A stretch of DNA of 64,000 bases from an uncultured delta proteobacterium (GTDB lineage: Bacteria; Desulfobacterota; BSN033; UBA1163), in NCBI GenBank assembly GCA_963708295.1, contig CAVPSJ010000004.1, positions 448,001 to 512,000 of the forward strand. The letters are read 5' to 3'. Under the pieces are notes generated by a model, which saw only the letters and a list, made by a program, of their open reading frames with translations, searched no databases and was not told where the DNA came from. Shown one piece after another: positions 1 to 64,000 of the stretch. Position 1 is the stretch's first letter. Every line of letters starts with the position of its first letter. The position numbers and the translations under genes are program-made.

Positions 1-12
1 GAGGCGGCTTAC

Positions 13-453
13 GTGGTTGGGGATGTAGAGATCGGGGAAAACTCGAGCATCTGGCCTGGAGCGGTTTTGAGAGCGGATCGATTCCGCATCCGAATAGGAT
101 CCAATAGCAATATTCAGGACAACTGTGTCATTCATGCGGGGTTTTCAGACATGACCATAGGAAACAATGTCACCATCGCTCACGGTTCAATGGTCCACTG
201 CGCCAGAATAGGGAGTAACATATTGATCGGGATGCACGCTGTGCTGGGCGACCAGTCGGAGATTGAGGATTTCTGTATGATCGGCGCTTGTTCAATGGTA
301 AAAGACCACTTTAAAGTTCCTGCAAAATCTCTCGCTGTGGGAGTTCCGGCCAGAATCGTAAGAGCCCTCGATCATAGAGAGTTGGAGCGGATACTGGATG
401 GAAGCCGCACCTATGCCGAACTCGCAAAAGAATTTAAAAAGTCCGGACGATGA
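13..453 (+). CDS. Gamma-class carbonic anhydrase / left-handed beta-helix family protein (5' end outside window)
   Basis: Hexapeptide LbH repeats (VGDVEIGENSSIWPGAVLR, IGSNSNIQDNCVIH, IGNNVTIAHGSMVH) with three His positioned as in gamma-CA/YrdA/PaaY. Confidence 0.85.
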   Translation: MVGDVEIGENSSIWPGAVLRADRFRIRIGSNSNIQDNCVIHAGFSDMTIGNNVTIAHGSMVHCARIGSNILIGMHAVLGDQSEIEDFCMIGACSMVKDHFKVPAKSLAVGVPARIVRALDHRELERILDGSRTYAELAKEFKKSGR

Positions 454-465
454 AGTGCCTCTTGC

Positions 466-607
466 TCCCGGGCCTAAAGGCCGGACTTGCCTTCGACCCG
501 ATCCCCTCGATTGAACTCAGGACCGTATGGGTATCGAAAGGCTTGTCGAAGGAAGCCGGGCCTTCCACCCCACCTTAAGAGGTGGGGCTTCGCGCGGTCA
601 AACGGGG
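466..607. repeat. Composite palindromic intergenic element (REP/MITE-like)
   Basis: Hairpins CCGGGCCTAAAGGCCGG and CCCCACCTTAAGAGGTGGGG flank an inner inverted pair CCTTCGAC...GTCGAAGG. A related copy lies at 30003-30113. Confidence 0.65.
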
Positions 608-612
608 GGAGA

Positions 613-1878
613 GTGAAACCACCTCTTATGTCAAGGATAAGCGGAGAGAAAAGGTTTTTCTACGGTTACATCGTGGCCGCCGCAGGGTTTGGTATTTGGC
701 TGATCGGTTGGGGGACATATACCCCGTCCTTCAGTGTATTCTTCAAACCGTTGTTGGCTGAGTTTGGCTGGTCCCGGGCGGAAACATCACTCGCCTATTC
801 ACTTTCTTTTCTGGTGCAGGCTGGCGTAGCGATTGTGATGGGCTGGTTGACAGATCGGCTTGGCCCCCGGGTCGTCATGACCGTGTTGGGCTCCTTTCTC
901 GGAGTATGTTACTTACTGATGTCACAGGTGACCGCTCTATGGCAGTTTCAGATAAATTATGCGCTGGTTGGAGGCATCGGGGTAAGTACCCTCACTGTCC
1001 CTGTCATGGTAACCGTTTCCCGTTGGTTTATCAAAAAGCGCGCGTTGATGATCGGTATTGTCCAAGCAGGAAATGGCGTAGGGGGATTTATCTTTCCTCC
1101 TTTGGCAGGGTGGCTCATACGGGACTATGGTTGGCGTTCTGCGTACGCCATATTCGGTATCATCGCCCTCTCCGGAATAATGATTGCGAGCCTCTTTCTC
1201 AAACGCGACCCGAGAGTTACCGGACAGCTGCCGGATGGGGAAAATGCATCCATCGGGGTAGAAGGAAAGCATTCCAATTCAGGCTTACACGAGACGGGGG
1301 TTTCGCTTCGGGAGGCCATCCACACCCGCCAGTTCTGGATGATCGCAGGAATGTATTGTAGCTTTGGCTTTTGCAGGTCGACCTTTTTGGCCCACCTCCC
1401 TGCTCATGTCCAAGATTTGGGTTTTTCGCTCGCGGACGGAGCGAATGTCTTGGCGGTCATCACCGGGTCAAGTATGTTCAGCAGGATCGGCATGGGGCGC
1501 GTGGCGGACAGAATCGGCAACAGAAAGGCTTTCATGATCAGCTTTGCAGTGACAACGATCAGCCTTCTCTGGGGGTTGGCAGCCAACGACTTGTGGAAGC
1601 TCTATCTTTTTGCCTTTGTTTTTGGTGTCGGATGGGGAAATCAAGCCGTCTTAAGATTCTCCCTAACCTCTGAAGTATTTGGAATCGCCTCTCTTGGCTT
1701 AGTGATGGGAATCTTTGGAGTTGCCGAATCAGTGGCTGCTACCTGCGGGTCATATTTTGCCGGTTACATTTTTGATGTTTTCGGCAGCTATCAGCCCGTT
1801 TTTTGGCTGGGGACGGGTATCTCCTCCATGGGCATTCTATTGGCGTGGCGGTTAAAGCCCGTACTATTTTCCGCTTGA
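613..1878 (+). CDS. MFS transporter (OFA/MCT-like)
   Basis: About 12 hydrophobic segments, motif A (GWLTDRLGPR and GRVADRIGNR), and an FFYGYIV...FSVFFKPLLAEFGWSRA N-terminus. The ORF-track extension from 487 reads through the repeat. Start is 613 GTG or 628 ATG. Confidence 0.9.
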   Translation: MKPPLMSRISGEKRFFYGYIVAAAGFGIWLIGWGTYTPSFSVFFKPLLAEFGWSRAETSLAYSLSFLVQAGVAIVMGWLTDRLGPRVVMTVLGSFLGVCYLLMSQVTALWQFQINYALVGGIGVSTLTVPVMVTVSRWFIKKRALMIGIVQAGNGVGGFIFPPLAGWLIRDYGWRSAYAIFGIIALSGIMIASLFLKRDPRVTGQLPDGENASIGVEGKHSNSGLHETGVSLREAIHTRQFWMIAGMYCSFGFCRSTFLAHLPAHVQDLGFSLADGANVLAVITGSSMFSRIGMGRVADRIGNRKAFMISFAVTTISLLWGLAANDLWKLYLFAFVFGVGWGNQAVLRFSLTSEVFGIASLGLVMGIFGVAESVAATCGSYFAGYIFDVFGSYQPVFWLGTGISSMGILLAWRLKPVLFSA

Positions 1879-1959
1879 AGAAAATAGAAATAATCGGTAT
1901 CCTTAATGATGAAGACATCGGGGCATGCTGCAGGGAAGAGCGTCAAAGGGGAGAATGGC

Positions 1960-2352
1960 ATGAAAAGATACTTCCTAATTTATTCACTAACCCTTCTTCT
2001 GGCCTCTGTCCTCCTTCTATGCGGAACTTGGACTCACGCTGCCACGGAGACGACGGTTGAAGAAATCGTGACGGGTAAAGATTTCTATGAGGGAAAAGAG
2101 GTCTCAGTGACCGGAGCTGTTTCCACCCCAAGATTCAGGGCATCCCGACATCAGAAGCCCTACATGACTTTTCCTCTCCTTGGAGATTCTGGAAGCCGGG
2201 TCAATATCCTTTTCTGGGGAGACATAAAACTAAAGACGGGAAAAAAGATCAAAGTACGGGGCGTCTATCGAAAGGTTATGGAAATGGGAAAGTACACTTT
2301 TCGTGATGTGATCGAGGTAAGTAAAATCGAGGTTGCGGAGTCCTCACAATAA
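1960..2352 (+). CDS. Secreted small OB-fold-like protein (paralog of 19536..19910)
   Basis: Signal peptide MKRYFLIYSLTLLLASVLLLCGTWTHA and a beta-rich YEGKEVSVTGAV...GKKIKVRGVYRK pattern. RBS GGGGAG upstream. Confidence 0.7.
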   Translation: MKRYFLIYSLTLLLASVLLLCGTWTHAATETTVEEIVTGKDFYEGKEVSVTGAVSTPRFRASRHQKPYMTFPLLGDSGSRVNILFWGDIKLKTGKKIKVRGVYRKVMEMGKYTFRDVIEVSKIEVAESSQ

Positions 2353-2463
2353 GGAGTGGCGTGTTTTCGGGGGGAGTACACTGTTTTCAGCAGGATGAAG
2401 AGATAGGCCGGCGGCTGGGTTCAAAGGAGAAGAGAATCGCCATTTTGAAAGAGGAGGGGGGAA

Positions 2464-3144
2464 ATGAAGCTTTTTAACATCCACGTGATTACGTGTAACT
2501 CGGTCAGTGACTTTCACTCGAAATTCAAGAAAGGGATGATGCTCCACATTATCCTGGAGTCCTTCAAGCTTTTTTTCATCGCGGCCATCGCCGTGTTTGT
2601 CCTGATGGAGTACGGAGTGCCTCTTGCCCAAAAGAGCATGCAAACCGACTCCCCCACCGGGATGGGGGAGTTTCTTTCCACCACGAAATCCGCTGATTCC
2701 AGCGTCAAGGAAGTTCTACGCCTGGTGAACATGATCCGGTTGATCACGGAGAATCAGCTCTCCGAAGCTAGAATGTTGAGATATGCCGGTTTGATCTCGC
2801 ATGCTTCCCAGAAACATGGAGTGAACCCCCTTGAGATCATCGCGATCATCATGGCCGAAAGCAATTTCAAGGAGAATAGCGTCAATAAGGAGACCGGCGA
2901 TTATGGTCTTGGGCAGATCAATTGGGAGCACTGGGGCAAAGATTTTGGCTTGATGCCCCACCAACTTCTGGATCCATCGATCAACATCTTCTTAACCTGC
3001 CATGTCTATAAGTTCTTCGGGAAGGATTTCGGAAAATACCATCGGGGAAGCGGCATCCAATCCAACGCTTACCTGGTGAACGTCAGGAGTATCCTTTCTA
3101 CTTTGAATGCCTTTGTCGAAGAAAACAAGGAGAATATCTCCTGA
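2464..3144 (+). CDS. Membrane-anchored lytic transglycosylase (SLT domain)
   Basis: AIIMAESNF (catalytic Glu), DYGLGQIN (GLMQ-like), LLDPSINI motif, N-terminal TM segment, and strong RBS GAGGAGG. Confidence 0.8.
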   Translation: MKLFNIHVITCNSVSDFHSKFKKGMMLHIILESFKLFFIAAIAVFVLMEYGVPLAQKSMQTDSPTGMGEFLSTTKSADSSVKEVLRLVNMIRLITENQLSEARMLRYAGLISHASQKHGVNPLEIIAIIMAESNFKENSVNKETGDYGLGQINWEHWGKDFGLMPHQLLDPSINIFLTCHVYKFFGKDFGKYHRGSGIQSNAYLVNVRSILSTLNAFVEENKENIS

Positions 3145-3191
3145 AAAAAAGCTCCGGGAAAATACGCTCATTGAACTTCTCCCCGGAGCTC
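3145..3191. terminator. Probable bidirectional intrinsic terminator between convergent genes
   Basis: AGCTCCGGG...CCCGGAGCT stem preceded by an A7 run. Confidence 0.6.
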
Positions 3192-3214
3192 TCGATTGCG
3201 TTTGCTAATTCGGC

Positions 3215-3730
3215 TTAATCGCCGTGTCTGCCGCCTCCTTTATCGTGGCCGTGCCGGTCAGGTTCCCGTCTCTCCTCTCCATGCCACTCCCTCCCTCCAT
3301 GCTTTTCCCAGTACTTATCCCTTTCCCATGTCTTCCAGTTCTTTTTGACATCCCTATACGGGAGGTGCCGATGGCCCTGGGGGACATGACGAAAATCGGG
3401 TGGCACATTGATGACGGAACGAGGCACTTTCTTGGGGGAAAGGTAAACCCACTTGCCATTGTAAGTTTTGGATCGATACCAATGTCCTCGATGGGGACGA
3501 TACCAGTACCCCTGGTAGAAGAAGACATCTACGTCCACGTCAGGGGCAAAGTAGACATAGGTCCGGGGGATGACGAACATGGGAGGGGGTGCGGGAACCA
3601 CAAGGGGGGGTGGCGGAGGCACGCTGATCCCGACATTGACGTTCACTCCCGCAGAGCCTCTATCGAAGGGGCCCATCAGCGCCAGAAGCGTTGTTCCAAC
3701 CAGTAACGTCATGAATATCGCTTTTTTCAT
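3215..3730 (-). CDS. Secreted Pro/aromatic-rich hypothetical protein
   Basis: Signal peptide, then VNVNVGISVPPPPP, VYFAPDVDVDVFFYQGYWY and a charged His/Arg tail. RBS GGAGG. Confidence 0.75.
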   Translation of the reverse strand: MKKAIFMTLLVGTTLLALMGPFDRGSAGVNVNVGISVPPPPPLVVPAPPPMFVIPRTYVYFAPDVDVDVFFYQGYWYRPHRGHWYRSKTYNGKWVYLSPKKVPRSVINVPPDFRHVPQGHRHLPYRDVKKNWKTWERDKYWEKHGGREWHGEERREPDRHGHDKGGGRHGD

Positions 3731-3986
3731 AAAATGACCTCCCTTCACGGTTGCCCGGAACCATGGCATGTCGCGAGTATTGTCAAGGCCAACGGGCAGA
3801 TTGACAGATTTCTTTCCAGGGACAGCTCACGACTTTTATTTTTTGCAGAAAGATCTTATTCTGCAAATCACTTCCCCTACCGAAAGAAATTGAGTGCTGG
3901 AATTTTAACACAACGAAAACGGACATACAATATTGCTAATTGAGTTGCATCTATCATCGGAAATTAGCCAGCGGAATTAGCCGGCA

Positions 3987-4922
3987 TTAAGATCCCTTTC
4001 GCCTGATCATAACGATTGACAAGGCCATGATTACAAGAATGAGGGCGGCGATCTCTCCAGCGCCGACCGGCTCTCCAAGGACCACAGCACTGCTAAGAAC
4101 ACCGATGACTGGAATAGCCAGTGTGCCGATAGATGCCACGCTTGCAGGAAACAGGTGGACCACCTTAATCCATGCCCAAAAGCAAAGAATATTGCCTATC
4201 AAAATGACGTAACCCGTAGCCAGGGCGGCCCGCCAAGACACGTGCAAGAGAACCGTCACGGGTTCCAGAACGAATGCTCCGATGATCACCGGAATGCCTC
4301 CTAAAATCAGCTGCCACCCCGTCAGGACGGTGATCGGCATGGTCCAACGAAAATATTTCAGGAGGACTGTCCCCCCGGCCCAGGTCACGGCAGCTCCAAG
4401 CATAAAGATGGCTCCCAGTGGAGCGGAGCCGAGGACTCTGATGTCCGGACCGATGAGAATCAATAACCCGGCGATCCCCAGCAAAAGCCCGATCAGGCGT
4501 GCCAGTGTCAATCGCTCACCCAAAAGAAAGATGCTTAGAATGGACGCCCAGACCGGCATGGTGTATCCGATAATCACGGCCCGTCCTGCGTCCATATAGA
4601 TGAGACCATAGCCAGAGCAGAGATGCCACCCCGTGACATTCAAGAGTGAAACCAGAAGAAGGGGCCAACGCTCCGATCTCGGGATCGTGAGCATCAAACC
4701 ATTGGCCTTTGCGATGCAGAGGACGCCGAATCCTCCTAAAAGCAGACAGAGGGTGCGGAATGTCCAGACCGGAATTTCCCTCAGCCCCATTTTCATCAAT
4801 GGCCAGTTGGTGCCCCAGAAGACAGAGAGGAACACAAGCAAAACAAGCCCGAATTGGGGCAGCGTCCGAGTTACATTTGGTTTAGGTTTTATCGGATGAA
4901 TCATTTCAGGAAGACACTCCAC
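3987..4922 (-). CDS. DMT/EamA family transporter
   Basis: Ten TM segments in two repeats (FWGTNWPLMK, GRAVIIGYTMPVW, LLGERLT, PVIGVLSSAVVLGE). Confidence 0.9.
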   Translation of the reverse strand: MECLPEMIHPIKPKPNVTRTLPQFGLVLLVFLSVFWGTNWPLMKMGLREIPVWTFRTLCLLLGGFGVLCIAKANGLMLTIPRSERWPLLLVSLLNVTGWHLCSGYGLIYMDAGRAVIIGYTMPVWASILSIFLLGERLTLARLIGLLLGIAGLLILIGPDIRVLGSAPLGAIFMLGAAVTWAGGTVLLKYFRWTMPITVLTGWQLILGGIPVIIGAFVLEPVTVLLHVSWRAALATGYVILIGNILCFWAWIKVVHLFPASVASIGTLAIPVIGVLSSAVVLGEPVGAGEIAALILVIMALSIVMIRRKGS

Positions 4923-5043
4923 CGCCCTATGGTAACGACAGGGGATCGGAATTTCAATAGCTCTAAGGATCTTGCTCCCCTAGGTTTCCTTCTGTGGACA
5001 AAATATTATCGACACGAAAGCCTTTATTTCAGGAACCGGGTCA

Positions 5044-5228
5044 TCCTTCGCCCGCGATCGGGGTGGGTCCCCGAAGAGGCTTCATCGGCCCAACCGCTTC
5101 AGGTTTTGCTGAATGAGTTTGAAGGGGGACGAGTGGGTTTCAATGTCATGACGAGCCTTTGTCCGGATTACCCTCAACGCGGGCCTTATGAAGCCTCGGA
5201 GGGGATTTACCCTGGTCGCGGGCAAGGA
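5044..5228 (+). ncRNA. Candidate structured ncRNA, rod-like hairpin of 6S-RNA size
   Basis: Arms 5044-5091 and 5181-5228 form 43 bp including 5 G-U pairs on the + strand. Inner stems GGACGAG/TTTGTCC and TGAAGGG/CCCTCA. Intergenic, 185 nt. Confidence 0.55.
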
Positions 5229-5298
5229 AAAGCTGGGGGGGGGGACAAGCTCTCAGAAGGGCTTAAGAATTGAACGAAAGAACATTCTCGGGGAGGCC

Positions 5299-7434
5299 TT
5301 ATTTTCCAATGAGGACAGTCGTGCTTCTTGCGTTGGCGAGATAGTGTTCGGATGGATCAATCCGTATCTCATTACCGGGGCTGAGAAAGTCTTCCCCGCT
5401 CTTGAGGCTTGTGTCAATGACCCGATACCACTTCTTGCCGTTCGAAAGCCGAGGAAGGCTGATCGATTGTGTATTGAAGTCAGCATTCAGGATGAAGAAA
5501 AGATGATAGTCACCCAGTTGGGATTTCTCTTCGCCTCCGTCGAGCTGGAAGCATAAGGTCCGCAGTTGAGGATCATTCCAGGGAGGCTTCCCAAGATCTT
5601 TCCCAAACCAAGAGAGGTCAGGGATAGTATCGACGTCCAAATCCTCGCCAAGGAAGAATTTTCTTCTCTGAAGGATCGTGCACCTTTTCTGAAATGCAAT
5701 CGCTTTTTTGAAAAAATCGAGGATATCGGAATTTTTTTCGACCTGCTCCCACTGAAACCAGCTGATCTCGTTGTCCTGGCAATAAGCATTGTTATTACCC
5801 TTCTGTGTCCTCATGAATTCATCACCGCCGAGGGTCATCGGCGTGCCGCATGAAAAAAGGAGATAACAGAAATAATTCTTCATGAGTTGCTTTCTCAGGT
5901 GAATGACACGAGGATCGCTTGTCTCTCCTTCAAAACCGCTGTTCCATGAGTGGTTGTCATCGGACCCATCCCGGTTACCTTCAAGATTCGCCTCATTGTG
6001 TTTTCCGTTATACGAGACAAGGTCGTTGAGCGTGAGACCGTCGTGACAGGTGACGAAGTTGATGCTGTTATAGGCAGACCGTCCGTCATCTCCGTAGAGG
6101 TCGGCAGATCCTGTGAGTCTCCATCCGAGATCCCTTCCCTGCCCTCCATCCCCCTTGCCGAATTTCCGGACGGTATCCCTAAATCTGCCATTCCATTCCG
6201 ACCAGTCCAAAGGGAAGTTCCCCACCTGATAGCTCCCGATGTCCCAGGGTTCAGCAATCAACTTTACCCTGTTCAATACAGGGTCCTGCGCGATCGCGTC
6301 GAAAAAGGAAGCGGATTTCTGGAAGAGACCCTCCTCGCGGCCTAGGACGGAGGCAAGGTCGAACCGGAAACCATCCACATGCATCACTTCAACCCAATAA
6401 CGAAGAGAATCCATGACAAATCGAATGACATGGGGGTTGGCAAGATTAAGGCTGTTTCCGCACCCCGAATAGTTCATATAATAACGGTAAGGCTCCGTGG
6501 ACGTCCCTGACAGGAGGTAGTAAGTCGGGTTATCGATCCCCTTAAAACAGAGGGTGGGCCCAAGCTCGTTGCCTTCGCCCGAGTGATTGTAAACCACGTC
6601 CAGGATGATCTCGATGCCTGCCCGATGAAGCTCTCGTACCAGGGTCTTGAATTCCCTCACCTGACAGCCGGGGGATTTTCTCGTGCTGTAGGAGGATTCA
6701 GGGGCAAAAAAACCGATGGTGTTATATCCCCAATAATTGGTCAGCCCTTTCTGGATGAGAGAATCTTCAACATAAAATTCATGGAGGGGAAGGAACTCGA
6801 CCGCATTGATTCCCAGCTCTCTGAGGTAAGGAATCTTCTCGATAAAGCCGAGGTAGGTTCCCGGATTTCTGGCGCCCGACGACCGATGGGCGGTAAACCC
6901 TTTCAAATGCACTTCATAGATAATCAATTCGTGGAGGGGAGTATCCGGAGGGGCATCCCCCTGCCATTCGAAACGATCCTCCACGACGATGGACTTTGGG
7001 ACCCTAGAGGTATTGTCACGTCCGTCCAGGGAGAGGTCTTTCATGGGTGAATTTGGATCATACGCGAGAAGGAGATTCTCCGCGTTCTCAAATTTTCCTG
7101 TGAGCGCTTTAGCATAAGGGTCGATCAAAAGCTTGTGATCATTGAACCGCAAGCCGTGCGAAGGATTGAACTCTCCCTTGAGCTTGTATCCGTAAAGTTG
7201 ACCTCCCTTTAACCCGTGAACAAACGTATACCATACATACTTCGTACGATTTCTTAATGGGATGATATCGGTGGGCTCACCCTCCGGTTTATCAAATAAG
7301 AGGAGAAAGACCTGGCCGGCATATTGTGAATAGATCGCAAAATTGACACCGTCTTCGCATACGGTGGCGCCCAGGGGATAATACTTCCCGTCTGAAACCC
7401 GTCTCTTCGTCTTGTGCTCTAAAGGGTACGGCAT
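5299..7434 (-). CDS. glgX: Glycogen debranching enzyme GlgX (isoamylase, GH13_11)
   Basis: YPLGAT, LIIYEVHLKGFT, NYWGYNTIGFFAP, DVVYNH, VDGFRFDLA, IAEPWD, NFVTCHDG, GNNNAYCQDNEISW. Confidence 0.97.
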   Translation of the reverse strand: MPYPLEHKTKRRVSDGKYYPLGATVCEDGVNFAIYSQYAGQVFLLLFDKPEGEPTDIIPLRNRTKYVWYTFVHGLKGGQLYGYKLKGEFNPSHGLRFNDHKLLIDPYAKALTGKFENAENLLLAYDPNSPMKDLSLDGRDNTSRVPKSIVVEDRFEWQGDAPPDTPLHELIIYEVHLKGFTAHRSSGARNPGTYLGFIEKIPYLRELGINAVEFLPLHEFYVEDSLIQKGLTNYWGYNTIGFFAPESSYSTRKSPGCQVREFKTLVRELHRAGIEIILDVVYNHSGEGNELGPTLCFKGIDNPTYYLLSGTSTEPYRYYMNYSGCGNSLNLANPHVIRFVMDSLRYWVEVMHVDGFRFDLASVLGREEGLFQKSASFFDAIAQDPVLNRVKLIAEPWDIGSYQVGNFPLDWSEWNGRFRDTVRKFGKGDGGQGRDLGWRLTGSADLYGDDGRSAYNSINFVTCHDGLTLNDLVSYNGKHNEANLEGNRDGSDDNHSWNSGFEGETSDPRVIHLRKQLMKNYFCYLLFSCGTPMTLGGDEFMRTQKGNNNAYCQDNEISWFQWEQVEKNSDILDFFKKAIAFQKRCTILQRRKFFLGEDLDVDTIPDLSWFGKDLGKPPWNDPQLRTLCFQLDGGEEKSQLGDYHLFFILNADFNTQSISLPRLSNGKKWYRVIDTSLKSGEDFLSPGNEIRIDPSEHYLANARSTTVLIGK

Positions 7435-7527
7435 CTCCGGGGATTCTTCTTCCTAGAACTTTGACTCAGATTGATCCAGGCCTGTTTTGAGTTTATGAAA
7501 ATTGGCGAGATCGGTCAAGCTAAAACC

Positions 7528-7596
7528 TTCACTCCCCCCTCGTCCCCTTCAGCGCCTGTCCGGCCGCTGGAAGGAACGGGGGACGGGAGGGGTGAA
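7528..7596. repeat. G/C-skewed REP-like long hairpin downstream of hcp
   Basis: TTCACTCCCCCCTCGTCCCC ... GGGGACGGGAGGGGTGAA inverted arms with an inner TTCAGCG/CGCTGGA stem. Confidence 0.6.
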
Positions 7597-7606
7597 AAGT
7601 TCTATT

Positions 7607-9237
7607 CTAATTTCCCAATATAGCCTTTAGTCCTGATCCGGCGTTGAGATGGGTTGGATATTAAAGTTATCAACCAGCACCTTTCAAAACATTCGGCGAA
7701 ATAAAGGCCGGAAGTGATGGACCTAACTTAATGTTCTTTATACCCAGATAGAGAAGGGTGAGAAGAATGGCCACGGCCTTCTGTTCGTACCAGGAAAGGA
7801 TCAGAGAAAGGGGCAGGTCATTGACGCCCACGTTGAAGGCCTTGGACAAGGCGACGGCAATCTGAACGGCAGAGTAGGCATCGTTGCACTGGCCTACGTC
7901 TAAGAGCCTCGGGATGCCTCCAATATTCCCAAGATCTTTATCAAAGAATCGGAATTTGCCACAGGCCAGGGTAAGAACAATACAGTCCTTTGGGACTTTT
8001 TCTACGAATTCGGTGTAATAGTTCCGGCCAGCCTTTGCACCATCGCAACCGCCTACGAGGAAGAAGTGCCGGATGGCTTTTCCTTTTACTGCCTCAATTA
8101 CCTTGTCTGCAACGCTCATGACCGTATTTCTTGCAAAGCCGACCATGACGGAGCGGCCATTTCTATCTTCCGTAAAACCAGGCATGGCCAGGGCCTTATC
8201 GATGACGGGTTTGAAGTTTCGATCCGAGATATGGGGTACTCCCGGCCATCCGACAGTGCCACTCGTGAAGACATTCCCTTTGTAAGTATCTCTGGGTTTC
8301 TGGAGACAGTTGGTGGTCATCAGGATGGCTCCAGGAAAATCGGCGAATTCCTTGGCCTGATTCTGCCAGGCTGTCCCATAATGGCCGTAAAAATGGGTGT
8401 ACTTCTTCAATCCTGGATATCCATGAGTAGGAAGCATTTCACCGTGGGTATAAATGAAGATACCCTTGCCTTCGGTCTGCTTGAGAAGTTCCTCCAGATC
8501 CCTGAGATCGTGGCCTGAAACCAGGATGGCCTTTCCCTTTTTGGTTCCGAGGGGAACCTGGGTAGGAACGGGATGCCCATAGGTCCCTGTATTGCCAGCA
8601 TCAAGAAGCTCCATGGCCCTGAGATTGATCTCGCCGCACTTGAGGACGAGCCCCACCCAGTCGTTCAAGGACAGGTCCTTTCTCAGGGTTGCAGCGAGAC
8701 CTTCGTGAATGAAGGCATAGACCTTATCATCCTCCTGCCCAAGAATCTGGGCATGATCTGCATAGGCAGCAACTCCCTTAAGGCCAAAGATGCAGGATAT
8801 GTTGGAGAGATAGGATATCCGGATCGACGGTAGGATCGGATTTGAGCCCCACTGCTTCTCCCTGTTTTACCAGTTCCTGTACGTTGGCTGCTGGCTTAAA
8901 CGTAGCCGGGCCTTCAGGAAAATCGACCTTTCCTTTTGCAGCCCTTACTTTTTCTTTCAGATTATCCCTCAGGGTCACACACCGCTGAATCATTTGAACA
9001 AAGCGAGCCGGATCGAAATTGACATTTGTTAAGGTGGAAAAGATGGCTCGACCGTAAAAACATTTACTTCCCGGTCAATGACCCCCACTTTCGACCTTCC
9101 ACCGCATACAGGGACAATCCTTTGAGTGCGTAAATAAGAAGATCCTGAAGGGTCGCTACATCCGGTTCCTTCCCGCAAACCCCGATCTTTGTACATCCTT
9201 CGCCTTTTGCCGTTTGCTCACACTGGTAACAAAACAT
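7607..9237 (-). CDS. hcp: Hybrid-cluster protein (hydroxylamine/NO reductase), multiple frameshifts
   Basis: Start [23 protein letters not shown] at 9237. Downstream frames give [50 protein letters not shown]. Several indels split the frame. Confidence 0.92.
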
Positions 9238-9323
9238 TATTTCTCCTCCTTTTTATGAGATTTTATTGATCGCCGGCCTTTAAGATATTTTCCATTCCTA
9301 CCGTCCTCCAACGATCTGACTCA

Positions 9324-9366
9324 AGTATAATATTTGCCAATCCACTTGTGTTTGACCTAGGTCAAA
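9324..9366 (-). promoter_or_regulatory. Class II Crp/Fnr-family (HcpR-type) promoter of hcp
   Basis: Perfect palindrome TTTGACCTAGGTCAAA (9351-9366) centred at -41.5 relative to a minus-strand TATACT -10 (9324-9329). Confidence 0.8.
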
Positions 9367-9742
9367 GAAGTGAAAATTTTTCTTCCTCCTGGAGACGTTG
9401 CCATCATCAGTAGAAATCGCCTGACTTCTTGGCAATTTTACGCCTATTTTCATGATAAGCCAACCTATTAAGAAAGGTAAATGGGGTCGAGCAAGTATTC
9501 TTTTGGCTAAAAACACCGTATTCTTGGTTCAAAACCTTTACGATATCGCTCTCATGCTGAGATTTTTTCAGCATCTCTCATTTTTGATAACCCATCGATC
9601 CAGGGACGAAGTGAGAACGAATATGAATCAACGAGTTCAGGATGACGATGACGGATGAGGGACGTTGATTATTGGTTTGAGCATCCACTGAGTTTGTGTT
9701 AATTTGGAGCGATGACAAAGCTCAGAAAGGAGGCTCACGGAT

Positions 9743-10225
9743 ATGTTTGAAACGATCAGATTCAAGCTCAATCGTAAACCGACGGTGATGACGATAGACG
9801 GAGAGCGAAAGCTTTTATGGGTGCTGCGTTCCGATTTTGGCCTCACCGGAACAAAGTATGGTTGCGGAGAGGGACTCTGCGGAGCCTGTACCGTCTTGAT
9901 TAACAACAAGGCGACCCGCTCGTGTCAGCTTCCGGTGAGAGAGATCAAAGGGAAAGAAGTGATCACCATTGAAGGGCTGGCGAGGGCCGGAAATCTCCAC
10001 CCGCTCCAGAAGGCCTTTATAGACCACGATGCCCTCCAATGCGGCTTTTGTACTCCGGGAATGATTCTGAGCGCCTATAGCCTGCTTCTGGAGAAGCCAA
10101 AACCTACGGAAGCAGAAATCATCGAGGGGATGAACGAAAACCTGTGCCGCTGTGGAGCTCACCTTCGGATTGTCCAGGCGATTCAACACGCCGCCCAGGA
10201 AATGGCGGGAGGAGGAAAAGGATGA
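9743..10225 (+). CDS. (2Fe-2S)-binding small subunit, IorA/CoxS family (module 1)
   Basis: GTKYGCGEGLCGACTV, SC, ALQCGFCTPG, NLCRCG. Confidence 0.95.
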   Translation: MFETIRFKLNRKPTVMTIDGERKLLWVLRSDFGLTGTKYGCGEGLCGACTVLINNKATRSCQLPVREIKGKEVITIEGLARAGNLHPLQKAFIDHDALQCGFCTPGMILSAYSLLLEKPKPTEAEIIEGMNENLCRCGAHLRIVQAIQHAAQEMAGGGKG

Positions 10226-12387
10226 AAGAAGAACAATCGTCCGAGCTGGAACGCAAAGATGGAGAGAATCGACTTCCCCTTAGCCGGCGCGAATTCCTCA
10301 AGGCTGTGGGCGGAGGAATTATCATCTTTTTTTCCGTGGAAGATCTAGCAGCCCAGGAGAGACGGCCACCCGGTTACCAGGATTTACCAACGGATTTCAA
10401 TTCCTTCCTCAGGATTGGAGTCGACGGCCGGGTCACTTGTTTCACAGGTAAGATTGAAATGGGGCAGGGCATTGTAACCTCCCTCGCCCAGATGCTGGCT
10501 GATGAACTCGATGTCCCTTTAGACGCAGTCGATATGACCCTGGGGAATACGGACCTCTGTCCCTGGGATATGGGGACCTTCGGATCGCGCACGACGCGAT
10601 TCTTTGGGCCTCCTTTAAGAGAAGCAGCCGCCGAGGCGAGGGCCATCCTGATTCAATTGGCTTCAGAGCGCCTGCATTTAAGTGAGAGCGAATTGACCGC
10701 CAAAGAAGGTGTCGTGATAGATAAAAATAACAGCGGAAACCGGGTCACCTACGCCGAACTCGCAAAGGGGAAGTCGATCGAAAAGCACTTGCTGAAGAAA
10801 CCTTCATTAAAGAACGTTTCAGAGTTTTTGATTGTCGGGAAACCGGCCCTCCGTCGAGATGCGCTGGAGAAGGTAACCGGAAAGGCAAAATATGCCGGTG
10901 ACATTCGAATCCCAGGCATGCTGCATGCGAAAATCTTGAGACCTCCGGTTCATGGGGCCAAGCTAAAAAGCCTGGATACATCGGCTCTTCAAGAGGATAA
11001 GGAGATCAAGCTCGTTCAGGAACGGGATCTTATCGCAGTGCTCCATCTATACCCTGACAGGGCTGAACAGGCTCTCTCCAAAATCAAAACCAACTTTGAC
11101 CTGCCGGAAGCCAACGTCGACCCAAAGACCATCTTCAAACACCTCTTGAGCGTAGCTCCGGAAGGAGAAATCGTCACGCAAGGGGGAGATGTCCGTGAGG
11201 GGGAGCGAGCTGCCCGGGAAGCTTTTGAGGCAACCTACCTGAATCATTACGTCGCCCATGCGACCATCGAGACCCACACCGCTCTTGTCAAAGTCGAGAA
11301 AGATCGCGTGACCGTCTGGGCATCGACGCAGCGGCCTTTCGGAGCCAAAGAGGAAGTGGCCCAGGCATTGGGGATCCCCTCCAAAAATGTCCAGGTCATC
11401 TCTCCTTTTGTGGGAGGCGGATTCGGCGGAAAGAGTCAGAACAGGCAGGTCGTGGAGGCGGCACGCCTTTCAAAACTGACGGGAAGACCTGTTCAGGTTG
11501 CCTGGAGCCGAGAAGAAGAGTTCTTTTATGACACCTTCCGGCCGGCGGCGATCGTAAAGATCAGATCCGGTGTGACAGAGGCAAGTCAGATCGCTTATTG
11601 GGATTTTGATGTTTATTTTGCCGGACCCCGGGGGGCAGAACAGTTTTATGATATCCCACATCACCGGGAACTGTCCCACGGACATTACACGGGCATTCCA
11701 GGGGCCCACCCCTTCGGGACAGGACCCTGGCGGGCGCCTGGAAGTAATACGAACACCTTTGCGAGAGAATCGCAAATCGATCTCATGGCCACGAATTTGA
11801 AAATGGACCCGCTCGAATTCCGTCTGAAGAACCTGAGTGATCAAAGGATGATTAAAGTCCTGAAGGCCGCGGCTGAAAAATTTGGCTGGGGAGCCTCACC
11901 ATCCCCGAGCGGTCTGGGCTTTGGTGTGGCCTGCGCTACCGATGCGGGTGCGTATGTTGCCACTATGGCCGAAGTCGAAGTGGATCAGGAAAGTGGAAAG
12001 GTTCGTGTGAAGCGGATCGTCTGTGCACAGGACATGGGGCTGGTGATCAATCCCGAGGGAGCCAGGATCCAGATGGAAGGGAGTCTGGTGATGGGGCTGG
12101 GGTATGCGTTGACGGAAGAGGTCCGCTTCAACGGCGGAAGAATTTTTGACCGCAACTTCGATACTTATGAGATTCCCCGTTTCTCTTGGCTGCCAAAGAT
12201 CGAGACCCTGCTGGTTGAAAATTCGGGATTTCCTCCGGCGGGCGGAGGAGAACCATCCATTGTCTGCATGGGCGGAGTCATCGCCAACGCCATTTTCGAC
12301 GCCACGGGAGTCCGGCTATTCGAGCTCCCCATGACTCCGGAACGGATTAAAAATGCCCTGACCGAAGCTAAGGCCAAAAAGGCTTAG
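10222..12387 (+). CDS. Molybdopterin-binding large subunit, IorB/aldehyde oxidoreductase family, Tat signal (module 1)
   Basis: LSRREFLK twin-arginine motif, KIEMGQG, GGGFGGK, WRAPG, GGGEP. ATGA overlap with the small subunit. Confidence 0.93.
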   Translation: MKEEQSSELERKDGENRLPLSRREFLKAVGGGIIIFFSVEDLAAQERRPPGYQDLPTDFNSFLRIGVDGRVTCFTGKIEMGQGIVTSLAQMLADELDVPLDAVDMTLGNTDLCPWDMGTFGSRTTRFFGPPLREAAAEARAILIQLASERLHLSESELTAKEGVVIDKNNSGNRVTYAELAKGKSIEKHLLKKPSLKNVSEFLIVGKPALRRDALEKVTGKAKYAGDIRIPGMLHAKILRPPVHGAKLKSLDTSALQEDKEIKLVQERDLIAVLHLYPDRAEQALSKIKTNFDLPEANVDPKTIFKHLLSVAPEGEIVTQGGDVREGERAAREAFEATYLNHYVAHATIETHTALVKVEKDRVTVWASTQRPFGAKEEVAQALGIPSKNVQVISPFVGGGFGGKSQNRQVVEAARLSKLTGRPVQVAWSREEEFFYDTFRPAAIVKIRSGVTEASQIAYWDFDVYFAGPRGAEQFYDIPHHRELSHGHYTGIPGAHPFGTGPWRAPGSNTNTFARESQIDLMATNLKMDPLEFRLKNLSDQRMIKVLKAAAEKFGWGASPSPSGLGFGVACATDAGAYVATMAEVEVDQESGKVRVKRIVCAQDMGLVINPEGARIQMEGSLVMGLGYALTEEVRFNGGRIFDRNFDTYEIPRFSWLPKIETLLVENSGFPPAGGGEPSIVCMGGVIANAIFDATGVRLFELPMTPERIKNALTEAKAKKA

Positions 12388-12410
12388 GGAGTTGGGCTTT
12401 AAAATTTCAC

Positions 12411-12440
12411 TTGACTAAGCCAGATTGTTATATGTAGAAT
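12411..12440 (+). promoter_or_regulatory. Possible sigma70 promoter for module 2
   Basis: TTGACT-N18-TAGAAT, about 220 nt upstream of the ATG at 12663. Confidence 0.4.
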
Positions 12441-12662
12441 TTATCCGTTTTCGTATGCTGTAATCCTTAACTTCGCACATCACATCATCTTAAACTTCTG
12501 GTTTCACTCATGGAAAGGGATGGCCAGAAGAAGTCGATACCAGACCTCCGGGGAAGAGATACCCCGAAGACTTCTTGCGATATTCGGAACCCAAACCCTG
12601 ATTGAGGGTGTACAACCCGAAGCGTGGGGGAATTGCCTACCAGTACAAGAAAGGAGGATATC

Positions 12663-13121
12663 ATGATTTCTCTCAATGTCAACGGCAAGAACTACAAGGT
12701 AGATGTCTCAGAGGATGTGCCCCTCCTCTGGGTTATCAGAGACTATTTGAAACTCACGGGCACCAAGTTTGGTTGTGGGATCGGAGAATGCGGCGCATGC
12801 ACGGTTCATATCGATGGCAAGGCAGAGAGGTCCTGCGGGATTCCTGTTGGGAAAGCCCAGGGCAAAAAGATTACCACCATCGAAGGGCTTCCTGAAAATC
12901 ATCCTGTCAAGAGGGCGTGGATCAAGGAACAGGTTGTCCAGTGCGGTTATTGCCAGCCCGGGATCATGATGCAGGTGGCTGCCCTTATCTCATCAAAGCC
13001 CAAACCCAGCGCGGATCAGGTCATCAGCGCCATGGATGACGTCATCTGCCGATGCGGGACTCATCCCCGTATTAAACGCGGCATAAAAGCCGCTTTAGAC
13101 ATCATGAGAAAGGAGGGTTGA
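12663..13121 (+). CDS. (2Fe-2S)-binding small subunit, IorA family (module 2)
   Basis: GTKFGCGIGECGACTV, VVQCGYCQPG, ICRCG. RBS AAGGAGG. Confidence 0.95.
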   Translation: MISLNVNGKNYKVDVSEDVPLLWVIRDYLKLTGTKFGCGIGECGACTVHIDGKAERSCGIPVGKAQGKKITTIEGLPENHPVKRAWIKEQVVQCGYCQPGIMMQVAALISSKPKPSADQVISAMDDVICRCGTHPRIKRGIKAALDIMRKEG

Positions 13122-13124
13122 GCC

Positions 13125-15309
13125 ATGATGAATAAACCTATCTCACGACGCTCATTTTTGAAGATGACAGGTCTGACCATCGCAGTCTCCGCAACACCTT
13201 TCGGTTACGATGTTATAAACGCCTCCGCTCAGAAAGAAGGCTCCTTCAAACCCAATGTGTGGTTTGAGATAACGCCTAACAATAGGATCACAATGACGAT
13301 GGGACCCTCTGAGATGGGGCAAGGAACCCATACCGCACTGGGCATGGTCATCGCCGACGAGCTGGAAGCAGACTGGAAGCAGGTCCGTATCGTCCAGGGA
13401 CCGGCCAGCGATGCATTTAAAAACCCCGCCATGGGCGACCAGATCACTGTGGCAAGCGCAAGTGTGAGGGGGTTCTATGAACCTTTACGAAAAGCAGGGG
13501 CCGCGGGGAGAGCCATGCTTGTCACCGCTGCTGCTCAGACTTGGAAGGTGCCGGAAGGGGAGTGCACCGCTCTCAACGGGACGGTGAAACATAAAAAGAG
13601 TAATCGCAGCCTCACCTACGGCCAGCTATGTCTGAGTGCCGCCAAACTTCAGATTCCAAAGGAGCCCCGCCTCAAGAATGAAAGCGAGTTCAAGTACATC
13701 GGTAAACCCATGCCCCGTGTGGACATACCTGAGAAAGTTGCCGGCAAATCGATTTACGGCCTTGATGTTAAAGTTCCGGAGATGCTGTACGGGGTGATCG
13801 CCCGTCCATCGGCGTACGGAGCAAAACCTGTTTCCTTTGATCAGAAGGCAGCGGAAGGCGTCAAGGGGGTGCGGAACGTCGTTCCTACCCCGATGGGTAT
13901 TATCGTATGCGCGGAAACCCTGGATGCGGCGTGGAAAGGTCGAAACGCACTCAAAGTGCAGTGGGACAAGGGAACCCATCCTCAGATGGATAATGATTTT
14001 ATTGAAAAGACTTTTATGGAGGACCTGGATAAGCCAGGGTCTGCCGCCGCAAAAGTGGGGGATGCCCAGAAGGCTCTGGGTGAAGCTCAAAAAAAGGTCG
14101 AGGCCACCTACTTCGTCCCCTTTGTCGCCCATACCACGATGGAACCAATGAACTGCACGGCCCATGTGCAAAAGGATCGGTGCGACGTATGGGTTCCCAC
14201 ACAAGCTCAGCTGGTCTCCCGGATGCTCGCTGCACAATTCGCTGAATTGCCACCCGAGAAGGTCCAGATCCATACCACTCTGGTTGGCTGCGGGCTCGGC
14301 AGACGCGCTGCTCCGGATTTTGTAATCGAAGCGGTCGTGGCTTCAAAGGTCGCTGGAAAGCCGGTGAAGCTCGTTTGGACGAGAGAAGAGGACATCAAGT
14401 ATGATCTTTTTCGCGCTGCAACATGCCAGAGAGTTCAGGCGGGTCTCGACAGTCAAGGCCGTCTGATCGGCTGGTCCCATAAGGCCGTCGCTGGCTCCAT
14501 TATGAAGGATATTGACCCAAAAGGGATCATCAATGGAGTTGATATTATGAGCCTATGGGGACTCTTAGATTTTCCCGGTGCGCCAACGAATAATAGAATC
14601 ATGTATGAGATACCAAATTTCTACGTTGAATTCCTGCTGTCCAATCTCCCCATCCCTGTTTGTCCTTGGCGCGCCGTCCAGAATGGCCCCAATGCTTTTG
14701 TGATAGAGTGTTTCGTGGACGAAGTGGCCCATGCGGCCGCCAAAGATCCTCTGGAGTTCCGTTTGCAGCACTTAAAGAACAATATGCGTCCCCGAAGGGT
14801 CCTCGAAACGGTAGCCGAGAAGGCGGGGTGGGGAAAACCCTTAATGAAGGGACAGGGTCGCGGTATTGCCCAGCACTGCTGTTTTGGAAGTTACGTTGCT
14901 CAGGTTGCGGAGGTTTCTGTGAACGAGGGGAACGGAACCGTCAAGGTCAATCGGATCGTTGCTGCTGTTGATTGCGGCCCCTTTGTCAATCCAGACACGA
15001 TCAAAGCTCAAATCGAAGGAGCGGATTATAGAAGCTTTAAGCACTACGTTGAAAGAAGAAGTCATGTTTTCCAACGGTGGGGTTAAATCAGAAAACTTCG
15101 ATGATTACAAAATAATTAGGATGAGTGAGATTCCTGAAATAGAAGTTCATATTGTGAAGAGCACGGAACCAATCGGAGGGATCGGCGAGCCCGGTGTGCC
15201 CCCCTTGGCTCCCGCTGTGGCAAACGCAGTCTTTAATGCCACGGGTGCTCGCGTCAGGCGTATTCCCTTGACCCCACAAAGGGTTTTGGCCGCAATTCAA
15301 AAAAAGTGA
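13125..15309 (+). CDS. Molybdopterin-binding large subunit, IorB family, Tat signal (module 2), frameshift near 15020
   Basis: [26 protein letters not shown]. The C-terminus ([24 protein letters not shown]) continues in the 14959..15309 frame. Confidence 0.9.
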
Positions 15310-15326
15310 GAGTATAAGACGTCCCA

Positions 15327-15356
15327 GAGAGCCCCGCCCCGTGGGCGGGGCTCTTT
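15327..15356 (+). terminator. Hairpin terminator after module 2
   Basis: AGAGCCCCGCCC-CGT-GGGCGGGGCTCT followed by a short T tract. Confidence 0.65.
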
Positions 15357-15450
15357 ACCCCGTTAGGAATAATGCGCCGCTGCTCTGCAGCGAGATTGCA
15401 TTTTGAATAATCCCAAGGGGGGAAAGCTCCACTGGAATTCCTAACGGGGT
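15357..15450. mobile_element. 94-bp MITE-like element with perfect 14-bp terminal inverted repeats
   Basis: ACCCCGTTAGGAAT (15357-15370) ... ATTCCTAACGGGGT (15437-15450). No ORF. Confidence 0.7.
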
Positions 15451-15681
15451 TTACTTATCCCGAGTTGATTGATCTGCAATGGCGCTCCGGCCTCATCATC
15501 GATCCTGCCTTTGGCATCCGCCTTTTATCCTCGTTCCTCCTGGTGGCGAAGTCCTTACCGTAATCAGAATTTTCCTTGACAACGATACAGGCGATTGGTA
15601 ATAGTAATACCGTTTTGGGTCGGCTCACCACACCCAAGGGATAGATTTGGCCATTACGATAAACGAAGGAAGGAGGACATC

Positions 15682-16143
15682 ATGATTTCTCTCAATGTCA
15701 ACGGCAAGAACTATGCGGTAGATGTCTCGGATGACGTACCCCTGCTCTGGGTTTTGAGAGACCATCTGAAACTCATGGGCACCAAGTATGGTTGCGGGAT
15801 CGGAGAATGTGGCTCATGCACGGTCCATATTAACGGCAAGGCAGAGAGGTCTTGCGGGATCTCGGTGAAGGAAGCAACCGGGAAGAAAATTATCACCATC
15901 GAAGGGCTTCCTGAAAATCATCCGGTGAAAAGAGCCTGGATCGAGGAACAGGTTGTCCAGTGCGGTTACTGCCAGCCCGGGGTCATGATGCAGGTGGCCG
16001 CTCTCCTTTCTGAGAAGCCCACTCCAACGGCAGATCAAATCATCAGCAAAATGGACAACGTGATCTGCCGGTGCGGGACCTATCTGCGCATGAAAAAGGG
16101 TATCAAAACCGCTGTTCAGATGACGAGAAAGGAGGGCAAATAA
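15682..16143 (+). CDS. (2Fe-2S)-binding small subunit, IorA family (module 3)
   Basis: Near-duplicate of 12663..13121 (MISLNVNGKNY, ITIEGLPENHPVKRAWI, VVQCGYCQPG). Confidence 0.95.
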   Translation: MISLNVNGKNYAVDVSDDVPLLWVLRDHLKLMGTKYGCGIGECGSCTVHINGKAERSCGISVKEATGKKIITIEGLPENHPVKRAWIEEQVVQCGYCQPGVMMQVAALLSEKPTPTADQIISKMDNVICRCGTYLRMKKGIKTAVQMTRKEGK

Positions 16144-16145
16144 CC

Positions 16146-18347
16146 ATGAACCCGACCATATCACGTCGTTCATTTTTGAAAATAACAGGCCTGACGATAG
16201 GGGTCTCCGTCACCCCTTTTGGATACACCCTTCTCAATGCCGCTGAGAAAAGGGATTTCAACCCCAATGCATGGCTGCACATTACCTCGGACAACAAGGT
16301 AACCATATACATCGGCCAGTCCGAGATGGGCCAGGGCGTGCTGACCTCCCAATCCATGATCATTGCAGACGAACTGGAGGCGGATTGGAAGAAGGTCCAG
16401 ATCAAGCAGGGTGCGGCATTGGAAGGATTCAAGAGCCCCCTCTTTAAGGCCCAGATTACGGTGGCAAGCCAGAGCATGAGAGGGTTTTACGAGCCGCTGC
16501 GAAAGGCGGGTGCCGCAGGCAGGGCGATGCTCGTTAAGGCTGCGGCGGAAACCTGGAAGGTCCCTGAAAGTGAATGCAAGGGCGTGCTGGGGACCGTGAA
16601 GCACGAAAAGAGCAAACGCAGTCTCACCTATGGCCAGCTTTGCGAGAAGGCATCCAGGCTTGAAGTGCCTCAGAACCCTCCCCTCAAGAAGGAGGAAGAA
16701 TTCAGATATATGGGCAAGCCCATGCCCCGTGTGGATGTTCCGGAAAAAGTGAGAGGTAAAGCAATCTATGGTCTCGATGTCAACGATGGGAATGTCAAGG
16801 AACTGAAGGGAATGCTTTATGCGGTTATCGCCAAACCACCTGCCTACGGCGCAAAGCCTGTTTCCTTTGACCAAGCCGCTGCGGAAATGGTCAAAGGCGT
16901 GGTCAAGGTCATGCCGATTCCTATGGGGATTGCCGTATGCGCTACGTCCACCTACGCCGCGCTGAAGGGGAGGGATGCCCTCAAGGTACAGTGGGACAAC
17001 GGAAAGATCCCCGACCTGGACGATCAGTATGTTGAGAAGACTCTGCTAGGAGACCTCGACAAGCCGGGTCCTAAAGTCCACGAACTAGGGGATGTGAAAA
17101 AAGCCCTGGCTGAAGCACCGAAGAAGTTGGAGGCAACCTACTATGTCCCCACTGTAGCCCACGCCACCATGGAGCCCATGAATTGCACGGCCTGGGTTCA
17201 GAAAGACCGCTGCGACGTCTGGGCTTCCACACAGGGCCAGACAGGTGACCATGAGCTGGCTACAAAGATCTCCGGCTTGCCTCCGGAGAAAGTCTTCATC
17301 CACACGACCTTTCTCGGTTGCGGGTTGGGCAGACGTACCAGGCCCGATCGTGTACCCGAGGCCGTAACCATCTCGAAGGCCCTCGGAAAACCGGTCAAGG
17401 TGACGTGGACGCGCGAAGAAGACTTCAAATACGACTGGTTTCGCGCTCCCATTGCTCACCGGATTCAGGGCGGCGTGGATGCCCAGGGTCAGTTGGTCGC
17501 CTGGTCCCACAAAGGCGCGAGTATTTCCATCACGAAGAGCGTCAACCCCGCTGCTGAGCTGAAAGGCGGGATTGACTGGTATATGCTGTGGGGTCTATGG
17601 ATGGGGCCAACGGAGCCGCTCCAATGGAACACCAAGATCCAGTATGAAATACCGAACTTCTACATCGAATTTAACCTGTCCGATCTTCCCATACCCACCT
17701 GTCCATGGCGCTCGGTCGTGGTTGCTCAGCACGCTTTTGCGATAGAGAGTTTCATGGATGAGTTGGCCAGCGCCGCCGGTAAGGATCCTCTCGAGTTCCG
17801 GCTCCAGAGCCTGAAGAACAACAAGCGGGCCAGCCGCGTGCTCGAGACCGTGGCGGAGAAGGCCGGGTGGGGCAAGCCCATCCCTCAAGGTCAAGGCCGG
17901 GGTATTGCCCAGGCAGCCTGCTTCGGCTCCTGGGTCGCGCACGTGGTGGACCTCTCGGTGGACAAGAGTACCGGCAAGATCAAGGTTCATAAGGTTTTTG
18001 TGGCCGTCGATTGCGGACCGGTGATCAATCCCGGGCCCCTTGTAGAGCAAATGGAATCCGGGATCATGATGGGTCTGAGCACGGCACTGAAAGAGCAGGT
18101 CAAGTTTGCCAAGGGCGGCGTGGCCACGTCGAATTACGACGACTACCCCATCCTCCGGATGAGTGAAGCGCCCGAGATCGAGGTTCACATGGTAAAAAGT
18201 ACCGATAAGATCGGCGGCATCGGCGAGCCCGGTGTCCCGCCCCTAGCGCCTGCCGTTGCGAACGCGGTCTTTAACGCGACGGGGGTGCGAATCAGGCGTA
18301 TTCCCATGACCCCGGAAATAGTACTGGCTGCGCTCAAGAACAAGTGA
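16146..18347 (+). CDS. Molybdopterin-binding large subunit, IorB family, Tat signal (module 3)
   Basis: [33 protein letters not shown]. Paralog of module 2. Confidence 0.95.
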
Positions 18348-18455
18348 GGATGTAAGGAATAAAGATACCCTTAAATGGCAGGAGGTTTTATCGCGGGGAT
18401 TGACTTCGGCCCAATTCTGGGAAACCGGATTAAGAGATTAACCAAGGATGTTTGA

Positions 18456-18516
18456 AATTTACCCTGCCCCTCCCTTTCCCCAGTGGGGAGAGGGAGGGGG
18501 TGAAGGGGGTAAAATT
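18456..18516. repeat. G/C-skewed REP-like hairpin
   Basis: CCCCTCCCTTTCCCCA-G-TGGGGAGAGGGAGGGG flanked by AATTTACCC/GGGTAAAATT. Confidence 0.6.
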
Positions 18517-18627
18517 GGGGGCGGTAGTTCTAAGTTTCAGATCGTGAAACTGAAAACATAGATCATCGCCCCTTTTCTTTGTCATGAGAAAAACAGGCCT
18601 TTCCAATTCCTCGGGAAACTCACTTGT

Positions 18628-19386
18628 ATGAAACCAGTGGGGATTTCAGCAGAATATAATACGGCAGAGAAATTAATCATTGCTCATCGTGGCGCCTCAA
18701 GCGACGCAAAAGAGAATACGATCGAATCGTTTAAGAAAGCCATGCTTTTAGGCGCCGACATGCTCGAGTTCGATGTGAGAAGAACGAAAGACAATGTCTT
18801 GATTGTCTACCATGACGAAATGATTCAAGGCGATTCCGTCAAAGATCTAACCTATGGAGCAATCAGCCAAACGGCCAGGAATCAGGGGTTTGACATTCCA
18901 ACGGTGGAAGAGGTTTTGAAGTGGGCACGGGGAAAGATAAAACTGGATGTCGAACTAAAGGAAGAGGGCTATGAAAAAGAAATCGTAGAATTAGTACTCG
19001 GCTATTTTGAAGAAGACCGATTTGTCATGACCTCATTCAACGACGCTTCGTTAGCGGTTATTAAAGAGCGATATCCTGACATCAAAGCGGGCCTAATCTT
19101 AGGAAGAAAAATTCCGTCCACCCATATTCGGACCCGATTCCAAGAGTTATTCCCAATGAAAAGGTGTAAGGACGCTAAAGCAGATTTCCTGGTGGGCCAT
19201 TTGAAATTGTTGCGGGCTGGTTTCTTGGAAAGAGCTCGAAGAAATCACCTTCCCGTCTTCGTTTGGACGGTGAACGACGAAGAGACGATCTGGAAATTGC
19301 TTCATGACAGAAGAGTCTACGCCATCATCACAGACAAGCCGGATTTGGCTGTTTCGTTACGAAAAAAAGCACTTCCATGCTCGTAG
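18628..19386 (+). CDS. Glycerophosphodiester phosphodiesterase (GDPD family)
   Basis: IIAHRGAS, ENTIESF, EFDVRRTKD, VYHD, DVELKE, VWTVND, IITDKPD. Confidence 0.93.
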   Translation: MKPVGISAEYNTAEKLIIAHRGASSDAKENTIESFKKAMLLGADMLEFDVRRTKDNVLIVYHDEMIQGDSVKDLTYGAISQTARNQGFDIPTVEEVLKWARGKIKLDVELKEEGYEKEIVELVLGYFEEDRFVMTSFNDASLAVIKERYPDIKAGLILGRKIPSTHIRTRFQELFPMKRCKDAKADFLVGHLKLLRAGFLERARRNHLPVFVWTVNDEETIWKLLHDRRVYAIITDKPDLAVSLRKKALPCS

Positions 19387-19535
19387 TGTCTCTGAAGAGT
19401 CCCGCGGGATGCCGGGTAATTACGCTTCTAGTCTCTGATTCATTTCGACAAAAGATAAAGCTGTTTCTCACCTAAAATGTTATACTTGGATTTGATTGAA
19501 ATCAAACGATACGATTTGAACAGGAGGTACATTCA

Positions 19536-19910
19536 ATGAGACGATCCTCTTCAAAGGCGTTGCTGGGTATTCTGTTGGTTTCGACTATTGTTCTGGCCGG
19601 GTTCGCGATTTGTGCGGCTGCGGAGACTACCATTGAAGAGATTATGAATAAGGGAGATTCCTACGAGGGCAGGACGGTCTCGGTGACGGGAACTGTTTCA
19701 AACCTAAAATTCAGGGCGTTGGAGGTCGGGAATAACTACACGACGTTTATGCTCGCCAGCAAATCTGGAGGTCGTATCAAGGTTTTTTCCTGGGGAAAGT
19801 TGACACTCAAAGCAGGGCAAAAAGTTCAGGTCACGGGCGTCTATCGAAAGGTCAGCAAAGCTGGCCCTCGCTATTTTTATAACCAAATCGTGGCGTCGGA
19901 TGTGAAGTGA
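19536..19910 (+). CDS. Secreted small OB-fold-like protein (paralog of 1960..2352)
   Basis: Signal peptide, then AAETTIEEI...YEGRTVSVTGTV...GQKVQVTGVYRKV. RBS AGGAGG. Confidence 0.75.
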   Translation: MRRSSSKALLGILLVSTIVLAGFAICAAAETTIEEIMNKGDSYEGRTVSVTGTVSNLKFRALEVGNNYTTFMLASKSGGRIKVFSWGKLTLKAGQKVQVTGVYRKVSKAGPRYFYNQIVASDVK

Positions 19911-20677
19911 ATGAGAGAGCAGAAGAAATATCTTGGAGGGGAGGCCCTCACTTGTTACATCTTGAAGAAATTAGATTGTTGACCGAGCAATTTCCCACCA
20001 GGGATCATTATCCGTTCAACATTGACGTGCTTCAACAAACGCGAACGATCCAATTTCCCACGCCTGTCACCTTTTTTATCGGGGAAAATGGCTCAGGGAA
20101 AACCACCCTGCTCGAAGCACTTGCCCGAAGGTGCCATATACACATCTGGAGTGGAATTGAAAGAACCCGTTGTACCATGAATCCTTATGAGGAGAGGCTT
20201 TTCCTATATATCGAAGTCAAATGGACGGATGGCATTGTCCCAGGTTCCTTTTTCTCATCACAAATCTTTCATAATTTTGCCCAACTGGTAGACGAATGGG
20301 AAGCAGACAATCCTGGACAGATCGATTATTTCGGAGGAAAATCTCTGATTGCCCAATCTCACGGACAGTCTATCCTGTCCTTTTTCAAATCTCGTTACAA
20401 GATCAAAGGACTCTACCTCTTAGACGAACCCGAAACAGCCCTTTCACCCAGGAGCCAGTTAGAGCTTTTGAAGCTCCTTCAGGAGATGAGCGCCCTGGGG
20501 CATGCACAATTCGTCATCGCCACACATTCGCCGATTCTCTTAGCTTGCCCTGGGTCTATCATCTACAGTTTTGATGCCCCTCCGGTCAAAACGATCCGGT
20601 ATGAAGATACGGAATACTACCGGATTTATAAGACCTTCATGGAAAACCCCAGCCGGTATTTCAAAGAAGAAAAATGA
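19907..20677 (+). CDS. Stand-alone ABC-type/AAA_21 predicted ATPase (COG3910-like)
   Basis: Walker A GENGSGKTT, QSHGQS signature, LYLLDEPETALSP, FVIATHSPILLA. Confidence 0.88.
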   Translation: MNERAEEISWRGGPHLLHLEEIRLLTEQFPTRDHYPFNIDVLQQTRTIQFPTPVTFFIGENGSGKTTLLEALARRCHIHIWSGIERTRCTMNPYEERLFLYIEVKWTDGIVPGSFFSSQIFHNFAQLVDEWEADNPGQIDYFGGKSLIAQSHGQSILSFFKSRYKIKGLYLLDEPETALSPRSQLELLKLLQEMSALGHAQFVIATHSPILLACPGSIIYSFDAPPVKTIRYEDTEYYRIYKTFMENPSRYFKEEK

Positions 20678-20780
20678 ATCTCATCCATTTCGATGAGGGC
20701 TTGTTCCATGGAAATGCGGGAACAGGGTGGTCGCTGCAGAAAAGATTTTGATCCTGGAGAAGTTGGAAGAAAAGGGAGTT

Positions 20781-21155
20781 CTAAGGCGCACCCGGCGAAA
20801 TCGATTGAACAAGCACCTCAAAATCATCCCACTCGAAGGAATTCTTGACGAAAAAGCGATCCGCTCCATATTGAACGGCTGCTTGTCGGTATTCCGGCAA
20901 ATCATAATCTGTCAGAATGGCGATGTTGATACCCGGGATGTCCTTTTTTATTTTCTGGGTGAGCTGAAGGCCATTGATTCCCGGCAAACGGATATCCATA
21001 AAGATGAGATCAGGAGGACCTCCTTTGATTTTCTTCAAGGCCTCGTCGGCATTTCCAGCTTCCTCAATGACCATGGATGGAAAATAGTCAACAAGACCCT
21101 TCTTGAAAGCTTCCCGAAAGAGACGATTGTCTTCAACGATCAATACTCTTAACAT
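20781..21155 (-). CDS. Single-domain response regulator receiver
   Basis: VLIVEDN, PDLIFMDIRLPGINGL, ILT, GADRFFVK. No output domain. Confidence 0.9.
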   Translation of the reverse strand: MLRVLIVEDNRLFREAFKKGLVDYFPSMVIEEAGNADEALKKIKGGPPDLIFMDIRLPGINGLQLTQKIKKDIPGINIAILTDYDLPEYRQAAVQYGADRFFVKNSFEWDDFEVLVQSISPGAP

Positions 21156-21211
21156 TTTTCCCCCTTCATCGATTTATTAAGAAGTCCATCATTGAGCAGA
21201 CATATTATTCT

Positions 21212-21288
21212 TAAAATCTCCCCTCGCCCCTCTTTTCCAAAGAGGGGTGAGTCCTCCCTTTGGCAAAGGGAGGTTAGGAGGGATTTTA
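21212..21288. repeat. Double-hairpin REP-like element
   Basis: CCCCTCTTTTCCAAAGAGGGG and CCTCCCTTTGGCAAAGGGAGG enclosed by AAAATC/GATTTT. Confidence 0.65.
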
Positions 21289-21326
21289 CAATGGAATTTC
21301 AAACAGCTAAGTTGCTATCTTTATTA

Positions 21327-21358
21327 CATTCCGCAATCCGCGCTCCGAATTCCGCATT
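21327..21358. repeat. Heptamer (ATTCCGC-type) tandem repeat
   Basis: CATTCCG CAATCCG CGCTCCG AATTCCG CATT. Confidence 0.55.
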
Positions 21359-23684
21359 CAGATAGGCCACGACGCGCGAATCTTCGTCCCTTTCCCCTTG
21401 GTCGATTCGATAGCAAAGGAACCCCCCGAAAGTTCCGTCCGCTCCTTCATGCTCTCAAGCCCCAGTCCCTGAGTATGGCCTCCCGGAACCTGGGCCTTCG
21501 AAAGGTCAAACCCTTGACCATTATCCTGGATAACCAGTTCCATCGCCTGATCCGTTTTCCGCAGGGAGAGTAATGCCATTTTGGCCATGCTATGTTTGGC
21601 GATATTGTTCAAACCTTCCTGCAGAACCCTGAAGATTACCGTCCTCAAGGAGCCAGGCACTTCATGCTCTTCGATCTCGATACTCTGGCTTATACGGATT
21701 TTTGAATAAGTTGACTCAAACTGACGGCAGAACCACTTGATGGTTGCCAAGATCCCCAGATCGTCGAGCATGGAAGGCCTTAAATTCATCTGGATTCTTC
21801 GGGCTTCCTCAATCGCTCCTTGAACGATTGGGATAACGCTTCTCAAGGCAGCCGTTGTCTCAGGACTCTTGGCAGCAACCTCCGTGAGTACATTTTCCAC
21901 TTTGAATTTTATGGCAGACAAGGATGATCCGATGCTGTCATGGATTTCGCCGGCAATCGTTTTTCTTTCTTTCTCTTGAGCGTTGAGGAGCTCCGTGGAC
22001 AGATGCCGAAGGTCACTTTCCGACTTCTTCAACTCACTCTCGATCCTCGCACACTCATCAATTTCAACCTTTAGTTTTTCATTTGCAGCCTCCAGATCCT
22101 CGGTTCGTTCCTGAACCTGGTGCTCCAGCGTCCCGGTCAGTTGTTGAAGTTCCAACGTCCTCTGGCGCAGCGCTTCCTCCGCCTGCTTACGCTCGGTGAT
22201 GTCGCGGCCATAGACGTTGACGTAGCGTTCCGCAGAGAATGGTGTCACCGAGACGGAATAACACCTTCCCCCCAGCTCAATGTCCTGAGTTGCCTCCTCC
22301 GTCCCCGTCATCGCCTGTTCTACGAGCGGCAGGAGCGAACCCTGAAGTGACTTGCCGACCTCGCACCCCCACCCAAGTATCTCCGCAGACGCCGGATTGC
22401 AGTAGAGAACCCTCCCATCTGTTGATGCCCGCAGCACGGGGCTGGGGTTCTCATCCGGAAACCGCGCCAGCCAGACCGCCCGCTCAAGGGCCTCGCGCAA
22501 CCTGGCCTGTGCACGTCGCTTCTCGGTGACGTCATGAAAAACGAGTACGACGCCCGATGACGTTACCGGCGGCAGTCCAGGATCGGCGCAGCGCTGTCCT
22601 CGATGGGCACTTCCCGGCCGTCCTTGGTGAGCAGCGCAGTGTCGTTGGCCAGACCGACCACACGTTTCTCGGTAAGAACTCGCGCCGCCAGGTCTTCAGC
22701 CGGCGCATGGGTCTTCTCGTTGATGATCCTGAAGACACTCTGGATCGGTTGACCCAGGACCTCTTCAGATTGCCAGCCAGTCAACGTTATGGCGACGTGA
22801 TTGAGAAACGTAATCCGGCCTTCTGTGTCGCTGGCGATCACCGCGTCGCCGATACTGCTAAGCGTGACCCGCAGCCACTCGCGCTGTTTTTGCAGCTCTG
22901 TTTCTGCCCTCTTGCGTTCAACAATCTCCCTCTCCAAGTCTGCTTTGGACGCAGTAACTTGTTTCAAGCTTGCGGTCATCTGGTTGAAGGCACGCGACAA
23001 ATCGCCGATCTCGTCATTCTCCCTTTCTTCAGTCTTGAAATCCAGGTTACCAGAGCCGATGACAGCCGCCCCCGCATGGAGGGTCACTATCGATTTCAGG
23101 ATGCGGCGGTAAGTCAGCATATAGCTGACCAAAAGAAATGCGCCGAACAATCCTACCATCAGATAAATGAGCATGCTTCTTGTATTTGTTAGCTGGTCCA
23201 TCTGTTGATGTAATAGCTGTGATAAACGTGAAGCATCCGATACCAGTCCCTGGCTTTGAACCGCCATCCGGCTCCATGAGACCTGAAGAAATGCCATGTC
23301 AAGAGCTGTGGTCCGTTTCTGAGACGGGCCTCCAACAGCAGATGCCACACTTTCAAATACCTGTTTCAATCGCTGTTCATTTGCCTGTATATTGCGGATA
23401 AGCGCCTGCTGCTCCGGCTTTTCTGCTCGCAGCCTGGTGACTTCGCTGGAAAAAGAGGTAAACCGTGATTGCCATCGGTTGAGTTGCTGGCTTTCGCGGT
23501 AAATCAGGTAATCATTGGACAAGTAGCTTAGCTCGCTTGCCCCCTGGGCGATACTGCTGGCAATCTTTTCCTGTTCGTTAGCCTTCTCTACCTGTCGATG
23601 CGTGATGATCGCCGATGCCGCAATAACCGCCAGGATAGCGCCGAACAGGAGCATGGTTATGATGAATTGCGTTCTAATTTTCAT
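21358..23684 (-). CDS. Sensor histidine kinase (periplasmic sensor-HAMP-PAS-PAS-HisKA_3-HATPase), frameshifted near 22535-22565
   Basis: Two TMs, HAMP (NDEIGDLSRAFNQM), PAS (SIGDAVIASD), H-box ERKTIAGEIHDSIG, LRPSMLDDLG, QEGLNNIAKHS, DNGQGF, GLGLESMKER. ORFs 22563..23684 and 21358..22500 join through GNVIGVVLVFHDVTEKRRAQ. Confidence 0.88.
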
Positions 23685-23693
23685 GGTTCTCCC

Positions 23694-24839
23694 TCAGTAA
23701 ATGATTTTCACCGCTTCTGGCTTTACCGCTCTTAGTCCTTCAACATAAATGCAATTCATGAAATCGGGGATCTTCTTTTGACTCGTAAGTTTATTTTTTA
23801 TCATCCACCGTGCTTCGTCTTCCATCGCTGTGATAAGTGACTGGTCAAGGGAAAGCGAAAACTGGTTGTCCCCCCAAACCTTCGAGATGTAGGCGTCGTC
23901 ATACCCGAGCCGCTTTTTCACAACCCCTTTGGTCTCCTCCGGGTGGAGAGATGCGTACTCTTCTGCCACCGAAATCGAGCGCAGAAACCGGTTAATTGTT
24001 TTCCGGTGCGTTCCTGTCCAGTCAGCACGTCCGATGATATTCCAATAAGTGAGTTGGCTGCTCTGAATTGGCCACACGATGATACCACCACCGTTCCGAT
24101 CCGTTATCCTGTCCAAGTACGGGTGCCAAGTGACGACAGCGTCGACATTTCCGCCAGCAAGGGCATCTGCCGAATAATCAGGCCGGACGTTCAGGATGGT
24201 CACGTCCGCGGGACCCAGACCATGGACGGTAAGGTACCTGCCGAGATAGAACGCGGCGATTGTCCCCAGCGGGACCCCGATCCTCCGTTCCTTTAGGTCG
24301 ATGACTTTTCCAATCTTCCGGTCCTTGCGGGCAATGAGGAACATGTTCTCGAACTTGTCGATGCTCCCAAATGCCCGGATCTCACGTTGCTGCAAGAGAT
24401 GGTTGACCATGACGAATTCGGAGGCGACGGCAATGTCGATTTCATTCCTCATCAGCCCGGGCACGGCGGCCCCACCGGAATCGTACTCCTTTATTGTCAC
24501 ATTGAGGCCGTTTCTCTCAAAATAACCCTTATCCCCGGCGATGTAGATGAGGGCGTTCGTCTCGAGCGCAGGCGCACCGATGGTGACTGACTCCACTTTC
24601 CCTGAATAGTCGCTCTTGGAACAAGACCAGAAACTAAAGGCACCCAATAGCAGCAATGTCAGAATGCAGAATATACCCCATCCCCTTCCTGACCTCCCCC
24701 TTGAAGGGGGAGGAACATAACAATCTCCCTCCCCCTCAGGGGGAGGGGCAGGGTGGGGGTGGGGAACCATCTTCTTCGCACTCTCTTTCCAGCTGCTTTT
24801 TGTGGCCATTCCGAATTCCGCACTCCGCATTTGGCTCAT
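23694..24839 (-). CDS. NMT1/THI5/SsuA-like solute-binding lipoprotein; N-terminus contains repeat-derived sequence
   Basis: Lipobox-like FWSC, YIAGDKGYFERNGLNV, DLKERRIGV, SLDQSLITAMEDEARW. The true start is uncertain. Confidence 0.85.
   Translation of the reverse strand: MSQMRSAEFGMATKSSWKESAKKMVPHPHPAPPPEGEGDCYVPPPSRGRSGRGWGIFCILTLLLLGAFSFWSCSKSDYSGKVESVTIGAPALETNALIYIAGDKGYFERNGLNVTIKEYDSGGAAVPGLMRNEIDIAVASEFVMVNHLLQQREIRAFGSIDKFENMFLIARKDRKIGKVIDLKERRIGVPLGTIAAFYLGRYLTVHGLGPADVTILNVRPDYSADALAGGNVDAVVTWHPYLDRITDRNGGGIIVWPIQSSQLTYWNIIGRADWTGTHRKTINRFLRSISVAEEYASLHPEETKGVVKKRLGYDDAYISKVWGDNQFSLSLDQSLITAMEDEARWMIKNKLTSQKKIPDFMNCIYVEGLRAVKPEAVKIIY
24677..24768. repeat. REP-like doublet inside the SBP 5' coding region
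   Basis: CCTCCCCCTTGAAGGGGGAGG and CCCTCCCCCTCAGGGGGAGGG hairpins with a GCAGGGTGGGGGTG tail. Confidence 0.7.
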
Positions 24840-25852
24840 CGTATAATATTTACCGCTTCAGGCTTTACAGCCTTGAGACCGTCAATGTAGATGTAATTCA
24901 GGAAATCGGGAACCTGCTTTTCCCTGGTCAAGCTATTTTTTATCATCCACCGCGCCTCATCTTCCATAGCGAGGATGAGCGACTGATCGAGCGAAAGAGA
25001 GAACTGGTAGCGTTGCCAGATAATCTCCAGATAGGCATCCTCGAAATTCATCCGTTTCCTGACGATGGCTTTTGCTTCACTGTGGTGACTGGTGATATAG
25101 CTTTCTGCCTGGACCAACGATTTAATAAGCCGTTTTATCTTGTTAGGATGCTTATTTATCCAGCCGGAGGTACTGACTAGATTCCAATAGGCATACTGGC
25201 CGCCTTGCAACGGCATCGTGATCACTTCTTTACCCATGCGTTGATTTATTTGGGCTACCCAAGGTTCCCATGTGGCGACAGCCTCAACCTCCCTACCGGC
25301 AATCGCTTTTTCCGAGTCTGGAGCCCTGGTGTCGATGAGGGTTACTTGCTGAATGTTTATGCCGTTAAGGTCAAGCGTTCTTCCCAGGTAGAATTCCGAA
25401 ATCGTTTTGAGAGTAACACCCACCTTCTTCCCCTTGAGATCCTGAATCGTCTTTATTCCGCTGTCGGTACGCCAGATAATGTAAGTGTTCTCATACTTGG
25501 CTATAGTCCCAAAACTGGTAATATCTTTTTTATTGAATACCTGTCTTACGATGGGAAACTCAGCAGCTAATGCGATCTCTGCTTCACCATTCAACATCCC
25601 CGCGGCCGCAGAGGCCCCGGAATCATAGTCTTCTTTAAGAGTAACCTGAAGGCCGTTGGCGGCGAATAATTTCTGAGCTTCCGCAACGTAGAACAGCGCA
25701 TTCAATTCAGTCGGTACCATTGCTACAGTCAAGGTTTCCAGCTTCCCGGAATCGCTGCCCGAGGAGCAGGCCGACAGACCAAATCCACAGGAAACCACGG
25801 CTAGGAAAGCCAGTATTATGACCGGAACCCTCTTCAATATTTTTTCCTTCAT
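24836..25852 (-). CDS. NMT1/THI5/SsuA-like solute-binding lipoprotein
   Basis: Lipobox LSAC, DLKGKKVGV, SLDQSLILAMEDEARW, KAVKPEAVNIIR. Paralog of the adjacent SBP. Confidence 0.9.
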   Translation of the reverse strand: MKEKILKRVPVIILAFLAVVSCGFGLSACSSGSDSGKLETLTVAMVPTELNALFYVAEAQKLFAANGLQVTLKEDYDSGASAAAGMLNGEAEIALAAEFPIVRQVFNKKDITSFGTIAKYENTYIIWRTDSGIKTIQDLKGKKVGVTLKTISEFYLGRTLDLNGINIQQVTLIDTRAPDSEKAIAGREVEAVATWEPWVAQINQRMGKEVITMPLQGGQYAYWNLVSTSGWINKHPNKIKRLIKSLVQAESYITSHHSEAKAIVRKRMNFEDAYLEIIWQRYQFSLSLDQSLILAMEDEARWMIKNSLTREKQVPDFLNYIYIDGLKAVKPEAVNIIR

Positions 25853-25900
25853 CGAATAATACTCACCGCTTCGGGCTTCCTGTGCTTCATCATATATGGC
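25849..25900 (-). pseudogene. 3' relic of a third SBP paralog
   Basis: Minus strand reads ...KPEAVSIIR-TGA with ATGA overlap onto the SBP start, matching the SBP C-termini KPEAVNIIR and KPEAVKIIY. Confidence 0.6.
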
Positions 25901-26197
25901 TATGCATGCGGCCTCTCTTCAAAAAACACCCGGGAGCGGAATGACTCACCATTCCGTATTCTTTACCGCTCAGCTTTTGATCCGCTTGGCCCCGGGTTGG
26001 AATCGCATGGAGTAATGTTAAAAGATACATAAAGTTAGGAGTAATATCAATATCAACATCAAATTTCTTCATGCTGGCAGCTCAAGGAGAGTTTAAGTGT
26101 TACGAAAGAAAAGAGGCAGTGAAGAGCATGGAATAGTTCACTTCGAAAAACCATAGGCGGATGAAATTTTTGTATTCTGCGGAGAGACCTGGGTTTT

Positions 26198-27112
26198 TTA
26201 CGATTTCGGGACTTTTCTAAATCTGAACCAATTTTTGATGCCGGGCATGAGACGACGAATATCGTCAAGTTTCTCCCTTGCAGCCTTTTCACCTTCATCA
26301 ACGAGATTCATGGCCTGGGAGAAACTTGACCAATGCACATCCCCGACTTCCGGGTAGATCACCACATCAGACTGGGCCAACTCATATTGTCTCAGCCTTT
26401 CGCCCATGATCTCATTGACTCTGAGATAGACATCCACCACGTCCGCAGCTCTTCCGAACCGACGCCCCGGTCTACGACCACTGCAATGACAATGTCCGCC
26501 CCTTCCTGTCTCGCTACGGGACTGGGAACACGGCAGATGATGCCCCCGTCCGATAAGAGTCTTTCGCCCTCCTTCAGCGGCGCGATGGCTCCTGGAACGG
26601 CGCAACTCGCCATCACCGCCTGCCGCAGAGAGCCCTTGGAAAAGATGATCTGCTCACCGCTCACCAGGTCCGTGGCCACCGCGCGGAAGGGAATTCGAGT
26701 CTCTTCAATCCGAATGTCCGGAATAAAATAATCGATGGTGGCCTGGAAATCCTCATTTGAAAGTATGCCCGGTTTGAACATGGCTTGGATCAGATAAAAG
26801 TGATTTCTTAAAATAGGTCTGAATTCTCTGGGTCAGACCTACCTCTCCCTTTGCATGAGCCGCTTCAAAGGCCTTCATCGCCGAAGATCGAAATTCAGTA
26901 CTGTTGAGATACTCCTCCACCTTCTTCTGCAACTCATCTGCGTTGAGGCCGCTGGCATAGGCTCCGCCCACTAACGCCCCGATGCTCGTTCCGGCAATGA
27001 GATGAATGGGAATCTCCTCCTTCTCAAGCACCCTTAACACGCCTATATGGGCGAGCCCTCTGGCACCCCCGCCCCCAAGGGCAAGCCCGATGCGTTTCCT
27101 TTTCCAAAACAT
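26198..27112 (-). CDS. Patatin-like phospholipase (RssA/NTE family), two frameshifts
   Basis: [23 protein letters not shown] nucleophile, AVATDL, ASCAVPG and DGG, split over ORFs 26753..27112, 26392..26781 and 26198..26605. Confidence 0.88.
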
Positions 27113-27190
27113 AATCGCAGCCTTCTCCTAAAGCCTACTGGCGCTATTTTACCTTTTATGCCCCTGGAACATCAAGACCATATTCTTGGC

Positions 27191-27248
27191 AACCCCGTCA
27201 CTTGTCTCCCTCTCCCTGAGGGGGAGGGTGTGATAGGGGAGGGTTGAA
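27191..27248. repeat. G/C-skewed REP-like hairpin
   Basis: CCCTCTCCCTGAGGGGGAGGG core with flanking AACCCC/GGGTT. Confidence 0.5.
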
Positions 27249-27311
27249 ATCTAAAATACGGTGATGCTATTCTAATGAATAGGTGATAAAGACTTTCTAA
27301 GGAGGCCTCAA

Positions 27312-27656
27312 ATGGAAACGAAGAATTTTCCCCGGGAGGTTAAGAAATTTGAAATCGAGGCCTATGAGAGGCCAACAAACTTAAGGGAATTAAGGAAAAC
27401 TTACGTTCCTTTTTCCGGGTCGCCGCTCAGGCATCCCCGTGATCCCAAGAAGGTGATTTTAGTACCAGACCCTTACGGCAGCAGTCCTTTTTATTACGAG
27501 TTCAAGAGGGATGACGTCACCTTCGCGGAGAAGCTTCCAAGTATCGTGAACCTCGAAGGCGAGACGACACCCATGGTCAGACTCTGGGTGAAAAAAATGA
27601 GCCGGGGAATCGTTTGCACCCCCTTTTTGGTGGAAGAAACCAAAAACTTTGAATAA
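27312..27656 (+). CDS. Conserved hypothetical protein
   Basis: RBS AAGGAGG, protein-like composition (VPFSGSPLRHP, KVILVPDPY, FYYEF, VRLWVKK). No catalytic motif recognised. Confidence 0.75.
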   Translation: METKNFPREVKKFEIEAYERPTNLRELRKTYVPFSGSPLRHPRDPKKVILVPDPYGSSPFYYEFKRDDVTFAEKLPSIVNLEGETTPMVRLWVKKMSRGIVCTPFLVEETKNFE

Positions 27657-27834
27657 GGGTAACCTCCCCTTTCGACGGAAAATGTGATCTCATGAGAGAT
27701 CATCACGTCAACCTGCTCCAGCTACGAAACCCCGTTGTGAGTTCAAGCGGGTTTGCAAATGATGATCATTCCGATTCTCTCTCCATGGGGAGGAGGAGAA
27801 TAGCGGAGGGTAACCATGGAAAGGAGGCCTATTT

Positions 27835-28923
27835 ATGGCAGATGCGACAGTGGAACTGCTTCGAGAACTGACTGAGGCGCCCGGCGTTTCGGGCTATGAG
27901 CAAGAGGTCCGTGAGGTCATTCGGAGGCATCTTCAAGAGATTACTACCATAGAGCAAGACCGGCTTGGCAGCATCGTTTGTCGAAAGGACGGTAAAGCAA
28001 AAGAACCGCGGATCATGCTCGCAGGGCACATGGATGAGATCGGATTCATCGTAAAACTTGTGACGGACGAGGGTTTCATCAAATTCAGCCCCCTCGGGGG
28101 ATGGTGGGGGCATGTCATGCTGGCTCAGCGCGTGGTGATCAAAACCCGAAAGGGCGATGTGATTGGCCTGATCGGTTCGAAACCTCCCCACATCCTGTCG
28201 GACGAAGAGCGGAAAAAACTCCAAGAACCGAAGGATATGTATATCGATGTCGGTGCCATTTCATCGGCCGAGGTTAAGGAACTTGGTATCCGTCCAGGGG
28301 ACCCCATCATCCCCGTCAGTCCTTTCACTGTCCTGGGGACTGGCAGGGCTTATCTGGCAAAGGCATTCGACGATCGGGCCGGATGTGCCCTCTTCATCGA
28401 GGTGATCAAGAACCTCTGCCGGGAGAAACATCCAAACACGGTATATGGTGTCGGTACTGTCCAGGAGGAAGTGGGCCTTCGAGGGGCGCGAACAAGCTCC
28501 TGGGTGGTCGAACCGGATGTCGGGCTCACGATGGAGGTCGGCGTTGCAGGGGATGTTCCGGACGTCAAGAAAGACGACGCCCAGGGAAAACTGGGAAAAG
28601 GACCCGTCATCGTGATCCGGGATGGAAGCATGGTTCCCAACCTAAGGCTTCGGGATCTCTTCGTAAACACGGCAGAGAAGTTGAAGATCCCTTATCAATT
28701 CGATATGCTGGAACGGGGCGGAACGGATTCCGGAGCCATTCATCTTCACCGCCGTGGAGTGCCCAACCTTGTCATTGCCGTCCCTACCCGGCACATTCAC
28801 AGTCATGCGGGTATCCTCTACCGAGAAGACTTTGACCACGCCGTGAGACTTGTCACCGCCGTGATCAAAAAGCTTGACGCACCCACGGTCGCCGAGTTTG
28901 ACGGAATGAGAAAAAGGGATTGA
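27835..28923 (+). CDS. M42 family metallo-aminopeptidase
   Basis: PGVSGYE, MLAGHMDEIG, AKAFDDRAG, TVQEEVGLRGA, GGTDSG, RHIHSH. Confidence 0.95.
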   Translation: MADATVELLRELTEAPGVSGYEQEVREVIRRHLQEITTIEQDRLGSIVCRKDGKAKEPRIMLAGHMDEIGFIVKLVTDEGFIKFSPLGGWWGHVMLAQRVVIKTRKGDVIGLIGSKPPHILSDEERKKLQEPKDMYIDVGAISSAEVKELGIRPGDPIIPVSPFTVLGTGRAYLAKAFDDRAGCALFIEVIKNLCREKHPNTVYGVGTVQEEVGLRGARTSSWVVEPDVGLTMEVGVAGDVPDVKKDDAQGKLGKGPVIVIRDGSMVPNLRLRDLFVNTAEKLKIPYQFDMLERGGTDSGAIHLHRRGVPNLVIAVPTRHIHSHAGILYREDFDHAVRLVTAVIKKLDAPTVAEFDGMRKRD

Positions 28924-29041
28924 ATAATTTTCCAAATCATACGTCTAAAAATATATCGGAAATGACCTGGTGAGTTTGAGTTGTAGAAGAAAGAGAAAAA
29001 ATGTGGCAAAATAAGGTGAGGAGCTAAGGAGGTGGATTAAG

Positions 29042-29356
29042 ATGAAAAAACTTATCATGATCAGCTTGATCCTGTTAACTCTTTTTCTTTCAAGCGGACC
29101 GGCCTTAGCCTGGCGTGGATACTCTCGTGGCCATTTCGGGGTTTTTGTTGCTCCACCCCCGTTTTGGGTAGGGCCTCCTGCTGTTTATTACCGGGGGTAC
29201 TATCCGCCACCCGGCTACTATGGGCCCGGTTACGATGGCAGGTTATTATTATGGTCCGTCTCGAGTCTGGATCCCCGGCCACTGGGAAGATCAGGTGGAC
29301 TCCGTATGGGTTGGCAAAGGGCCTGGACTCCAGGCTACTGGGAATATCGACGATAA
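29042..29356 (+). CDS. Secreted Pro/Tyr/Gly-rich hypothetical protein (possible internal indels)
   Basis: RBS AAGGAGG, signal peptide ending PALA, and PPPFWVGPP, YYPPPGYY, WTPGYW segments. Confidence 0.65.
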   Translation: MKKLIMISLILLTLFLSSGPALAWRGYSRGHFGVFVAPPPFWVGPPAVYYRGYYPPPGYYGPGYDGRLLLWSVSSLDPRPLGRSGGLRMGWQRAWTPGYWEYRR

Positions 29357-29396
29357 ATGAAAGGGATTGAAGATCAATCTTCAATCCCTTTCATTT
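29355..29396. terminator. Perfect 20-bp-arm palindrome, bidirectional terminator between convergent genes
   Basis: AAATGAAAGGGATTGAAGAT-CA-ATCTTCAATCCCTTTCATTT. Confidence 0.8.
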
Positions 29397-29473
29397 TCTG
29401 ACGTTGTGTTGTTACGTTGCTTTTAGAGCATCCTTTAGACCGTTCTGAAAGACAAGGTGTGAAGGTCCGGAAC

Positions 29474-29918
29474 TTAGTCCAATTTCTTTACGTATTTCGA
29501 AATCATTTCTGTGAGCTTCTTCTTCTGCACATCGTTCAGATTGCTTTGAAAACCCATTAGCAGATCAAAACTCTTATTAAAATGTTCTGCTTCATTCCGA
29601 AGGATTCCCTGGAGAAGAGCGGTCATCTTTTGGATGTCCGGATTTTCTTTCGTCCGCCTCCTCCTTGATCTTCGTCCAAGGCTTCCTTGTTTTCTTTTCC
29701 GACCCTCCTGGAAGTTCTTCCGGATTTCGGCCTTTAGACCTTCGAGCTTCGTCTTTTGATCCTCATTCAGATCGAGTTTCTTTGCGGTCTTATCGACTTT
29801 CTTGACGAATATCTTTTCAGCCTCTGACATCGTATCGATTCGGGGTTTACACGCCAAAATGCCCCCGGCCAAAAAAACAGCCAACACTCAAATAAACGAA
29901 AGACCGGTTTGATTTCAT
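29474..29918 (-). CDS. Spy/CpxP-like helical lipoprotein, frameshifted
   Basis: Lipobox ILAC and two LTxxQ-like motifs (LDLNEDQKTKL, LNDVQKKKL). ATG at 29918 with RBS AGGAG is out of frame with the body. Confidence 0.65.
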
Positions 29919-30002
29919 GTTTTTTCTCCTTTCATTTCAAAAGAATTCACTCACTGACTTACTTGAGCCTTTAGTTAAATTTAATAACGAGACTTATGGA
30001 AA

Positions 30003-30113
30003 GTCAACCCTTCGACTCCCGGCCTGAAGACCTGGGCTTGCTCAGGGTTACCCTGAGCGGCGATTCTTTACCCCTTCCTAAAAGGCGAGGCTTGGCGCCG
30101 CCGAATGGGTCAA
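30003..30113. repeat. Composite palindromic element related to 466-607
   Basis: CCCTTCGAC-[CCCGGCCTGAAGACCTGGGCTT]-GCTCAGGGT/ACCCTGAGC-[CCCCTTCCTAAAAGGCGAGGCTT]-GCCGAATGGG. Confidence 0.65.
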
Positions 30114-30377
30114 CCTGCGCCATCCAGCGCACCAACTCAATCCCTTTCTGTCAATCCTCTCAAGATACGATTACCTATTGTCGCGCCTCGAGAATGACTT
30201 TAGGAGATCCCCCCCCCATCGAGGTTGTGCCTTAATAAAGATAACTAGCAGAAATTCTTAAGAACGGAACAGACAGGCGGGTGAGGACAAGCCTTACAAT
30301 AAGGTAATAATTTTCTTCTATTGAATCAGAGCAAAAAATGTGGGATAAAGGAAATAGCCCTTTTGGAGGCGGCGGTG

Positions 30378-33300
30378 ATGCCCAAAAAGAATCTGCATCG
30401 TGAATACAGCCGCCTTGCTGGGTTTCTAAGGAGTATTTCGCTTCGCCTTCAACTCCTTGTCGCCCTGCAATTCCTTCTTTTACTGTCCTCCCTCATTCTT
30501 CTTATCCTTCTTGGAAGTCTCGTTGTTTTAGAAATGAAGGGAGTATTCCCCTATCTCCCCATCTTCTACTCTGCCATCGTCACCTTCTCTCTTGGTATTC
30601 TTTTCTTTGTTGGACTTTGGCGGATCCTCTCCTGGCCATCCGTGAAACGAGTAGCCAGGGGGCTGGAGGAGAAGTTTCCTAAATTAAAGGATGATGTGAC
30701 GAATTCCCTGCTCCTCTTTGATCAACTAAATAACGGCAGAGGTTCGAACCCGGTTTCGAAAGGGTTGATGACAGCCCATCTGAAAAAAACAGTTGAAGAA
30801 ATTTCTTCCATCCATCCCCGTCAGGTTGTCAACCTGAGAAAAGCACTCACGCCCCTCAGGATTCTATTACCTTTGATGGGTACCTGTTTGGTGATTCTTG
30901 CAATCGACCCCACCTTCTTGAGCCGATCTTTCGGCCTGATCATCCATCCTTTTTCAAACATGCCAGATCAGAAGAGCTTCATCTCTGTTGAACCGAAGGG
31001 GTCGGTGGTGTTACGCGGCTCTCCCCTTGCGATCAAGGCTTTTGTCACGGGACATATTCCCAAAAGCCTGGCTTTGGCTATCTGGCCTGAGGAAGGGGAA
31101 GTTAAACGCATGACGATGAATCCAGAAGGAAATGGACAGTTTGCTTATCAGATGCCATCGACTCAGCTCTCCTTTCGTTTCCGAGCCTATCATGGTGTTA
31201 ACACCTCTCCCATTTATGACGTTCGCGTTGTCGATCCTCCTGACATTGGAAAGATAAGACTCACCCTGATTCCGCCCGACTACACCGGTCTTCCCAACGA
31301 AGTGAAGGAGGACGGACTGATTGAAGCCCTGAAGGGAACGGTCGTCAATTTTGAGATTCGGACCACAAAGCAAGTCAGAGAGGGAAAGATCCTATTGAGT
31401 CAAAACAACCAGCTTCTCCTGAAGGCTGATGGAGATCGGCTGACGGGAAGTCTTCTGGTCTTTTATCCCGGCCTCTATTCCATCCATTTAAAGGATGATC
31501 TCGGTTTCGAGAACCCCAACCCCGTTCAATACCCGATCCGCGTCGTTTTTGATAGATATCCTGAGGGCGAGATCATGAGCCCGGATCATGATCTCGAGAT
31601 CTCGGGAAATGAAATTCTCCCCGTTCAGTATACGGTGAAGGATGACTTTGGGATCACAGCGGTGAGATTGAATTATCAGATGGGAGCAAAGGAATATTCT
31701 GTCAATCTCAAGAATCCGAATCAAGGTCGGCTCATCGGTCCGGAGATATTCAAATGGGATCTGAGCAGCTTGGATCTGACCCCTGGAGAAAAGGTCCTAT
31801 TTCGTCTCGAGGTTTGGGACAATGATTCAATCTCTGGTCCGAAGAAAGGGACTTCGCGAACATTGATCTTATCGGTCAGAGATGAAAGGGCACGGGCAGC
31901 CAAGGAAGGAGAGGAAGCCCGCCAGATCGCGGAAGCCCTTTTGGATCTTCTGGCGGATCAATTGGAAGACAGCAAAGAGAAAGATCGAATGACGCAGGAG
32001 ATCGAGGGGATTTTGAAACGAGTCGATGAGAATCTGGAGAAGATGGATCAGAGAGGAGAACGCTTTGACTTCGAAGCCTTGAAGCGGAATCTTGCCTCCC
32101 TGAAGGAAAGACTCCCTCAGGAGCCTAAGGAAACCATTACCCAGGAAATGGAACGATTGGCCCTCCTCGCAGAAGAGATTTCGAAGAAGGCCAAGATGAA
32201 TGAAGTGGAGGCCATGGCCCGGGAGATTAAGAGCCGGCAGAACCGTCTGATGGACTTTCTGAAGGAGTTTAAAGGTCCTCTGAACCGGGAAGAGCTGGAG
32301 GACATCACAAAGGAGCTGAAGGCCCTCGAAGAGCTAATCCGATCGGTGATGGAGGCCCTCGCCAAATTGGCCCCTGAACTCCCTGAGGAATTTGTCAATC
32401 TCCCGGAGTTCCAAGGCTTTGAATTTCAGGATCTCTTAAAAGATCTAGAGGAAGTTCACAAAAAACTGATGGCCGGAGACTTCAAAGGAGCCCTGGAAAC
32501 AGCCCAGAGACTTATTCAAGCTCTGTCTGAAATGATGGCTCAACTGGGGAGAATGGGAAGACAGACAGGGATGGGTTCTTTCGAAAGACTTCAGGGAGAG
32601 ATGGCTCGCCAGGCTGGAGAGCTGGATAAGATATTGACTGAACAGAAGGAGATATTGAATGAAACGGAGAAGATCGACAGGGACTTGAAATGGAAGATTG
32701 AAAAGGAGATTGAAAAGAGGTTGGATCGATCCCTTTCGCATCTGAATGAAATTCTCGATGAACTCCATCATTCTCCGACAGAGGAACAGAAAGACTTGAT
32801 TGAGGAGTTGGAGAGGCTTTTAAAAACCGGCAATCTGGAAAGATTCTCCCAATTAGGAGAAGGATTGGAGAAAGCGTTTTCTGAGAAACCCGATGATCAA
32901 AAGGGGATCAGAGAATTGATCGAGATCATGAAGCGTTTGGCACCCCAACAAGACGAAATCATGACTCTAGAACAGAAGGAGAAATTTCCGGACCTCTCAA
33001 AGAGGGAGGTGAATCTGAGAGAAAGGACAGATCGTTTAAGAGAAAAACTGGAGATATTCGCCCAACTCTTTCCGGGCATGGATACGGGGGTTCTCAATGA
33101 CTTTAAGGGAGCCGCGGGGGACATGGGAGAGGCCTCAGGAAAGTTGGGAAAGGAAGATGCTCCTTCTGCCATCCCTCCAGAACAAGAGGCGATCAGGAAG
33201 TTGACCCGCTCTCAACAAGCCATGCAGCAGATGGCTCAGCAGATGGCCCAACAGATGGCCATGCGGATGCAAGCCAACCAATGGGGTTATCAATGGTGGG

Positions 33301-33551
33301 GATACGATCCGAGGCCGGGTTGGTATTACGGCCCTTGGCTCCCCATGCCCACCCGACCCCAACCCCAGTTTAACCGTCCCTTGGAGAGAGGCTACACGGG
33401 CATTGACCGGGAAGAATTCGAGCCTCCGTCGAAGGATGCCTATCAGGTTCCTAAGATCTTCAGAGAAAAGATCATGGAATCTTTGAAAGAGGGAATTCCT
33501 CCTCAATACAAGAGAGACGTGGAAAAATACTTCAGAGGTTTGACGGAATGA
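30378..33551 (+). CDS. DUF4175-like large membrane/coiled-coil protein
   Basis: N-terminal TMs, PPDYTGLP, DDFGITAVRL, WDNDSISGPK, long coiled coil, and C-terminal PPQYKRDVEKYFRGL. Confidence 0.8.
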   Translation: MPKKNLHREYSRLAGFLRSISLRLQLLVALQFLLLLSSLILLILLGSLVVLEMKGVFPYLPIFYSAIVTFSLGILFFVGLWRILSWPSVKRVARGLEEKFPKLKDDVTNSLLLFDQLNNGRGSNPVSKGLMTAHLKKTVEEISSIHPRQVVNLRKALTPLRILLPLMGTCLVILAIDPTFLSRSFGLIIHPFSNMPDQKSFISVEPKGSVVLRGSPLAIKAFVTGHIPKSLALAIWPEEGEVKRMTMNPEGNGQFAYQMPSTQLSFRFRAYHGVNTSPIYDVRVVDPPDIGKIRLTLIPPDYTGLPNEVKEDGLIEALKGTVVNFEIRTTKQVREGKILLSQNNQLLLKADGDRLTGSLLVFYPGLYSIHLKDDLGFENPNPVQYPIRVVFDRYPEGEIMSPDHDLEISGNEILPVQYTVKDDFGITAVRLNYQMGAKEYSVNLKNPNQGRLIGPEIFKWDLSSLDLTPGEKVLFRLEVWDNDSISGPKKGTSRTLILSVRDERARAAKEGEEARQIAEALLDLLADQLEDSKEKDRMTQEIEGILKRVDENLEKMDQRGERFDFEALKRNLASLKERLPQEPKETITQEMERLALLAEEISKKAKMNEVEAMAREIKSRQNRLMDFLKEFKGPLNREELEDITKELKALEELIRSVMEALAKLAPELPEEFVNLPEFQGFEFQDLLKDLEEVHKKLMAGDFKGALETAQRLIQALSEMMAQLGRMGRQTGMGSFERLQGEMARQAGELDKILTEQKEILNETEKIDRDLKWKIEKEIEKRLDRSLSHLNEILDELHHSPTEEQKDLIEELERLLKTGNLERFSQLGEGLEKAFSEKPDDQKGIRELIEIMKRLAPQQDEIMTLEQKEKFPDLSKREVNLRERTDRLREKLEIFAQLFPGMDTGVLNDFKGAAGDMGEASGKLGKEDAPSAIPPEQEAIRKLTRSQQAMQQMAQQMAQQMAMRMQANQWGYQWWGYDPRPGWYYGPWLPMPTRPQPQFNRPLERGYTGIDREEFEPPSKDAYQVPKIFREKIMESLKEGIPPQYKRDVEKYFRGLTE

Positions 33552-35110
33552 GACAAATAGCCATTGTTCTTATCTTCCTCGTTATCATCCTCCCCTCTGC
33601 CGGGAGGACCGCTTCCCAGGAGGCCATCGATTCTCTCACGGTAAAATTGGAGGTTGGGAAGTGTCGGATGCATGGGGAGACGTCAAACGTCTTCTTGGAG
33701 ATGAGCCTAATGATCCTAAGCTTCTGGAGCTCGCCTCATCCATTGCCTTTCACAAAGGCGACTACCCGGAGGCATCGAAGTTGATGAAACAGGCATTGGC
33801 GCAAGACGGGGAGGACGAGAAGAGAAAAGCTTTTGCCTCCTTCATTGAAGAGACCCTTGCCCTTGTTTCCTCATTTAAGAGAGTGGAGAGTTCCCATTTC
33901 GTCATCAGCCTGGATGAAAAACAAGACGGCATCTTGACGGATTACCTCATCGATTCCTTGGAGAAGACCTACCAGGTCATGGCGCAGCAATACGGCTTTC
34001 AGCCCCTGGAGAAGATTCGGATTGAAGTCTTTCCAAATGCGAAGGCCTTCTATTTGGTGACCACCCTGTCTGTCCGGGATATTGAAGTGACAGGAGCAGT
34101 TGGAATCGCCCAATTTAATAAACTAATGATGCTTTCCCCAAGGGCGCTGGTTCATGGTTACCGCTGGCTGGATGCTATCAGTCACGAATACATGCACTAT
34201 CTCATCTTCAAATTGACGAAAAATAAAGCCCCCATCTGGTTTCATGAAGGAATGGCAAAATATGAAGAGACGCGTTGGCGAAATGGTCCTTCCTATCTTT
34301 CCTCCTTCTATCAAACGCTGCTGGCCCGAGCCCTATCGGAAGGCAAGCTCATTCGTTTTGACCAGATGGAGCCTTCCCTCGTCAGACTTGAGAATCCAGA
34401 GGATGTTCAGCTTGCCTATGCAGAGGCTGCATCTGCCATCGAATTTATCCTCATGAAGTCAGGATACGATGGGCTCCAAAAGGTGATGAATCAGATGGCC
34501 TCAACGAATCAAAAAGGAGCGGGAAAGGCCATCCAGGAGGTCCTGGGCCTTCCTTTCTCCGAATTTGAAGAGACCTGGAAGGGATTCTTATCTTCCAAGG
34601 GATATCAGGAGATCGCCGGAGTCCATGGACATCGATATAAGATCAAGGAAGGAAAGTACGACGAGGAGCGGATGGACACGGAGGAGATGAAATCCCTCGT
34701 CGCAAAGAATAAGGCTCATCTCGGAGACCTGCTCAAGGAGAGGGGAAGGATGGAGGCCGCTGTTTTAGAGTATCGACGGGCTTTGGAGGAATCCCGTGAT
34801 TCCGTAACGATCATGAAGAAACTTTCCTCTGCCCTCACGACGATGGCCAGATATGAAGAGGCCCTTGAGCTTCTGAGGCGAGCCAAGGATATCTCTTCTG
34901 ATCATCCCAGCATCTTCACGGCTCTGGGTCAAACTTATTTAAAGCTGAAGCGGATGAAAGAGGCGAGAGACTCTTTTCGGGAGGCGATTCAAATCAATCC
35001 CTTTGATCCCGAAGCCCATATGGGTCTGGCCACAGCCTGATGAGGCGATTGGAGAAAGGACCTCAGCTTCTAAAGAGAGGGAGATTGCCAATAAGCTTAT
35101 TCAGCGATGA
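33548..35110 (+). CDS. Secreted TPR protein with peptidase MA-like (HExxH) domain, frameshifted at both ends
   Basis: Signal peptide in the 33548 frame; HEYMH and PIWFHEGMAKYEE zincin motifs plus TPRs in the 33661 frame; tail continues to TGA at 35110. Confidence 0.8.
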
Positions 35111-35162
35111 AATATTTAGGTTCATTCTCGGATGAATGGGAGTAAAGAGGGTAGCGCAGTAT

Positions 35163-35296
35163 AATCTCGAAGCACGAAATCCGAAATTCGAAACAAGCAC
35201 GAATGTTCAAAATACAAATGACCCAAACAAATGGAAAGTGTTTTGAAATTTGAATTTTGGATTTGTTTCGGATTTCGATATTCGTATTTCGGATTG
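35163..35296. repeat. Heptamer-based inverted-repeat element
   Basis: CGAAGCA CGAAATC CGAAATT CGAAAC ... GTTTCG GATTTCG ATATTCG TATTTCG. Confidence 0.7.
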
Positions 35297-35328
35297 GATG
35301 ATTTCATAGGGATGAAGAAAGGAGATAA

Positions 35329-36343
35329 ATGGAAGCAATAAGAGACTATCAAGCGCCGGATGAAGACTTGGCACAGGTGGAGGAGATGTGCCGAACGAAG
35401 GCCGAGATCACGGCGGAGATTAAGAAGGTAATCGTGGGGCAGGAGAAGGTGATCGAGGAGATCCTGATCGCCCTTTTCTGCAGAGGCCATAGCCTCCTGG
35501 TGGGCGTACCGGGGCTTGCCAAGACATTGCTCATTTCAACCTTGGCTGGCATCATGGAGCTTGAAATTCAATCGTGTCCAATTCACTCCGGATTTGATGC
35601 CCTCGGACATCACAGGGACAGATATCTTGGAGGAGGAAGCGGGAAGCAAGAAACGCTCTTACCGATTTCTAAAGGGACCCATCTTTACCAATATTCTGTT
35701 GGCCGATGAGATCAATCGAACTCCCCCCAAGACTCAAGCGGCCCTCCTCCAGGCAATGCAGGAGTATCAAGTAACAGCAGGAGGGATGACCTATGCCCTT
35801 GATCTTCCCTTCTTCGTCCTGGCCACTCAGAATCCCATCGAGCAGGAGGGAACCTATCCACTGCCGGAGGCTCAACTGGACAGGTTCATGTTCAATATCG
35901 GGATGGATTATCCCCCCTTCACGGAGGAGGTCGAGATCGTCGCAACGACAACGACCTCCTATCAACCGGTATTGGACAAGGTGATCAATGGTGAAAAGAT
36001 ATTACAGATGCAGGACCTGGTGCGAAGGGTTCCAGCTTCTTCCCATGTAATCGAGTATGCCGTGAGATTGCTCCGTTCGTCGCGACCAGGAGAACCCGAG
36101 GCCCTTCCCTTTGTGAAAGAATGGGTGGAGTGGGGGGCTGGACCCCGGGCCTCCCAACACCTGATACTGGCTGCGAAAGCAAAGGCGATCATGCGGGGTG
36201 CTTATGTGGCCTCTGTGGAGGATGTGAAGGCGGTGATCCAATCGATTTTGAGACATCGGATTATCGTCAACTTCAAGGCCCAGGCAGAAGGAATTCATCC
36301 CCTCGACATCATCCGGCGCCTTTTAGAAGAGGTGAAGCCTTGA
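35329..36343 (+). CDS. moxR: MoxR family AAA+ ATPase, frameshift near 35560
   Basis: [75 protein letters not shown]. Confidence 0.92.
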
Positions 36344-37221
36344 ACTATTTTGATCCGAAGGTTCTGAGCCAGCTAAAGAATCTTTTTCTAAGAGCCCGCC
36401 ATGTGGTGGATGGGGTGATGGTTGGGATTCATCCCTCCCGTTCAAAAGGCTTCACTTCTGAATTTGAGGGGCACCGGGAGTATTCTCAGAGCGATGATAT
36501 TCGCCATATCGATTGGAAGGCGTATGGGAGGTTTGACCGGTACTTCATCAAGGAATACCGGGAGACGACCAATCTAAGGGCCTTCATCCTTCTCGATGCC
36601 AGTGCTTCGATGGGGTACGGCTCTGATGGATGGAGCAAATTCGACTATGCCTCCACCCTGGCGGCCTCTTTAGCCTACCTGATGTTGAGACAGCAGGATT
36701 CGGTCGGCCTGATCACTTTTTCAAATCGGATCGAAGGAACGGTCCCTCCTAAAGCCACCTCCGGACACCTCTTTGCCATTCTAAAAGAGTTGGAAGACGA
36801 AAAACCACGAGGGGAGACCTCTGCCGGTTCGATTCTCCAAGAATTGGCGGGATCCCTAAAAAGAAAGGGTCTCCTTCTTCTCATCTCCGACCTCTTGGAT
36901 AAACCTGAAGATGTGATCAGGGGTTTGAAGCAGCTTCGCTCAAAAGGAAATGACCTATTGGTCTTCCACGTTCTTGATAGAGATGAACTCGAATTTCCCT
37001 TTAAGGACCCGACGCTCTTTCTCGATATGGAGGAGGAGATCAAATTGTTGACCGACCCCGATGCGATCAGGTCGGCTTATCTTAAGGCGATTCATACATT
37101 GATAGAGAACTATCGAGAGTCCTGTGCCCAAAATCTAATGGATTATTCCCTATTGGACACGTCGATTGGGCTAGATCGGGCGTTGGTGCGCTACTTGAAA
37201 TGGAGGGAGAAGTTTAGGTAA
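36340..37221 (+). CDS. DUF58 (vWA-like) protein
   Basis: [53 protein letters not shown] start overlaps the moxR stop. Confidence 0.92.
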
Positions 37222-37224
37222 CCT

Positions 37225-37340
37225 CAATGACAAATGTTAAACTTGAAACCTCAAGACAAATCCAAATTTCAACTATCAGATTTTCAAAGCTTCCTTCAAT
37301 TGACATTTATTTGGCATTTGGATTTTAGCATTTGAAATTT
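37225..37340. repeat. Degenerate heptamer-based inverted-repeat element
   Basis: CAATGA CAAATGT...CAAATC CAAATTT ... GCATTTG GATTTTA GCATTTG AAATTT. Confidence 0.55.
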
Positions 37341-37351
37341 TTTCGTAACCC

Positions 37352-39349
37352 ATGGCCCTTTCATTCTTAAATCCTTTCTTCCTTTTTGGTTTGGCTGCTG
37401 CGGCCATTCCCATTCTGATCCACCGGCTGACCAAGCGGAAAGCCATGACTCGAAAATTCTCTGCTGTTCGTCTCCTGCTCGAATCCCAGCGAATGGTGAC
37501 GCGGCCTCAGAGGCTCAGGCATTTCTTTCTCCTCGCTCTCAGAATCGTGGCCATGATAAGCCTGGTCCTCCTCATGGCAAGACCTGTGCTCACGGAGCCT
37601 GGCATTCTGGTGCAAGAGGAGAAGGCAATGGCGATCATTCTCGATAACTCTCTCAGCATGGCGTACCGGGAAGACGGAGGAGAACGATATGATCTTGCCA
37701 AGAAGGCGGTGAAAGAGGTGATCGAGAGGTCTAACGGACAAGTCGCCATCCTTCCAACCGCGTCCTTCCCTACGAGTCGCTTCCGGCAGGAGCGTCAGAT
37801 CCGCTGGATGACGCGCGAAGAGGCTCTGAAGGAGTTATCCTCCATTCCCCTCTCTTATGGAAGAGGTGACCTCAAGGCTTGCCTTCACCTCGCCTATCAG
37901 AAGCTGAAAGAACTCAAGATGGGCAAGGAGATCTTCGTCGTCAGCGACCTGACCAGGGGAGATTGGGAAGGCCTCGCTTTAAATAAACTGGATGTTGTTC
38001 CCGCAGACGTGGGAATGACGCTCTTAAGGATCGGAGGTTCGGGAAGAGACCCTAATCTCACGGTGAAAGAAGCAAGATGGGTTGAAGAAGAGGCTGTCGT
38101 GGGTGTCCAGTCCCACCTGGAGGTGACGGTATCGAACTTATCCGATCGTTCTGGAACGGCACTTGTTCAACTCTTTCTTTCAGGGATCAAAGTGGATCAA
38201 AAATTGATCGACCTCAACGCCATGGGTGAAGGAAAAGTCTATTTTGAGCTTTCTCTCGATAAGAAAGGTTGGATCAATGGAGAGGTGAGGTTATCATCCA
38301 GAGACAATCTGTCTCTGGATGATAGTTTCTACCTTCCGCTGAAAGTTAGGGAAAAGATAAAAGTTCTCATCATCGACGGAGCTCCAAAGGCTTCGCTCAA
38401 AGAAAGCGAGAGCTACTATCTTCTCCATGCTCTTCGTCCGGACGATTCGGAAGAGTCGCCCTCTATCCCCCGGGTTATCTCAGAGGGAGAAGTCGCCAAG
38501 ACGGACACGAATCTCTATGAAGTGATCGTATGGATGAACGCGGCAAGGCTCCAGGGATCCCAGTTGGCGTCGCTCTTAGGATCGGGAAAACCCATCCTCC
38601 TCTTTCTCGGGGATCAGGTCGTCCCTGATGAATATAACCGGATCCCGCTCTTTCCCTGGAGGATTAGAGAGATGAATGTGGCACGGACCGGGAAACCGGA
38701 GCGGATTGTTCAAGTCGATGACCGCTTTGACTTTTTGAAACCCTTTTCCGGCCCGGGGGGGGAGAGCCTCAGAGCTGCTTCCTTTCACCGCTATTTTAAA
38801 GTGGAAGGAAGCATGAAAAGTCTTCTGATCTTTGGGAATCAAGATCCCCTTCTTGTCGAGTCGGAGATCGGAAAGAGTAAGATTCTTTTGTTCACCTCGA
38901 GTGGTGATCTGGACTGGAATGACCTCCCTTTGAAGGCCGCCTACCTTCCTTTAATTCAGGGGATGATGAGGGAAGCCATCGGTACTTTTAGAGATTCGAT
39001 CCCGTCCACGATTCGATTCGGTGAGCCCTTTGGGGAGAAAACACCGGCTACCCAGATTGCCGGACCTGAAGGAGGGCCTGGGATCTATCAATTCTTTCCC
39101 TCTCCCGGAGAGGTGAGACAGGGGGTGAACACCCCTTTTGAAGAATCGGATTTAGGGAAACTGACGGAGGAAGAGGTCAGAAAGAAGTTTGGGAAAAAGG
39201 ATATCAACATTGTGGAATATAAGGAGGGGGGGTCCGGCAATCTTCAAACAAACCGGAAAGAGATTTGGCCCTTTCTCCTTGCTTTCCTATTAATGGTCCT
39301 TGGTGTTGAGACGGTGGTGGCCAATGGAGTTCCGAGGGGAAGGGAATAA
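37352..39349 (+). CDS. BatA-domain and vWA-containing membrane protein
   Basis: FLNPFFLFGLAAAAIPILIHRL, LLALRI..ARP, MIDAS DNSLSM, VVSD, SDLxxL, and a C-terminal TM. Confidence 0.88.
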   Translation: MALSFLNPFFLFGLAAAAIPILIHRLTKRKAMTRKFSAVRLLLESQRMVTRPQRLRHFFLLALRIVAMISLVLLMARPVLTEPGILVQEEKAMAIILDNSLSMAYREDGGERYDLAKKAVKEVIERSNGQVAILPTASFPTSRFRQERQIRWMTREEALKELSSIPLSYGRGDLKACLHLAYQKLKELKMGKEIFVVSDLTRGDWEGLALNKLDVVPADVGMTLLRIGGSGRDPNLTVKEARWVEEEAVVGVQSHLEVTVSNLSDRSGTALVQLFLSGIKVDQKLIDLNAMGEGKVYFELSLDKKGWINGEVRLSSRDNLSLDDSFYLPLKVREKIKVLIIDGAPKASLKESESYYLLHALRPDDSEESPSIPRVISEGEVAKTDTNLYEVIVWMNAARLQGSQLASLLGSGKPILLFLGDQVVPDEYNRIPLFPWRIREMNVARTGKPERIVQVDDRFDFLKPFSGPGGESLRAASFHRYFKVEGSMKSLLIFGNQDPLLVESEIGKSKILLFTSSGDLDWNDLPLKAAYLPLIQGMMREAIGTFRDSIPSTIRFGEPFGEKTPATQIAGPEGGPGIYQFFPSPGEVRQGVNTPFEESDLGKLTEEEVRKKFGKKDINIVEYKEGGSGNLQTNRKEIWPFLLAFLLMVLGVETVVANGVPRGRE

Positions 39350-40178
39350 CGGTTTATCGAAGGTTGCTGTGAGAAGCAATCCGCAAGAGAAGAGCAACAT
39401 TTCCCGGAGAAGATTCATTTCTCTAAGCTTGGGACTTGCGGCTGGAGTTTTATTTCCAAGCTTTAAATTTCCTCTGTCCGCTTCTGGGAATCGAGTCGCA
39501 CCGACTTTCCCTCAATTTTTTTTCGCCCAGATTAAATATCAAGGTGGACAGTGGGATCCCAATCCCCAGTTTTTGGATTCTCTCATGGAGGAGTTGGAGC
39601 TAAGGACGAGTATCCGTGGGATGAAAGAACGGCGCCTGATCACCCTTTCTGATCCTGATCTCTTCTTCTGCCCTCTTCTTTATATGGCAGGGAAAGACGA
39701 GTTTGATCCTTTTACTCCTAAAGAAAGGGAGATCTTAGGGCGATTTCTGACCTACGGAGGGTTTCTACTTGCTGACGATACCATGGGAGCCAAAGGGTTT
39801 GGGTTTGATAAGTCCTTCCGGAGGGAGATGAACCAGATTTTTCCGGGACAGGACCTGAAAAGGCTTCCGTCCGACCATTCTGTTTATCGTAGCTTCTATT
39901 TGATAGAGACCCTTGGGGGACGCCAGAAGGTGAACCCTTATTTGGAAGGCATCACCCTCGATCAATGGACCCCGGTCATCTACTCTCAAAATGATCTCTC
40001 AGGAGCCTGGGCGAGGGATCGGTTCGGAAAATGGATTCATCCGTGTGTTCCCGGAGGCGAACCTCAAAGAGCTTCCGCCTTTAAGGCGGGTATCAATATC
40101 ATCGTCTACTCCCTGGCTTCGGACTACAAAAAGGACCTGGTCCATCATCCTTTTATCAAGAGGCGGCTCAATTTATGA
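39324..40178 (+). CDS. DUF4159 family protein with twin-arginine signal
   Basis: ISRRRFISL Tat-like motif, PLLYMAG, GGFLLADD, HSVYRSFY, VIYSQNDLSGAW, GINIIVY. Confidence 0.82.
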   Translation: MEFRGEGNNGLSKVAVRSNPQEKSNISRRRFISLSLGLAAGVLFPSFKFPLSASGNRVAPTFPQFFFAQIKYQGGQWDPNPQFLDSLMEELELRTSIRGMKERRLITLSDPDLFFCPLLYMAGKDEFDPFTPKEREILGRFLTYGGFLLADDTMGAKGFGFDKSFRREMNQIFPGQDLKRLPSDHSVYRSFYLIETLGGRQKVNPYLEGITLDQWTPVIYSQNDLSGAWARDRFGKWIHPCVPGGEPQRASAFKAGINIIVYSLASDYKKDLVHHPFIKRRLNL

Positions 40179-42364
40179 ATTGGAATCGGATTGTCATCGC
40201 CCCAGTTTTTCCCTTCTGGGTGATCCTGATCCTTCTCTTTCTTGGATTGGCTCTCACCGTCGTCCAGTATTGGATGATTCAAAAGAGAATAGGCCGTCCG
40301 AAAGCGATTCAGATATCCCTCCTCCGTCTGATCACCCTTTCACTCCTCGTCTCTTTCAGTGTGAACCCGTCTTTCATAGTAAGGAAAGAGGAAAAAATTA
40401 TTCCCGCCCTTGCCATCCTTGTCGATCGGTCGCAAAGCATGAGCTTATCTGGACAAGGAGGAAAAAAAACAAGGCTCGATGATGCGAAGGCGCTGCTGCT
40501 GGAAGGGGAGAAACCGCTTCTCAAAGCCCTGAAAGAGAGTTTTGAGGTGAAACTCTACACCATGGGTGAATCACTTCAAGCCATTGGCGAAAGCGAACTT
40601 CCCGGTCTGAAGGCCGTGGGAAAGAGAGCGGATCTGAATGGGGCTTTGGAAAAACTTGGTCCCACGAACTCTCTGCTCCTGCTATTGAGCGACGGAAACG
40701 TCGACTGGAATGGGGGCCATAGGAACGCACCTCCTCTCATCGCAATTCCCATGGGGGATCCCAGAGGTTACAGAGATATTTCAATTAAAGAGATCGAGGC
40801 ACCTCCCATCGCCTTTCGGGGGAGGCCAGTACAGATCGAAGTGGTTATAAAAAGTCATGGGTATTCTGGAATCACCGTTCCAGTCATTCTTAAAAATGGA
40901 GCCAAGATTCTAACAGCCAAAAGCTTTTCGATCCGAAGAAGTCCTGAGCAAGGGGTCACCTCTTTTTCCTTCACCCCAGAGGAAGTGGGTTCCTTTCCCC
41001 TCTCCGTATCGATTCCCCCCCAATTTGGCGAGAGCTTAACCTCAAATAACGATGCGAATATTGCGCTTAAAGTGTACAGGGACAAGATCAGGATATTGAT
41101 GGTGTCAGGAAGTCCAAGCTTAAATTACCGTTACATGAGAAGTGCTTTTAAGAACGATCCCACGATTGATCTGCTCTCCTTCATTATCTTGAGAACGCCG
41201 GCAAATATCATCAATGTTCCCCTTCAAGAGCAGAGTCTTATCCCCTTTCCGGTAGAGACCCTCTTCACGAATGAACTGAAGAATTTTGACCTGGTCATTT
41301 TTGACGATTTTTTCTACCGACCCTATTTAAATCTAAACCATCTGGAGCGTGTGAAAGAATTTGTCAGAGGAGGGGGTAGCTTCGCCGTCATCGGAGGGCC
41401 CAATTTCTACGGCCAAGGGGGATATGAGGGTACTCCCCTTGAGGAAATCCTTCCTGCCAGATTGTCAGGAAAGGAGGACTATCGCCGTGATCTCCCTTCA
41501 GGGGTTAAATTGAGCCGTCTGGGAACGATCCATCCCATAACTCGATTTTCTTCAGAGGGAAATAATCACCAAGGCCTGTGGCAGGAAATGCCTCCTCTGG
41601 ACGGCATCAATCTTTTGGAAGCCAAAAGCTCAGGAAGGGTGCTACTGGAGAGCACCGATGGAATACCGAGACCTATTTTGGTCGTGGGGAATTATGGCAA
41701 GGGAAGAGTTTCAATCCTAGGAACAGACTTTTCCTGGAAATGGTATATGGGGATGCTGGCTCAGGGAAAGGGAAATTGGGCCTACCTCAGGTTCATGGAA
41801 AGAATGGTCCGCTGGCTTACGCGAGATCCAAGCCTTGATCCGGTTCAGATCACCCTGCCGGCAAAGCCTGGAGAGGTCGGACAGGAGATCGGAGTTCAGA
41901 TCCGGGTCAAAGAAGAAGGCTCCTCCTCTGCCTCGAAGAGGATCGTTTCATTTTCTGTGTTCAATCCAGAAGGAACAAAGGTGGTATCTCAACTCAGAAC
42001 AACGGCACAAGAGGGTGAATTTCGCGGGTCTTTTCTGCCCGAAAAGGGAGGGGTCTATCAGGTGAGAGTGGAAACTCTCGAGGGTCGTCTTGAAGAGTCC
42101 GTGGTGGTTGCCGAGGCAGTAGAAGGTCTGGACGGAGTTCCGAACCATGAACATCTAAAAATGATCGCAGAGGCGACCGGGGGGAAAGTTCTGTCAAGCG
42201 GTAAAGACGTTTTGAGAGAAGCCGAGAGCTACGGTGAGAAAATCAAGGAGCATTTTATCGAAGAGAAACGTCTTCCTCTTTGGAGCGCGCCGTACCTGCT
42301 GGTCCTTATCCCGGCACTCCTCGGGATGGAATGGTATCTCAGGAGAAGAGGAGGAATGGTTTAG
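40175..42364 (+). CDS. Membrane protein with vWA-like and class I glutamine-amidotransferase-like domains
   Basis: LVDRSQSM, LLSDG, LIPFPVETLF, FVRGGGSFAVIGG, YGKGRV, SWKW, EWYLRRRGG. Confidence 0.85.
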   Translation: MNWNRIVIAPVFPFWVILILLFLGLALTVVQYWMIQKRIGRPKAIQISLLRLITLSLLVSFSVNPSFIVRKEEKIIPALAILVDRSQSMSLSGQGGKKTRLDDAKALLLEGEKPLLKALKESFEVKLYTMGESLQAIGESELPGLKAVGKRADLNGALEKLGPTNSLLLLLSDGNVDWNGGHRNAPPLIAIPMGDPRGYRDISIKEIEAPPIAFRGRPVQIEVVIKSHGYSGITVPVILKNGAKILTAKSFSIRRSPEQGVTSFSFTPEEVGSFPLSVSIPPQFGESLTSNNDANIALKVYRDKIRILMVSGSPSLNYRYMRSAFKNDPTIDLLSFIILRTPANIINVPLQEQSLIPFPVETLFTNELKNFDLVIFDDFFYRPYLNLNHLERVKEFVRGGGSFAVIGGPNFYGQGGYEGTPLEEILPARLSGKEDYRRDLPSGVKLSRLGTIHPITRFSSEGNNHQGLWQEMPPLDGINLLEAKSSGRVLLESTDGIPRPILVVGNYGKGRVSILGTDFSWKWYMGMLAQGKGNWAYLRFMERMVRWLTRDPSLDPVQITLPAKPGEVGQEIGVQIRVKEEGSSSASKRIVSFSVFNPEGTKVVSQLRTTAQEGEFRGSFLPEKGGVYQVRVETLEGRLEESVVVAEAVEGLDGVPNHEHLKMIAEATGGKVLSSGKDVLREAESYGEKIKEHFIEEKRLPLWSAPYLLVLIPALLGMEWYLRRRGGMV

Positions 42365-42366
42365 GC

Positions 42367-42457
42367 AAGTTCGAAGCACGAAATTTGAAATCCTAAACAA
42401 GCGCGAATGTCCAAAACACAAATGTCCTAGACAGATAGAAATGGTTTTGAAATTTTA
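42367..42457. repeat. Partial copy of the heptamer element at 35163
   Basis: TCGAAGCACGAAATTTGAAATCCTAAACAAGCGCGAATGTCCAAAACACAAATG aligns by eye with TCGAAGCACGAAATCCGAAATTCGAAACAAGCACGAATGTTCAAAATACAAATG. Confidence 0.7.
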
Positions 42458-42479
42458 GCCGGACTTGTCGACAGGGAGG

Positions 42480-43292
42480 ATGAAGATGAAGAAGAGATTG
42501 CTGTTTCTTACGGGACTCCTATTGATTGGGATGTGTTTTTTCCCATGGGACGCCGGGGCTGCCTGCCGGAATCCCAATATTGTGAGAAAGGGATATTCCT
42601 TAAGGTCGGCGGCCGCCTCCGGGGGGGTTGAGATCAAATGGTTTGGCCATTCGTTCTTTCAGATCACCTCAAGTCAGGGAACAAAGATTATTACCGATCC
42701 ATTTGGAGCCATGGGCTTTCCGATGCCTGAGGTATGGCCTGATGTGGTCACTGTGGGAAGGGAGCACGGAAACCACAATAACGTGAGCCTTGCCAAAGGG
42801 GCTCCCCTCGTTCTACGGGGGATGAAAGACGGAGGACAAGACTGGAATGAGATCAACCTGCAGTTCCGAGATGTGCTCATTTATAACGTTCCAGTACACC
42901 AGAGAGGGGTCCCAGGATTTCCAGAGGCCCTGAAAGGGTCCGCCTTTGTCTTTGAAGTAGACGGTCTTTGTATCTGCCACTCCGGGGATGTCAGTGAGCC
43001 CTTCAACGAGGATCAGCTTCAGCTTATCGGCCACGTCGACATTTTGCTCCAGACGATCGGAGGAGTCTACACGATTGGGCCGGAAGAGGCAAAAAAGGTA
43101 GTTAAGCAACTAAACCCGAAGATCGTGGTTCCCATGCACTACTGGTACCACATGGGCGTCCTGGAAAGATTCACTGACGGACCTTATCCACCCCGTTTTT
43201 CCAACGCCAATAACTTCACCGTCAGCAAAGACGCTCTTCCTTTCGACACCGAAGTTTATGTTCTGAAGGTCGTGAGAGAGGGCGACCTTTAA
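42480..43292 (+). CDS. Secreted MBL-fold metallo-hydrolase (Lactamase_B_3-like)
   Basis: Signal peptide, IKWFGHSFF, IITDPF, degenerate GREHGNHN metal motif, HSGD, VVPMHY. Confidence 0.82.
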   Translation: MKMKKRLLFLTGLLLIGMCFFPWDAGAACRNPNIVRKGYSLRSAAASGGVEIKWFGHSFFQITSSQGTKIITDPFGAMGFPMPEVWPDVVTVGREHGNHNNVSLAKGAPLVLRGMKDGGQDWNEINLQFRDVLIYNVPVHQRGVPGFPEALKGSAFVFEVDGLCICHSGDVSEPFNEDQLQLIGHVDILLQTIGGVYTIGPEEAKKVVKQLNPKIVVPMHYWYHMGVLERFTDGPYPPRFSNANNFTVSKDALPFDTEVYVLKVVREGDL

Positions 43293-43364
43293 ATCCTTGA
43301 GTGTTTAAACCTGAAGATTGACTTATGCCATTCGTAAACCTGAGAAATTTTCCACCTCCTCCCC

Positions 43365-43912
43365 TCACTCCCTTCTCACCCCAGGAGGCGAGTTCTGGGG
43401 ATTTATTTCTTTTAAAATTTTTGAGAAGAGAACGTCTCTGTTACTCGGTGTGATCTCAAAGAGCTTGACACCCTGCCTTTGCTTTACCTCGGCGATCAGC
43501 CCGCCGCCTTTCAAGGCGATCGTAGCGACCACCCATTTCTCCGAATCCAAGACCCCTTTCATGATTCTATCGAATTGGGTAGACAGACACTCCATGTTAC
43601 CGATCTCATCAACGATGATCATGTCGGCCGAAGGGTCAAAAAATGATATCCCGTCGAGGAAATCCTCAAAACCGCGGACGTCCACTTTGTATCGACCAAC
43701 CCGATAAGGGCTTTTGATATCGACGTGAGAAAGGATTCCTCTTTTCCCTCGAGACTGATGAGCTCGAACCCCTTCCTCATACCTTCTTCTCTTATCTCTG
43801 CCGTATAAAAACCGACCGGGTGAAAATTCTTTAACGCTTCGTAGACTTTCCTCATCAGCGTGGTTTTACCCACACCCGGAAGTCCCGTGATGAGGAGATT
43901 CTTCTTTTCCAA
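43365..43912 (-). CDS. NTPase_1 (THEP1-like) nucleoside triphosphatase, frameshifted
   Basis: ITGLPGVGKTT, GFYTAEIREEG.RKGF, IVDEIGNMEC, split between two ORFs. Confidence 0.85.
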
Positions 43913-43935
43913 ATCCGTCGGGGCCCTCCTTTCGT

Positions 43936-44736
43936 TTATCTGTCCTCTGCTTCGTCCTCCTCCTTGGAGACGGGAGAGTCAGAAACGGCTTCCCCTGGGA
44001 AGGAGGATTCTTGACTCTCTGTCACCTCTTTATATTCTGGGATAACGATTCCCCTTTGGATCATGATGCTGTATATAAGATTGGACCGGTTGATCACATA
44101 CTGCTGCTCTCCAACCGGCCGGTATGTTCTTGGGTTCGGCAGGGTGGCAGCTAACCTGGCTGCCTCCCCAGGGTCTAACTCGGAGGAAGGTTTTCCGAAA
44201 TAATGTCGCGAGGCGGCTTCTGCACCGAAAATCCCCTCTCCCCACTCGGCCACGTTGAGATAGAGTTCAAGAATTCTTCTTTTGGATAAGGCTTTTTCCA
44301 TTCTCCACGTGATGACAGCTTCGGAGATCTTCCTGGTCAAGGATTTCTCGGGAGAAAGAAATAGATTTCGTGCCAACTGTTGAGTGATGGTGCTTCCGCC
44401 AAACTTGAATTTCTTAGCTTTGAGATCCTTTTCGATCGCCTTCTGAATCGCTTCGTAATCAAACCCCTCGTGGTTCCAGAATTTGTCATCTTCTGCAATG
44501 AGGACAGCCTTGATCAGATAAGGGGATATTTTCGAATAGGGGACCCAACTCTGATCAACCCTGTACTTTCTTCCTTTCTCTCTCAATTTCTTTTCTCGAT
44601 ACTCCATGAGGGCCGTCTTTTTTGGGTTTTCTTTCTTGAGTTTCGAAAGATCGGGCATCAGGAGAAGATAGACCATAGGGAAAAGGATGAAAAAAAAAGA
44701 TAAAATGATGAACCAATGAGTATGACGTTTAAGCAT
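43936..44736 (-). CDS. mtgA: Monofunctional biosynthetic peptidoglycan transglycosylase (GT51)
   Basis: AEDDKFWNHEG, GGSTITQQLARNLFL, RKISE, KRRILELYLNVAEWG. The ORF extension to 44829 is repeat-derived. Confidence 0.92.
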   Translation of the reverse strand: MLKRHTHWFIILSFFFILFPMVYLLLMPDLSKLKKENPKKTALMEYREKKLREKGRKYRVDQSWVPYSKISPYLIKAVLIAEDDKFWNHEGFDYEAIQKAIEKDLKAKKFKFGGSTITQQLARNLFLSPEKSLTRKISEAVITWRMEKALSKRRILELYLNVAEWGEGIFGAEAASRHYFGKPSSELDPGEAARLAATLPNPRTYRPVGEQQYVINRSNLIYSIMIQRGIVIPEYKEVTESQESSFPGEAVSDSPVSKEEDEAEDR

Positions 44737-44744
44737 TGCTATTG

Positions 44745-44915
44745 ATAAATCCGAAATCCGAATGTCGGGCGAAGCGACCGTCTCGGACCAATCCGAAACA
44801 AATTCAAGATACAAATTTTCAAATTCCAAAAACCTAAGTTATTCTTTCGTTTTGAATTTGATATTTGGGACATTCGGATTTATTTCGAACTTCGGATTTC
44901 GTGCTTCGAATTTGG
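44745..44915. repeat. Heptamer-based inverted-repeat element
   Basis: AAATCCG AAATCCG AAT...AATCCGAAAC ... ATTTCG AACTTCG GATTTCG TGCTTCG AATTT. Confidence 0.7.
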
Positions 44916-44992
44916 GATTCCTTGCGGAGGAAATGGTCTCGAAGAAACCATCCAACCGTATATGCATCTGAGGCGCAACAGGGGCCGGGTAT

Positions 44993-45631
44993 CTATCCCC
45001 GGACAAAGGGATTGTGTCGCCTCTCATGTTGAATGGTCGAGGTGGGTGTGGATCCATAGTCATGGCCCGGGAAGACCACCGTTTCTCCGGGTAAGGCATA
45101 GAGCTTCTCCCGGATAGATGCTTCGAGCACATCCCATGAACTCCCCGGCAAATCAGTTCTTCCCACCGAGCCTACAAAGAGGGTATCCCCTGTAAACACA
45201 CTTCCATCAAGATAGAGGGACATTCCTCCTGCGGAATGACCGGGGGTGTGGATGACCTTCAGCCTAACACGACCCGCCTGGACGACATCCCCTTCCCTGA
45301 CCAGGATATCGGCAGGAGGAGAATTCTTGGCGTTAAACATTTCCAGGAGATAGGACGGGGTTTGAACCAGAGCCGCTGCATCCTCTTCATGGATGATGAT
45401 CTTGGCTCCGGTCTGTCTGGCCATCTCTGCGTTTCCCATGACATGGTCCACATGAGAATGGGTGTTGACGATATATTTAATTTCATTTAGCCCATGAGAT
45501 TTGGCTTCTGCGAGAAGCCTCGTCGTATCATCCGCGGGATCGATGAACAACCCTTCCTGACTCTCCTCATCTCCGATGAGATAGCAGAAGACTCCAAAAT
45601 TTCCCACCGCATATTGTTTGACAATCATCAC
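44993..45631 (-). CDS. MBL-fold metallo-hydrolase (glyoxalase II-like)
   Basis: THSHVDH, HTPGHS, FTGDTLF, GRTDLPG, FPGH. Confidence 0.92.
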   Translation of the reverse strand: MMIVKQYAVGNFGVFCYLIGDEESQEGLFIDPADDTTRLLAEAKSHGLNEIKYIVNTHSHVDHVMGNAEMARQTGAKIIIHEEDAAALVQTPSYLLEMFNAKNSPPADILVREGDVVQAGRVRLKVIHTPGHSAGGMSLYLDGSVFTGDTLFVGSVGRTDLPGSSWDVLEASIREKLYALPGETVVFPGHDYGSTPTSTIQHERRHNPFVRG

Positions 45632-45782
45632 CTTTCTCCCGATCTGAGCGGCTTTTTAAAACTATAAGTGATGAACTTTGAAACTTCAACTTTTTATTTG
45701 ACAGGTGCCTTTCCATCGTTTAATCAAAGAATGGCGGGAAGGCGTCTTGGGGTGTTGAAAAGATCGGCAGGAGTTCGACGGG

Positions 45783-46448
45783 ATGAAACTTGAAAATGAC
45801 CTCTATGTCTACCTTTGGCAAAACGCCTACGAAAATAATTGCAACTCTTATTTGATTCACGGAGAAGTCACGATTCTCATCGATCCGGGTCATTCCCGCC
45901 ACATCCCCAATCTCTTACGTCAGATGGAAGGAGACGGGATCCCTCCGGAAAAGATTGATCTGATCATTTTGACTCATTCTCATCCCGACCATTTCGAGGG
46001 CCTGGAAGCCTTCCTGGATCACCCGGTCAAGGTGGCGATGAACCGAGAAGAAGAGCGTTACCTGAGGGAGAGCGGAAAATTCCTCTTTGAAATGATGCGA
46101 CACCCCTTGCCTCAATTTCGAATTGACTTTTACCTGCAGGAAGGGGAACTCCATTGGGGAGGGGAGACCTTTCATATCTACGAGACCCCGGGTCATTCCC
46201 CTGGCTCTCTTTCGATCCATTGGCCCGAAAGAAAAGTCCTCTTCACCGGTGATCTTGTCTTCTATGAGGGCATCGGCAGGACAGACTTCTTGGAAGGCAA
46301 TCCAAAGTTGATAAAGAAAAGCATCGAGCGGATCTCCGGCTTGGATACAGAGGTCTTGCTCCCCGGCCATGGAGAGATGGTCATGGGGAAGGAAAAGGTA
46401 CTTCTGAACTTCGAATTCATACGACAGCGTTTTTATCCCTACCTATAA
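45783..46448 (+). CDS. MBL-fold metallo-hydrolase
   Basis: THSHPDH, TPGHSPG, FTGDLVF, GRTDF, LPGHG. Confidence 0.92.
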   Translation: MKLENDLYVYLWQNAYENNCNSYLIHGEVTILIDPGHSRHIPNLLRQMEGDGIPPEKIDLIILTHSHPDHFEGLEAFLDHPVKVAMNREEERYLRESGKFLFEMMRHPLPQFRIDFYLQEGELHWGGETFHIYETPGHSPGSLSIHWPERKVLFTGDLVFYEGIGRTDFLEGNPKLIKKSIERISGLDTEVLLPGHGEMVMGKEKVLLNFEFIRQRFYPYL

Positions 46449-46634
46449 CCGACTTGTAATAGTTAACGCTCCACTCCTCCCTCGATATACATTCTAAATC
46501 GAAATCTACTGTTTCAATTTGAGATTTCTCTCGGATATCGCTAGCCCCAAAGATTGCCTCAGAATGAAGGCTTGTGGGATCGCTAGCGTGGAATCAACCC
46601 CATAATGTCTGTCAAATGAAGGTAGGTCTCTTAT

Positions 46635-47177
46635 CTATAACCGTCTCAACTGCTCTTTGATCTCGTCCAATTTTATTGAATAAGAGCGATCCAGGGTTTC
46701 ATTTTCTTTTTTCCAGAGCTCGCTCCCTTCGAGTTTGGGTTCCACCGCGCTCCCCCAGATCCCATCTCTTTTCAAGGCCTCTACCAATTGAGCCCCCGTC
46801 TTCTTCTTGATCTCTTCCTTTTCGTTTCGGTATTGGGAAAGCAGGTGGTCTAATCTTTGTTTTGCCTCACCGATACTTTTTCCCTTCAATGATTCGACCC
46901 CTTTCAGGATCCCTTCGTTTTCATCATCCAGAGAAAGTGCGCCAATCCAGTAAGAGAGAAGGGATTCCCTCACCGTAATCGATGTCTTCCTTTCCATCTT
47001 CTCCATCTCCTTCAGAATGTCCTTCAATGAGAGGTTTCCCTCTCGATACCGGTGAAAGAAGCGGGTCGCTTTCTGCAAGACTTCTTTTTGCTTCATCTCA
47101 TCCTTTTCCTTCTCGGAGACGGCAAAACGTTTTGTTCTCTCCATCGCTAATTCTAAGGTGGATTTAATCTCTCCCAT
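46635..47177 (-). CDS. Conserved helical hypothetical protein
   Basis: Starts MGEIKSTLELAMERTK, charged helical body, GIWGSAVEPKL near the C-terminus. Confidence 0.75.
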   Translation of the reverse strand: MGEIKSTLELAMERTKRFAVSEKEKDEMKQKEVLQKATRFFHRYREGNLSLKDILKEMEKMERKTSITVRESLLSYWIGALSLDDENEGILKGVESLKGKSIGEAKQRLDHLLSQYRNEKEEIKKKTGAQLVEALKRDGIWGSAVEPKLEGSELWKKENETLDRSYSIKLDEIKEQLRRL

Positions 47178-47280
47178 GAACAAACCCCGCAGAGCGCATA
47201 GCGCGTAGAGCATAGCGTAAATTCAACCTCAACAAATACATCTTAAACCCCCTGATAGGAATTCAAATTTGAACAAGGAC

Positions 47281-47320
47281 AAAAAGAAACCCCAGGGGAA
47301 TAAACTGGGGTCTCTTTTTT
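47281..47320. terminator. Intrinsic terminator downstream of the cold-shock gene
   Basis: AAAAAGAAACCCCAG-loop-CTGGGGTCTCTTTTTT. Confidence 0.75.
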
Positions 47321-47337
47321 ACTTAAAGAGTTTCCGC

Positions 47338-47541
47338 TCAGGCCAGAACCGTCACGTCCGTCGCCTGCGGACCTTTGGGTCCTTCTGAAATTTCGAACTC
47401 CACCTCATCGCCTTCGTAAAGGGTTTTGAATCCATCCTTTTTAATGGCGGAGAAGTGAACGAATACGTCACCTCCATCCTCTCTGGAAATGAATCCGTAG
47501 CCTTTCTTCTCGTTGAACCATTTGACACGACCTTTGGCCAC
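47338..47541 (-). CDS. Cold-shock protein (CspA family)
   Basis: [15 protein letters not shown] (RNP1), DVFVHFSAI (RNP2), GPKGPQA. Confidence 0.97.
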
Positions 47542-47685
47542 TACAACTCACCTCCTCTCTTCTCTCATCTGACGTAAGTTGTAATCGCCTTGGTCTTAAC
47601 AAAAAAGCCACAAAAGCATGGACTCAGACTTTTGTGGCTTCTTTTACGATCCAAACAACTACTCCTTACAACTTACTCTGGCTAG

Positions 47686-47714
47686 ATTATGGGAAATATT
47701 TTTCTAAAAGTCAA
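47686..47714 (-). promoter_or_regulatory. Sigma70 promoter of the csp gene
   Basis: TTGACT-N17-CATAAT on the minus strand. Confidence 0.65.
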
Positions 47715-48034
47715 GCTCTTTCTCACTCTCGGAGAGATTCACCGAGGGAAGGAGTTGACCGAGCCCCCGGCTGAGGAGCAAGAGAGAAAATCGCTATTGG
47801 ACGAAGGACACGAACTGGATCGCAAGAAGCATGCTGAAAAGGCGGGACGCCAAAAACTCCCACCGGAAACTGTGAAAAGGATTGAAAAAGGCGGATAACC
47901 GGAGGAGGAGAAAGAAGAGGCCAAGGCTAGAATCGATTCTATCTATGCTCAAACAGAATTATTCTATAGATGAACAGGGAGCCCAAATGAGGTTATAATT
48001 TATTGAAATCTATACGGAAGTTTTATTTTTTTTC

Positions 48035-48063
48035 TTGACAGAGTAAACATATTGTATTATATT
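48035..48063 (+). promoter_or_regulatory. Sigma70 promoter upstream of the RHH-pom cluster
   Basis: TTGACA-N17-TATATT, overlapped by TATTGT direct repeats. Confidence 0.7.
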
Positions 48064-48093
48064 GTATTGTAAATTTGGCTGGAGGGGATCTGT

Positions 48094-48276
48094 TTGCCAG
48101 AGAAGAAGATCGCCCGTACGATCTACATTAAAGACGTGCAATTGGAGGCTTTGAAGAGACTATCCGAGAAGACCAAAGTCCCCCAGTCTGTCTATGTCAG
48201 GGAGGCCTTGGATATGCTATTGGAGAAATATTCGGAACAGTTGAAATTTGAATTCAAAGAATATTTCAAAGGATAA
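48094..48276 (+). CDS. Ribbon-helix-helix protein, CdbA-like
   Basis: KKIARTIYI..QLEALKRLSEKTKVPQSVYVREALDMLLEKY resembles M. xanthus CdbA as recalled (KKxSTTIYI...KTKVPVAEYIRQGIDLVLEKY). RBS GGAGG, TTG start. Confidence 0.8.
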   Translation: MPEKKIARTIYIKDVQLEALKRLSEKTKVPQSVYVREALDMLLEKYSEQLKFEFKEYFKG

Positions 48277-48318
48277 TTCTCTTAAGGCATCTCAAGGCAT
48301 GGAAGGAATGATAACAGA

Positions 48319-49056
48319 GTGGATTGTTTCCGATTGGCTTATTTGAAATCGCCAGGGTTAGAAAAGGGCTTTGAAGAGTCTTTCCCGTCCGATACCAACG
48401 GGAAAGTTGCGAGTTCCTCCATCCCTCCTTCGGGAGATCAGATCCCCGTGACCCTCTCTTCTGAAGCCGTTCTGAGGCAGGCCAAGATTGATCTGAAGCA
48501 CCCCGATCGGCAGGTGAGAATCTTGGCGACAAGATATTATTTGGAAAAATCCTATCCCTCCATCCCTCTGTCTCTCCTCCAGGAAATTTTGTCTGACCGA
48601 GATCCAGATGTCAGATCTCAAGCCCTTCGTTCTCTTATTAAATTTCGGAGCCCCATCGTCCCCCCTTTGCTGCGAAAATATCTTAAGGATAGCGACCCGT
48701 GGGTCAGGATCGCCGCCCTCCGAGGAATGTTTCAATTTCAGGAGAAGATCGACCTGAACATCTTTCTGCGATTCTTGAGCGATGACTCTACCTGGGTGAG
48801 GCGGAAGGTGGCCACCTTATTGGGATGGGCTCAAATAGAGGGTGCCCTACCGATCCTGAAGGAGTTGTCAAGGGATGCCCATTCCATGGTGAGAAGAGCA
48901 GCCCTTTTTTCCCTGGCAACCCTTTATCCCGACGAGAGTGAGAATCTCTTGATGGAGGCCATGACCGATCCAGACCCGGAACTTCGAAAGTGGGCCAAAA
49001 CGACGTTAGAGAAAACATTGACCAGGCCGTCTAAAAGGAAGGACGGCTTCTCTTAA
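48319..49056 (+). CDS. HEAT-repeat protein, PomY-like by position
   Basis: Repeats LSDRDPDVRSQAL, LKDSDPWVRIAAL, LSDDSTWVRRKVA, SRDAHSMVRRAAL, MTDPDPELRKWA. Lies directly upstream of the PomZ-like ATPase. Confidence 0.75.
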   Translation: MDCFRLAYLKSPGLEKGFEESFPSDTNGKVASSSIPPSGDQIPVTLSSEAVLRQAKIDLKHPDRQVRILATRYYLEKSYPSIPLSLLQEILSDRDPDVRSQALRSLIKFRSPIVPPLLRKYLKDSDPWVRIAALRGMFQFQEKIDLNIFLRFLSDDSTWVRRKVATLLGWAQIEGALPILKELSRDAHSMVRRAALFSLATLYPDESENLLMEAMTDPDPELRKWAKTTLEKTLTRPSKRKDGFS

Positions 49057-49079
49057 GAACCGAGGTTGAGACGAAAAAA

Positions 49080-50096
49080 GTGCCGATGACAGCCCAATCG
49101 CTGCCTCTGATTCAAAAAGCAGAGATCTTGAGAGATACCGTCTACTCGCCGACGGCTTTTGCCAACCTCCTTGGGATTTCGAAACATGAGCTCCTTGAGA
49201 AAGAGTCGGAAGGAATCCTCCCTGCTGCAAAGAGGAATTTGAATCGGGACCGCTACTATAAGCCGGAAGATGTCACCCGATATAGAAACGCCCTGGGGCT
49301 TGACTCTCCCATCAAGTCCATACGAAAGCAGCTCTTTCTCAACTTCAAGGGGGGAACAGGGAAGAGCACCATATCCGCCTCCTACGGTTTTCGCCTTGCC
49401 CAGATGGGAGTTCGAACACTGTTGATCGATTTGGATCCACAAGGCCACCTCACCCAATGCCTGGGCCTCAATAGTCAACAATTTTCAAAAACCCTGTTCA
49501 GTGCCTTGATCGAGAAGGAAGAGATTGAAAAAATTATCGTCAAAACAGACCTCCCCACATTGGATGTCATCCCCTCGAACCTCAACCTCTCACCCGTGGA
49601 ACTCTCGCTCTTCTCCATGAATTCGAGAGAGTTTCGATTGAGGAGGCTTATCTCTTCTCTGGAGAAGAACTACGAGCTGATTGTGATGGACGCCTCCCCC
49701 AGCATTGGACTCTTAAACCTGAATGCGATCCTTGCCTCGAATGATCTCATCATTCCCGTCCTAGCCGATTTCCTTTCCTATCACGGTCTCAAGATCCTTT
49801 TCGAGACCCTCTCCACGATCGAAGAGGACTTCTCTTTTGTCTTTGAGAATATTTTCATCTTCCTGAATCGTTACAATGAATCCCATCGAATCTGCAAACG
49901 TTCGAAGAAGGCCCTGGAAACCCACTATGAGCAGTATCTCCTCAACACGGTGATCCGGCAGGATACAAAGATTGCTGAGGCTACGAGTCAAGGGACCCCG
50001 ATTTTTCTTTTCGCTCAATCGTCAAAGGGGGCGGTGGATATCCAGAGCCTGATTGAGGAAATATTAGCTTTGAAAGGAGTAGATCATGTCGGATGA
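49080..50096 (+). CDS. pomZ: ParA/MinD-family ATPase with N-terminal MerR-like HTH, PomZ ortholog candidate
   Basis: Deviant Walker A KGGTGKST and DLDPQG. Segments RKQLFLNFKGGTGK, GLLNLNA, PVLADFLSYHGLKILFET, IRQDTK and SSKGAVDIQ match my recollection of M. xanthus PomZ/AgmE. Confidence 0.8.
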   Translation: MPMTAQSLPLIQKAEILRDTVYSPTAFANLLGISKHELLEKESEGILPAAKRNLNRDRYYKPEDVTRYRNALGLDSPIKSIRKQLFLNFKGGTGKSTISASYGFRLAQMGVRTLLIDLDPQGHLTQCLGLNSQQFSKTLFSALIEKEEIEKIIVKTDLPTLDVIPSNLNLSPVELSLFSMNSREFRLRRLISSLEKNYELIVMDASPSIGLLNLNAILASNDLIIPVLADFLSYHGLKILFETLSTIEEDFSFVFENIFIFLNRYNESHRICKRSKKALETHYEQYLLNTVIRQDTKIAEATSQGTPIFLFAQSSKGAVDIQSLIEEILALKGVDHVG

Positions 50097-50418
50097 ATTT
50101 ACCAACAACGTCGCACAAAAATTTCCCAACACGCTAAGTAAAGAGCCTATCGAAAGGCCATGGGATGTTTCGGAACCCAAGTCTATCTCCCCTCTGAGGA
50201 AGCCTATGGAAGAGTCCAAAAAGAATGATTTAGCAGAGCGCGTCGATATGCTCTATTCTGAGCTTCGTTCCTCGTTGACGGTTCGATCCGCCCTGGAATT
50301 CGACCTAAAGAAGGCCAACCGCATTCTGGAAGAAGTCAACCGGGTTAAAGCGGAAGTGGAAAAGGTCGTAGAAATGTTAAGGGTGATGGATGAATACATG
50401 AAAGAACGGATGAAGTAA
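50086..50418 (+). CDS. Short PomX-like coiled-coil protein
   Basis: N-terminal FTNNVAQKFP. The segment VDMLYSELRSSLTVRSALEFDL parallels IEDLHGQLLASAQTKKALEMDL of the next gene. RBS AAGGAG; overlaps the ATPase stop. Confidence 0.7.
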   Translation: MSDEFTNNVAQKFPNTLSKEPIERPWDVSEPKSISPLRKPMEESKKNDLAERVDMLYSELRSSLTVRSALEFDLKKANRILEEVNRVKAEVEKVVEMLRVMDEYMKERMK

Positions 50419-50492
50419 TCTCCTTCCCGATCTTTCTCAAGGGCTGAAAATGGAAAGAGGAGGAAGGGCCAAGCGGTTGAGGAGGAAAACGG

Positions 50493-51329
50493 ATGAAGCC
50501 AAGAATTCAGACGGCCACGGCGGATGGTTTCGAAACGAACGTCGCCCAAAAGATGCCGAAGATTAGAAAGCTGGAAGAACCCCATACCCTCATCCTGGAG
50601 CAGGACTTCCCGCGGCAGGAAAAAGAAGGCGATCAAACACCCATCGATGATCAAACGTTCTTCCCGGAAATGAGTCTTTCGGAAAAACAGGCAGAGAGAA
50701 AGGCGATTTTTGAGTCTTCTCAGAAAGGGATCGCATCGGAATCGAGTCTGGACGTCCTGAAATTGATCGAAGACCTTCACGGTCAACTTCTCGCATCGGC
50801 TCAGACCAAGAAGGCCCTGGAGATGGATCTGGCTTCCTACAAGAAGAGTATCCAACAATTAAGCCAGGACAATCAGGAATTGCGCCGCCAGTGGGAGGCC
50901 CTGAGCAAAGAAGATCAGAAACTCAAAGAAATCCAGTCCGAATCGATCTATCTCCAAGAAGAACACACGGATGCCTTAGAGAGAATCAAAGAGTTTCAGC
51001 AGGAAATGAGAGAGATGAAGAAAGCCTTGACCCGGGTCACCCAAGAAAGAGAGGAAGCCTTGGATCGAATTCGTGAACTGGAATCCCAGGTCGAGCAGAC
51101 TGAGGTCATGAAGATCAAGGGCAAACTAAAAGAGAGAGAGGCCTCCCTTTTCTCCGAGGAGAACCGGGAGCTTCAGTCCAAGCTGGAAGAGGCCATCGCT
51201 CGCAATACGGACCTGGAGAAGAAGTATGAAGCCTTGAAGAAGTCCTTTGGTGAAGTCAGAGAATCGCTGACCTTTTTGAGGGATTCCTGTAAGGCAAATT
51301 ATTACAACCTTTCCGAAAGCGCCGATTAA
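50493..51329 (+). CDS. pomX: PomX-like protein (N-terminal activator peptide, linker, long C-terminal coiled coil)
   Basis: FETNVAQKMPKIR versus recalled PomX N-peptide FEQNVSRAKPRLR; about 190-aa heptad-rich C-terminus; RBS GAGGAGG. Confidence 0.7.
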   Translation: MKPRIQTATADGFETNVAQKMPKIRKLEEPHTLILEQDFPRQEKEGDQTPIDDQTFFPEMSLSEKQAERKAIFESSQKGIASESSLDVLKLIEDLHGQLLASAQTKKALEMDLASYKKSIQQLSQDNQELRRQWEALSKEDQKLKEIQSESIYLQEEHTDALERIKEFQQEMREMKKALTRVTQEREEALDRIRELESQVEQTEVMKIKGKLKEREASLFSEENRELQSKLEEAIARNTDLEKKYEALKKSFGEVRESLTFLRDSCKANYYNLSESAD

Positions 51330-51341
51330 TCTCGAAAATCA

Positions 51342-51370
51342 TTGACACCCTCCTGTCGTTAGGTTATAAA
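51342..51370 (+). promoter_or_regulatory. Sigma70 promoter of the radical SAM gene
   Basis: TTGACA-N17-TATAAA. Confidence 0.6.
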
Positions 51371-51446
51371 TTACCCACATCCTCACCGCTTTATCCCCCT
51401 GTCGGTATCTCTTTCGCAGAAGGGATCATTTCATGGGAGAGCCTGT

Positions 51447-53135
51447 TTGAAAATTCGATTAATTGATCCGGCGTACCAACATCCTTATATTAGCCACTCA
51501 CAAAAGGTGATTAAGGACATCTGGTTTGCTCGCCTCACACTGACCGCGCTGGCTGCCCTCACCCCCTCCGAGATCGAAGTGAAGATCACCGATGAGAATG
51601 TGGACCCAATTGACTTTGAAGAGGATGTGGATCTCGTCGGCCTGACCGGAATGGTCATGCATGCTCCACGGGCCTATCAAATTGCGCAGAAGTTTCGTCA
51701 AAGGGGAATCCCGGTCGTCATGGGTGGGCCTCACGCCTCAAGCCTTCCCCTCGAAGCCAAGGCACATGTGGATGCGGTGGTGATCGGTGAGGCGGAGGAT
51801 GTCTGGAAAGGGTTAATTGAAGATTACAAGAAGGGATGCCTCAAACCCTTTTATCGGAACGATCACTTCTGCTCGATGAAAAGACTTCCCTTTCCGAGGC
51901 TTGATCTCCTTCGGAAAGATGCTTATATGACGGTCAACTGCGTCCAGACAACCCGCGGCTGCCCTCATCAATGCGATTTTTGTCATGTCACCCATTTCTT
52001 CGGAAAGACCTACCGATGTCGACCCGTGGAAGAGGTGATCGAGGAGGTGGAACGTTTAGACGGTGAGTTTGTTGTCTTCATCGACGACAATATCGCCGGG
52101 AACCGCCAATATGCGAGGGAACTCTTCACGCAATTAAAGCCCCTCAGGAAAAAATGGGCCAGCCAGGCCAGTATGACGCTGACCCGAGACCCCGAACTTC
52201 TGAAACTCGCTGCGGAGAGCGGATGCGTTTCTCTGTTCATGGGGGTAGAGTCTCTGTCTGAGGAAAACTTGAAGGAGGTGAATAAAACCTTTAATCGAGT
52301 TTCCCAATTTGACGAGGCCATGAAGGCCGTTCACGACCACGACATCATGATCCTGGCCGGGTTCATTTTTGGGCTGGATCATGATGATGAAGGGGTCTTC
52401 GAAAGAACGCTCCGGTTCTGTGAACGGAACCGAATTGAACTGCCCACTTTCTTCATTCTTACCCCCTTGCCCGGGACAGCCTTATTTCAAAGGATGGAGT
52501 CCGAGGGCAGGCTCCTGCACAAGGATTGGGGGCAATATAACGGAGCCACCGTCGTTTTCAAGCCCAGGTTGATGACCGAGGAAACACTCCAGCGCGGATT
52601 TAATTGGGCATGCAAGGAGGGCTATTCCTGGAACTCCATCTTTAAGAGGGTTTTCCACCCCCAACAACGATTCTTTACAAGGGTGGTTTCAAATATTGCC
52701 TATCGAAGTATCGCACGAAGAACACCGGAGGGTTATCTTCCAAGCCTTTCACGGATTTTGCAGAAGATGAACGATACTCTCCCTCTCGAGAATACCCGGG
52801 ATTTGATTCAACAAGTCGGCGAGAAGATTACAGAGAAGAAACTTCTGATTGGTCAGAAAGCAGCCGATACGCTGAGACTCTATTCTATTTATAACGAGCG
52901 GCTTAAGACGCTTTTCGTCAGACTGGAAGGGTCCATGGATCGGGAAGCGGCGAAGGAACTGGTGAAAAGGCTCAAAGGGGTATTAAACGTGAAGATCCAA
53001 AAAGTCATCCTTGACTTTAAGGATGTGGGAGCATTTTCCTCGGAGGCAATTGCCCTGCTTTCCAGAAAGGGCCTTCTTCAAACAGAAGAAGGGAAACTTT
53101 GGATCGCTGTGAATCTACCGGGTATCCGTGATTAA
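51447..53135 (+). CDS. B12-binding-domain radical SAM protein with C-terminal STAS-like domain
   Basis: VVMGGPHAS, VIGEAE, TTRGCPHQCDFC (CxxxCxxC), FIDDNI, GVES, FIFGLDHD, TPLPGT. Tail VRLEGSMD...VILDFKDVGAFSSEAI. Confidence 0.9.
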   Translation: MKIRLIDPAYQHPYISHSQKVIKDIWFARLTLTALAALTPSEIEVKITDENVDPIDFEEDVDLVGLTGMVMHAPRAYQIAQKFRQRGIPVVMGGPHASSLPLEAKAHVDAVVIGEAEDVWKGLIEDYKKGCLKPFYRNDHFCSMKRLPFPRLDLLRKDAYMTVNCVQTTRGCPHQCDFCHVTHFFGKTYRCRPVEEVIEEVERLDGEFVVFIDDNIAGNRQYARELFTQLKPLRKKWASQASMTLTRDPELLKLAAESGCVSLFMGVESLSEENLKEVNKTFNRVSQFDEAMKAVHDHDIMILAGFIFGLDHDDEGVFERTLRFCERNRIELPTFFILTPLPGTALFQRMESEGRLLHKDWGQYNGATVVFKPRLMTEETLQRGFNWACKEGYSWNSIFKRVFHPQQRFFTRVVSNIAYRSIARRTPEGYLPSLSRILQKMNDTLPLENTRDLIQQVGEKITEKKLLIGQKAADTLRLYSIYNERLKTLFVRLEGSMDREAAKELVKRLKGVLNVKIQKVILDFKDVGAFSSEAIALLSRKGLLQTEEGKLWIAVNLPGIRD

Positions 53136-53175
53136 TTTTCCTGCCTGCCTATGAGAGACGGAAAAAAAGGACTCT

Positions 53176-53367
53176 TTATCTGGAAAACCTGCGGGCCGCT
53201 CTCTGTCTTCTCCTCCTCGCCTCCTGCTGTTTTCTTTTCTTCTTGACGGAAGGCTTCTCATAGGATCTTCTTTTCTTCAATTCCTTTAAGATCCCATCCC
53301 TGGCGAGTTGGCGCTTTAACGTCTTGATCGCGTTTTCGATCTGATTGTCTTGAACTTTAACTTCCAA
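53176..53367 (-). CDS. rpsU: 30S ribosomal protein bS21
   Basis: IENAIKTLKR...GILKELKKRRSYEKPSVKKKRK..EARRR. Confidence 0.92.
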   Translation of the reverse strand: MEVKVQDNQIENAIKTLKRQLARDGILKELKKRRSYEKPSVKKKRKQQEARRRRQRAARRFSR

Positions 53368-53397
53368 CGACTTCTCCTTTACCTTCGGTAAATCGGG

Positions 53398-53691
53398 TTA
53401 CCTGTCCCTATCCCCTCTGCTTTTGAACTCGCCGCCCCTTTTTTTCTGAGGTCTGGCTTCACTGACGATCAGGGCTCGTTCCATAAAGGTCTTTCCATTG
53501 ATCAAAGAGATTGCTTTCTCCGCCTCCGCGCTGGAAGTCATTTCTACAAAACCAAACCCTCTTGATCTTCCCGAATATGAATCCGTAACGATTTTAACAG
53601 ACTGGACTCCTCCTGCTTCAGAAAAGAGTTTTTTTAGGTCTTCTTCTGAGGCTCCAAAAGCGAGGTTCCCTACGTAAAGCTTCAAATTCAT
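53398..53691 (-). CDS. RRM-domain RNA-binding protein
   Basis: RNP2 LYVGNL and RNP1 RGFGFVEM, VSEARP. Confidence 0.95.
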   Translation of the reverse strand: MNLKLYVGNLAFGASEEDLKKLFSEAGGVQSVKIVTDSYSGRSRGFGFVEMTSSAEAEKAISLINGKTFMERALIVSEARPQKKRGGEFKSRGDRDR

Positions 53692-53854
53692 CCTTTTTCT
53701 CCTTCATCCATTTATGCCCCCGGGACTTTCTAAAGAGATCGCCTGGAGGGCTCGCAAAAATCTTCGCAACGGCGATTATTTGTATTTATGGACTAAATTT
53801 TAGTATCTGTCAAGTTAAATTCTTGATGGGTAAAATTCTTGATAGGACTAAAGT

Positions 53855-53883
53855 TTGACATTTAATTTCAGTTCGTTTATATA
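53855..53883 (+). promoter_or_regulatory. Sigma70 promoter of nfnAB
   Basis: TTGACA-N17-TATATA. Confidence 0.6.
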
Positions 53884-53942
53884 TTTTTATCATACTTTTT
53901 ATCAGGGTTCGATGAAGAACTTATTAGAAGGGAGGTGCGGGT

Positions 53943-54776
53943 TTGCATAAGATAACGTATAAAAGAGAAATGGCTGAAAAAACAGTGTGCCATCTCAGGG
54001 TAGAGGCACCCCGAATCGCCCGGAAGGCAAAGCCGGGACAGTTTGTCGTTTTAAAGGCCAATGAGACCGGAGAGAGAATTCCCTTGACCATGGGAGGGAC
54101 AGATCCCGCTGCGGGGACGATCGACTTAATTTTTCAGGTTGTAGGAAAGTCCACGGCTCTCCTACGAACCTTGAAGGTAGGTGATTCCATTCAGGATATC
54201 ATCGGACCATTGGGAAAACCGACCCACATTGAAAAGATCGGAACCGTGATCTGTGTGGGGGGCGGAACAGGCGTGGCCGTGATGTATCCGATTACGAAGG
54301 GCTACAAAGAGGCAGGGAATCATGTGATCGCCATCGTCGGGGCCCGAACAAAGGATCTTCTGATCTTAGAGGATGAGATGAAGGCGGCCAGTCATGATCT
54401 GAGAGTGACGACGGATGACGGGACATACGGAGTTCACGGATTCGTCACAGATGTCCTCCGCAAGATTTTGGATGAGCAGAAAGACGTGAAATTGGTCGTT
54501 GGAATTGGCCCGGTACCGATGATGAAGTTTCTGTGCAAGTTGACAAAGGAATACGCGGTCAAGACCATGGTGAGTCTCAACCCCATCATGGTGGATGCAA
54601 CCGGAATGTGCGGGGCCTGCCGGGTCACGGTGGGAGGGAAGACGAAATTCTGTTGCGTCGATGGTCCGGAATTTGACGGCCATGAGGTCGACTACGATGA
54701 ATTGGTGAAACGACAAAGGGCCTATCTCACCGAGGAGAAGGCATCCATGGAACAGTTCAAGACGGTGGAAAGGTAA
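53943..54776 (+). CDS. nfnA: NADH-dependent reduced ferredoxin:NADP+ oxidoreductase subunit A (NfnA/SudB-like)
   Basis: KPGQFV, GERIPLT, GPLGKPT, VGGGTG, TDDGTYG, MVDATGMCGACRV, CVDGPEFDG. Confidence 0.9.
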   Translation: MHKITYKREMAEKTVCHLRVEAPRIARKAKPGQFVVLKANETGERIPLTMGGTDPAAGTIDLIFQVVGKSTALLRTLKVGDSIQDIIGPLGKPTHIEKIGTVICVGGGTGVAVMYPITKGYKEAGNHVIAIVGARTKDLLILEDEMKAASHDLRVTTDDGTYGVHGFVTDVLRKILDEQKDVKLVVGIGPVPMMKFLCKLTKEYAVKTMVSLNPIMVDATGMCGACRVTVGGKTKFCCVDGPEFDGHEVDYDELVKRQRAYLTEEKASMEQFKTVER

Positions 54777-54785
54777 GGGATTGAG

Positions 54786-56198
54786 ATGGCAGAAGAAAAG
54801 GAGAAAAAAGAGAAATTAAAGGTCTCGAGACAGAGGATGCCCGAGCAAGAGCCTAAAGTGAGGGCGAGGAATTTTGATGAGGTTCCTTTCGGATACACCC
54901 CCGACCTGGCCCAGCTGGAGGCGAGTCGCTGCCTTCAATGCAAGAAACCAAAATGCATTGAGGGATGCCCGGTGGAAGTCGAGATTCCGGCCTTTGTTAA
55001 ACTTATTTCGGAAGGTGATTTTGCCGGAGCAGCGCGGAAATTGAAGTTACGAAACAGCCTCCCCGCCGTTTGCGGACGCGTCTGCCCTCAAGAAGACCAG
55101 TGCGAAAAGGTTTGCATTGTCGGGAAAAAGGACCAACCCGTTGCGGTCGGTAGACTGGAACGATTTGCTGCCGATTGGGAGAGGACAAAAGGAGAAGTCA
55201 CCATTCCTGAAAAGGCTCCTCCAACGGGCAAGAAAGTGGCGGTCGTGGGATCAGGACCAGCGGGTTTGACCCTGGCGGGGGATCTCATTCTGAAAGGACA
55301 CGAGGTGACGATATTTGAAGCCCTCCATAAAACCGGGGGGGTTCTGATCTACGGTATTCCGGAATTTCGCCTTCCCAAGGCAATTGTTCAGGCGGAGGTC
55401 AATTACTTGGAGAAGTTGGGTGTCAAGGTAGAGTGTAACTGCGTCGTTGGAAGAATCGATACCGTTGATGAACTTCTTACGGAATACGATGCCGTATTCT
55501 TGGGTTTGGGAGCAGGCCTCCCCCAGTTTTTAAACATCCCCGGGGAGAACTTCTGCGGTATCTATTCAGCCAATGAATATCTCACCCGATCGAATTTGAT
55601 GAAGGCATACCTCTTTCCGAAATATGACACGCCGATTGCCCGGGGAAAGAATGTTGCAGTCTTCGGGGCGGGGAATGTGGCCATGGATTCGGCCCGGACA
55701 GCCCTCCGATTAGGAGCCAACACCGTCCAGATCGTCTACCGGCGGTCGAGGGATGAGATGCCGGCCCGTATTGAAGAGGTTCACCATGCCGAAGAAGAGG
55801 GTGTTCAATTCTATCTTCTAACGGCTCCGACAAAATTCTTAGGAGATGACAACGGCTGGGTCACGGGAGTCGAATGCCTCCGGATGGAATTGGGGGAGCC
55901 TGATGAGTCGGGAAGGCGCAGACCGGTTCCCATCCAGGGCTCAGAGTTTCGACTCGAATGCGATATGGCAGTGGTGGCCATTGGTGCAGGTCCCAATCCC
56001 CTTCTCCCTACGCAAACGCCGGGCTTGGAGCTTAATAAGCGAGGGTATATCGTTGCTGACCTTGAAACCGGGAAGACAACCAAACCGAGGGTCTGGGCAG
56101 GAGGAGATATCGTGACAGGTTCGGCGACGGTCATCCTGGCGATGGGAGCAGGAAGAAAAGCAGCCAATTCGATTCATGAGTATTTGACGGGCGCATAA
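54786..56198 (+). CDS. nfnB: NfnB/SudA (GltD-like homolog, often annotated gltA), electron-bifurcating transhydrogenase subunit
   Basis: RCLQCKKPKCIEGCPV, CGRVCPQEDQCE, GSGPAG, YGIPEFRLPK, GAGNVAMD, YRRS, AGGDIVTG. Paired with nfnA; no gltB nearby. Confidence 0.9.
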   Translation: MAEEKEKKEKLKVSRQRMPEQEPKVRARNFDEVPFGYTPDLAQLEASRCLQCKKPKCIEGCPVEVEIPAFVKLISEGDFAGAARKLKLRNSLPAVCGRVCPQEDQCEKVCIVGKKDQPVAVGRLERFAADWERTKGEVTIPEKAPPTGKKVAVVGSGPAGLTLAGDLILKGHEVTIFEALHKTGGVLIYGIPEFRLPKAIVQAEVNYLEKLGVKVECNCVVGRIDTVDELLTEYDAVFLGLGAGLPQFLNIPGENFCGIYSANEYLTRSNLMKAYLFPKYDTPIARGKNVAVFGAGNVAMDSARTALRLGANTVQIVYRRSRDEMPARIEEVHHAEEEGVQFYLLTAPTKFLGDDNGWVTGVECLRMELGEPDESGRRRPVPIQGSEFRLECDMAVVAIGAGPNPLLPTQTPGLELNKRGYIVADLETGKTTKPRVWAGGDIVTGSATVILAMGAGRKAANSIHEYLTGA

Positions 56199-56243
56199 TG
56201 GTCCCCTTCTCTCCTTTAACAAAGTGGAGAGAGATGAATAAAA

Positions 56244-56277
56244 CAGGGCAGGGCAAAACGGTCCTGCCCTTTTTTAT
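56244..56277 (+). terminator. Intrinsic terminator after nfnAB
   Basis: AGGGCAGGGC-AAAACG-GTCCTGCCCT followed by a T run. Confidence 0.75.
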
Positions 56278-56404
56278 TCCACCCATTCATGCAGACACCC
56301 TCCCTTTTTCCCCGGTAAGATGAGGGGAAAGAGGCGTTCTTAATGGAATCAAACCTCCGTCAGTAAATGATCTCCTGAAGAAGTAGGATATGTTTTGGGT
56401 TCCC

Positions 56405-56839
56405 ATGAAGATTTTAATAGACGCAGATGCTTGTCCCAGATCCGTTTTAGAGAGTTGCGTGAGACTTGGGCGAAAATACAATATCCCGGTCTGGACGGTG
56501 GCCAGCTTTAATCACAGGATAGAGTCGGATCACCTCATTGTGGTTGGAGATGGTTTTCAGGAAACGGATATCAAGATCGTAAATCTCACTGAAGCTGGGG
56601 ATGTCGTCGTAACGGGTGATTGGGGATTGGCAGCGATGGTGCTGGGAAAGGGAGCGAAATGTCTGAGTCCAATCGGCAGAGAGTTTCATCCAGAAAAGAT
56701 GGACTTCTTGTTGGAGGAACGTGACCTCAAGGCGAAATTTCGTCGAGGGGGCGGAAGAACGAAAGGCCCGAGAAAGAGGACATCGGAAGATGATCGCCGA
56801 TTCGAGATCTCTCTCGAAAAAGTTTTTTTGGAAAAGTGA
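56405..56839 (+). CDS. YaiI/YqxD (DUF188) family protein
   Basis: [33 protein letters not shown]...DDRRF. Confidence 0.9.
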
Positions 56840-56914
56840 AGGGCTTGTTTTTTTTCCGAAAAAAGACAGGGAAGACGTATCGAAGGATCGGGAGTCAATC
56901 AATATTCAGGAGGA

Positions 56915-57901
56915 GTGACCGTGAATAAGCTGAATGTTTGTGTCATCGGTATGGGGGGTGTGGGAGGTTACTTCGGAGGGAAATTCGCTCATGCCTTTTC
57001 TCCAAATTCTGATTCTTCTGTCAACGTCTTTTTTGTGGCCCGAGGGAAACATCTCGCGGCGATCAGGGAGAATGGATTGATCGTTAAATCTCCTGAGTTC
57101 GGAACGATCACCTGCAAACCTACGCTGGCTACCGATAGAATAAGTGAGCTTCCTCAAATCGACCTTTTTTTGATCGCCGTCAAAGGATATGACCTGATGG
57201 GAGTTGCAACCTCTATAGAGGATCATATCAAGGAAAATACGATGATCTTGGCTCCCTTGAATGGTGCGGACATTCAGGAAAGACTTCGAATCAAAATCCA
57301 TACCGGAAGGATCTTTCCCTCGTGTGTCTATATCTCTTCCTATATCGAAGAGCCAGGGGTCGTCCTTACGGGAAAACCGGGGAAAATTATCTTTGGAAAA
57401 GACCCCGCGTCTCCCGATGAGAGTCCTCACGAGTTATTCGGGCTGTTTCGAAAAACTTCGATTGATTATGAGTGGAAAGAAGATGCAAACCCCCCGATTT
57501 GGGAGAAATATATCTTCATCGCCAGTTTCAGCCTGATCTCAGCATACTCCAATCGAGCGCTCGACGAAATTCTGCAGGAACCATCGCTTAAAAGAGAAGT
57601 GATCGGGATCATGAATGAAATTCACTCCATTGCTCTAAAGAAAAAGATTCAATTGCCTGATGGAATTGTAGATCTTTCTCTTAAGAAGGCAACCCTGTTT
57701 CCCCCAGGCACACAAACCTCCTTGCAGAGAGACATCTCACAGAAGAAGGGTAAGAGTGAATTGGAGCTTTTTGGCGGCACGATTCTCCATCTCGGAAAGA
57801 AATTGGGTATCCCCACTCCCACGACAAGAGAAATATGTCAAGAATTAGAAAGAATTGGGTCATCCCCTGCAACGCCCCCCTTTGTTCCTCACGAGACTTA
57901 G
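56915..57901 (+). CDS. panE: 2-dehydropantoate 2-reductase (ApbA/PanE family)
   Basis: IGMGGVGGYFG, ARGKH, VKGYD, LNG, WEKY, TSLQRD, SELE. Confidence 0.88.
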   Translation: MTVNKLNVCVIGMGGVGGYFGGKFAHAFSPNSDSSVNVFFVARGKHLAAIRENGLIVKSPEFGTITCKPTLATDRISELPQIDLFLIAVKGYDLMGVATSIEDHIKENTMILAPLNGADIQERLRIKIHTGRIFPSCVYISSYIEEPGVVLTGKPGKIIFGKDPASPDESPHELFGLFRKTSIDYEWKEDANPPIWEKYIFIASFSLISAYSNRALDEILQEPSLKREVIGIMNEIHSIALKKKIQLPDGIVDLSLKKATLFPPGTQTSLQRDISQKKGKSELELFGGTILHLGKKLGIPTPTTREICQELERIGSSPATPPFVPHET

Positions 57902-58036
57902 TCAAATAAAAAAACCCCCTGACATCGTACATCACGCGTTTTACCGACAAAAAAGGGCATATTCCAGCCCACCCATGCTTTCTGGTTTTTGAAAAACTAT
58001 TTGAAGTCCAATAGCTTGGCCCAGTTTTTCCGCTCT

Positions 58037-58052
58037 TGGCACCAAACTTGCT
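58037..58052 (+). promoter_or_regulatory. Sigma54 (-24/-12) promoter
   Basis: TGGCAC-CAAAC-TTGCT matches TGGCAC-N5-TTGCW, 130 nt upstream of the GGDEF/HD-GYP gene. Confidence 0.7.
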
Positions 58053-58181
58053 CAATAATATCAAACAAATGTACCCACTCCTAAGAGAATGAGGTCGTTG
58101 GTCCATTTGTTGTCGGTTGATTTTACTCGTCTGGCTCATGTGGGTTAAACTGCGCGAGCAACAGCTAGGGGTGCCACCACT

Positions 58182-61100
58182 GTGAGGCTTCCATTTTTCA
58201 AAACCATTAGAAGTCGTCTCCTATTATTGGTTCTGATCTCCCTTCTCCCCGCTTTGGGAATCATCATCTACTCGGGGGTGGAACTTAGTTCCCGTGAGAT
58301 CGAGGATGCGAAATCCGATTCCTTGGAGGCGGTAAAAGGCCTTTCCTACGAGCACGAACGCGTCATGGAAAGTACTCGCCAGTTCCTCATGACCTTGGCC
58401 AAAATTCCGGACATCCAGAACTTGAATGTGACCGCGAACAAACGGCTGCTTGAAGGCTTATTGAAACAGAATCCATCCTATGGCGGCATTATTGTTCTTG
58501 ACGCTCAGGGAATCCTGTGCTCTTCTGCTCCACCTGATAAGTCAACGAGCTTGGCATCAAGCAAATTCTTTCAGGATGTCCTGAGGACGAAAGATTTCTC
58601 CGTAGGAGAATACGCCATTTGCCGTTCCTTAAACCGGCCGGTCCTCCATCTCGCCTATCCGATCACAAATGCCCAGGGGAAGTTCAAAGGAGCGGTTGCC
58701 GTTTCACTCGACATCGCCCACTACGCCCGGATGTTTTCCATGGAAAAATTACCCCAGGGGTCAACCCTGTCGATCAGCGACCACAGGGGCGTTCTTCTCT
58801 ATGCCTACCCTGAAAATGGGAATCATATGCCAAGGACAGATCTTCCTGATACGATCGGGTATATGTCGGACCTAGGGAGAGAAGGGGTTTTCACATATGC
58901 CGGGGTCGATGATGTAAGACGTATTAATGCCTATAGAAGATTCCGCCTGAAGCCAAACCAATCCGCGTATCTTTTTATCCGTGTCGGTATCCCGGAAGGG
59001 AAAGCGTTCCAGCATGCCAAAAGACGCCTGTCAATCAATGTGGTTCTGTTAGGCGTCGCGTTTTTGATCGCGGTTTTCTCCGCATGGTTCTTAGGAAATG
59101 CCATTATTGTAAGGGGGCTCCAAAGATTAGTCGAGGCCTCGCGCAAGATTGAGCAGGGAGATCTTAAAACAAGGACGGGTTTAGACAAGAAGTCTGATGA
59201 ATTGGGCGAGCTGGGAAGGGTCTTCGACGAGATGGCAGAAGCCCTGGAGACAAAGAATGCTGAGAACGAACAAGTTCAGGAGAGACTAAGAAAGACAGCG
59301 GATCAATGGCAAACCACGTTTGACTCAATTACTGACCTCGTCATGATTCTGGACAAGGAATGCAGAATTGTCCGAGCAAATGAGGAATCCATTCGCCTTT
59401 TCAACCTGCCGATGGATCGAATCGTTGGAAATTACTGTTACGCCTTGATGCACAAGATGAACATGCCTCCTGAACCATGTCCCTATCAAAAGATGATCGA
59501 AACGGGAAAGCGTGAAGAAACAGAGCTTTATCTGGCTGACAGGGATACGTGGCTTTTTGTTTCAGTCGATCCAATATTGGATCATGACGGAGAGGTCATC
59601 GGTCTGGTTCACATCGCCAAGGACATTACCGACCGAAAGCGTGCGGAAAATGCTCTGAGGCAGAGCGAGGAAAAATTTAGAGAACTCTATGACCATGCGC
59701 CCGTGGGGTATTGCGAATACGATACTCAGGGACGCATTACGAACGTAAGCCTGACGGATCTCGAAATACTCGGATATACCCGGGAGGAGATGGTGGGACA
59801 CCACATTTGGGAGTTTAATGTCGGAGCGGAAACGGTCCGACGACAGGTCCTGGAGAAGTTGAAAGGGTTTAGGCCGCCGGGTCACGATCTCGAACGCATT
59901 TATCGTCGAAAGGACGGGACTGTTTTCCCGGTCCTGATCAAGGACCGTCTGATCCTGAATGAACAGGGAGAAATCACAGGCATCCGCTGTACCATCCAGG
60001 ATATTACCGACCGCAAGCGAGGAGAAGAGAGGCTGCGGGAGAGTGAAGAGAGATTCCGCCAGTTGGCAGAAAACATCCGTGAGGTCTTTTACATCTACGA
60101 AGAGGGAATCCTCCGCTACGTCAGCCCCGCCTTCGCGGAAATCTGGGGATGTCCGCCTGAAACCCTTTTCCAGGACCCAGAATTCCACTTGAAGACGATC
60201 CATCCTGAAGATAGGGATGATGTGAAACGATCCATTGAGAAGAGAAGCCAGCAAGAGGTCGAGGTCATCTATCGTATTGTGCGCCCGGATCAATCTATCC
60301 GCTGGATCAAAAACCGCTCTTTTCGGATCAGCGATGATTCGCACCGCATCGTAGGCATTGCCACAGATATCACGGACCTCAAGCTCGGGGAAGAAAAACT
60401 ACGATATCTGAGTCTCCGCGATCCTCTGACCGGACTTTATAACCGCATCTACTTCGAAGAGGAGATAAGCCGGATAGAAAAAACACGCCGCGGCACAGTC
60501 GGGATTTTATCGTGTGATGTAGATGGGCTCAAGCTGGTTAACGATACCTTGGGACACGATCAAGGGGATCGCCTGCTGGCCGCCGCGGCCAGGGTGATCC
60601 GGGATTCATTTCGCGGAGGAGATTTGGCGGCCCGCATCGGGGGGGATGAATTTGCGGTCATCCTCCCAAACACCACCCAATCTGCCGTTGAAAACGCGTG
60701 CCAAAGAATCCAGGAAGCGGTCGAGTCCTACAACACCATCACCCCCGAACTCCCGCTTAGTATCTCTATCGGATTTGCCATCAGAAATGACTCCCATAAA
60801 AACTTGAAAGATGTGTATAAGGAAGCGGATAATCACATGTACCGCAAGAAGCTCTATCGCACCCAGAGCATCCGCAGCACCATTGTGAGCACCCTGATCA
60901 ATACCCTCAAAGCTAGGGACCTGGCAACCGAGCGGCACGCGAGTCGTCTTGAAAAATTATTGGTCCGGATGGCCGCCCTGATCGGACTCTCCGAGTCCGC
61001 GACGGCCGACTTATCCCTCTTAGCCAAATTTCATGACATCGGCAAGGTGGGAATCTCCGACGCCATCCTCCTGAAGGAGGGACCCTTTACTCCCGAGGAG

Positions 61101-61460
61101 TGGGCGGAGATGAAGCGACATTGCGAGATCGGCTATCGGATTGCCCTGTCCGCCTCCGACCTCGTTCCGATTGCCGACTGGATCCTCAAACACCATGAGT
61201 GGTGGGATGGCCAGGGGTATCCTCTCGGCATCAAGGGAGAAGAGATCCCCGTCGAGTGCCGTTTGTTGGCGATTGCGGATGCCTATGAAGCCCTCACCAG
61301 TACCCGCCCCTATCGCAGGCCATGTTCCCATTGGGAGGCTGTGGCTGAGCTCCGCAGACACGCTGGAACACAGTTCGACCCCGAAATTTTAGAAATGTTT
61401 GTGAAGATGTTGGAAGCTCTTTTCTGCGAGTTAGAGCTTACCCCAGCCTCCACCGTCTGA
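58182..61460 (+). CDS. Membrane c-di-GMP enzyme: dCache-HAMP-PASx3-GGDEF-HD-GYP
   Basis: Two TMs around a periplasmic Cache-like domain, DELGELGRVFDEM, three PAS/PAC repeats (DITDRK), DPLTGLYNR, RGGD..ARIGGDEF, HDIGK, HHEWWDGQGYP. Confidence 0.93.
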   Translation: MRLPFFKTIRSRLLLLVLISLLPALGIIIYSGVELSSREIEDAKSDSLEAVKGLSYEHERVMESTRQFLMTLAKIPDIQNLNVTANKRLLEGLLKQNPSYGGIIVLDAQGILCSSAPPDKSTSLASSKFFQDVLRTKDFSVGEYAICRSLNRPVLHLAYPITNAQGKFKGAVAVSLDIAHYARMFSMEKLPQGSTLSISDHRGVLLYAYPENGNHMPRTDLPDTIGYMSDLGREGVFTYAGVDDVRRINAYRRFRLKPNQSAYLFIRVGIPEGKAFQHAKRRLSINVVLLGVAFLIAVFSAWFLGNAIIVRGLQRLVEASRKIEQGDLKTRTGLDKKSDELGELGRVFDEMAEALETKNAENEQVQERLRKTADQWQTTFDSITDLVMILDKECRIVRANEESIRLFNLPMDRIVGNYCYALMHKMNMPPEPCPYQKMIETGKREETELYLADRDTWLFVSVDPILDHDGEVIGLVHIAKDITDRKRAENALRQSEEKFRELYDHAPVGYCEYDTQGRITNVSLTDLEILGYTREEMVGHHIWEFNVGAETVRRQVLEKLKGFRPPGHDLERIYRRKDGTVFPVLIKDRLILNEQGEITGIRCTIQDITDRKRGEERLRESEERFRQLAENIREVFYIYEEGILRYVSPAFAEIWGCPPETLFQDPEFHLKTIHPEDRDDVKRSIEKRSQQEVEVIYRIVRPDQSIRWIKNRSFRISDDSHRIVGIATDITDLKLGEEKLRYLSLRDPLTGLYNRIYFEEEISRIEKTRRGTVGILSCDVDGLKLVNDTLGHDQGDRLLAAAARVIRDSFRGGDLAARIGGDEFAVILPNTTQSAVENACQRIQEAVESYNTITPELPLSISIGFAIRNDSHKNLKDVYKEADNHMYRKKLYRTQSIRSTIVSTLINTLKARDLATERHASRLEKLLVRMAALIGLSESATADLSLLAKFHDIGKVGISDAILLKEGPFTPEEWAEMKRHCEIGYRIALSASDLVPIADWILKHHEWWDGQGYPLGIKGEEIPVECRLLAIADAYEALTSTRPYRRPCSHWEAVAELRRHAGTQFDPEILEMFVKMLEALFCELELTPASTV

Positions 61461-61612
61461 AGTCTCCTCTTGGTTTGCGGTCAACCCCTTTTAATTCTCT
61501 GCAAATTAGTTTATTCTAAGAACTTGAATTCGCTATAGGGTTCTCTAGACATTTCTCCCCTCCTGTTTTGGGAAGTTCTGTCATTCTCCTCGTTATCGGG
61601 TTGAGGGAGGTT

Positions 61613-63874
61613 ATGAACGAAACGCACATTCCTAAGATTGCCCAAGAATTGGGTTTCACCCCCAAACAGGTCCAGGCCACAGCGGACCTTTTGAAGGAAG
61701 GGGCCACCATCCCTTTTATCGCCCGATACCGGAAGGAGGTGACGGGTTCTCTGGATGAGGTTGCCATCTCAACGGTTCGAGACCGCCTCAATCAGCTCAT
61801 GGAATTAGACAGGCGACGTGAAGGCATCCTCAAATCATTGGAGGAGCGGGGGCAGCTCACAGACGAGTTAAAGGAGAAGATCGTCTCTGCGGAGACCATG
61901 GCGGTTCTGGAAGACATTTATCTGCCCTACCGGCCCAAGCGCCGGACCCGGGCAATGATCGCCAGAGAGAAGGGACTGGAGCCTCTGGCCCAGCGTCTTT
62001 TTGCACAGGAAGATTTCGATCCATGGACCGAGGCATCAGCCTTTGTCGATCCTGAAAAAGGGGTGAATTCCGCGGAAGACGCCCTCGCCGGAGCCCGTGA
62101 CATCATCGCAGAATGGGTCAATGAAGATCAAATGGCCCGAGCCAGGATGCGTGAATTCTTCTCATCGAAAGCTGTCTTTAAGTCGAAGGTCATCCCGGAA
62201 AAAGAGGGTGAGGGGATGAAATACAAGGATTACTTCGACTGGCAGGAGCCAGTCGGCACAGCACCCTCCCATCGGATTCTGGCCATGAGGCGAGGAGAAA
62301 GGGAGGGCTTTCTTGCCCTGCGGGTCTTACCCCCTGAAGACGAGGCATTGGACATTCTCGAGGGCCTTTTTGTCAAAGGAGAGGGGCCTGTATCTCAGCA
62401 GGTCAAAATGTCCGTGGACGACAGCTATAAGAGATTGCTCTCTCCTTCTATGGAGACTGAAATCCGCCTTGAAACAAAGAGACGGGCGGATGAGGAGGCC
62501 ATACGGGTTTTTGTCGAGAACATCCGTCAACTTCTTCTTGCTCCGCCATTGGGCCAGAAGAACGTTCTTGCGATTGACCCGGGTTTCCGGACGGGCTGCA
62601 AAGTCGTCTGTCTTGACCGGCAAGGAAAACTGCTTCATACCGAAACCATCTATCCTCTCCAGTCCGAGAGGGGTGCAGCCGAATCTGGCTCAACGATCCG
62701 TGGACTGTGTGAGCGATTCATCGTAGAGGCTATTGCCGTTGGAAACGGGACGGCGGGAAGGGAGACAGAGGCTTTCATCCGCAGCCTCGACCTCTCAAAG
62801 AACATTCAGGTAATGATGGTCAATGAGAGCGGCGCGTCGGTTTACTCGGCATCGGAAGTGGCGCGGGAGGAGTTTCCTGACCGGGATGTGACCGTGCGGG
62901 GAGCCGTATCCATCGGCCGCAGGCTGATGGACCCTCTCGCAGAGCTGGTGAAGATCGATCCAAAATCAATCGGCGTTGGCCAATACCAGCACGATGTGGA
63001 CCAGGGAGCCTTGAAGAGCAGCCTCGACGATGTAGTCACGAGCTGCGTGAACCGTGTAGGCGTTGAAGTCAATACGGCAAGTAAACAGCTGCTGACCTAT
63101 GTCTCAGGGTTGGGACCCCAGCTTGCAAAGGGGATCGTGGAGTACCGGGATGAACATGGTCCATTTCGTTCGAGACAGGCATTGAAGCAGGTGCCCCGCT
63201 TAGGACCCAAAGCCTTTGAGCAGGCGGCAGGTTTTTTGCGCATCCGGGATGGCGAAAACCCGCTCGATGGAAGCGCTGTCCATCCGGAGAGCTATCCAAC
63301 GGTCGATACCATGGCAAGGGATCTGGGCTGCTCGGTCCTTGATCTGATGCATGACGAAAAATTCCGAGGGAGAATTGATCTCGGGCGATATCTTTCGGAT
63401 AAGACAGGCCTTCCCACGTTGAATGACATCCTGTCGGAACTCTCTAAACCCGGCCGTGATCCTCGCGAACAGCTCGAGTCCTTTCGATTTGCTGAAGGGA
63501 TTGAAAAGATAGAAGATGTACAACCCGGGATGAAGTTGCCCGGGATCGTGACCAATATCACGGCATTTGGTGTTTTTGTCGACATTGGCGTCCACCAGGA
63601 CGGACTGATCCATATCAGTGAGGTTTCCCATCGCTTTGTGAAAAATGCTGCCGAGGTGGTGAGGGTCCATCAAAAGGTCATGGTAACGGTCCTAGCCGTG
63701 GACGTTGGAAGAAAACGAATCTCCCTTTCCATGAAGGATGGTCCGCCCCAACCCCGAAGCATGTCAGCGCCAGGGGAGAAAAAGAAGGAAGAGAAAAGTC
63801 ACGAAAGCAGGCAAAAAAGGAAAAGCACCTTCACGAATAATCCGTTTGCTGCTGCACTCATAAACAAGAACTAG
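61613..63874 (+). CDS. tex: Tex family transcriptional accessory protein (YqgF, HhH and S1 domains)
   Basis: EGATIPFIARYRKEVTG, EDIYLPYRPKRRT, IDPGFRTGCK, ESGASVYSAS, DPKSIGVGQYQHDV, FGVFVDIGVHQDGLIH. Confidence 0.97.
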   Translation: MNETHIPKIAQELGFTPKQVQATADLLKEGATIPFIARYRKEVTGSLDEVAISTVRDRLNQLMELDRRREGILKSLEERGQLTDELKEKIVSAETMAVLEDIYLPYRPKRRTRAMIAREKGLEPLAQRLFAQEDFDPWTEASAFVDPEKGVNSAEDALAGARDIIAEWVNEDQMARARMREFFSSKAVFKSKVIPEKEGEGMKYKDYFDWQEPVGTAPSHRILAMRRGEREGFLALRVLPPEDEALDILEGLFVKGEGPVSQQVKMSVDDSYKRLLSPSMETEIRLETKRRADEEAIRVFVENIRQLLLAPPLGQKNVLAIDPGFRTGCKVVCLDRQGKLLHTETIYPLQSERGAAESGSTIRGLCERFIVEAIAVGNGTAGRETEAFIRSLDLSKNIQVMMVNESGASVYSASEVAREEFPDRDVTVRGAVSIGRRLMDPLAELVKIDPKSIGVGQYQHDVDQGALKSSLDDVVTSCVNRVGVEVNTASKQLLTYVSGLGPQLAKGIVEYRDEHGPFRSRQALKQVPRLGPKAFEQAAGFLRIRDGENPLDGSAVHPESYPTVDTMARDLGCSVLDLMHDEKFRGRIDLGRYLSDKTGLPTLNDILSELSKPGRDPREQLESFRFAEGIEKIEDVQPGMKLPGIVTNITAFGVFVDIGVHQDGLIHISEVSHRFVKNAAEVVRVHQKVMVTVLAVDVGRKRISLSMKDGPPQPRSMSAPGEKKKEEKSHESRQKRKSTFTNNPFAAALINKN

Positions 63875-64000
63875 TTGCAAAGCTCCTCTCTTGCAAGCCG
63901 GTCAAAAATACCCCGGCGGCCTTCGTCTCCGGGCGGCTGGTCGTGGGCGGATGCAGCTTGAGCCTTGAAGCATTCCGCTTGCCGGAGCGCATTCGCCCAG

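What the first reader, a model, noticed from the sequence alone, without database searches (positions are those of the whole stretch)
48035..51329. Candidate PomXYZ-type division-site positioning system outside the myxobacteria, with a CdbA-like first gene and two PomX paralogs
Seen: five co-directional genes behind one strong promoter, encoding an RHH protein, a HEAT-repeat protein, an HTH-ParA ATPase and two coiled-coil proteins that share an F-x-x-N-V-A-Q-K-x-P N-terminal peptide. Established: Myxococcus xanthus positions its FtsZ ring positively with PomY (HEAT domain), PomZ (ParA/MinD ATPase) and PomX (N-terminal ATPase-activating peptide plus coiled coil), encoded in the order pomY-pomZ-pomX. 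To my knowledge the system is described only from Myxococcales. The ATPase carries segments I recall from PomZ (QLFLNFKGGTGK, PVLADFLS.HGLK.LFET, IRQ.TK, SSKGA.DIQ), and FETNVAQKMPKIR matches the recalled PomX peptide FEQNVSRAKPRLR. Inference: the surrounding genes and about 50% GC do not look myxobacterial, so this is a streamlined and remodelled Pom-like positioning system in an anaerobic deltaproteobacterial lineage. Standard pipelines would label these genes only as ParA, HEAT and hypothetical.
Basis: partly seen in the sequence, partly recalled or inferred. Interest (0 to 1): 0.92.

Follow-up and report, generated by a model that had tools for sequence, protein, structure and literature searches.

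The report
Pom-like positioning system outside myxobacteria
A five-gene operon in an uncultured sulfate-reducer-type bacterium encodes clear relatives of two of the three Myxococcus proteins that place the cell-division ring, showing that this kind of system is not confined to myxobacteria.

Summary
Five co-directional genes (RHH, HEAT, HTH-ParA ATPase, two coiled-coil proteins) sit behind a conserved promoter, and all or nearly all are kept in 25 of 25 related genomes.

The ATPase is a PomZ relative. It is 48.5% identical to a Myxococcus-type PomZ, ungapped across the ATPase domain. It joins myxobacterial PomZ in one clade, apart from canonical ParA (UFBoot 97, SH-aLRT 79.6).

Both coiled-coil proteins begin with the PomX ATPase-activating peptide core (F-x-x-N-V-x4-P). 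The longer one also matches the PomX coiled coil by profile (E 1.8e-9).

The HEAT protein sits where PomY sits, but it has only the HEAT domain. It resembles PomY no more than it resembles unrelated HEAT proteins. "CdbA-like" is not supported.

Close homologs are labelled Thermodesulfobacteriota. The HEAT-ATPase-coiled-coil module was found in four families of that phylum, 19 of 401 sampled genomes.

A role in division-site positioning is inferred from homology only. My searches found no published report of this system outside myxobacteria. I rate it a new variant of a known kind.

The parts
48035..48063 (+). sigma-70-like promoter, TTGACA-17-TATATT
   Evidence: 11 of 12 consensus positions. 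TTGAC[AT] lies 8-14 nt upstream of the repeat element in 18 of 25 relatives. This is a consensus match plus a phylogenetic footprint; no transcription start was mapped.
48050..48065 (+). operator-like direct-repeat element TATTGTATTATATTGT, overlapping the -10 box
   Evidence: One exact copy in the whole 4.95-Mb genome. Exact in 19 of 25 relatives and within 2 mismatches in 24 of 25. Binding by the RHH protein is inferred, not shown.
48094..48276 (+). RHH_3 DNA-binding protein, 60 aa, TTG start
   Evidence: Pfam RHH_3 E 1.2e-16. Present in 25 of 25 loci of its own family (f1) at 73-95% identity. Not detected beside the module in the other families, f10 and f45.
48319..49056 (+). HEAT-repeat protein, 245 aa, in the PomY position
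   Evidence: HEAT_2 E 2.7e-33. Present in 25 of 25 f1 loci. Has a conserved N-terminal peptide, RFRLxYLKS. Its profile aligns end to end with the PomY HEAT domain (hhalign E 1.1e-15), but no better than with unrelated HEAT proteins.
49080..50096 (+). PomZ-like ParA/MinD ATPase; likely start is the ATG at 49086, giving 336 aa
   Evidence: 48.5% identity (150 of 309) to a Myxococcus-type PomZ, ungapped across the ATPase domain. Falls in the PomZ-like clade, UFBoot 97 / SH-aLRT 79.6. The equivalents of G62, K66, D90 and K268 are conserved.
49143..49295 (+). N-terminal winged helix-turn-helix domain of the ATPase (residues 20-70 of the 336-aa form)
   Evidence: AlphaFold2 model: strand, helix 22-29, helix 33-41, strands, helix 60-70, with block pLDDT 90-95. 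Pfam MerR_1 E 2.2e-4 and HTH_17 E 2.9e-3. Type Ia ParAs (ParA2, P1 ParA) align over 358-377 columns.
50086..50418 (+). short PomX-like paralog, 110 aa: N-peptide MSDEFTNNVAQKFPNT, an RPWDV motif and a short coiled coil
   Evidence: Present in 24 of 25 f1 loci. Collinear with the 278-aa protein, BLASTP E 4e-5. Its N-terminal 36 aa are 39% identical to the single PomX-like protein of family f45. F5, N8, V9 and P14 are in the same register as PomX.
50493..51329 (+). PomX-like coiled-coil protein, 278 aa, with the activating-peptide motif at residues 11-26 (50523-50570)
   Evidence: It is the only hit in the genome to F[DE]x[NS][VIL]x4P[KR][ILVM][KR]. Family profile against myxobacterial PomX: hhalign probability 96.3%, E 1.8e-9 over 121 coiled-coil columns. 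Present in 25 of 25 f1 loci.

Best explanation
This is a chromosomal operon for a Pom-type ParA/MinD self-positioning module, homologous to PomZ and PomX of Myxococcus xanthus.

Proposed mechanism. All steps are inferred from homology unless marked as shown.
1. The ATP-bound ATPase dimer binds the nucleoid non-specifically. The residue equivalent to the DNA-binding K268 is conserved (shown).
2. The 278-aa coiled-coil protein assembles into a scaffold or cluster.
3. Its N-terminal peptide (GFETNVAQKMPKIRK) docks in the cleft of the ATPase dimer and stimulates ATP hydrolysis. The cluster then moves on the nucleoid by the flux or diffusion-ratchet mechanism described for PomXYZ and comes to rest at mid-nucleoid.
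4. The HEAT protein, in PomY's gene position, joins the cluster as an adaptor. The cluster most likely marks the site of FtsZ-ring assembly, as in Myxococcus.

Features specific to this lineage:
- The 110-aa paralog keeps the peptide core but lacks the basic residues after the proline. It may act as a second, non-canonical regulator or tether of the ATPase.
- The ATPase keeps a complete winged-HTH N-domain, which is shortened in Myxococcus-type PomZ.
- A small RHH protein probably autoregulates the operon through the unique direct-repeat element in its promoter.
For: ATPase.
- In a search of 1.84 billion cluster representatives, the nearest clusters score 200-311 bits at 38-53% identity. Generic ParAs score 165 bits or less.
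- One of the near clusters, P0123, carries 19 of 25 PomZ residues at the exact numbers published for M. xanthus PomZ.
- A PomZ from a 9.2-Mb genome of the Myxococcales sample carries 24 of 25 of those residues. It is 48.5% identical to the window ATPase with no gap from the Walker A motif to the C-terminus.
- In the careful tree, 40 rows form one side of a branch with UFBoot 97 / SH-aLRT 79.6. These rows are the Desulfobacterota families f1, f10 and f45, myxobacterial PomZ, and 8 unnamed clusters. Canonical ParA, including the genome's own Soj, falls on the other side of that branch.
- Of the 13 PomZ residues modelled to contact the PomX peptide, the window ATPase has 6 identical and 6 conservatively changed. 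The genome's own Soj has 1 of 13.
- Of the 8 residues of the PomY alpha5 pocket, it has 5 identical and 3 conservative. Generic ParAs have 1-2 of 8.

Peptide.
- In 29 of 30 myxobacterial loci, an ORF just downstream of pomZ starts M-[KR]-x-x-F-[ED]-x-N-[VIL]-x4-P-[RK]. An example is MKKAFEQNVSRAKPRLR, which fits the published contact residues M1, K2, A4, F5, V9, K13, R15 and L16.
- The same core heads the downstream proteins in 7 of 7 assessable non-f1 Desulfobacterota loci, again with F at position 5. It heads both window proteins.
- The strict pattern hits the genome once, at the expected place.

Scaffold. The profile of the 278-aa family matches the PomX coiled-coil core with E 1.8e-9.

Synteny and context.
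- HEAT-ATPase-coiled-coil order is seen in f1 (25 of 25), f10 and f45, as in Myxococcales.
- The flanking housekeeping genes (cspA, rpsU and others) are kept across genera of f1, so this is a stable chromosomal locus.
- A canonical gidB-parA-parB locus lies elsewhere in the genome.
- FtsZ is present.

Complex prediction. ATPase dimer with ATP and Mg plus residues 1-45 of the 278-aa protein gave weak support: ipSAE 0.42 against a best control of 0.00. The partner's pLDDT was at least 46 and the runs agreed in at least 67% of contacts. The tool states that this mark was reached by 58 of 80 solved complexes and 2 of 110 mismatched pairs. It also states that passes at 0.60 or below (7 of those 80, and both mismatches that passed) are more often wrong than right unless the guess was likely beforehand.
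Against: - No experiment and no localisation data exist. The division function rests on homology alone.
- The HEAT protein is not shown to be a PomY ortholog. It lacks every PomY part tied to ATPase activation (alpha5) and, by my recollection of the Nat Commun 2023 paper, to condensate formation and FtsZ enrichment. The link to FtsZ is therefore the weakest step.
- The PomX residue K13, essential in Myxococcus, is M in the 278-aa protein and F in the 110-aa protein. A lysine sits one position earlier. The R15 equivalent is K in the long protein and N in the short one.
- The window's 278-aa protein has 8 extra residues before the peptide. In PomX, M1 is modelled as a contact.
- SH-aLRT for the PomZ-like clade is 79.6, just under the usual 80.
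- Coiled-coil profile matches can be inflated by composition.
- The absence of MinD, MinC and MinE (genome 91% complete) is uninformative. Only 30 of 401 sampled genomes of the phylum have MinD at all.
- One 98%-complete f1 genome (G187) gave no match at E <= 1e-55.
- The RNA evidence is only contigs of relatives in one metatranscriptome library.
Confidence: 0.6

Rival explanations
1. It is the same Pom-homologous ParA-type positioning module, but it positions or partitions a cargo other than the division site. Candidates are a storage granule, a chemoreceptor array, another protein assembly, or the scaffold itself. There would be no FtsZ link.
For: ParA/MinD ATPases with N-peptide activators position many different cargos (passages of the eLife 2021 discussion and the Curr Opin 2024 review). 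The PomY parts associated with FtsZ and with ATPase activation are absent from the 245-aa HEAT protein. No division gene is adjacent.
Against: The nearest characterised relatives of two of the three core proteins act in division-site placement. The three-gene order is shared with pomYZX. No candidate cargo gene is conserved next to the module across families f1, f10 and f45.
Confidence: 0.25
2. It is a type Ia-like DNA partition system. The HTH-ParA would segregate a replicon, with the RHH protein as centromere-binding adaptor, in the way ParG works with ParF.
For: The ATPase has an N-terminal winged HTH like P1 ParA and ParA2. The best NCBIfam hit is plasmid RepA, TIGR03453, E 9.7e-31. An RHH gene leads the operon, and a direct-repeat element lies upstream.
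Against: - All NCBIfam partition models score far below their cut-offs (RepA 106.9 bits against 348.45).
- There is no ParB, and only one copy of the repeat element in the genome, inside the promoter.
- The RHH is absent from the module in families f10 and f45.
- The locus is chromosomal with conserved housekeeping flanks.
- A canonical parAB locus exists elsewhere.
- The ATPase groups with PomZ.
Confidence: 0.07
3. The likeness to PomX and PomZ is convergent or chance, and the five genes are an unrelated ParA-containing operon.
For: The peptide is short. HEAT and coiled-coil similarity is not specific.
Against: Independent lines agree:
- ungapped 48.5% identity of the ATPase;
- clade support;
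- conservation of pocket residues that generic ParAs do not share;
- a peptide motif found once in 9.89 million residues, at the predicted place and in the predicted register across four families;
- a profile match to the PomX core;
- shared gene order.
Confidence: 0.03

Closest known systems
PomXYZ of Myxococcus xanthus (PomZ ParA/MinD ATPase, PomX scaffold and activator, PomY HEAT/condensate protein)
   Same: - The gene order is HEAT protein, ATPase, then a coiled-coil protein with an N-terminal activating peptide.
- The ATPase is 48.5% identical to PomZ and shares its clade, the DNA-binding lysine, and most residues of both modelled activator pockets.
- The peptide core F5-x-x-N8-V9-x4-P14-[KR]-[ILV]-[KR] is shared.
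- The PomX coiled-coil core matches by profile.
- The genome also has FtsZ and no Min system.
   Different: - It is found in Thermodesulfobacteriota/Desulfobacterota rather than Myxococcota.
- The HEAT protein is 245 aa with no coiled coil, no disordered region with the alpha5 activator helix and no globular C-domain. Its PomY orthology is not shown.
- There are two PomX-type proteins instead of one. The short one lacks the basic residues.
- The K13 equivalent is not conserved.
- The ATPase has a full winged-HTH N-domain.
- An RHH gene leads the operon in family f1.
- The function is untested.
Type Ia partition ParA ATPases (P1 ParA, F SopA, Vibrio cholerae ParA2, RepA of repABC plasmids)
   Same: Both have an N-terminal HTH domain fused to a ParA ATPase. 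The structural alignment covers 358-377 columns, N-domain included. RepA is the best NCBIfam match. Autoregulation of the operon is plausible in both.
   Different: Identity is only 16-20% in the structural alignment. There is no ParB or parS. The model scores are below the family cut-offs. The partners are HEAT and coiled-coil proteins.
Other ParA/MinD systems whose partner protein activates the ATPase through an N-terminal basic peptide (ParB/Spo0J, MinE, ParG, McdB, TlpT)
   Same: A short N-terminal peptide is grafted onto an interaction domain, as generalised in the eLife 2021 discussion (passages).
   Different: No sequence relation to these partners was found. The peptide motif here is the PomX type.
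CdbA of M. xanthus (c-di-GMP-binding RHH nucleoid protein)
   Same: Both are small ribbon-helix-helix DNA-binding proteins.
   Different: - No detectable sequence likeness was found.
- The residues reported as 100% conserved in CdbA homologs (K8, S10, R27, R30) are R, I, T and P at the same numbers in the window protein. This comparison is by number only, without an alignment.
- The window protein's 51-53% identical myxobacterial homolog is a different RHH at an unrelated locus.

Membership tests
PomXYZ system | ATPase of the PomZ lineage of ParA/MinD, not Soj/ParA, MinD or MipZ | tested here: met
   Careful ML tree of 86 rows: the window's family groups with myxobacterial PomZ, UFBoot 97 / SH-aLRT 79.6, and canonical ParA lies on the other side of that branch. 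298-311 bits to PomZ-type clusters against 165 or less for generic ParA. MinD model 38.7 bits against a cut-off of 212.9.
PomXYZ system | Catalytic and DNA-binding residues of PomZ (G62, K66, D90, K268) | tested here: met
   All four are identical in the window ATPase: G91, K95, D119 and K297 in the numbering of the 338-aa ORF.
PomXYZ system | PomZ surface residues modelled to bind the PomX peptide and PomY alpha5, reported as conserved in PomZ but not in ParA or MinD | tested here: met
   PomX-peptide pocket: 6 of 13 identical plus 6 conservative. Alpha5 pocket: 5 of 8 identical plus 3 conservative. The genome's own Soj has 1 of 13 and 1 of 8. The pockets come from published AF3 models, not solved structures.
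PomXYZ system | PomX: conserved N-terminal activating peptide | tested here: met
   The core F-[DE]-x-N-V-x4-P-[KR]-[ILV]-[KR] is shared by the 278-aa protein and 29 of 30 myxobacterial PomX N-termini. It occurs once in the genome.
PomXYZ system | PomX: the two basic residues essential for activation (K13, R15) | tested here: inconclusive
   278-aa protein: K13 is M, with K at the preceding position, and R15 is K. 110-aa protein: K13 is F and R15 is N. Activity was not testable here.
PomXYZ system | PomX: C-terminal coiled-coil scaffold domain | tested here: met
   hhalign of the family profile (28 sequences) against myxobacterial PomX (18 sequences): probability 96.3%, E 1.8e-9, 121 columns. 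Caveat: coiled-coil composition can inflate such scores.
PomXYZ system | PomY: HEAT-repeat protein encoded directly upstream of the ATPase | tested here: met
   HEAT_2 E 2.7e-33, 23-29 nt upstream of the ATPase. The same arrangement is seen in myxobacterial loci.
PomXYZ system | PomY: specific sequence orthology of the HEAT domain | tested here: not met
   PomY is hit in 5 of 5 Myxococcales genomes but is never the best HEAT hit. The family profile scores a single PomY at 70.9, an unrelated 901-aa HEAT protein at 73.2 and another at 50.2.
PomXYZ system | PomY: N-terminal coiled coil, C-terminal disordered region with the alpha5 activator helix, globular C-domain | tested here: not met
   The window protein is 245 aa. 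It has about 45 variable N-terminal residues, the HEAT domain and a short basic tail. Orthologs are 217-253 aa. The PomY architecture is from section 5 of the 2025 preprint.
PomXYZ system | Single nucleoid-associated cluster that moves to midcell and recruits FtsZ; ATPase stimulated by the partners | not testable with these tools
   No culture and no assay are available. The complex prediction gave only weak support (0.42 against 0.00).
Type Ia ParABS partition system | ParB-type or other centromere-binding partner, and a centromere array | tested here: not met
   No ParB domain in the operon. The repeat element occurs as a single exact copy, in the promoter. Partition equivalog models score below their cut-offs.
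MinCDE | MinD, MinC and MinE family models above their cut-offs | tested here: not met
   No match over the cut-off for TIGR01968, and none at all for TIGR01215 or PF03775, in the 91%-complete genome.
CdbA/CdbB c-di-GMP-binding RHH proteins | Sequence homology to CdbA, including its invariant K8, S10, R27 and R30 | tested here: inconclusive
   No RHH protein was found in the PDB at E <= 10. I could not confirm that the CdbA entry is in that copy. By residue number the four positions read R, I, T and P. The three best RHH hit loci of one Myxococcus-like genome hold no ORF fitting the CdbA numbering. I had no CdbA sequence to align.

The most novel reading that the evidence does not exclude
Pom-type positive division-site positioning is not a myxobacterial invention. 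It would be an older module shared, by descent or by ancient transfer, between Myxococcota and several Desulfobacterota families.

The window shows a minimal form of it. The ancestral core would be a HEAT-only adaptor, an HTH-bearing ParA and a peptide-tipped coiled-coil scaffold. PomY's condensate-forming and activating regions would be later myxobacterial additions.

This lineage would achieve dual regulation of the ATPase with two PomX-type peptides, one basic and one not, instead of PomX plus PomY. The intact winged HTH, a relic in PomZ, would give the ATPase a sequence-specific anchoring or autoregulatory role.
Probability: 0.3. Interest if true: 0.75.

Novelty: new variant of a known kind. 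Interest (0 to 1): 0.62.

Why it matters
PomXYZ is one of very few positive regulators of Z-ring placement. The papers I could read describe it only from myxobacteria. [quoted passage not shown]

Clear PomZ and PomX relatives in four Desulfobacterota families matter for three reasons:
- They widen the system's range to abundant, mostly uncultured anaerobes that, like most of their phylum, lack Min.
- They offer a natural minimal version, with a HEAT-only partner and short scaffolds of 110 and 278 aa. This can show which PomY and PomX parts are essential.
- They point to an origin of PomZ from HTH-bearing ParAs.

Standard annotation gives no hint of any of this. The sources name these proteins 'ParA family', 'chromosome partitioning protein', 'hypothetical', or, wrongly, 'chromosome segregation ATPase' and 'SbcCD subunit' for the coiled-coil protein.

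Tried and rejected
- HEAT = PomY by sequence. Rejected as unproven. A strong profile match (E 1.1e-15) lost its meaning once unrelated HEAT proteins of the same genome scored alike.
- Min absence as support for a division role. Rejected. MinD was found in only 30 of 401 sampled genomes of the phylum and in none of the 19 Pom-like ones, where about 1.4 would be expected by chance.
- CdbA-likeness. Not supported.
- Small coiled-coil ORF of family f45. Tested as a counterpart of the 110-aa protein: no similarity, E 6.0.
- Family f59 of the phylum (3 genomes, 35-37% identity). First counted as a hit, then set aside. It has no HEAT gene, and its downstream partner is different and membrane-anchored. 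It falls outside the PomZ-like clade.
- Genome-contig scan.
- Expression. One metatranscriptome library (X1) holds contigs of relatives at 48085-48655 (bridging RHH and HEAT), 49938-50286 (bridging the ATPase and the 110-aa gene) and 50517-50813. Contigs in an RNA library do not prove transcription, and DNA carry-over is possible. Runs X2 and X6 are probably DNA, and X4 held nothing. I treat this as a hint only.
- Peptide search. The search with residues 1-45 of the 278-aa protein found only 38 close relatives. It needs shared 5-residue words, so it says nothing about distant lineages.
- Literature. Searches for PomZ/PomX/PomY (20 papers), PomZ alone (189 papers hold the term, many in unrelated senses; one listed), and PomZ together with Desulfobacterota, Thermodesulfobacteriota, Deltaproteobacteria, Bdellovibrio or Desulfovibrio (none of the 15 listed holds PomZ) showed no report of the system outside myxobacteria.
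  - I read passages or named sections only: eLife 2021 passages; 2025 preprint abstract and sections 5, 13 and 28; passages of two reviews and two other papers.
  - Dev Cell 2017 and Mol Microbiol 2013 are not in the library and are known to me only through citations and recall.
The ortholog tables and alignments (eLife Fig. 1A and its supplements; preprint Figs S2-S4 and S11) could bear on the distribution claim, and I could not see them.
This call repeats it with that field added and nothing else changed.

Full report
**What is there.** The region holds five + strand ORFs with short gaps of 42, 23-29 and 74 nt and one 11-nt overlap:
- RHH_3, 48094-48276;
- HEAT, 48319-49056;
- a ParA-type ATPase with a weak MerR-type HTH hit at its N-terminus, 49080-50096;
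- two proteins of 110 and 278 aa with only coiled-coil-like weak hits, 50086-50418 and 50493-51329.

No NCBIfam model reaches its cut-off. The best is plasmid RepA at 106.9 bits against 348.45. GC content is 0.47-0.49.

A TTGACA-17-TATATT site lies at 48035-48063. It overlaps a 16-nt direct-repeat element that is unique in the 4.95-Mb genome. The element is exact in 19 of 25 relatives and within 2 mismatches in 24 of 25.

**Conservation.**
- The window lies in a 20-contig genome that is 91% complete.
- In 40 relatives, the ATPase is found at 80-91% identity in 23 of 24 genomes of the same family (f1).
- In the 25 f1 loci fetched, RHH, HEAT, ATPase and the 278-aa gene are present in 25 of 25, and the 110-aa gene in 24 of 25.
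- Flanking genes (MBL hydrolase, cspA, a radical-SAM gene, rpsU, an RRM protein, a GltD-like gene) are kept in 3 of 6 larger f1 regions completely and in the other 3 partly. The locus is therefore chromosomal and stable.
- A canonical gidB-parA-parB locus lies on another contig.
- Close homologs of the ATPase and the 278-aa protein that carry a name are all 'Thermodesulfobacteriota bacterium' MAG proteins. They are annotated as ParA family, AAA family ATPase or hypothetical.

**Is the ATPase a PomZ?** I had no PomZ sequence, so I identified one from tool output.
- The search of 1.84 billion cluster representatives gave about twenty clusters at 38-53% identity and 200-311 bits. These stand well above the generic ParA background of 165 bits or less.
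- One cluster, P0123, carries 19 of the 25 residues that the 2025 preprint names for M. xanthus PomZ, at the same numbers.
- The single genome-contig scan returned a 'Myxococcaceae bacterium' MAG locus as by far the best hit: 49% identity, E 3e-95, with the next hits at 33% or less.
- In a sample of its order, 52 of 61 genomes have a match at E <= 1e-60, at 46-52% identity.
- A PomZ from a 9.2-Mb genome of that sample (L129) matches 24 of the 25 published residues.
- That PomZ aligns with the window ATPase at 48.5% identity, with no gap from QLFLNFKGGTGK to the C-terminus.
- The residues that the preprint models as contacting the PomX peptide and PomY's alpha5 helix are described there as conserved in PomZ but not in ParA or MinD. 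In the window ATPase they are mostly identical or conservatively changed. They are not conserved in the genome's own Soj.

**Tree.**
- Input rows were 9 of the 25 f1 loci, 1 f10 locus, 6 f45 loci, 2 f59 loci and 16 of the 30 myxobacterial loci.
- Also included were 21 near clusters, every fourth of clusters P0150-P0270, and ParA-like proteins from the window's genome and from a Myxococcaceae genome.
- Four long-branch rows were left out, leaving 86 rows.
- f1, f10, f45, myxobacterial PomZ and eight unnamed clusters form one side of a branch, with UFBoot 97 / SH-aLRT 79.6.
- Canonical ParA forms its own well-supported clade in the quick tree (SH-aLRT 99) and lies on the other side of that branch in the careful tree.
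- The Desulfobacterota sequences are sister to the myxobacterial ones, not nested within them.

**PomX.**
- In 29 of 30 myxobacterial loci, an ORF starts just after pomZ with M-[KR]-x-x-F-[ED]-x-N-[VIL]-x4-P-[RK]-x-[RK].
- The Myxococcus-type version, MKKAFEQNVSRAKPRLR, fits the preprint's contact residues M1, K2, A4, F5, V9, K13, R15 and L16.
- The window's 278-aa protein has GFETNVAQKMPKIRK. The 110-aa protein starts MSDEFTNNVAQKFPNT, with F5, N8, V9 and P14 in the PomX register.
- A pattern written from the myxobacterial peptides, with the four middle positions left free, hits the genome's 9.89 million six-frame residues once, in the 278-aa protein. I wrote the pattern after seeing both sets of peptides, so it is not fully independent.
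- The family profile of the 278-aa protein matches the PomX coiled-coil core: probability 96.3%, E 1.8e-9, 121 columns. This includes the LIEDLH-QL and YL-EE-DAL segments.
- The two window proteins are collinear paralogs, E 4e-5.
- The essential PomX residue K13 is not kept (M or F). A lysine precedes it. R15 is K in the long protein and N in the short one.

**PomY.**
- The HEAT protein occupies PomY's place. Its profile aligns end to end with the PomY HEAT domain.
- The control fails, however. The same profile scores an unrelated 901-aa HEAT protein of the same genome at 73.2, a single PomY at 70.9 and another HEAT protein at 50.2.
- By single-sequence search, PomY is hit in 5 of 5 genomes but is never the best hit.
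- The protein has none of PomY's other parts.
- It does have a conserved N-terminal peptide of its own, RFRLxYLKS, whose role I cannot explain.

**Distribution.**
- In 401 sampled genomes of the window's phylum, 22 match at E <= 1e-55. They are 11 in f1 (10 of 11 plus the window's own genome), 1 in f6, 1 in f10, 6 in f45 and 3 in f59.
- f10 and f45 have a 217-234-aa HEAT-type ORF, then the ATPase, then a coiled-coil protein starting M-x-[DN]-G-F-[DE]-x-[NS]-V-A. F is at position 5, as in PomX.
- f6 has the ATPase followed by both a 106-aa and a 294-aa peptide-tipped protein.
- The locus of f59 is different, and I do not count it.
- The RHH gene is specific to f1.
- The f45 protein and the window's 110-aa protein share a further motif, RPW[DN]V. 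This suggests a duplication followed by a division of labour in f1 and f6.

**The HTH.**
- An AlphaFold2 model (mean pLDDT 88.0, pTM 0.88) gives residues 20-70 a strand-helix-helix-strand-strand-helix fold at pLDDT 90 or more.
- Foldseek puts Soj/ParA structures first for the ATPase domain. Type Ia ParAs (ParA2, P1 ParA) align over 358-377 columns, N-domain included.
- Myxococcus-type PomZ aligns to the same N-domain with a 13-residue deletion.
- Pfam finds no HTH in 2 of 2 myxobacterial PomZ tested.

**RHH.** It is not detectably related to CdbA. A 51-53% identical RHH exists in 5 of 5 Myxococcus-like genomes, at an unrelated locus. With the unique repeat element in the promoter, autoregulation is the simplest reading. 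This is an inference.

**Binding test.** The ATPase domain dimer with ATP and Mg, plus residues 1-45 of the 278-aa protein, gave 'weak support'.
- The score was 0.42, the best of 3 controls was 0.00, the partner's pLDDT was at least 46, and the runs agreed in at least 67% of contacts.
- The tool notes that passes at 0.60 or under are more often wrong than right unless the guess was likely beforehand. It also notes that its calibration holds only roughly here, because my own alignments and riding ligands were used.
- Given the independent sequence evidence, I count this as a small increment only.

**Function.**
- FtsZ is present. MinD, MinC and MinE were not found.
- Only 30 of 401 genomes of the phylum have MinD, so this says little.
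- Nothing in the neighbourhood points to division or to another cargo.
- The division role is therefore an inference from the only characterised relatives, and the FtsZ link is its weakest part.

**Verdict.**
- 'PomY' is supported only by fold and gene position. 'CdbA-like' is not supported.
- In the papers I could search and read, the system is described only from myxobacteria. Supplements were closed, and two key papers are outside the library.
- I rate it a new variant of a known kind, interest 0.62.

Noticed in passing
L158:1330-2914, L159:1495-2872, L160:1501-2897 (family f59 of the same phylum): A different HTH-ParA (35-37% identity, clear MerR hit). It is followed by a 125-136-aa protein that starts with a basic peptide (M-x-K-x-K-P-[DN]-Y-[AT]-K-F-[IM]-K-K-P) and ends in a hydrophobic segment. 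This looks like another peptide-activated ParA system, with a membrane-anchored partner.
   Followed up: partly
proteins P0125, P0127, P0128, P0131 (unnamed clusters): Sister clusters of the Desulfobacterota Pom-like ATPases. In P0127, P0128 and P0131 the N-terminal HTH is replaced by a 150-330-residue lysine-rich extension with a coiled-coil segment. The scaffold or DNA-binding part may be fused to the ATPase. Their taxa are unknown.
   Followed up: no
L002:613-1474 (G000 contig C17, canonical gidB-parA-parB locus): ParB is split over two overlapping frames: ParB_N in 899-1474, and HTH_ParB plus ParB_C in 613-1071. This is either a frameshift in the assembly or a broken gene.
   Followed up: no
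L161-L165 (five Myxococcus-like genomes): A 60-aa RHH_3 protein 51-53% identical to the window's RHH. It sits between an NAD-dependent epimerase-like gene and a lipoprotein gene, not near pomXYZ. It is a conserved small RHH of unknown role, shared by both phyla.
   Followed up: partly
window 48322-48350 (HEAT protein residues 2-11): An N-terminal peptide, RFRLxYLKS, is conserved in the f1 orthologs aligned. It is followed by a variable linker of about 40 residues. It might be a docking peptide, for example for the conserved alpha5-type pocket of the ATPase. It is absent from the f10 and f45 HEAT proteins.
   Followed up: no
L151:3299-3547, L152:3313-3555, L154:3306-3545, L156:3321-3554 (oriented as): In family f45, a further 77-82-aa coiled-coil ORF overlaps the end of the PomX-like gene. 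It shows no similarity to the window's 110-aa protein (E 6.0).
   Followed up: partly
L032 / L112 (Myxococcaceae MAG, G041): This is the only one of 30 myxobacterial loci with no recognisable PomX N-peptide after pomZ. The PomY N-terminal coiled coil lies in another frame than the rest of PomY. Frameshift errors in this MAG are the likely cause.
   Followed up: no
window 51447-53135: The downstream gene encodes a B12-binding radical-SAM protein with DUF4070 and a C-terminal STAS domain. It is kept next to the operon in 4 of 6 larger f1 regions.
   Followed up: no
G187 (family f1, 98% complete): This is the only f1 genome in the phylum sample with no ATPase match at E <= 1e-55. It is either a possible loss or an assembly gap.
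   Followed up: no
G000:C11:73270 (- strand): A second site resembles the promoter repeat element: GATTGTATTGTATTGT, 2 mismatches. It is a possible further RHH target.
   Followed up: no

What the first reader, a model, noticed from the sequence alone, without database searches (positions are those of the whole stretch)
50086..50418. Truncated second PomX-like gene lacking the basic activator residues: possible decoy or tuner
Seen: the 110-aa ORF overlaps the ATPase stop and repeats two blocks of the full-length neighbour (FTNNVAQKFP versus FETNVAQKMP; LYSELRSSLTVRSALEFDL versus LHGQLLASAQTKKALEMDL) but has only a short coiled coil. After the Pro it has N-T-L where the long copy has K-I-R. Established: basic residues in N-terminal peptides of ParA/MinD activators (PomX, ParB/Spo0J) are needed to stimulate hydrolysis. 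Inference: the short paralog may bind the ATPase or cap PomX filaments without activating hydrolysis, a regulatory component not known from M. xanthus.
Basis: partly seen in the sequence, partly recalled or inferred. Interest (0 to 1): 0.75.

Follow-up and report, generated by a model that had tools for sequence, protein, structure and literature searches.

The report
Conserved short PomX-like cell-division paralog
A group of uncultured anaerobic bacteria carries a version of the Myxococcus system that positions the division site, with an extra, strongly conserved, tail-less copy of the scaffold protein that probably tunes the motor and limits the scaffold, though no function has been shown.

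Summary
The 110-aa gene is real, overlaps the ATPase stop by 11 nt and is an old, diverged paralog of the 278-aa coiled-coil neighbour, not an assembly duplicate. It is intact in 41 of 42 informative GTDB loci; the one loss leaves a remnant. It is under stronger purifying selection (omega 0.093) than the long copy (0.182). The ATPase carries PomZ signatures and the gene order is that of pomY-pomZ-pomX, outside the myxobacteria where the papers I read place the system.

The decoy reading is only partly supported. The short peptide lacks the R15 and R17 equivalents, fixed as N and mostly L. But it keeps an invariant K/R12, neither copy is basic at the K13 position, and in M. xanthus loss of both basics also sharply cut binding. 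The ATPase pocket here has lost three acidic residues. The short protein also keeps an R-P-W-D-V motif found in a sister family of full-length proteins and absent from its long neighbour.

Best reading: a subfunctionalised, head-keeping, tail-less subunit that joins the scaffold, limits its growth and activates weakly. Binding and function are untested. New variant of a known kind.

The parts
48035..48063 (+). sigma-70-like promoter match (TTGACA-17-TATATT) ahead of the operon
   Evidence: 11 of 12 consensus match; 8 sites found in the region against 3.4 +/- 2.0 in shuffles; not evidence of function
48094..48276 (+). ribbon-helix-helix gene heading the operon (possible autoregulator or nucleoid-binding protein; inference)
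   Evidence: Pfam RHH_3 E 1.2e-16; found in 39 of 44 loci
48319..49056 (+). HEAT-repeat protein in the pomY position; 245 aa, too short to hold PomY's N-terminal coiled coil or C-terminal activator region
   Evidence: Pfam HEAT_2 E 2.7e-33; stop-to-stop frames 237-298 aa in 44 sequences, with a conserved N-terminal F-x-L-x-[YH]-L-K-S motif in 44 of 44; PomY is 682 aa
49086..50096 (+). PomZ-type ParA/MinD ATPase with an N-terminal MerR-like HTH (ORF finder starts at GTG 49080; relatives favour ATG 49086)
   Evidence: Pfam AAA_31, MerR_1; 13 of 24 M. xanthus PomZ residue labels identical at a fixed offset of 27, score 85 against next-best 7; gapless match by eye to the PomZ block of Fig. S12
50073..50079 (+). 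Shine-Dalgarno AAAGGAG of the short gene, inside the ATPase 3' end
   Evidence: sequence; an AAGGA core is seen before the start in 41 of 42 copies, AGGGAG in L023
50086..50418 (+). short PomX-like paralog, 110 aa (the finding)
   Evidence: intact in 41 of 42 informative loci; 480 clusters of relatives; omega 0.093
50086..50136 (+). N-terminal peptide of the short protein (residues 1-17), in the same numbering as PomX NPEP: F5, N8, V9, P14 shared; K12, F13, N15
   Evidence: codons 5-17 dN/dS 0.015 with pS 0.72
50155..50169 (+). R-P-W-D-V motif (residues 24-28), shared with a sister family of full-length proteins and absent from the long neighbour
   Evidence: P25, W26, D27, V28 invariant in 32 of 32; profile match to the sister family E 1.1e-5, probability 82%; PW[DN] in 0 of 120 long-type relatives
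50203..50412 (+). helical part of the short protein (residues 40-109), in heptad register with the first ~62 residues of the long coiled coil
   Evidence: AlphaFold2 pLDDT 79-98 over residues 51-110; offset-39 comparison; hhalign
50493..51329 (+). full-length PomX-like protein, 278 aa: peptide (residues 9-25), disordered linker, 188-residue helix
   Evidence: AlphaFold2 helix 86-273, about 28 nm at 0.15 nm per residue, as PomX H4; present in 42 of 42 informative loci, cut by the contig end in L028; omega 0.182

Best explanation
The operon is a PomXYZ-type positioning system of an uncultured Desulfobacterota-like lineage, and the short gene is an old duplicate of the PomX-like scaffold gene that has split the ancestral jobs with it. 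SHOWN: real conserved gene; paralogy; tandem co-occurrence; stronger constraint than the long copy; fixed non-basic residues 15-16; kept K/R12; kept PW motif; loss of the last two thirds of the coiled coil. INFERRED: (1) it joins the long protein through the shared first ~60 coiled-coil residues or through its head; (2) having a head but no C-terminal tail it cannot continue head-to-tail growth, so it limits filament length or sets scaffold size; (3) its peptide still docks in the ATPase's PomX cleft through F5 and V9 and stimulates hydrolysis weakly (one basic residue left), so the short:long ratio tunes ATPase release; (4) its PW motif serves a contact the long copy gave up. It is an accessory tuner and terminator, not an inert decoy, and not strictly essential.
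For: Intact in 41 of 42 informative loci, always between ATPase and long gene. Omega 0.093 against 0.182 for the long gene and 0.071 for the ATPase, 40 sequences. Codons 5-17 are the most constrained stretch measured, dN/dS 0.015, with synonymous sites near saturation. N15 is kept in 41 of 42 although one base change gives K. The hydrophobic PomX-pocket positions of the ATPase are kept or conservatively changed, and E219 is kept. Head-to-tail growth of PomX filaments is proposed to need the C-terminal part of H4, which the short protein lacks. Single K13A or R15A mutants were milder in vivo than the double. The N-terminal 29 residues match a full-length sister family while residues 41-79 match the long neighbour. 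The short clade has a long stem (1.60) and short tips (0.13 or less), the shape of a burst of change followed by constraint.
Against: No experiment. In M. xanthus the head-only fragment PomX 1-213 did not join clusters in vivo, though it bound the C-terminal half in a later pull-down. One genome (L015) has lost the gene with the rest of the operon and the pocket residues unchanged. The short-long similarity is weak (probability 44%), so the two coiled coils may no longer pair. Homology of the long protein to myxobacterial PomX is not shown by a sequence search: none of the 58 profile hits could be identified as PomX, and names for them could not be obtained. Single-mutant ATPase stimulation was not reported in the sections I read. 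A role in cell division in this lineage is assumed from the ATPase's kinship.
Confidence: 0.4

Rival explanations
1. Pure decoy: the short peptide occupies the ATPase's PomX cleft without any stimulation, holding ATP-bound dimers on the scaffold and opposing the long protein.
For: Position 15 is N in 41 and S in 1 of 42 short proteins, but K/R in 43 of 43 long and 117 of 120 sister-family proteins. Net charge of positions 15-22 is -0.1 against +0.95 and +3.7. R15 is needed for PomX function. In ParB, R13 is needed for activation but not for binding, so bind-without-activate peptides are possible in this ATPase family.
Against: K/R12 is invariant. For PomX itself, loss of the basics dramatically reduced the PomZ interaction. 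Full-length relatives with T at 15 exist: 3 of 120 in the sister family and P0249. The pocket has lost acids E248, E256 and E275 in all 42 complete ATPases, so basic residues may matter less here.
Confidence: 0.2
2. Second activator: the short protein supplies the activity that PomY supplies in M. xanthus. Its peptide or PW motif binds the ATPase's second (alpha-5/ParB-type) cleft and works together with the long protein.
For: The HEAT protein is 237-298 aa stop-to-stop and ends soon after the repeats, whereas PomY's activator region is residues 496-682. Yet the alpha-5 pocket of the ATPase is kept: 5 of 8 residues identical, 3 changed (A to S, F to I, L to I), all invariant in 23 of 23. PomY activates without a basic peptide. 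The PW motif is hydrophobic and invariant.
Against: The PW motif also sits on full-length sister-family proteins, so it predates the short gene. The HEAT protein has its own conserved basic-hydrophobic N-terminal motif that could fill this cleft instead. The pocket lies at the dimer interface and may be conserved for structural reasons. L015 does without the gene.
Confidence: 0.2
3. Partner-switched adaptor: the peptide has stopped binding the ATPase and the short protein links the scaffold to something else (the HEAT protein or FtsZ), or replaces PomY's missing coiled coil in condensate formation.
For: PomY's N-terminal coiled coil is required and sufficient for condensates in vitro and has no counterpart on the HEAT protein here. 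The short protein is a disordered head plus a ~70-residue helix with a broadened hydrophobic face in its last third. Long stem branch.
Against: The residues kept invariant in the head include F5 and V9, which are modelled to face PomZ in PomX. The gene is translationally coupled to the ATPase.
Confidence: 0.14
4. Decaying duplicate, chance ORF or assembly artefact.
For: One genome of 42 has deleted it; the similarity to the neighbour is weak.
Against: Omega 0.093; length fixed at 109-112 aa in 42 of 42; conserved ribosome-binding site; 480 clusters of relatives; no DNA-level repeat.
Confidence: 0.02

Closest known systems
PomX of Myxococcus xanthus (MXAN_0636; PMC7993993, PMC11725790)
   Same: N-terminal peptide with F5, N8, V9, P14 in the same numbering; peptide-linker-coiled-coil layout; position after the ATPase gene. 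The long neighbour's helix has the length of PomX H4.
   Different: The short protein has about 70 instead of about 185 helical residues and no C-terminal tail; K13 position F, R15 position N; net acidic head; carries a PW motif not in the published 22-residue PomX peptide. No second pomX copy appears in the passages I read ('paralog' 0 occurrences in PMC7993993).
PomXYZ system of myxobacteria (Cystobacterineae)
   Same: Gene order HEAT protein - ATPase - coiled coil, as mxan_0634-0635-0636; PomZ signature residues.
   Different: Found in uncultured 'Thermodesulfobacteriota / Syntrophaceae / delta proteobacterium' genomes; two PomX-like genes; HEAT protein reduced to the repeats; an RHH gene upstream; PomX pocket less acidic.
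ParB/Spo0J and MinE N-terminal activator peptides
   Same: Short N-terminal peptide with hydrophobic anchors and one conserved basic residue next to a ParA/MinD ATPase.
   Different: No ParB or MinE domain (Pfam and NCBIfam scans); the head is net acidic.
Unnamed sister family of ~250-350-aa coiled-coil proteins (alignment A4; e.g. P0263, P0299, P0302)
   Same: Peptide starts at residue 1 in the same register and is followed by R-P-W-N-V; matches short residues 1-29 (probability 82%) and the long protein end to end (99%).
   Different: Full length and strongly basic after the Pro; its genomic context, and whether it has a short partner, were not checked.

Membership tests
PomX | Conserved N-terminal peptide (NPEP) with hydrophobic anchors F5, V9 and P14 | tested here: met
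   F5, N8, V9, P14 identical in the same numbering as the published peptide; compared by eye
PomX | Basic residues K13 and R15 needed for activation | tested here: not met
   F13 in 42 of 42 and N15 in 41 of 42; K/R12 kept. The long copy has M13 and K/R15
PomX | Long (~180-residue, 28-nm) C-terminal coiled coil that polymerises | tested here: not met
   Short: helices 40-63 and 66-109. The long neighbour meets the length: helix 86-273. Polymerisation not tested
PomX | Encoded with pomZ and pomY in the order pomY-pomZ-pomX | tested here: met
   HEAT-ATPase-short-long order in the loci; M. xanthus locus tags 0634-0635-0636
PomX | Detectable sequence homology to the myxobacterial PomX coiled coil | tested here: inconclusive
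   Profile of the long family gave 58 hits, none identifiable as myxobacterial PomX; no PomX sequence was held for a direct comparison
PomX | Stimulates PomZ ATPase, binds PomY, scaffolds the cluster | not testable with these tools
   Needs biochemistry
PomZ (neighbouring ATPase) | ParA-type catalytic and DNA-binding residues (D90, K268) plus PomZ-specific pocket residues | tested here: met
   Fixed offset 27, 13 of 24 identical, score 85 against 7; D90 and K268 kept (one label, K66, was recalled rather than read); block matches PomZ rather than ParA rows of Fig. S12
PomY (HEAT neighbour) | N-terminal coiled coil + HEAT repeats + C-terminal disordered region with alpha-5 and gD domain | tested here: not met
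   HEAT repeats only, 245 aa against 682 aa; orthology to PomY rests on position and repeats alone
ParB or MinE activators | ParB or MinE domain | tested here: not met
   No such family at E 0.1 in Pfam or NCBIfam

The most novel reading that the evidence does not exclude
A four-component Pom-type divisome positioner outside myxobacteria in which one scaffold gene has split into a polymerising activator and a dedicated, selected chain-terminating modulator that holds ATPase dimers with little or no hydrolysis. It would be a built-in size and speed control for a ParA/MinD cargo, working with a PomY stripped of its condensate and activator regions.
Probability: 0.3. Interest if true: 0.8.

Novelty: new variant of a known kind. 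Interest (0 to 1): 0.58.

Why it matters
How the Pom scaffold's size and number are controlled, and how activator peptides separate binding from stimulation, are open questions in the papers read. This locus offers a natural matched pair of peptides for one ATPase, differing at fixed positions 13, 15, 16 and 17, and a natural tail-less subunit. Both questions become testable with synthetic peptides and three small recombinant proteins. It also extends PomZ-based positioning to an uncultured non-myxobacterial lineage with a HEAT-only PomY, which bears on what the minimal system is. The weight is limited by the narrow lineage, the lack of a cultured host among the loci, and the absence of functional data.

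Tried and rejected
Complex prediction of the ATPase dimer (residues 74-334 of alignment A3's first row, with ATP and Mg) and two copies of short residues 1-34 returned 'no answer' (score 0.00 in both runs, controls not folded). It is evidence neither for nor against binding, and no second job was available for the long peptide or the short-long pair.

No family for the short protein in Pfam or NCBIfam above a curated cut-off. No PDB relative by profile (best E 0.13) or by Foldseek (best E 6). No tblastn match in plasmids or phages. The ESM Atlas gave only unnamed clusters for the short protein, and unnamed or generic coiled-coil clusters for the long.

Assembly duplication rejected. Read-through or frameshift fusion of short and long rejected: separate starts and spacers of 24-252 nt. 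A three-family tree on 92 columns separates short, long and sister families but is unrooted and cannot order the duplication. I considered the block V66-R-S-A-L as a PomY alpha-5 mimic and rejected it because the long protein shares the block. An H3-connector reading of short helix 40-63 was dropped because the matching stretch of the long model is part of one continuous helix.

Names and hosts of the distant profile hits could not be looked up. Automatic class labels follow submitters' titles and are not informative.

Full report
1. Observation. The ORF is as described: 50086-50418, 110 aa, starting 11 nt before the end of the ATPase gene, with AAAGGAG at 50073-50079. The two blocks shared with the 278-aa neighbour are present. 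BLASTP gives 25% over 140 columns, E 4e-5, and profile-profile comparison aligns short 41-79 with long 80-118 at E 2.3e-4, probability 44%. As a control, a profile of the long family run over 3434 ORFs from the 44 loci and the window scored all 42 short proteins (median 16.8 bits, range 9.3-21.8) against a best unrelated ORF of 13.0 bits, so the weakest short copies overlap the background. A peptide motif drawn from the two families is in 42 of 42 short, 42 of 42 long and 0 of 3350 other ORFs. The two genes share only 19 of 30 and 27 of 57 bases in the two blocks and there is no second copy in the window, so this is an old duplication and not an assembly repeat.

2. The gene is real and selected. 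A protein search found 480 clusters with E up to 0.001 among 483 candidates; the 120 listed are all 110 aa and 82-95% identical. I scanned GTDB genomes with the ATPase, so as not to select for the short gene, and got 44 loci at 78-93% identity, titled Thermodesulfobacteriota, Syntrophaceae, Syntrophorhabdus, delta proteobacterium or uncultured bacterium; all are metagenome-assembled. Two loci (L040, L041) end before the position. Of the other 42, 41 hold an intact 109-112-aa short gene directly after the ATPase, and all 42 hold the long gene (cut by the contig end in L028). L015 keeps the start and about eight codons, then unrelated sequence up to the long gene; it sits inside a clade of eight (support 97/96) whose other seven members have the gene, so this is a secondary loss or a local misassembly. 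On 40 sequences (L015, L028, L040, L041, L044 left out) omega is 0.093 for the short gene, 0.182 for the long, 0.071 for the ATPase and 0.206 for the HEAT gene. Codons 5-17 of the short gene have pN 0.035, pS 0.72, dN/dS 0.015, the lowest of the twelve segments measured; one segment gave no ratio because of saturation, which makes all segment ratios rough.

3. The neighbourhood is Pom-like. The order is RHH, HEAT, HTH-ParA ATPase, short, long. Residue labels of M. xanthus PomZ taken from the preprint map at one fixed offset, 13 of 24 identical, score 85 against 7 for the next offset (the label K66 is recalled). The PomZ rows of the paper's Fig. S12 match the ATPase without gaps by eye, about 33 of 71 identical in the last block, and share the P-V-L-A-D-F-L-S signature that the ParA rows lack. 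The long protein folds as one 188-residue helix, the length given for PomX H4 (28 nm). The ATPase assignment is strong. The PomX assignment rests on position, peptide and architecture: a profile search of 1.84 billion representatives gave 58 hits, none identifiable as myxobacterial PomX. The HEAT protein is 245 aa and cannot hold PomY's coiled coil (5-106) or activator region (496-682).

4. What the peptide has and lacks. In register with the published PomX peptide, the short protein has F5, N8, V9 and P14 in the same numbering. Position 12 is K/R in 42 of 42 short, 43 of 43 long and 120 of 120 sister-family proteins (2 of 122 not in register and left out). Position 13, the K13 site, is F in the short and M in the other two. 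Position 15 is N (41) or S (1) in the short, K/R in 43 of 43 long and 117 of 120 sister proteins. So the short protein has lost the basic run after the proline, and selection holds it lost, but it keeps the family's one invariant basic residue. In M. xanthus the double mutant lost activation and was dramatically reduced in PomZ interaction; single mutants were milder in vivo. In the ATPase here the hydrophobic pocket positions and E219 are kept, while E248, E256 and E275 are non-acidic and Q271 is E in all 42 complete copies. These points weaken the pure-decoy reading without excluding it; for ParB a basic residue is needed for activation but not binding.

5. An unexpected third piece. The profile search found a sister family of full-length proteins that begin at the peptide and continue with R-P-W-N-V at 23-27 (145 hits, named only as Deltaproteobacteria, Thermodesulfobacteriota or Syntrophaceae where named). 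It matches the long protein end to end (99%) and short residues 1-29 (82%, E 1.1e-5). The short protein has R-P-W-D-V at 24-28; 0 of 120 long-type relatives have PW[DN] in their first 90 residues. The simplest reading is that an ancestor had peptide, PW motif and full coiled coil, and that after duplication the long copy kept the basic run and tail while the short copy kept the PW motif and the start of the coil. The order of events is inferred: the tree is unrooted and the sister family's gene context was not seen.

6. Mechanism. PomX filaments are proposed to grow head-to-tail through the C-terminal part of H4. A subunit with head and coil start but no tail would terminate chains. With one basic residue and intact hydrophobic anchors it would bind and activate weakly. 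I give this combined tuner-terminator reading 0.40, a pure decoy 0.20, a second activator standing in for PomY 0.20, a partner-switched adaptor 0.14 and decay or artefact 0.02. Against the best reading: a head-only PomX fragment did not join clusters in vivo, the short-long coil similarity is low, and one genome does without the gene. No step of binding or activity is shown.

7. Literature and novelty. Six searches listed no paper on a second pomX or on Pom genes in Desulfobacterota; I saw only the top listings (30 of 38; 20 of 218; 9 of 11; 15 of 59). The library lacks most subscription papers. What I saw: PMC7993993 abstract, sections 5, 7, 8, first part of the discussion and passages. bioRxiv 10.1101/2025.12.01.691545 abstract, sections 5, 12, 14, 15, first part of 13 and passages; its own supplements were not read, but parts 1, 3 and 4 of 7 of the supplement of the published version PMC13170346 were. 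PMC11725790 passages and section 8. PMC10307791 passages. PMC3910319 passages. These place the system in myxobacteria. Schumacher 2017 and Treuner-Lange 2013 were not read and may list PomZ elsewhere; unread supplements and figure images may bear on homolog lists. From recall only, genome names such as RBG_16_49_23 belong to GTDB Desulfobacterota class BSN033.

8. Verdict. A real, strongly conserved, tail-less PomX-like paralog in a reduced Pom-type operon outside myxobacteria. It fails PomX membership on two defining features but plausibly works within the same machine. New variant of a known kind; interest 0.58.

Noticed in passing
window 48319-48360 (N-terminus of the HEAT gene): A basic-hydrophobic motif F-x-L-x-[YH]-L-K-S is conserved in 44 of 44 copies ahead of a variable linker; it could be an ATPase- or FtsZ-binding peptide replacing PomY's missing parts.
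   Followed up: partly
window 49086-50096: The ATPase keeps the PomY alpha-5 pocket although the HEAT protein has no alpha-5 region, and has lost three acids of the PomX pocket.
   Followed up: partly
window 48094-48276: RHH_3 gene at the head of the operon behind a strong promoter match; present in 39 of 44 loci, absent in L014, L024, L025, L039 and beyond the contig end in L044.
   Followed up: no
L015 7001-7104: Remnant of the short gene (about eight codons, then unrelated sequence whose stop overlaps the long gene's start): a natural deletion or a misassembly.
   Followed up: yes
proteins of alignment A4 (P0263, P0270, P0275 and relatives): Unannotated sister family of full-length PomX-like coiled coils with the PW motif, 145 hits; suggests Pom-like systems in further deltaproteobacterial lineages. 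Context not seen.
   Followed up: partly
proteins P0249, P0278, P0336, P0404: Full-length PomX-like proteins with T at the R15-equivalent position.
   Followed up: no
window 51447-53135: B12-binding radical SAM protein with a C-terminal STAS-like domain follows the long gene in 26 of 44 loci; probably synteny rather than part of the system.
   Followed up: no
window 50493-50528: The long protein has an 8-residue extension before the peptide register, variable across relatives (dN/dS 0.20 over residues 1-12), which the short protein and the sister family lack.
   Followed up: no
window 10144-18344: Three xanthine-dehydrogenase-like molybdenum-binding subunit ORFs in a row, all below curated cut-offs.
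   Followed up: no
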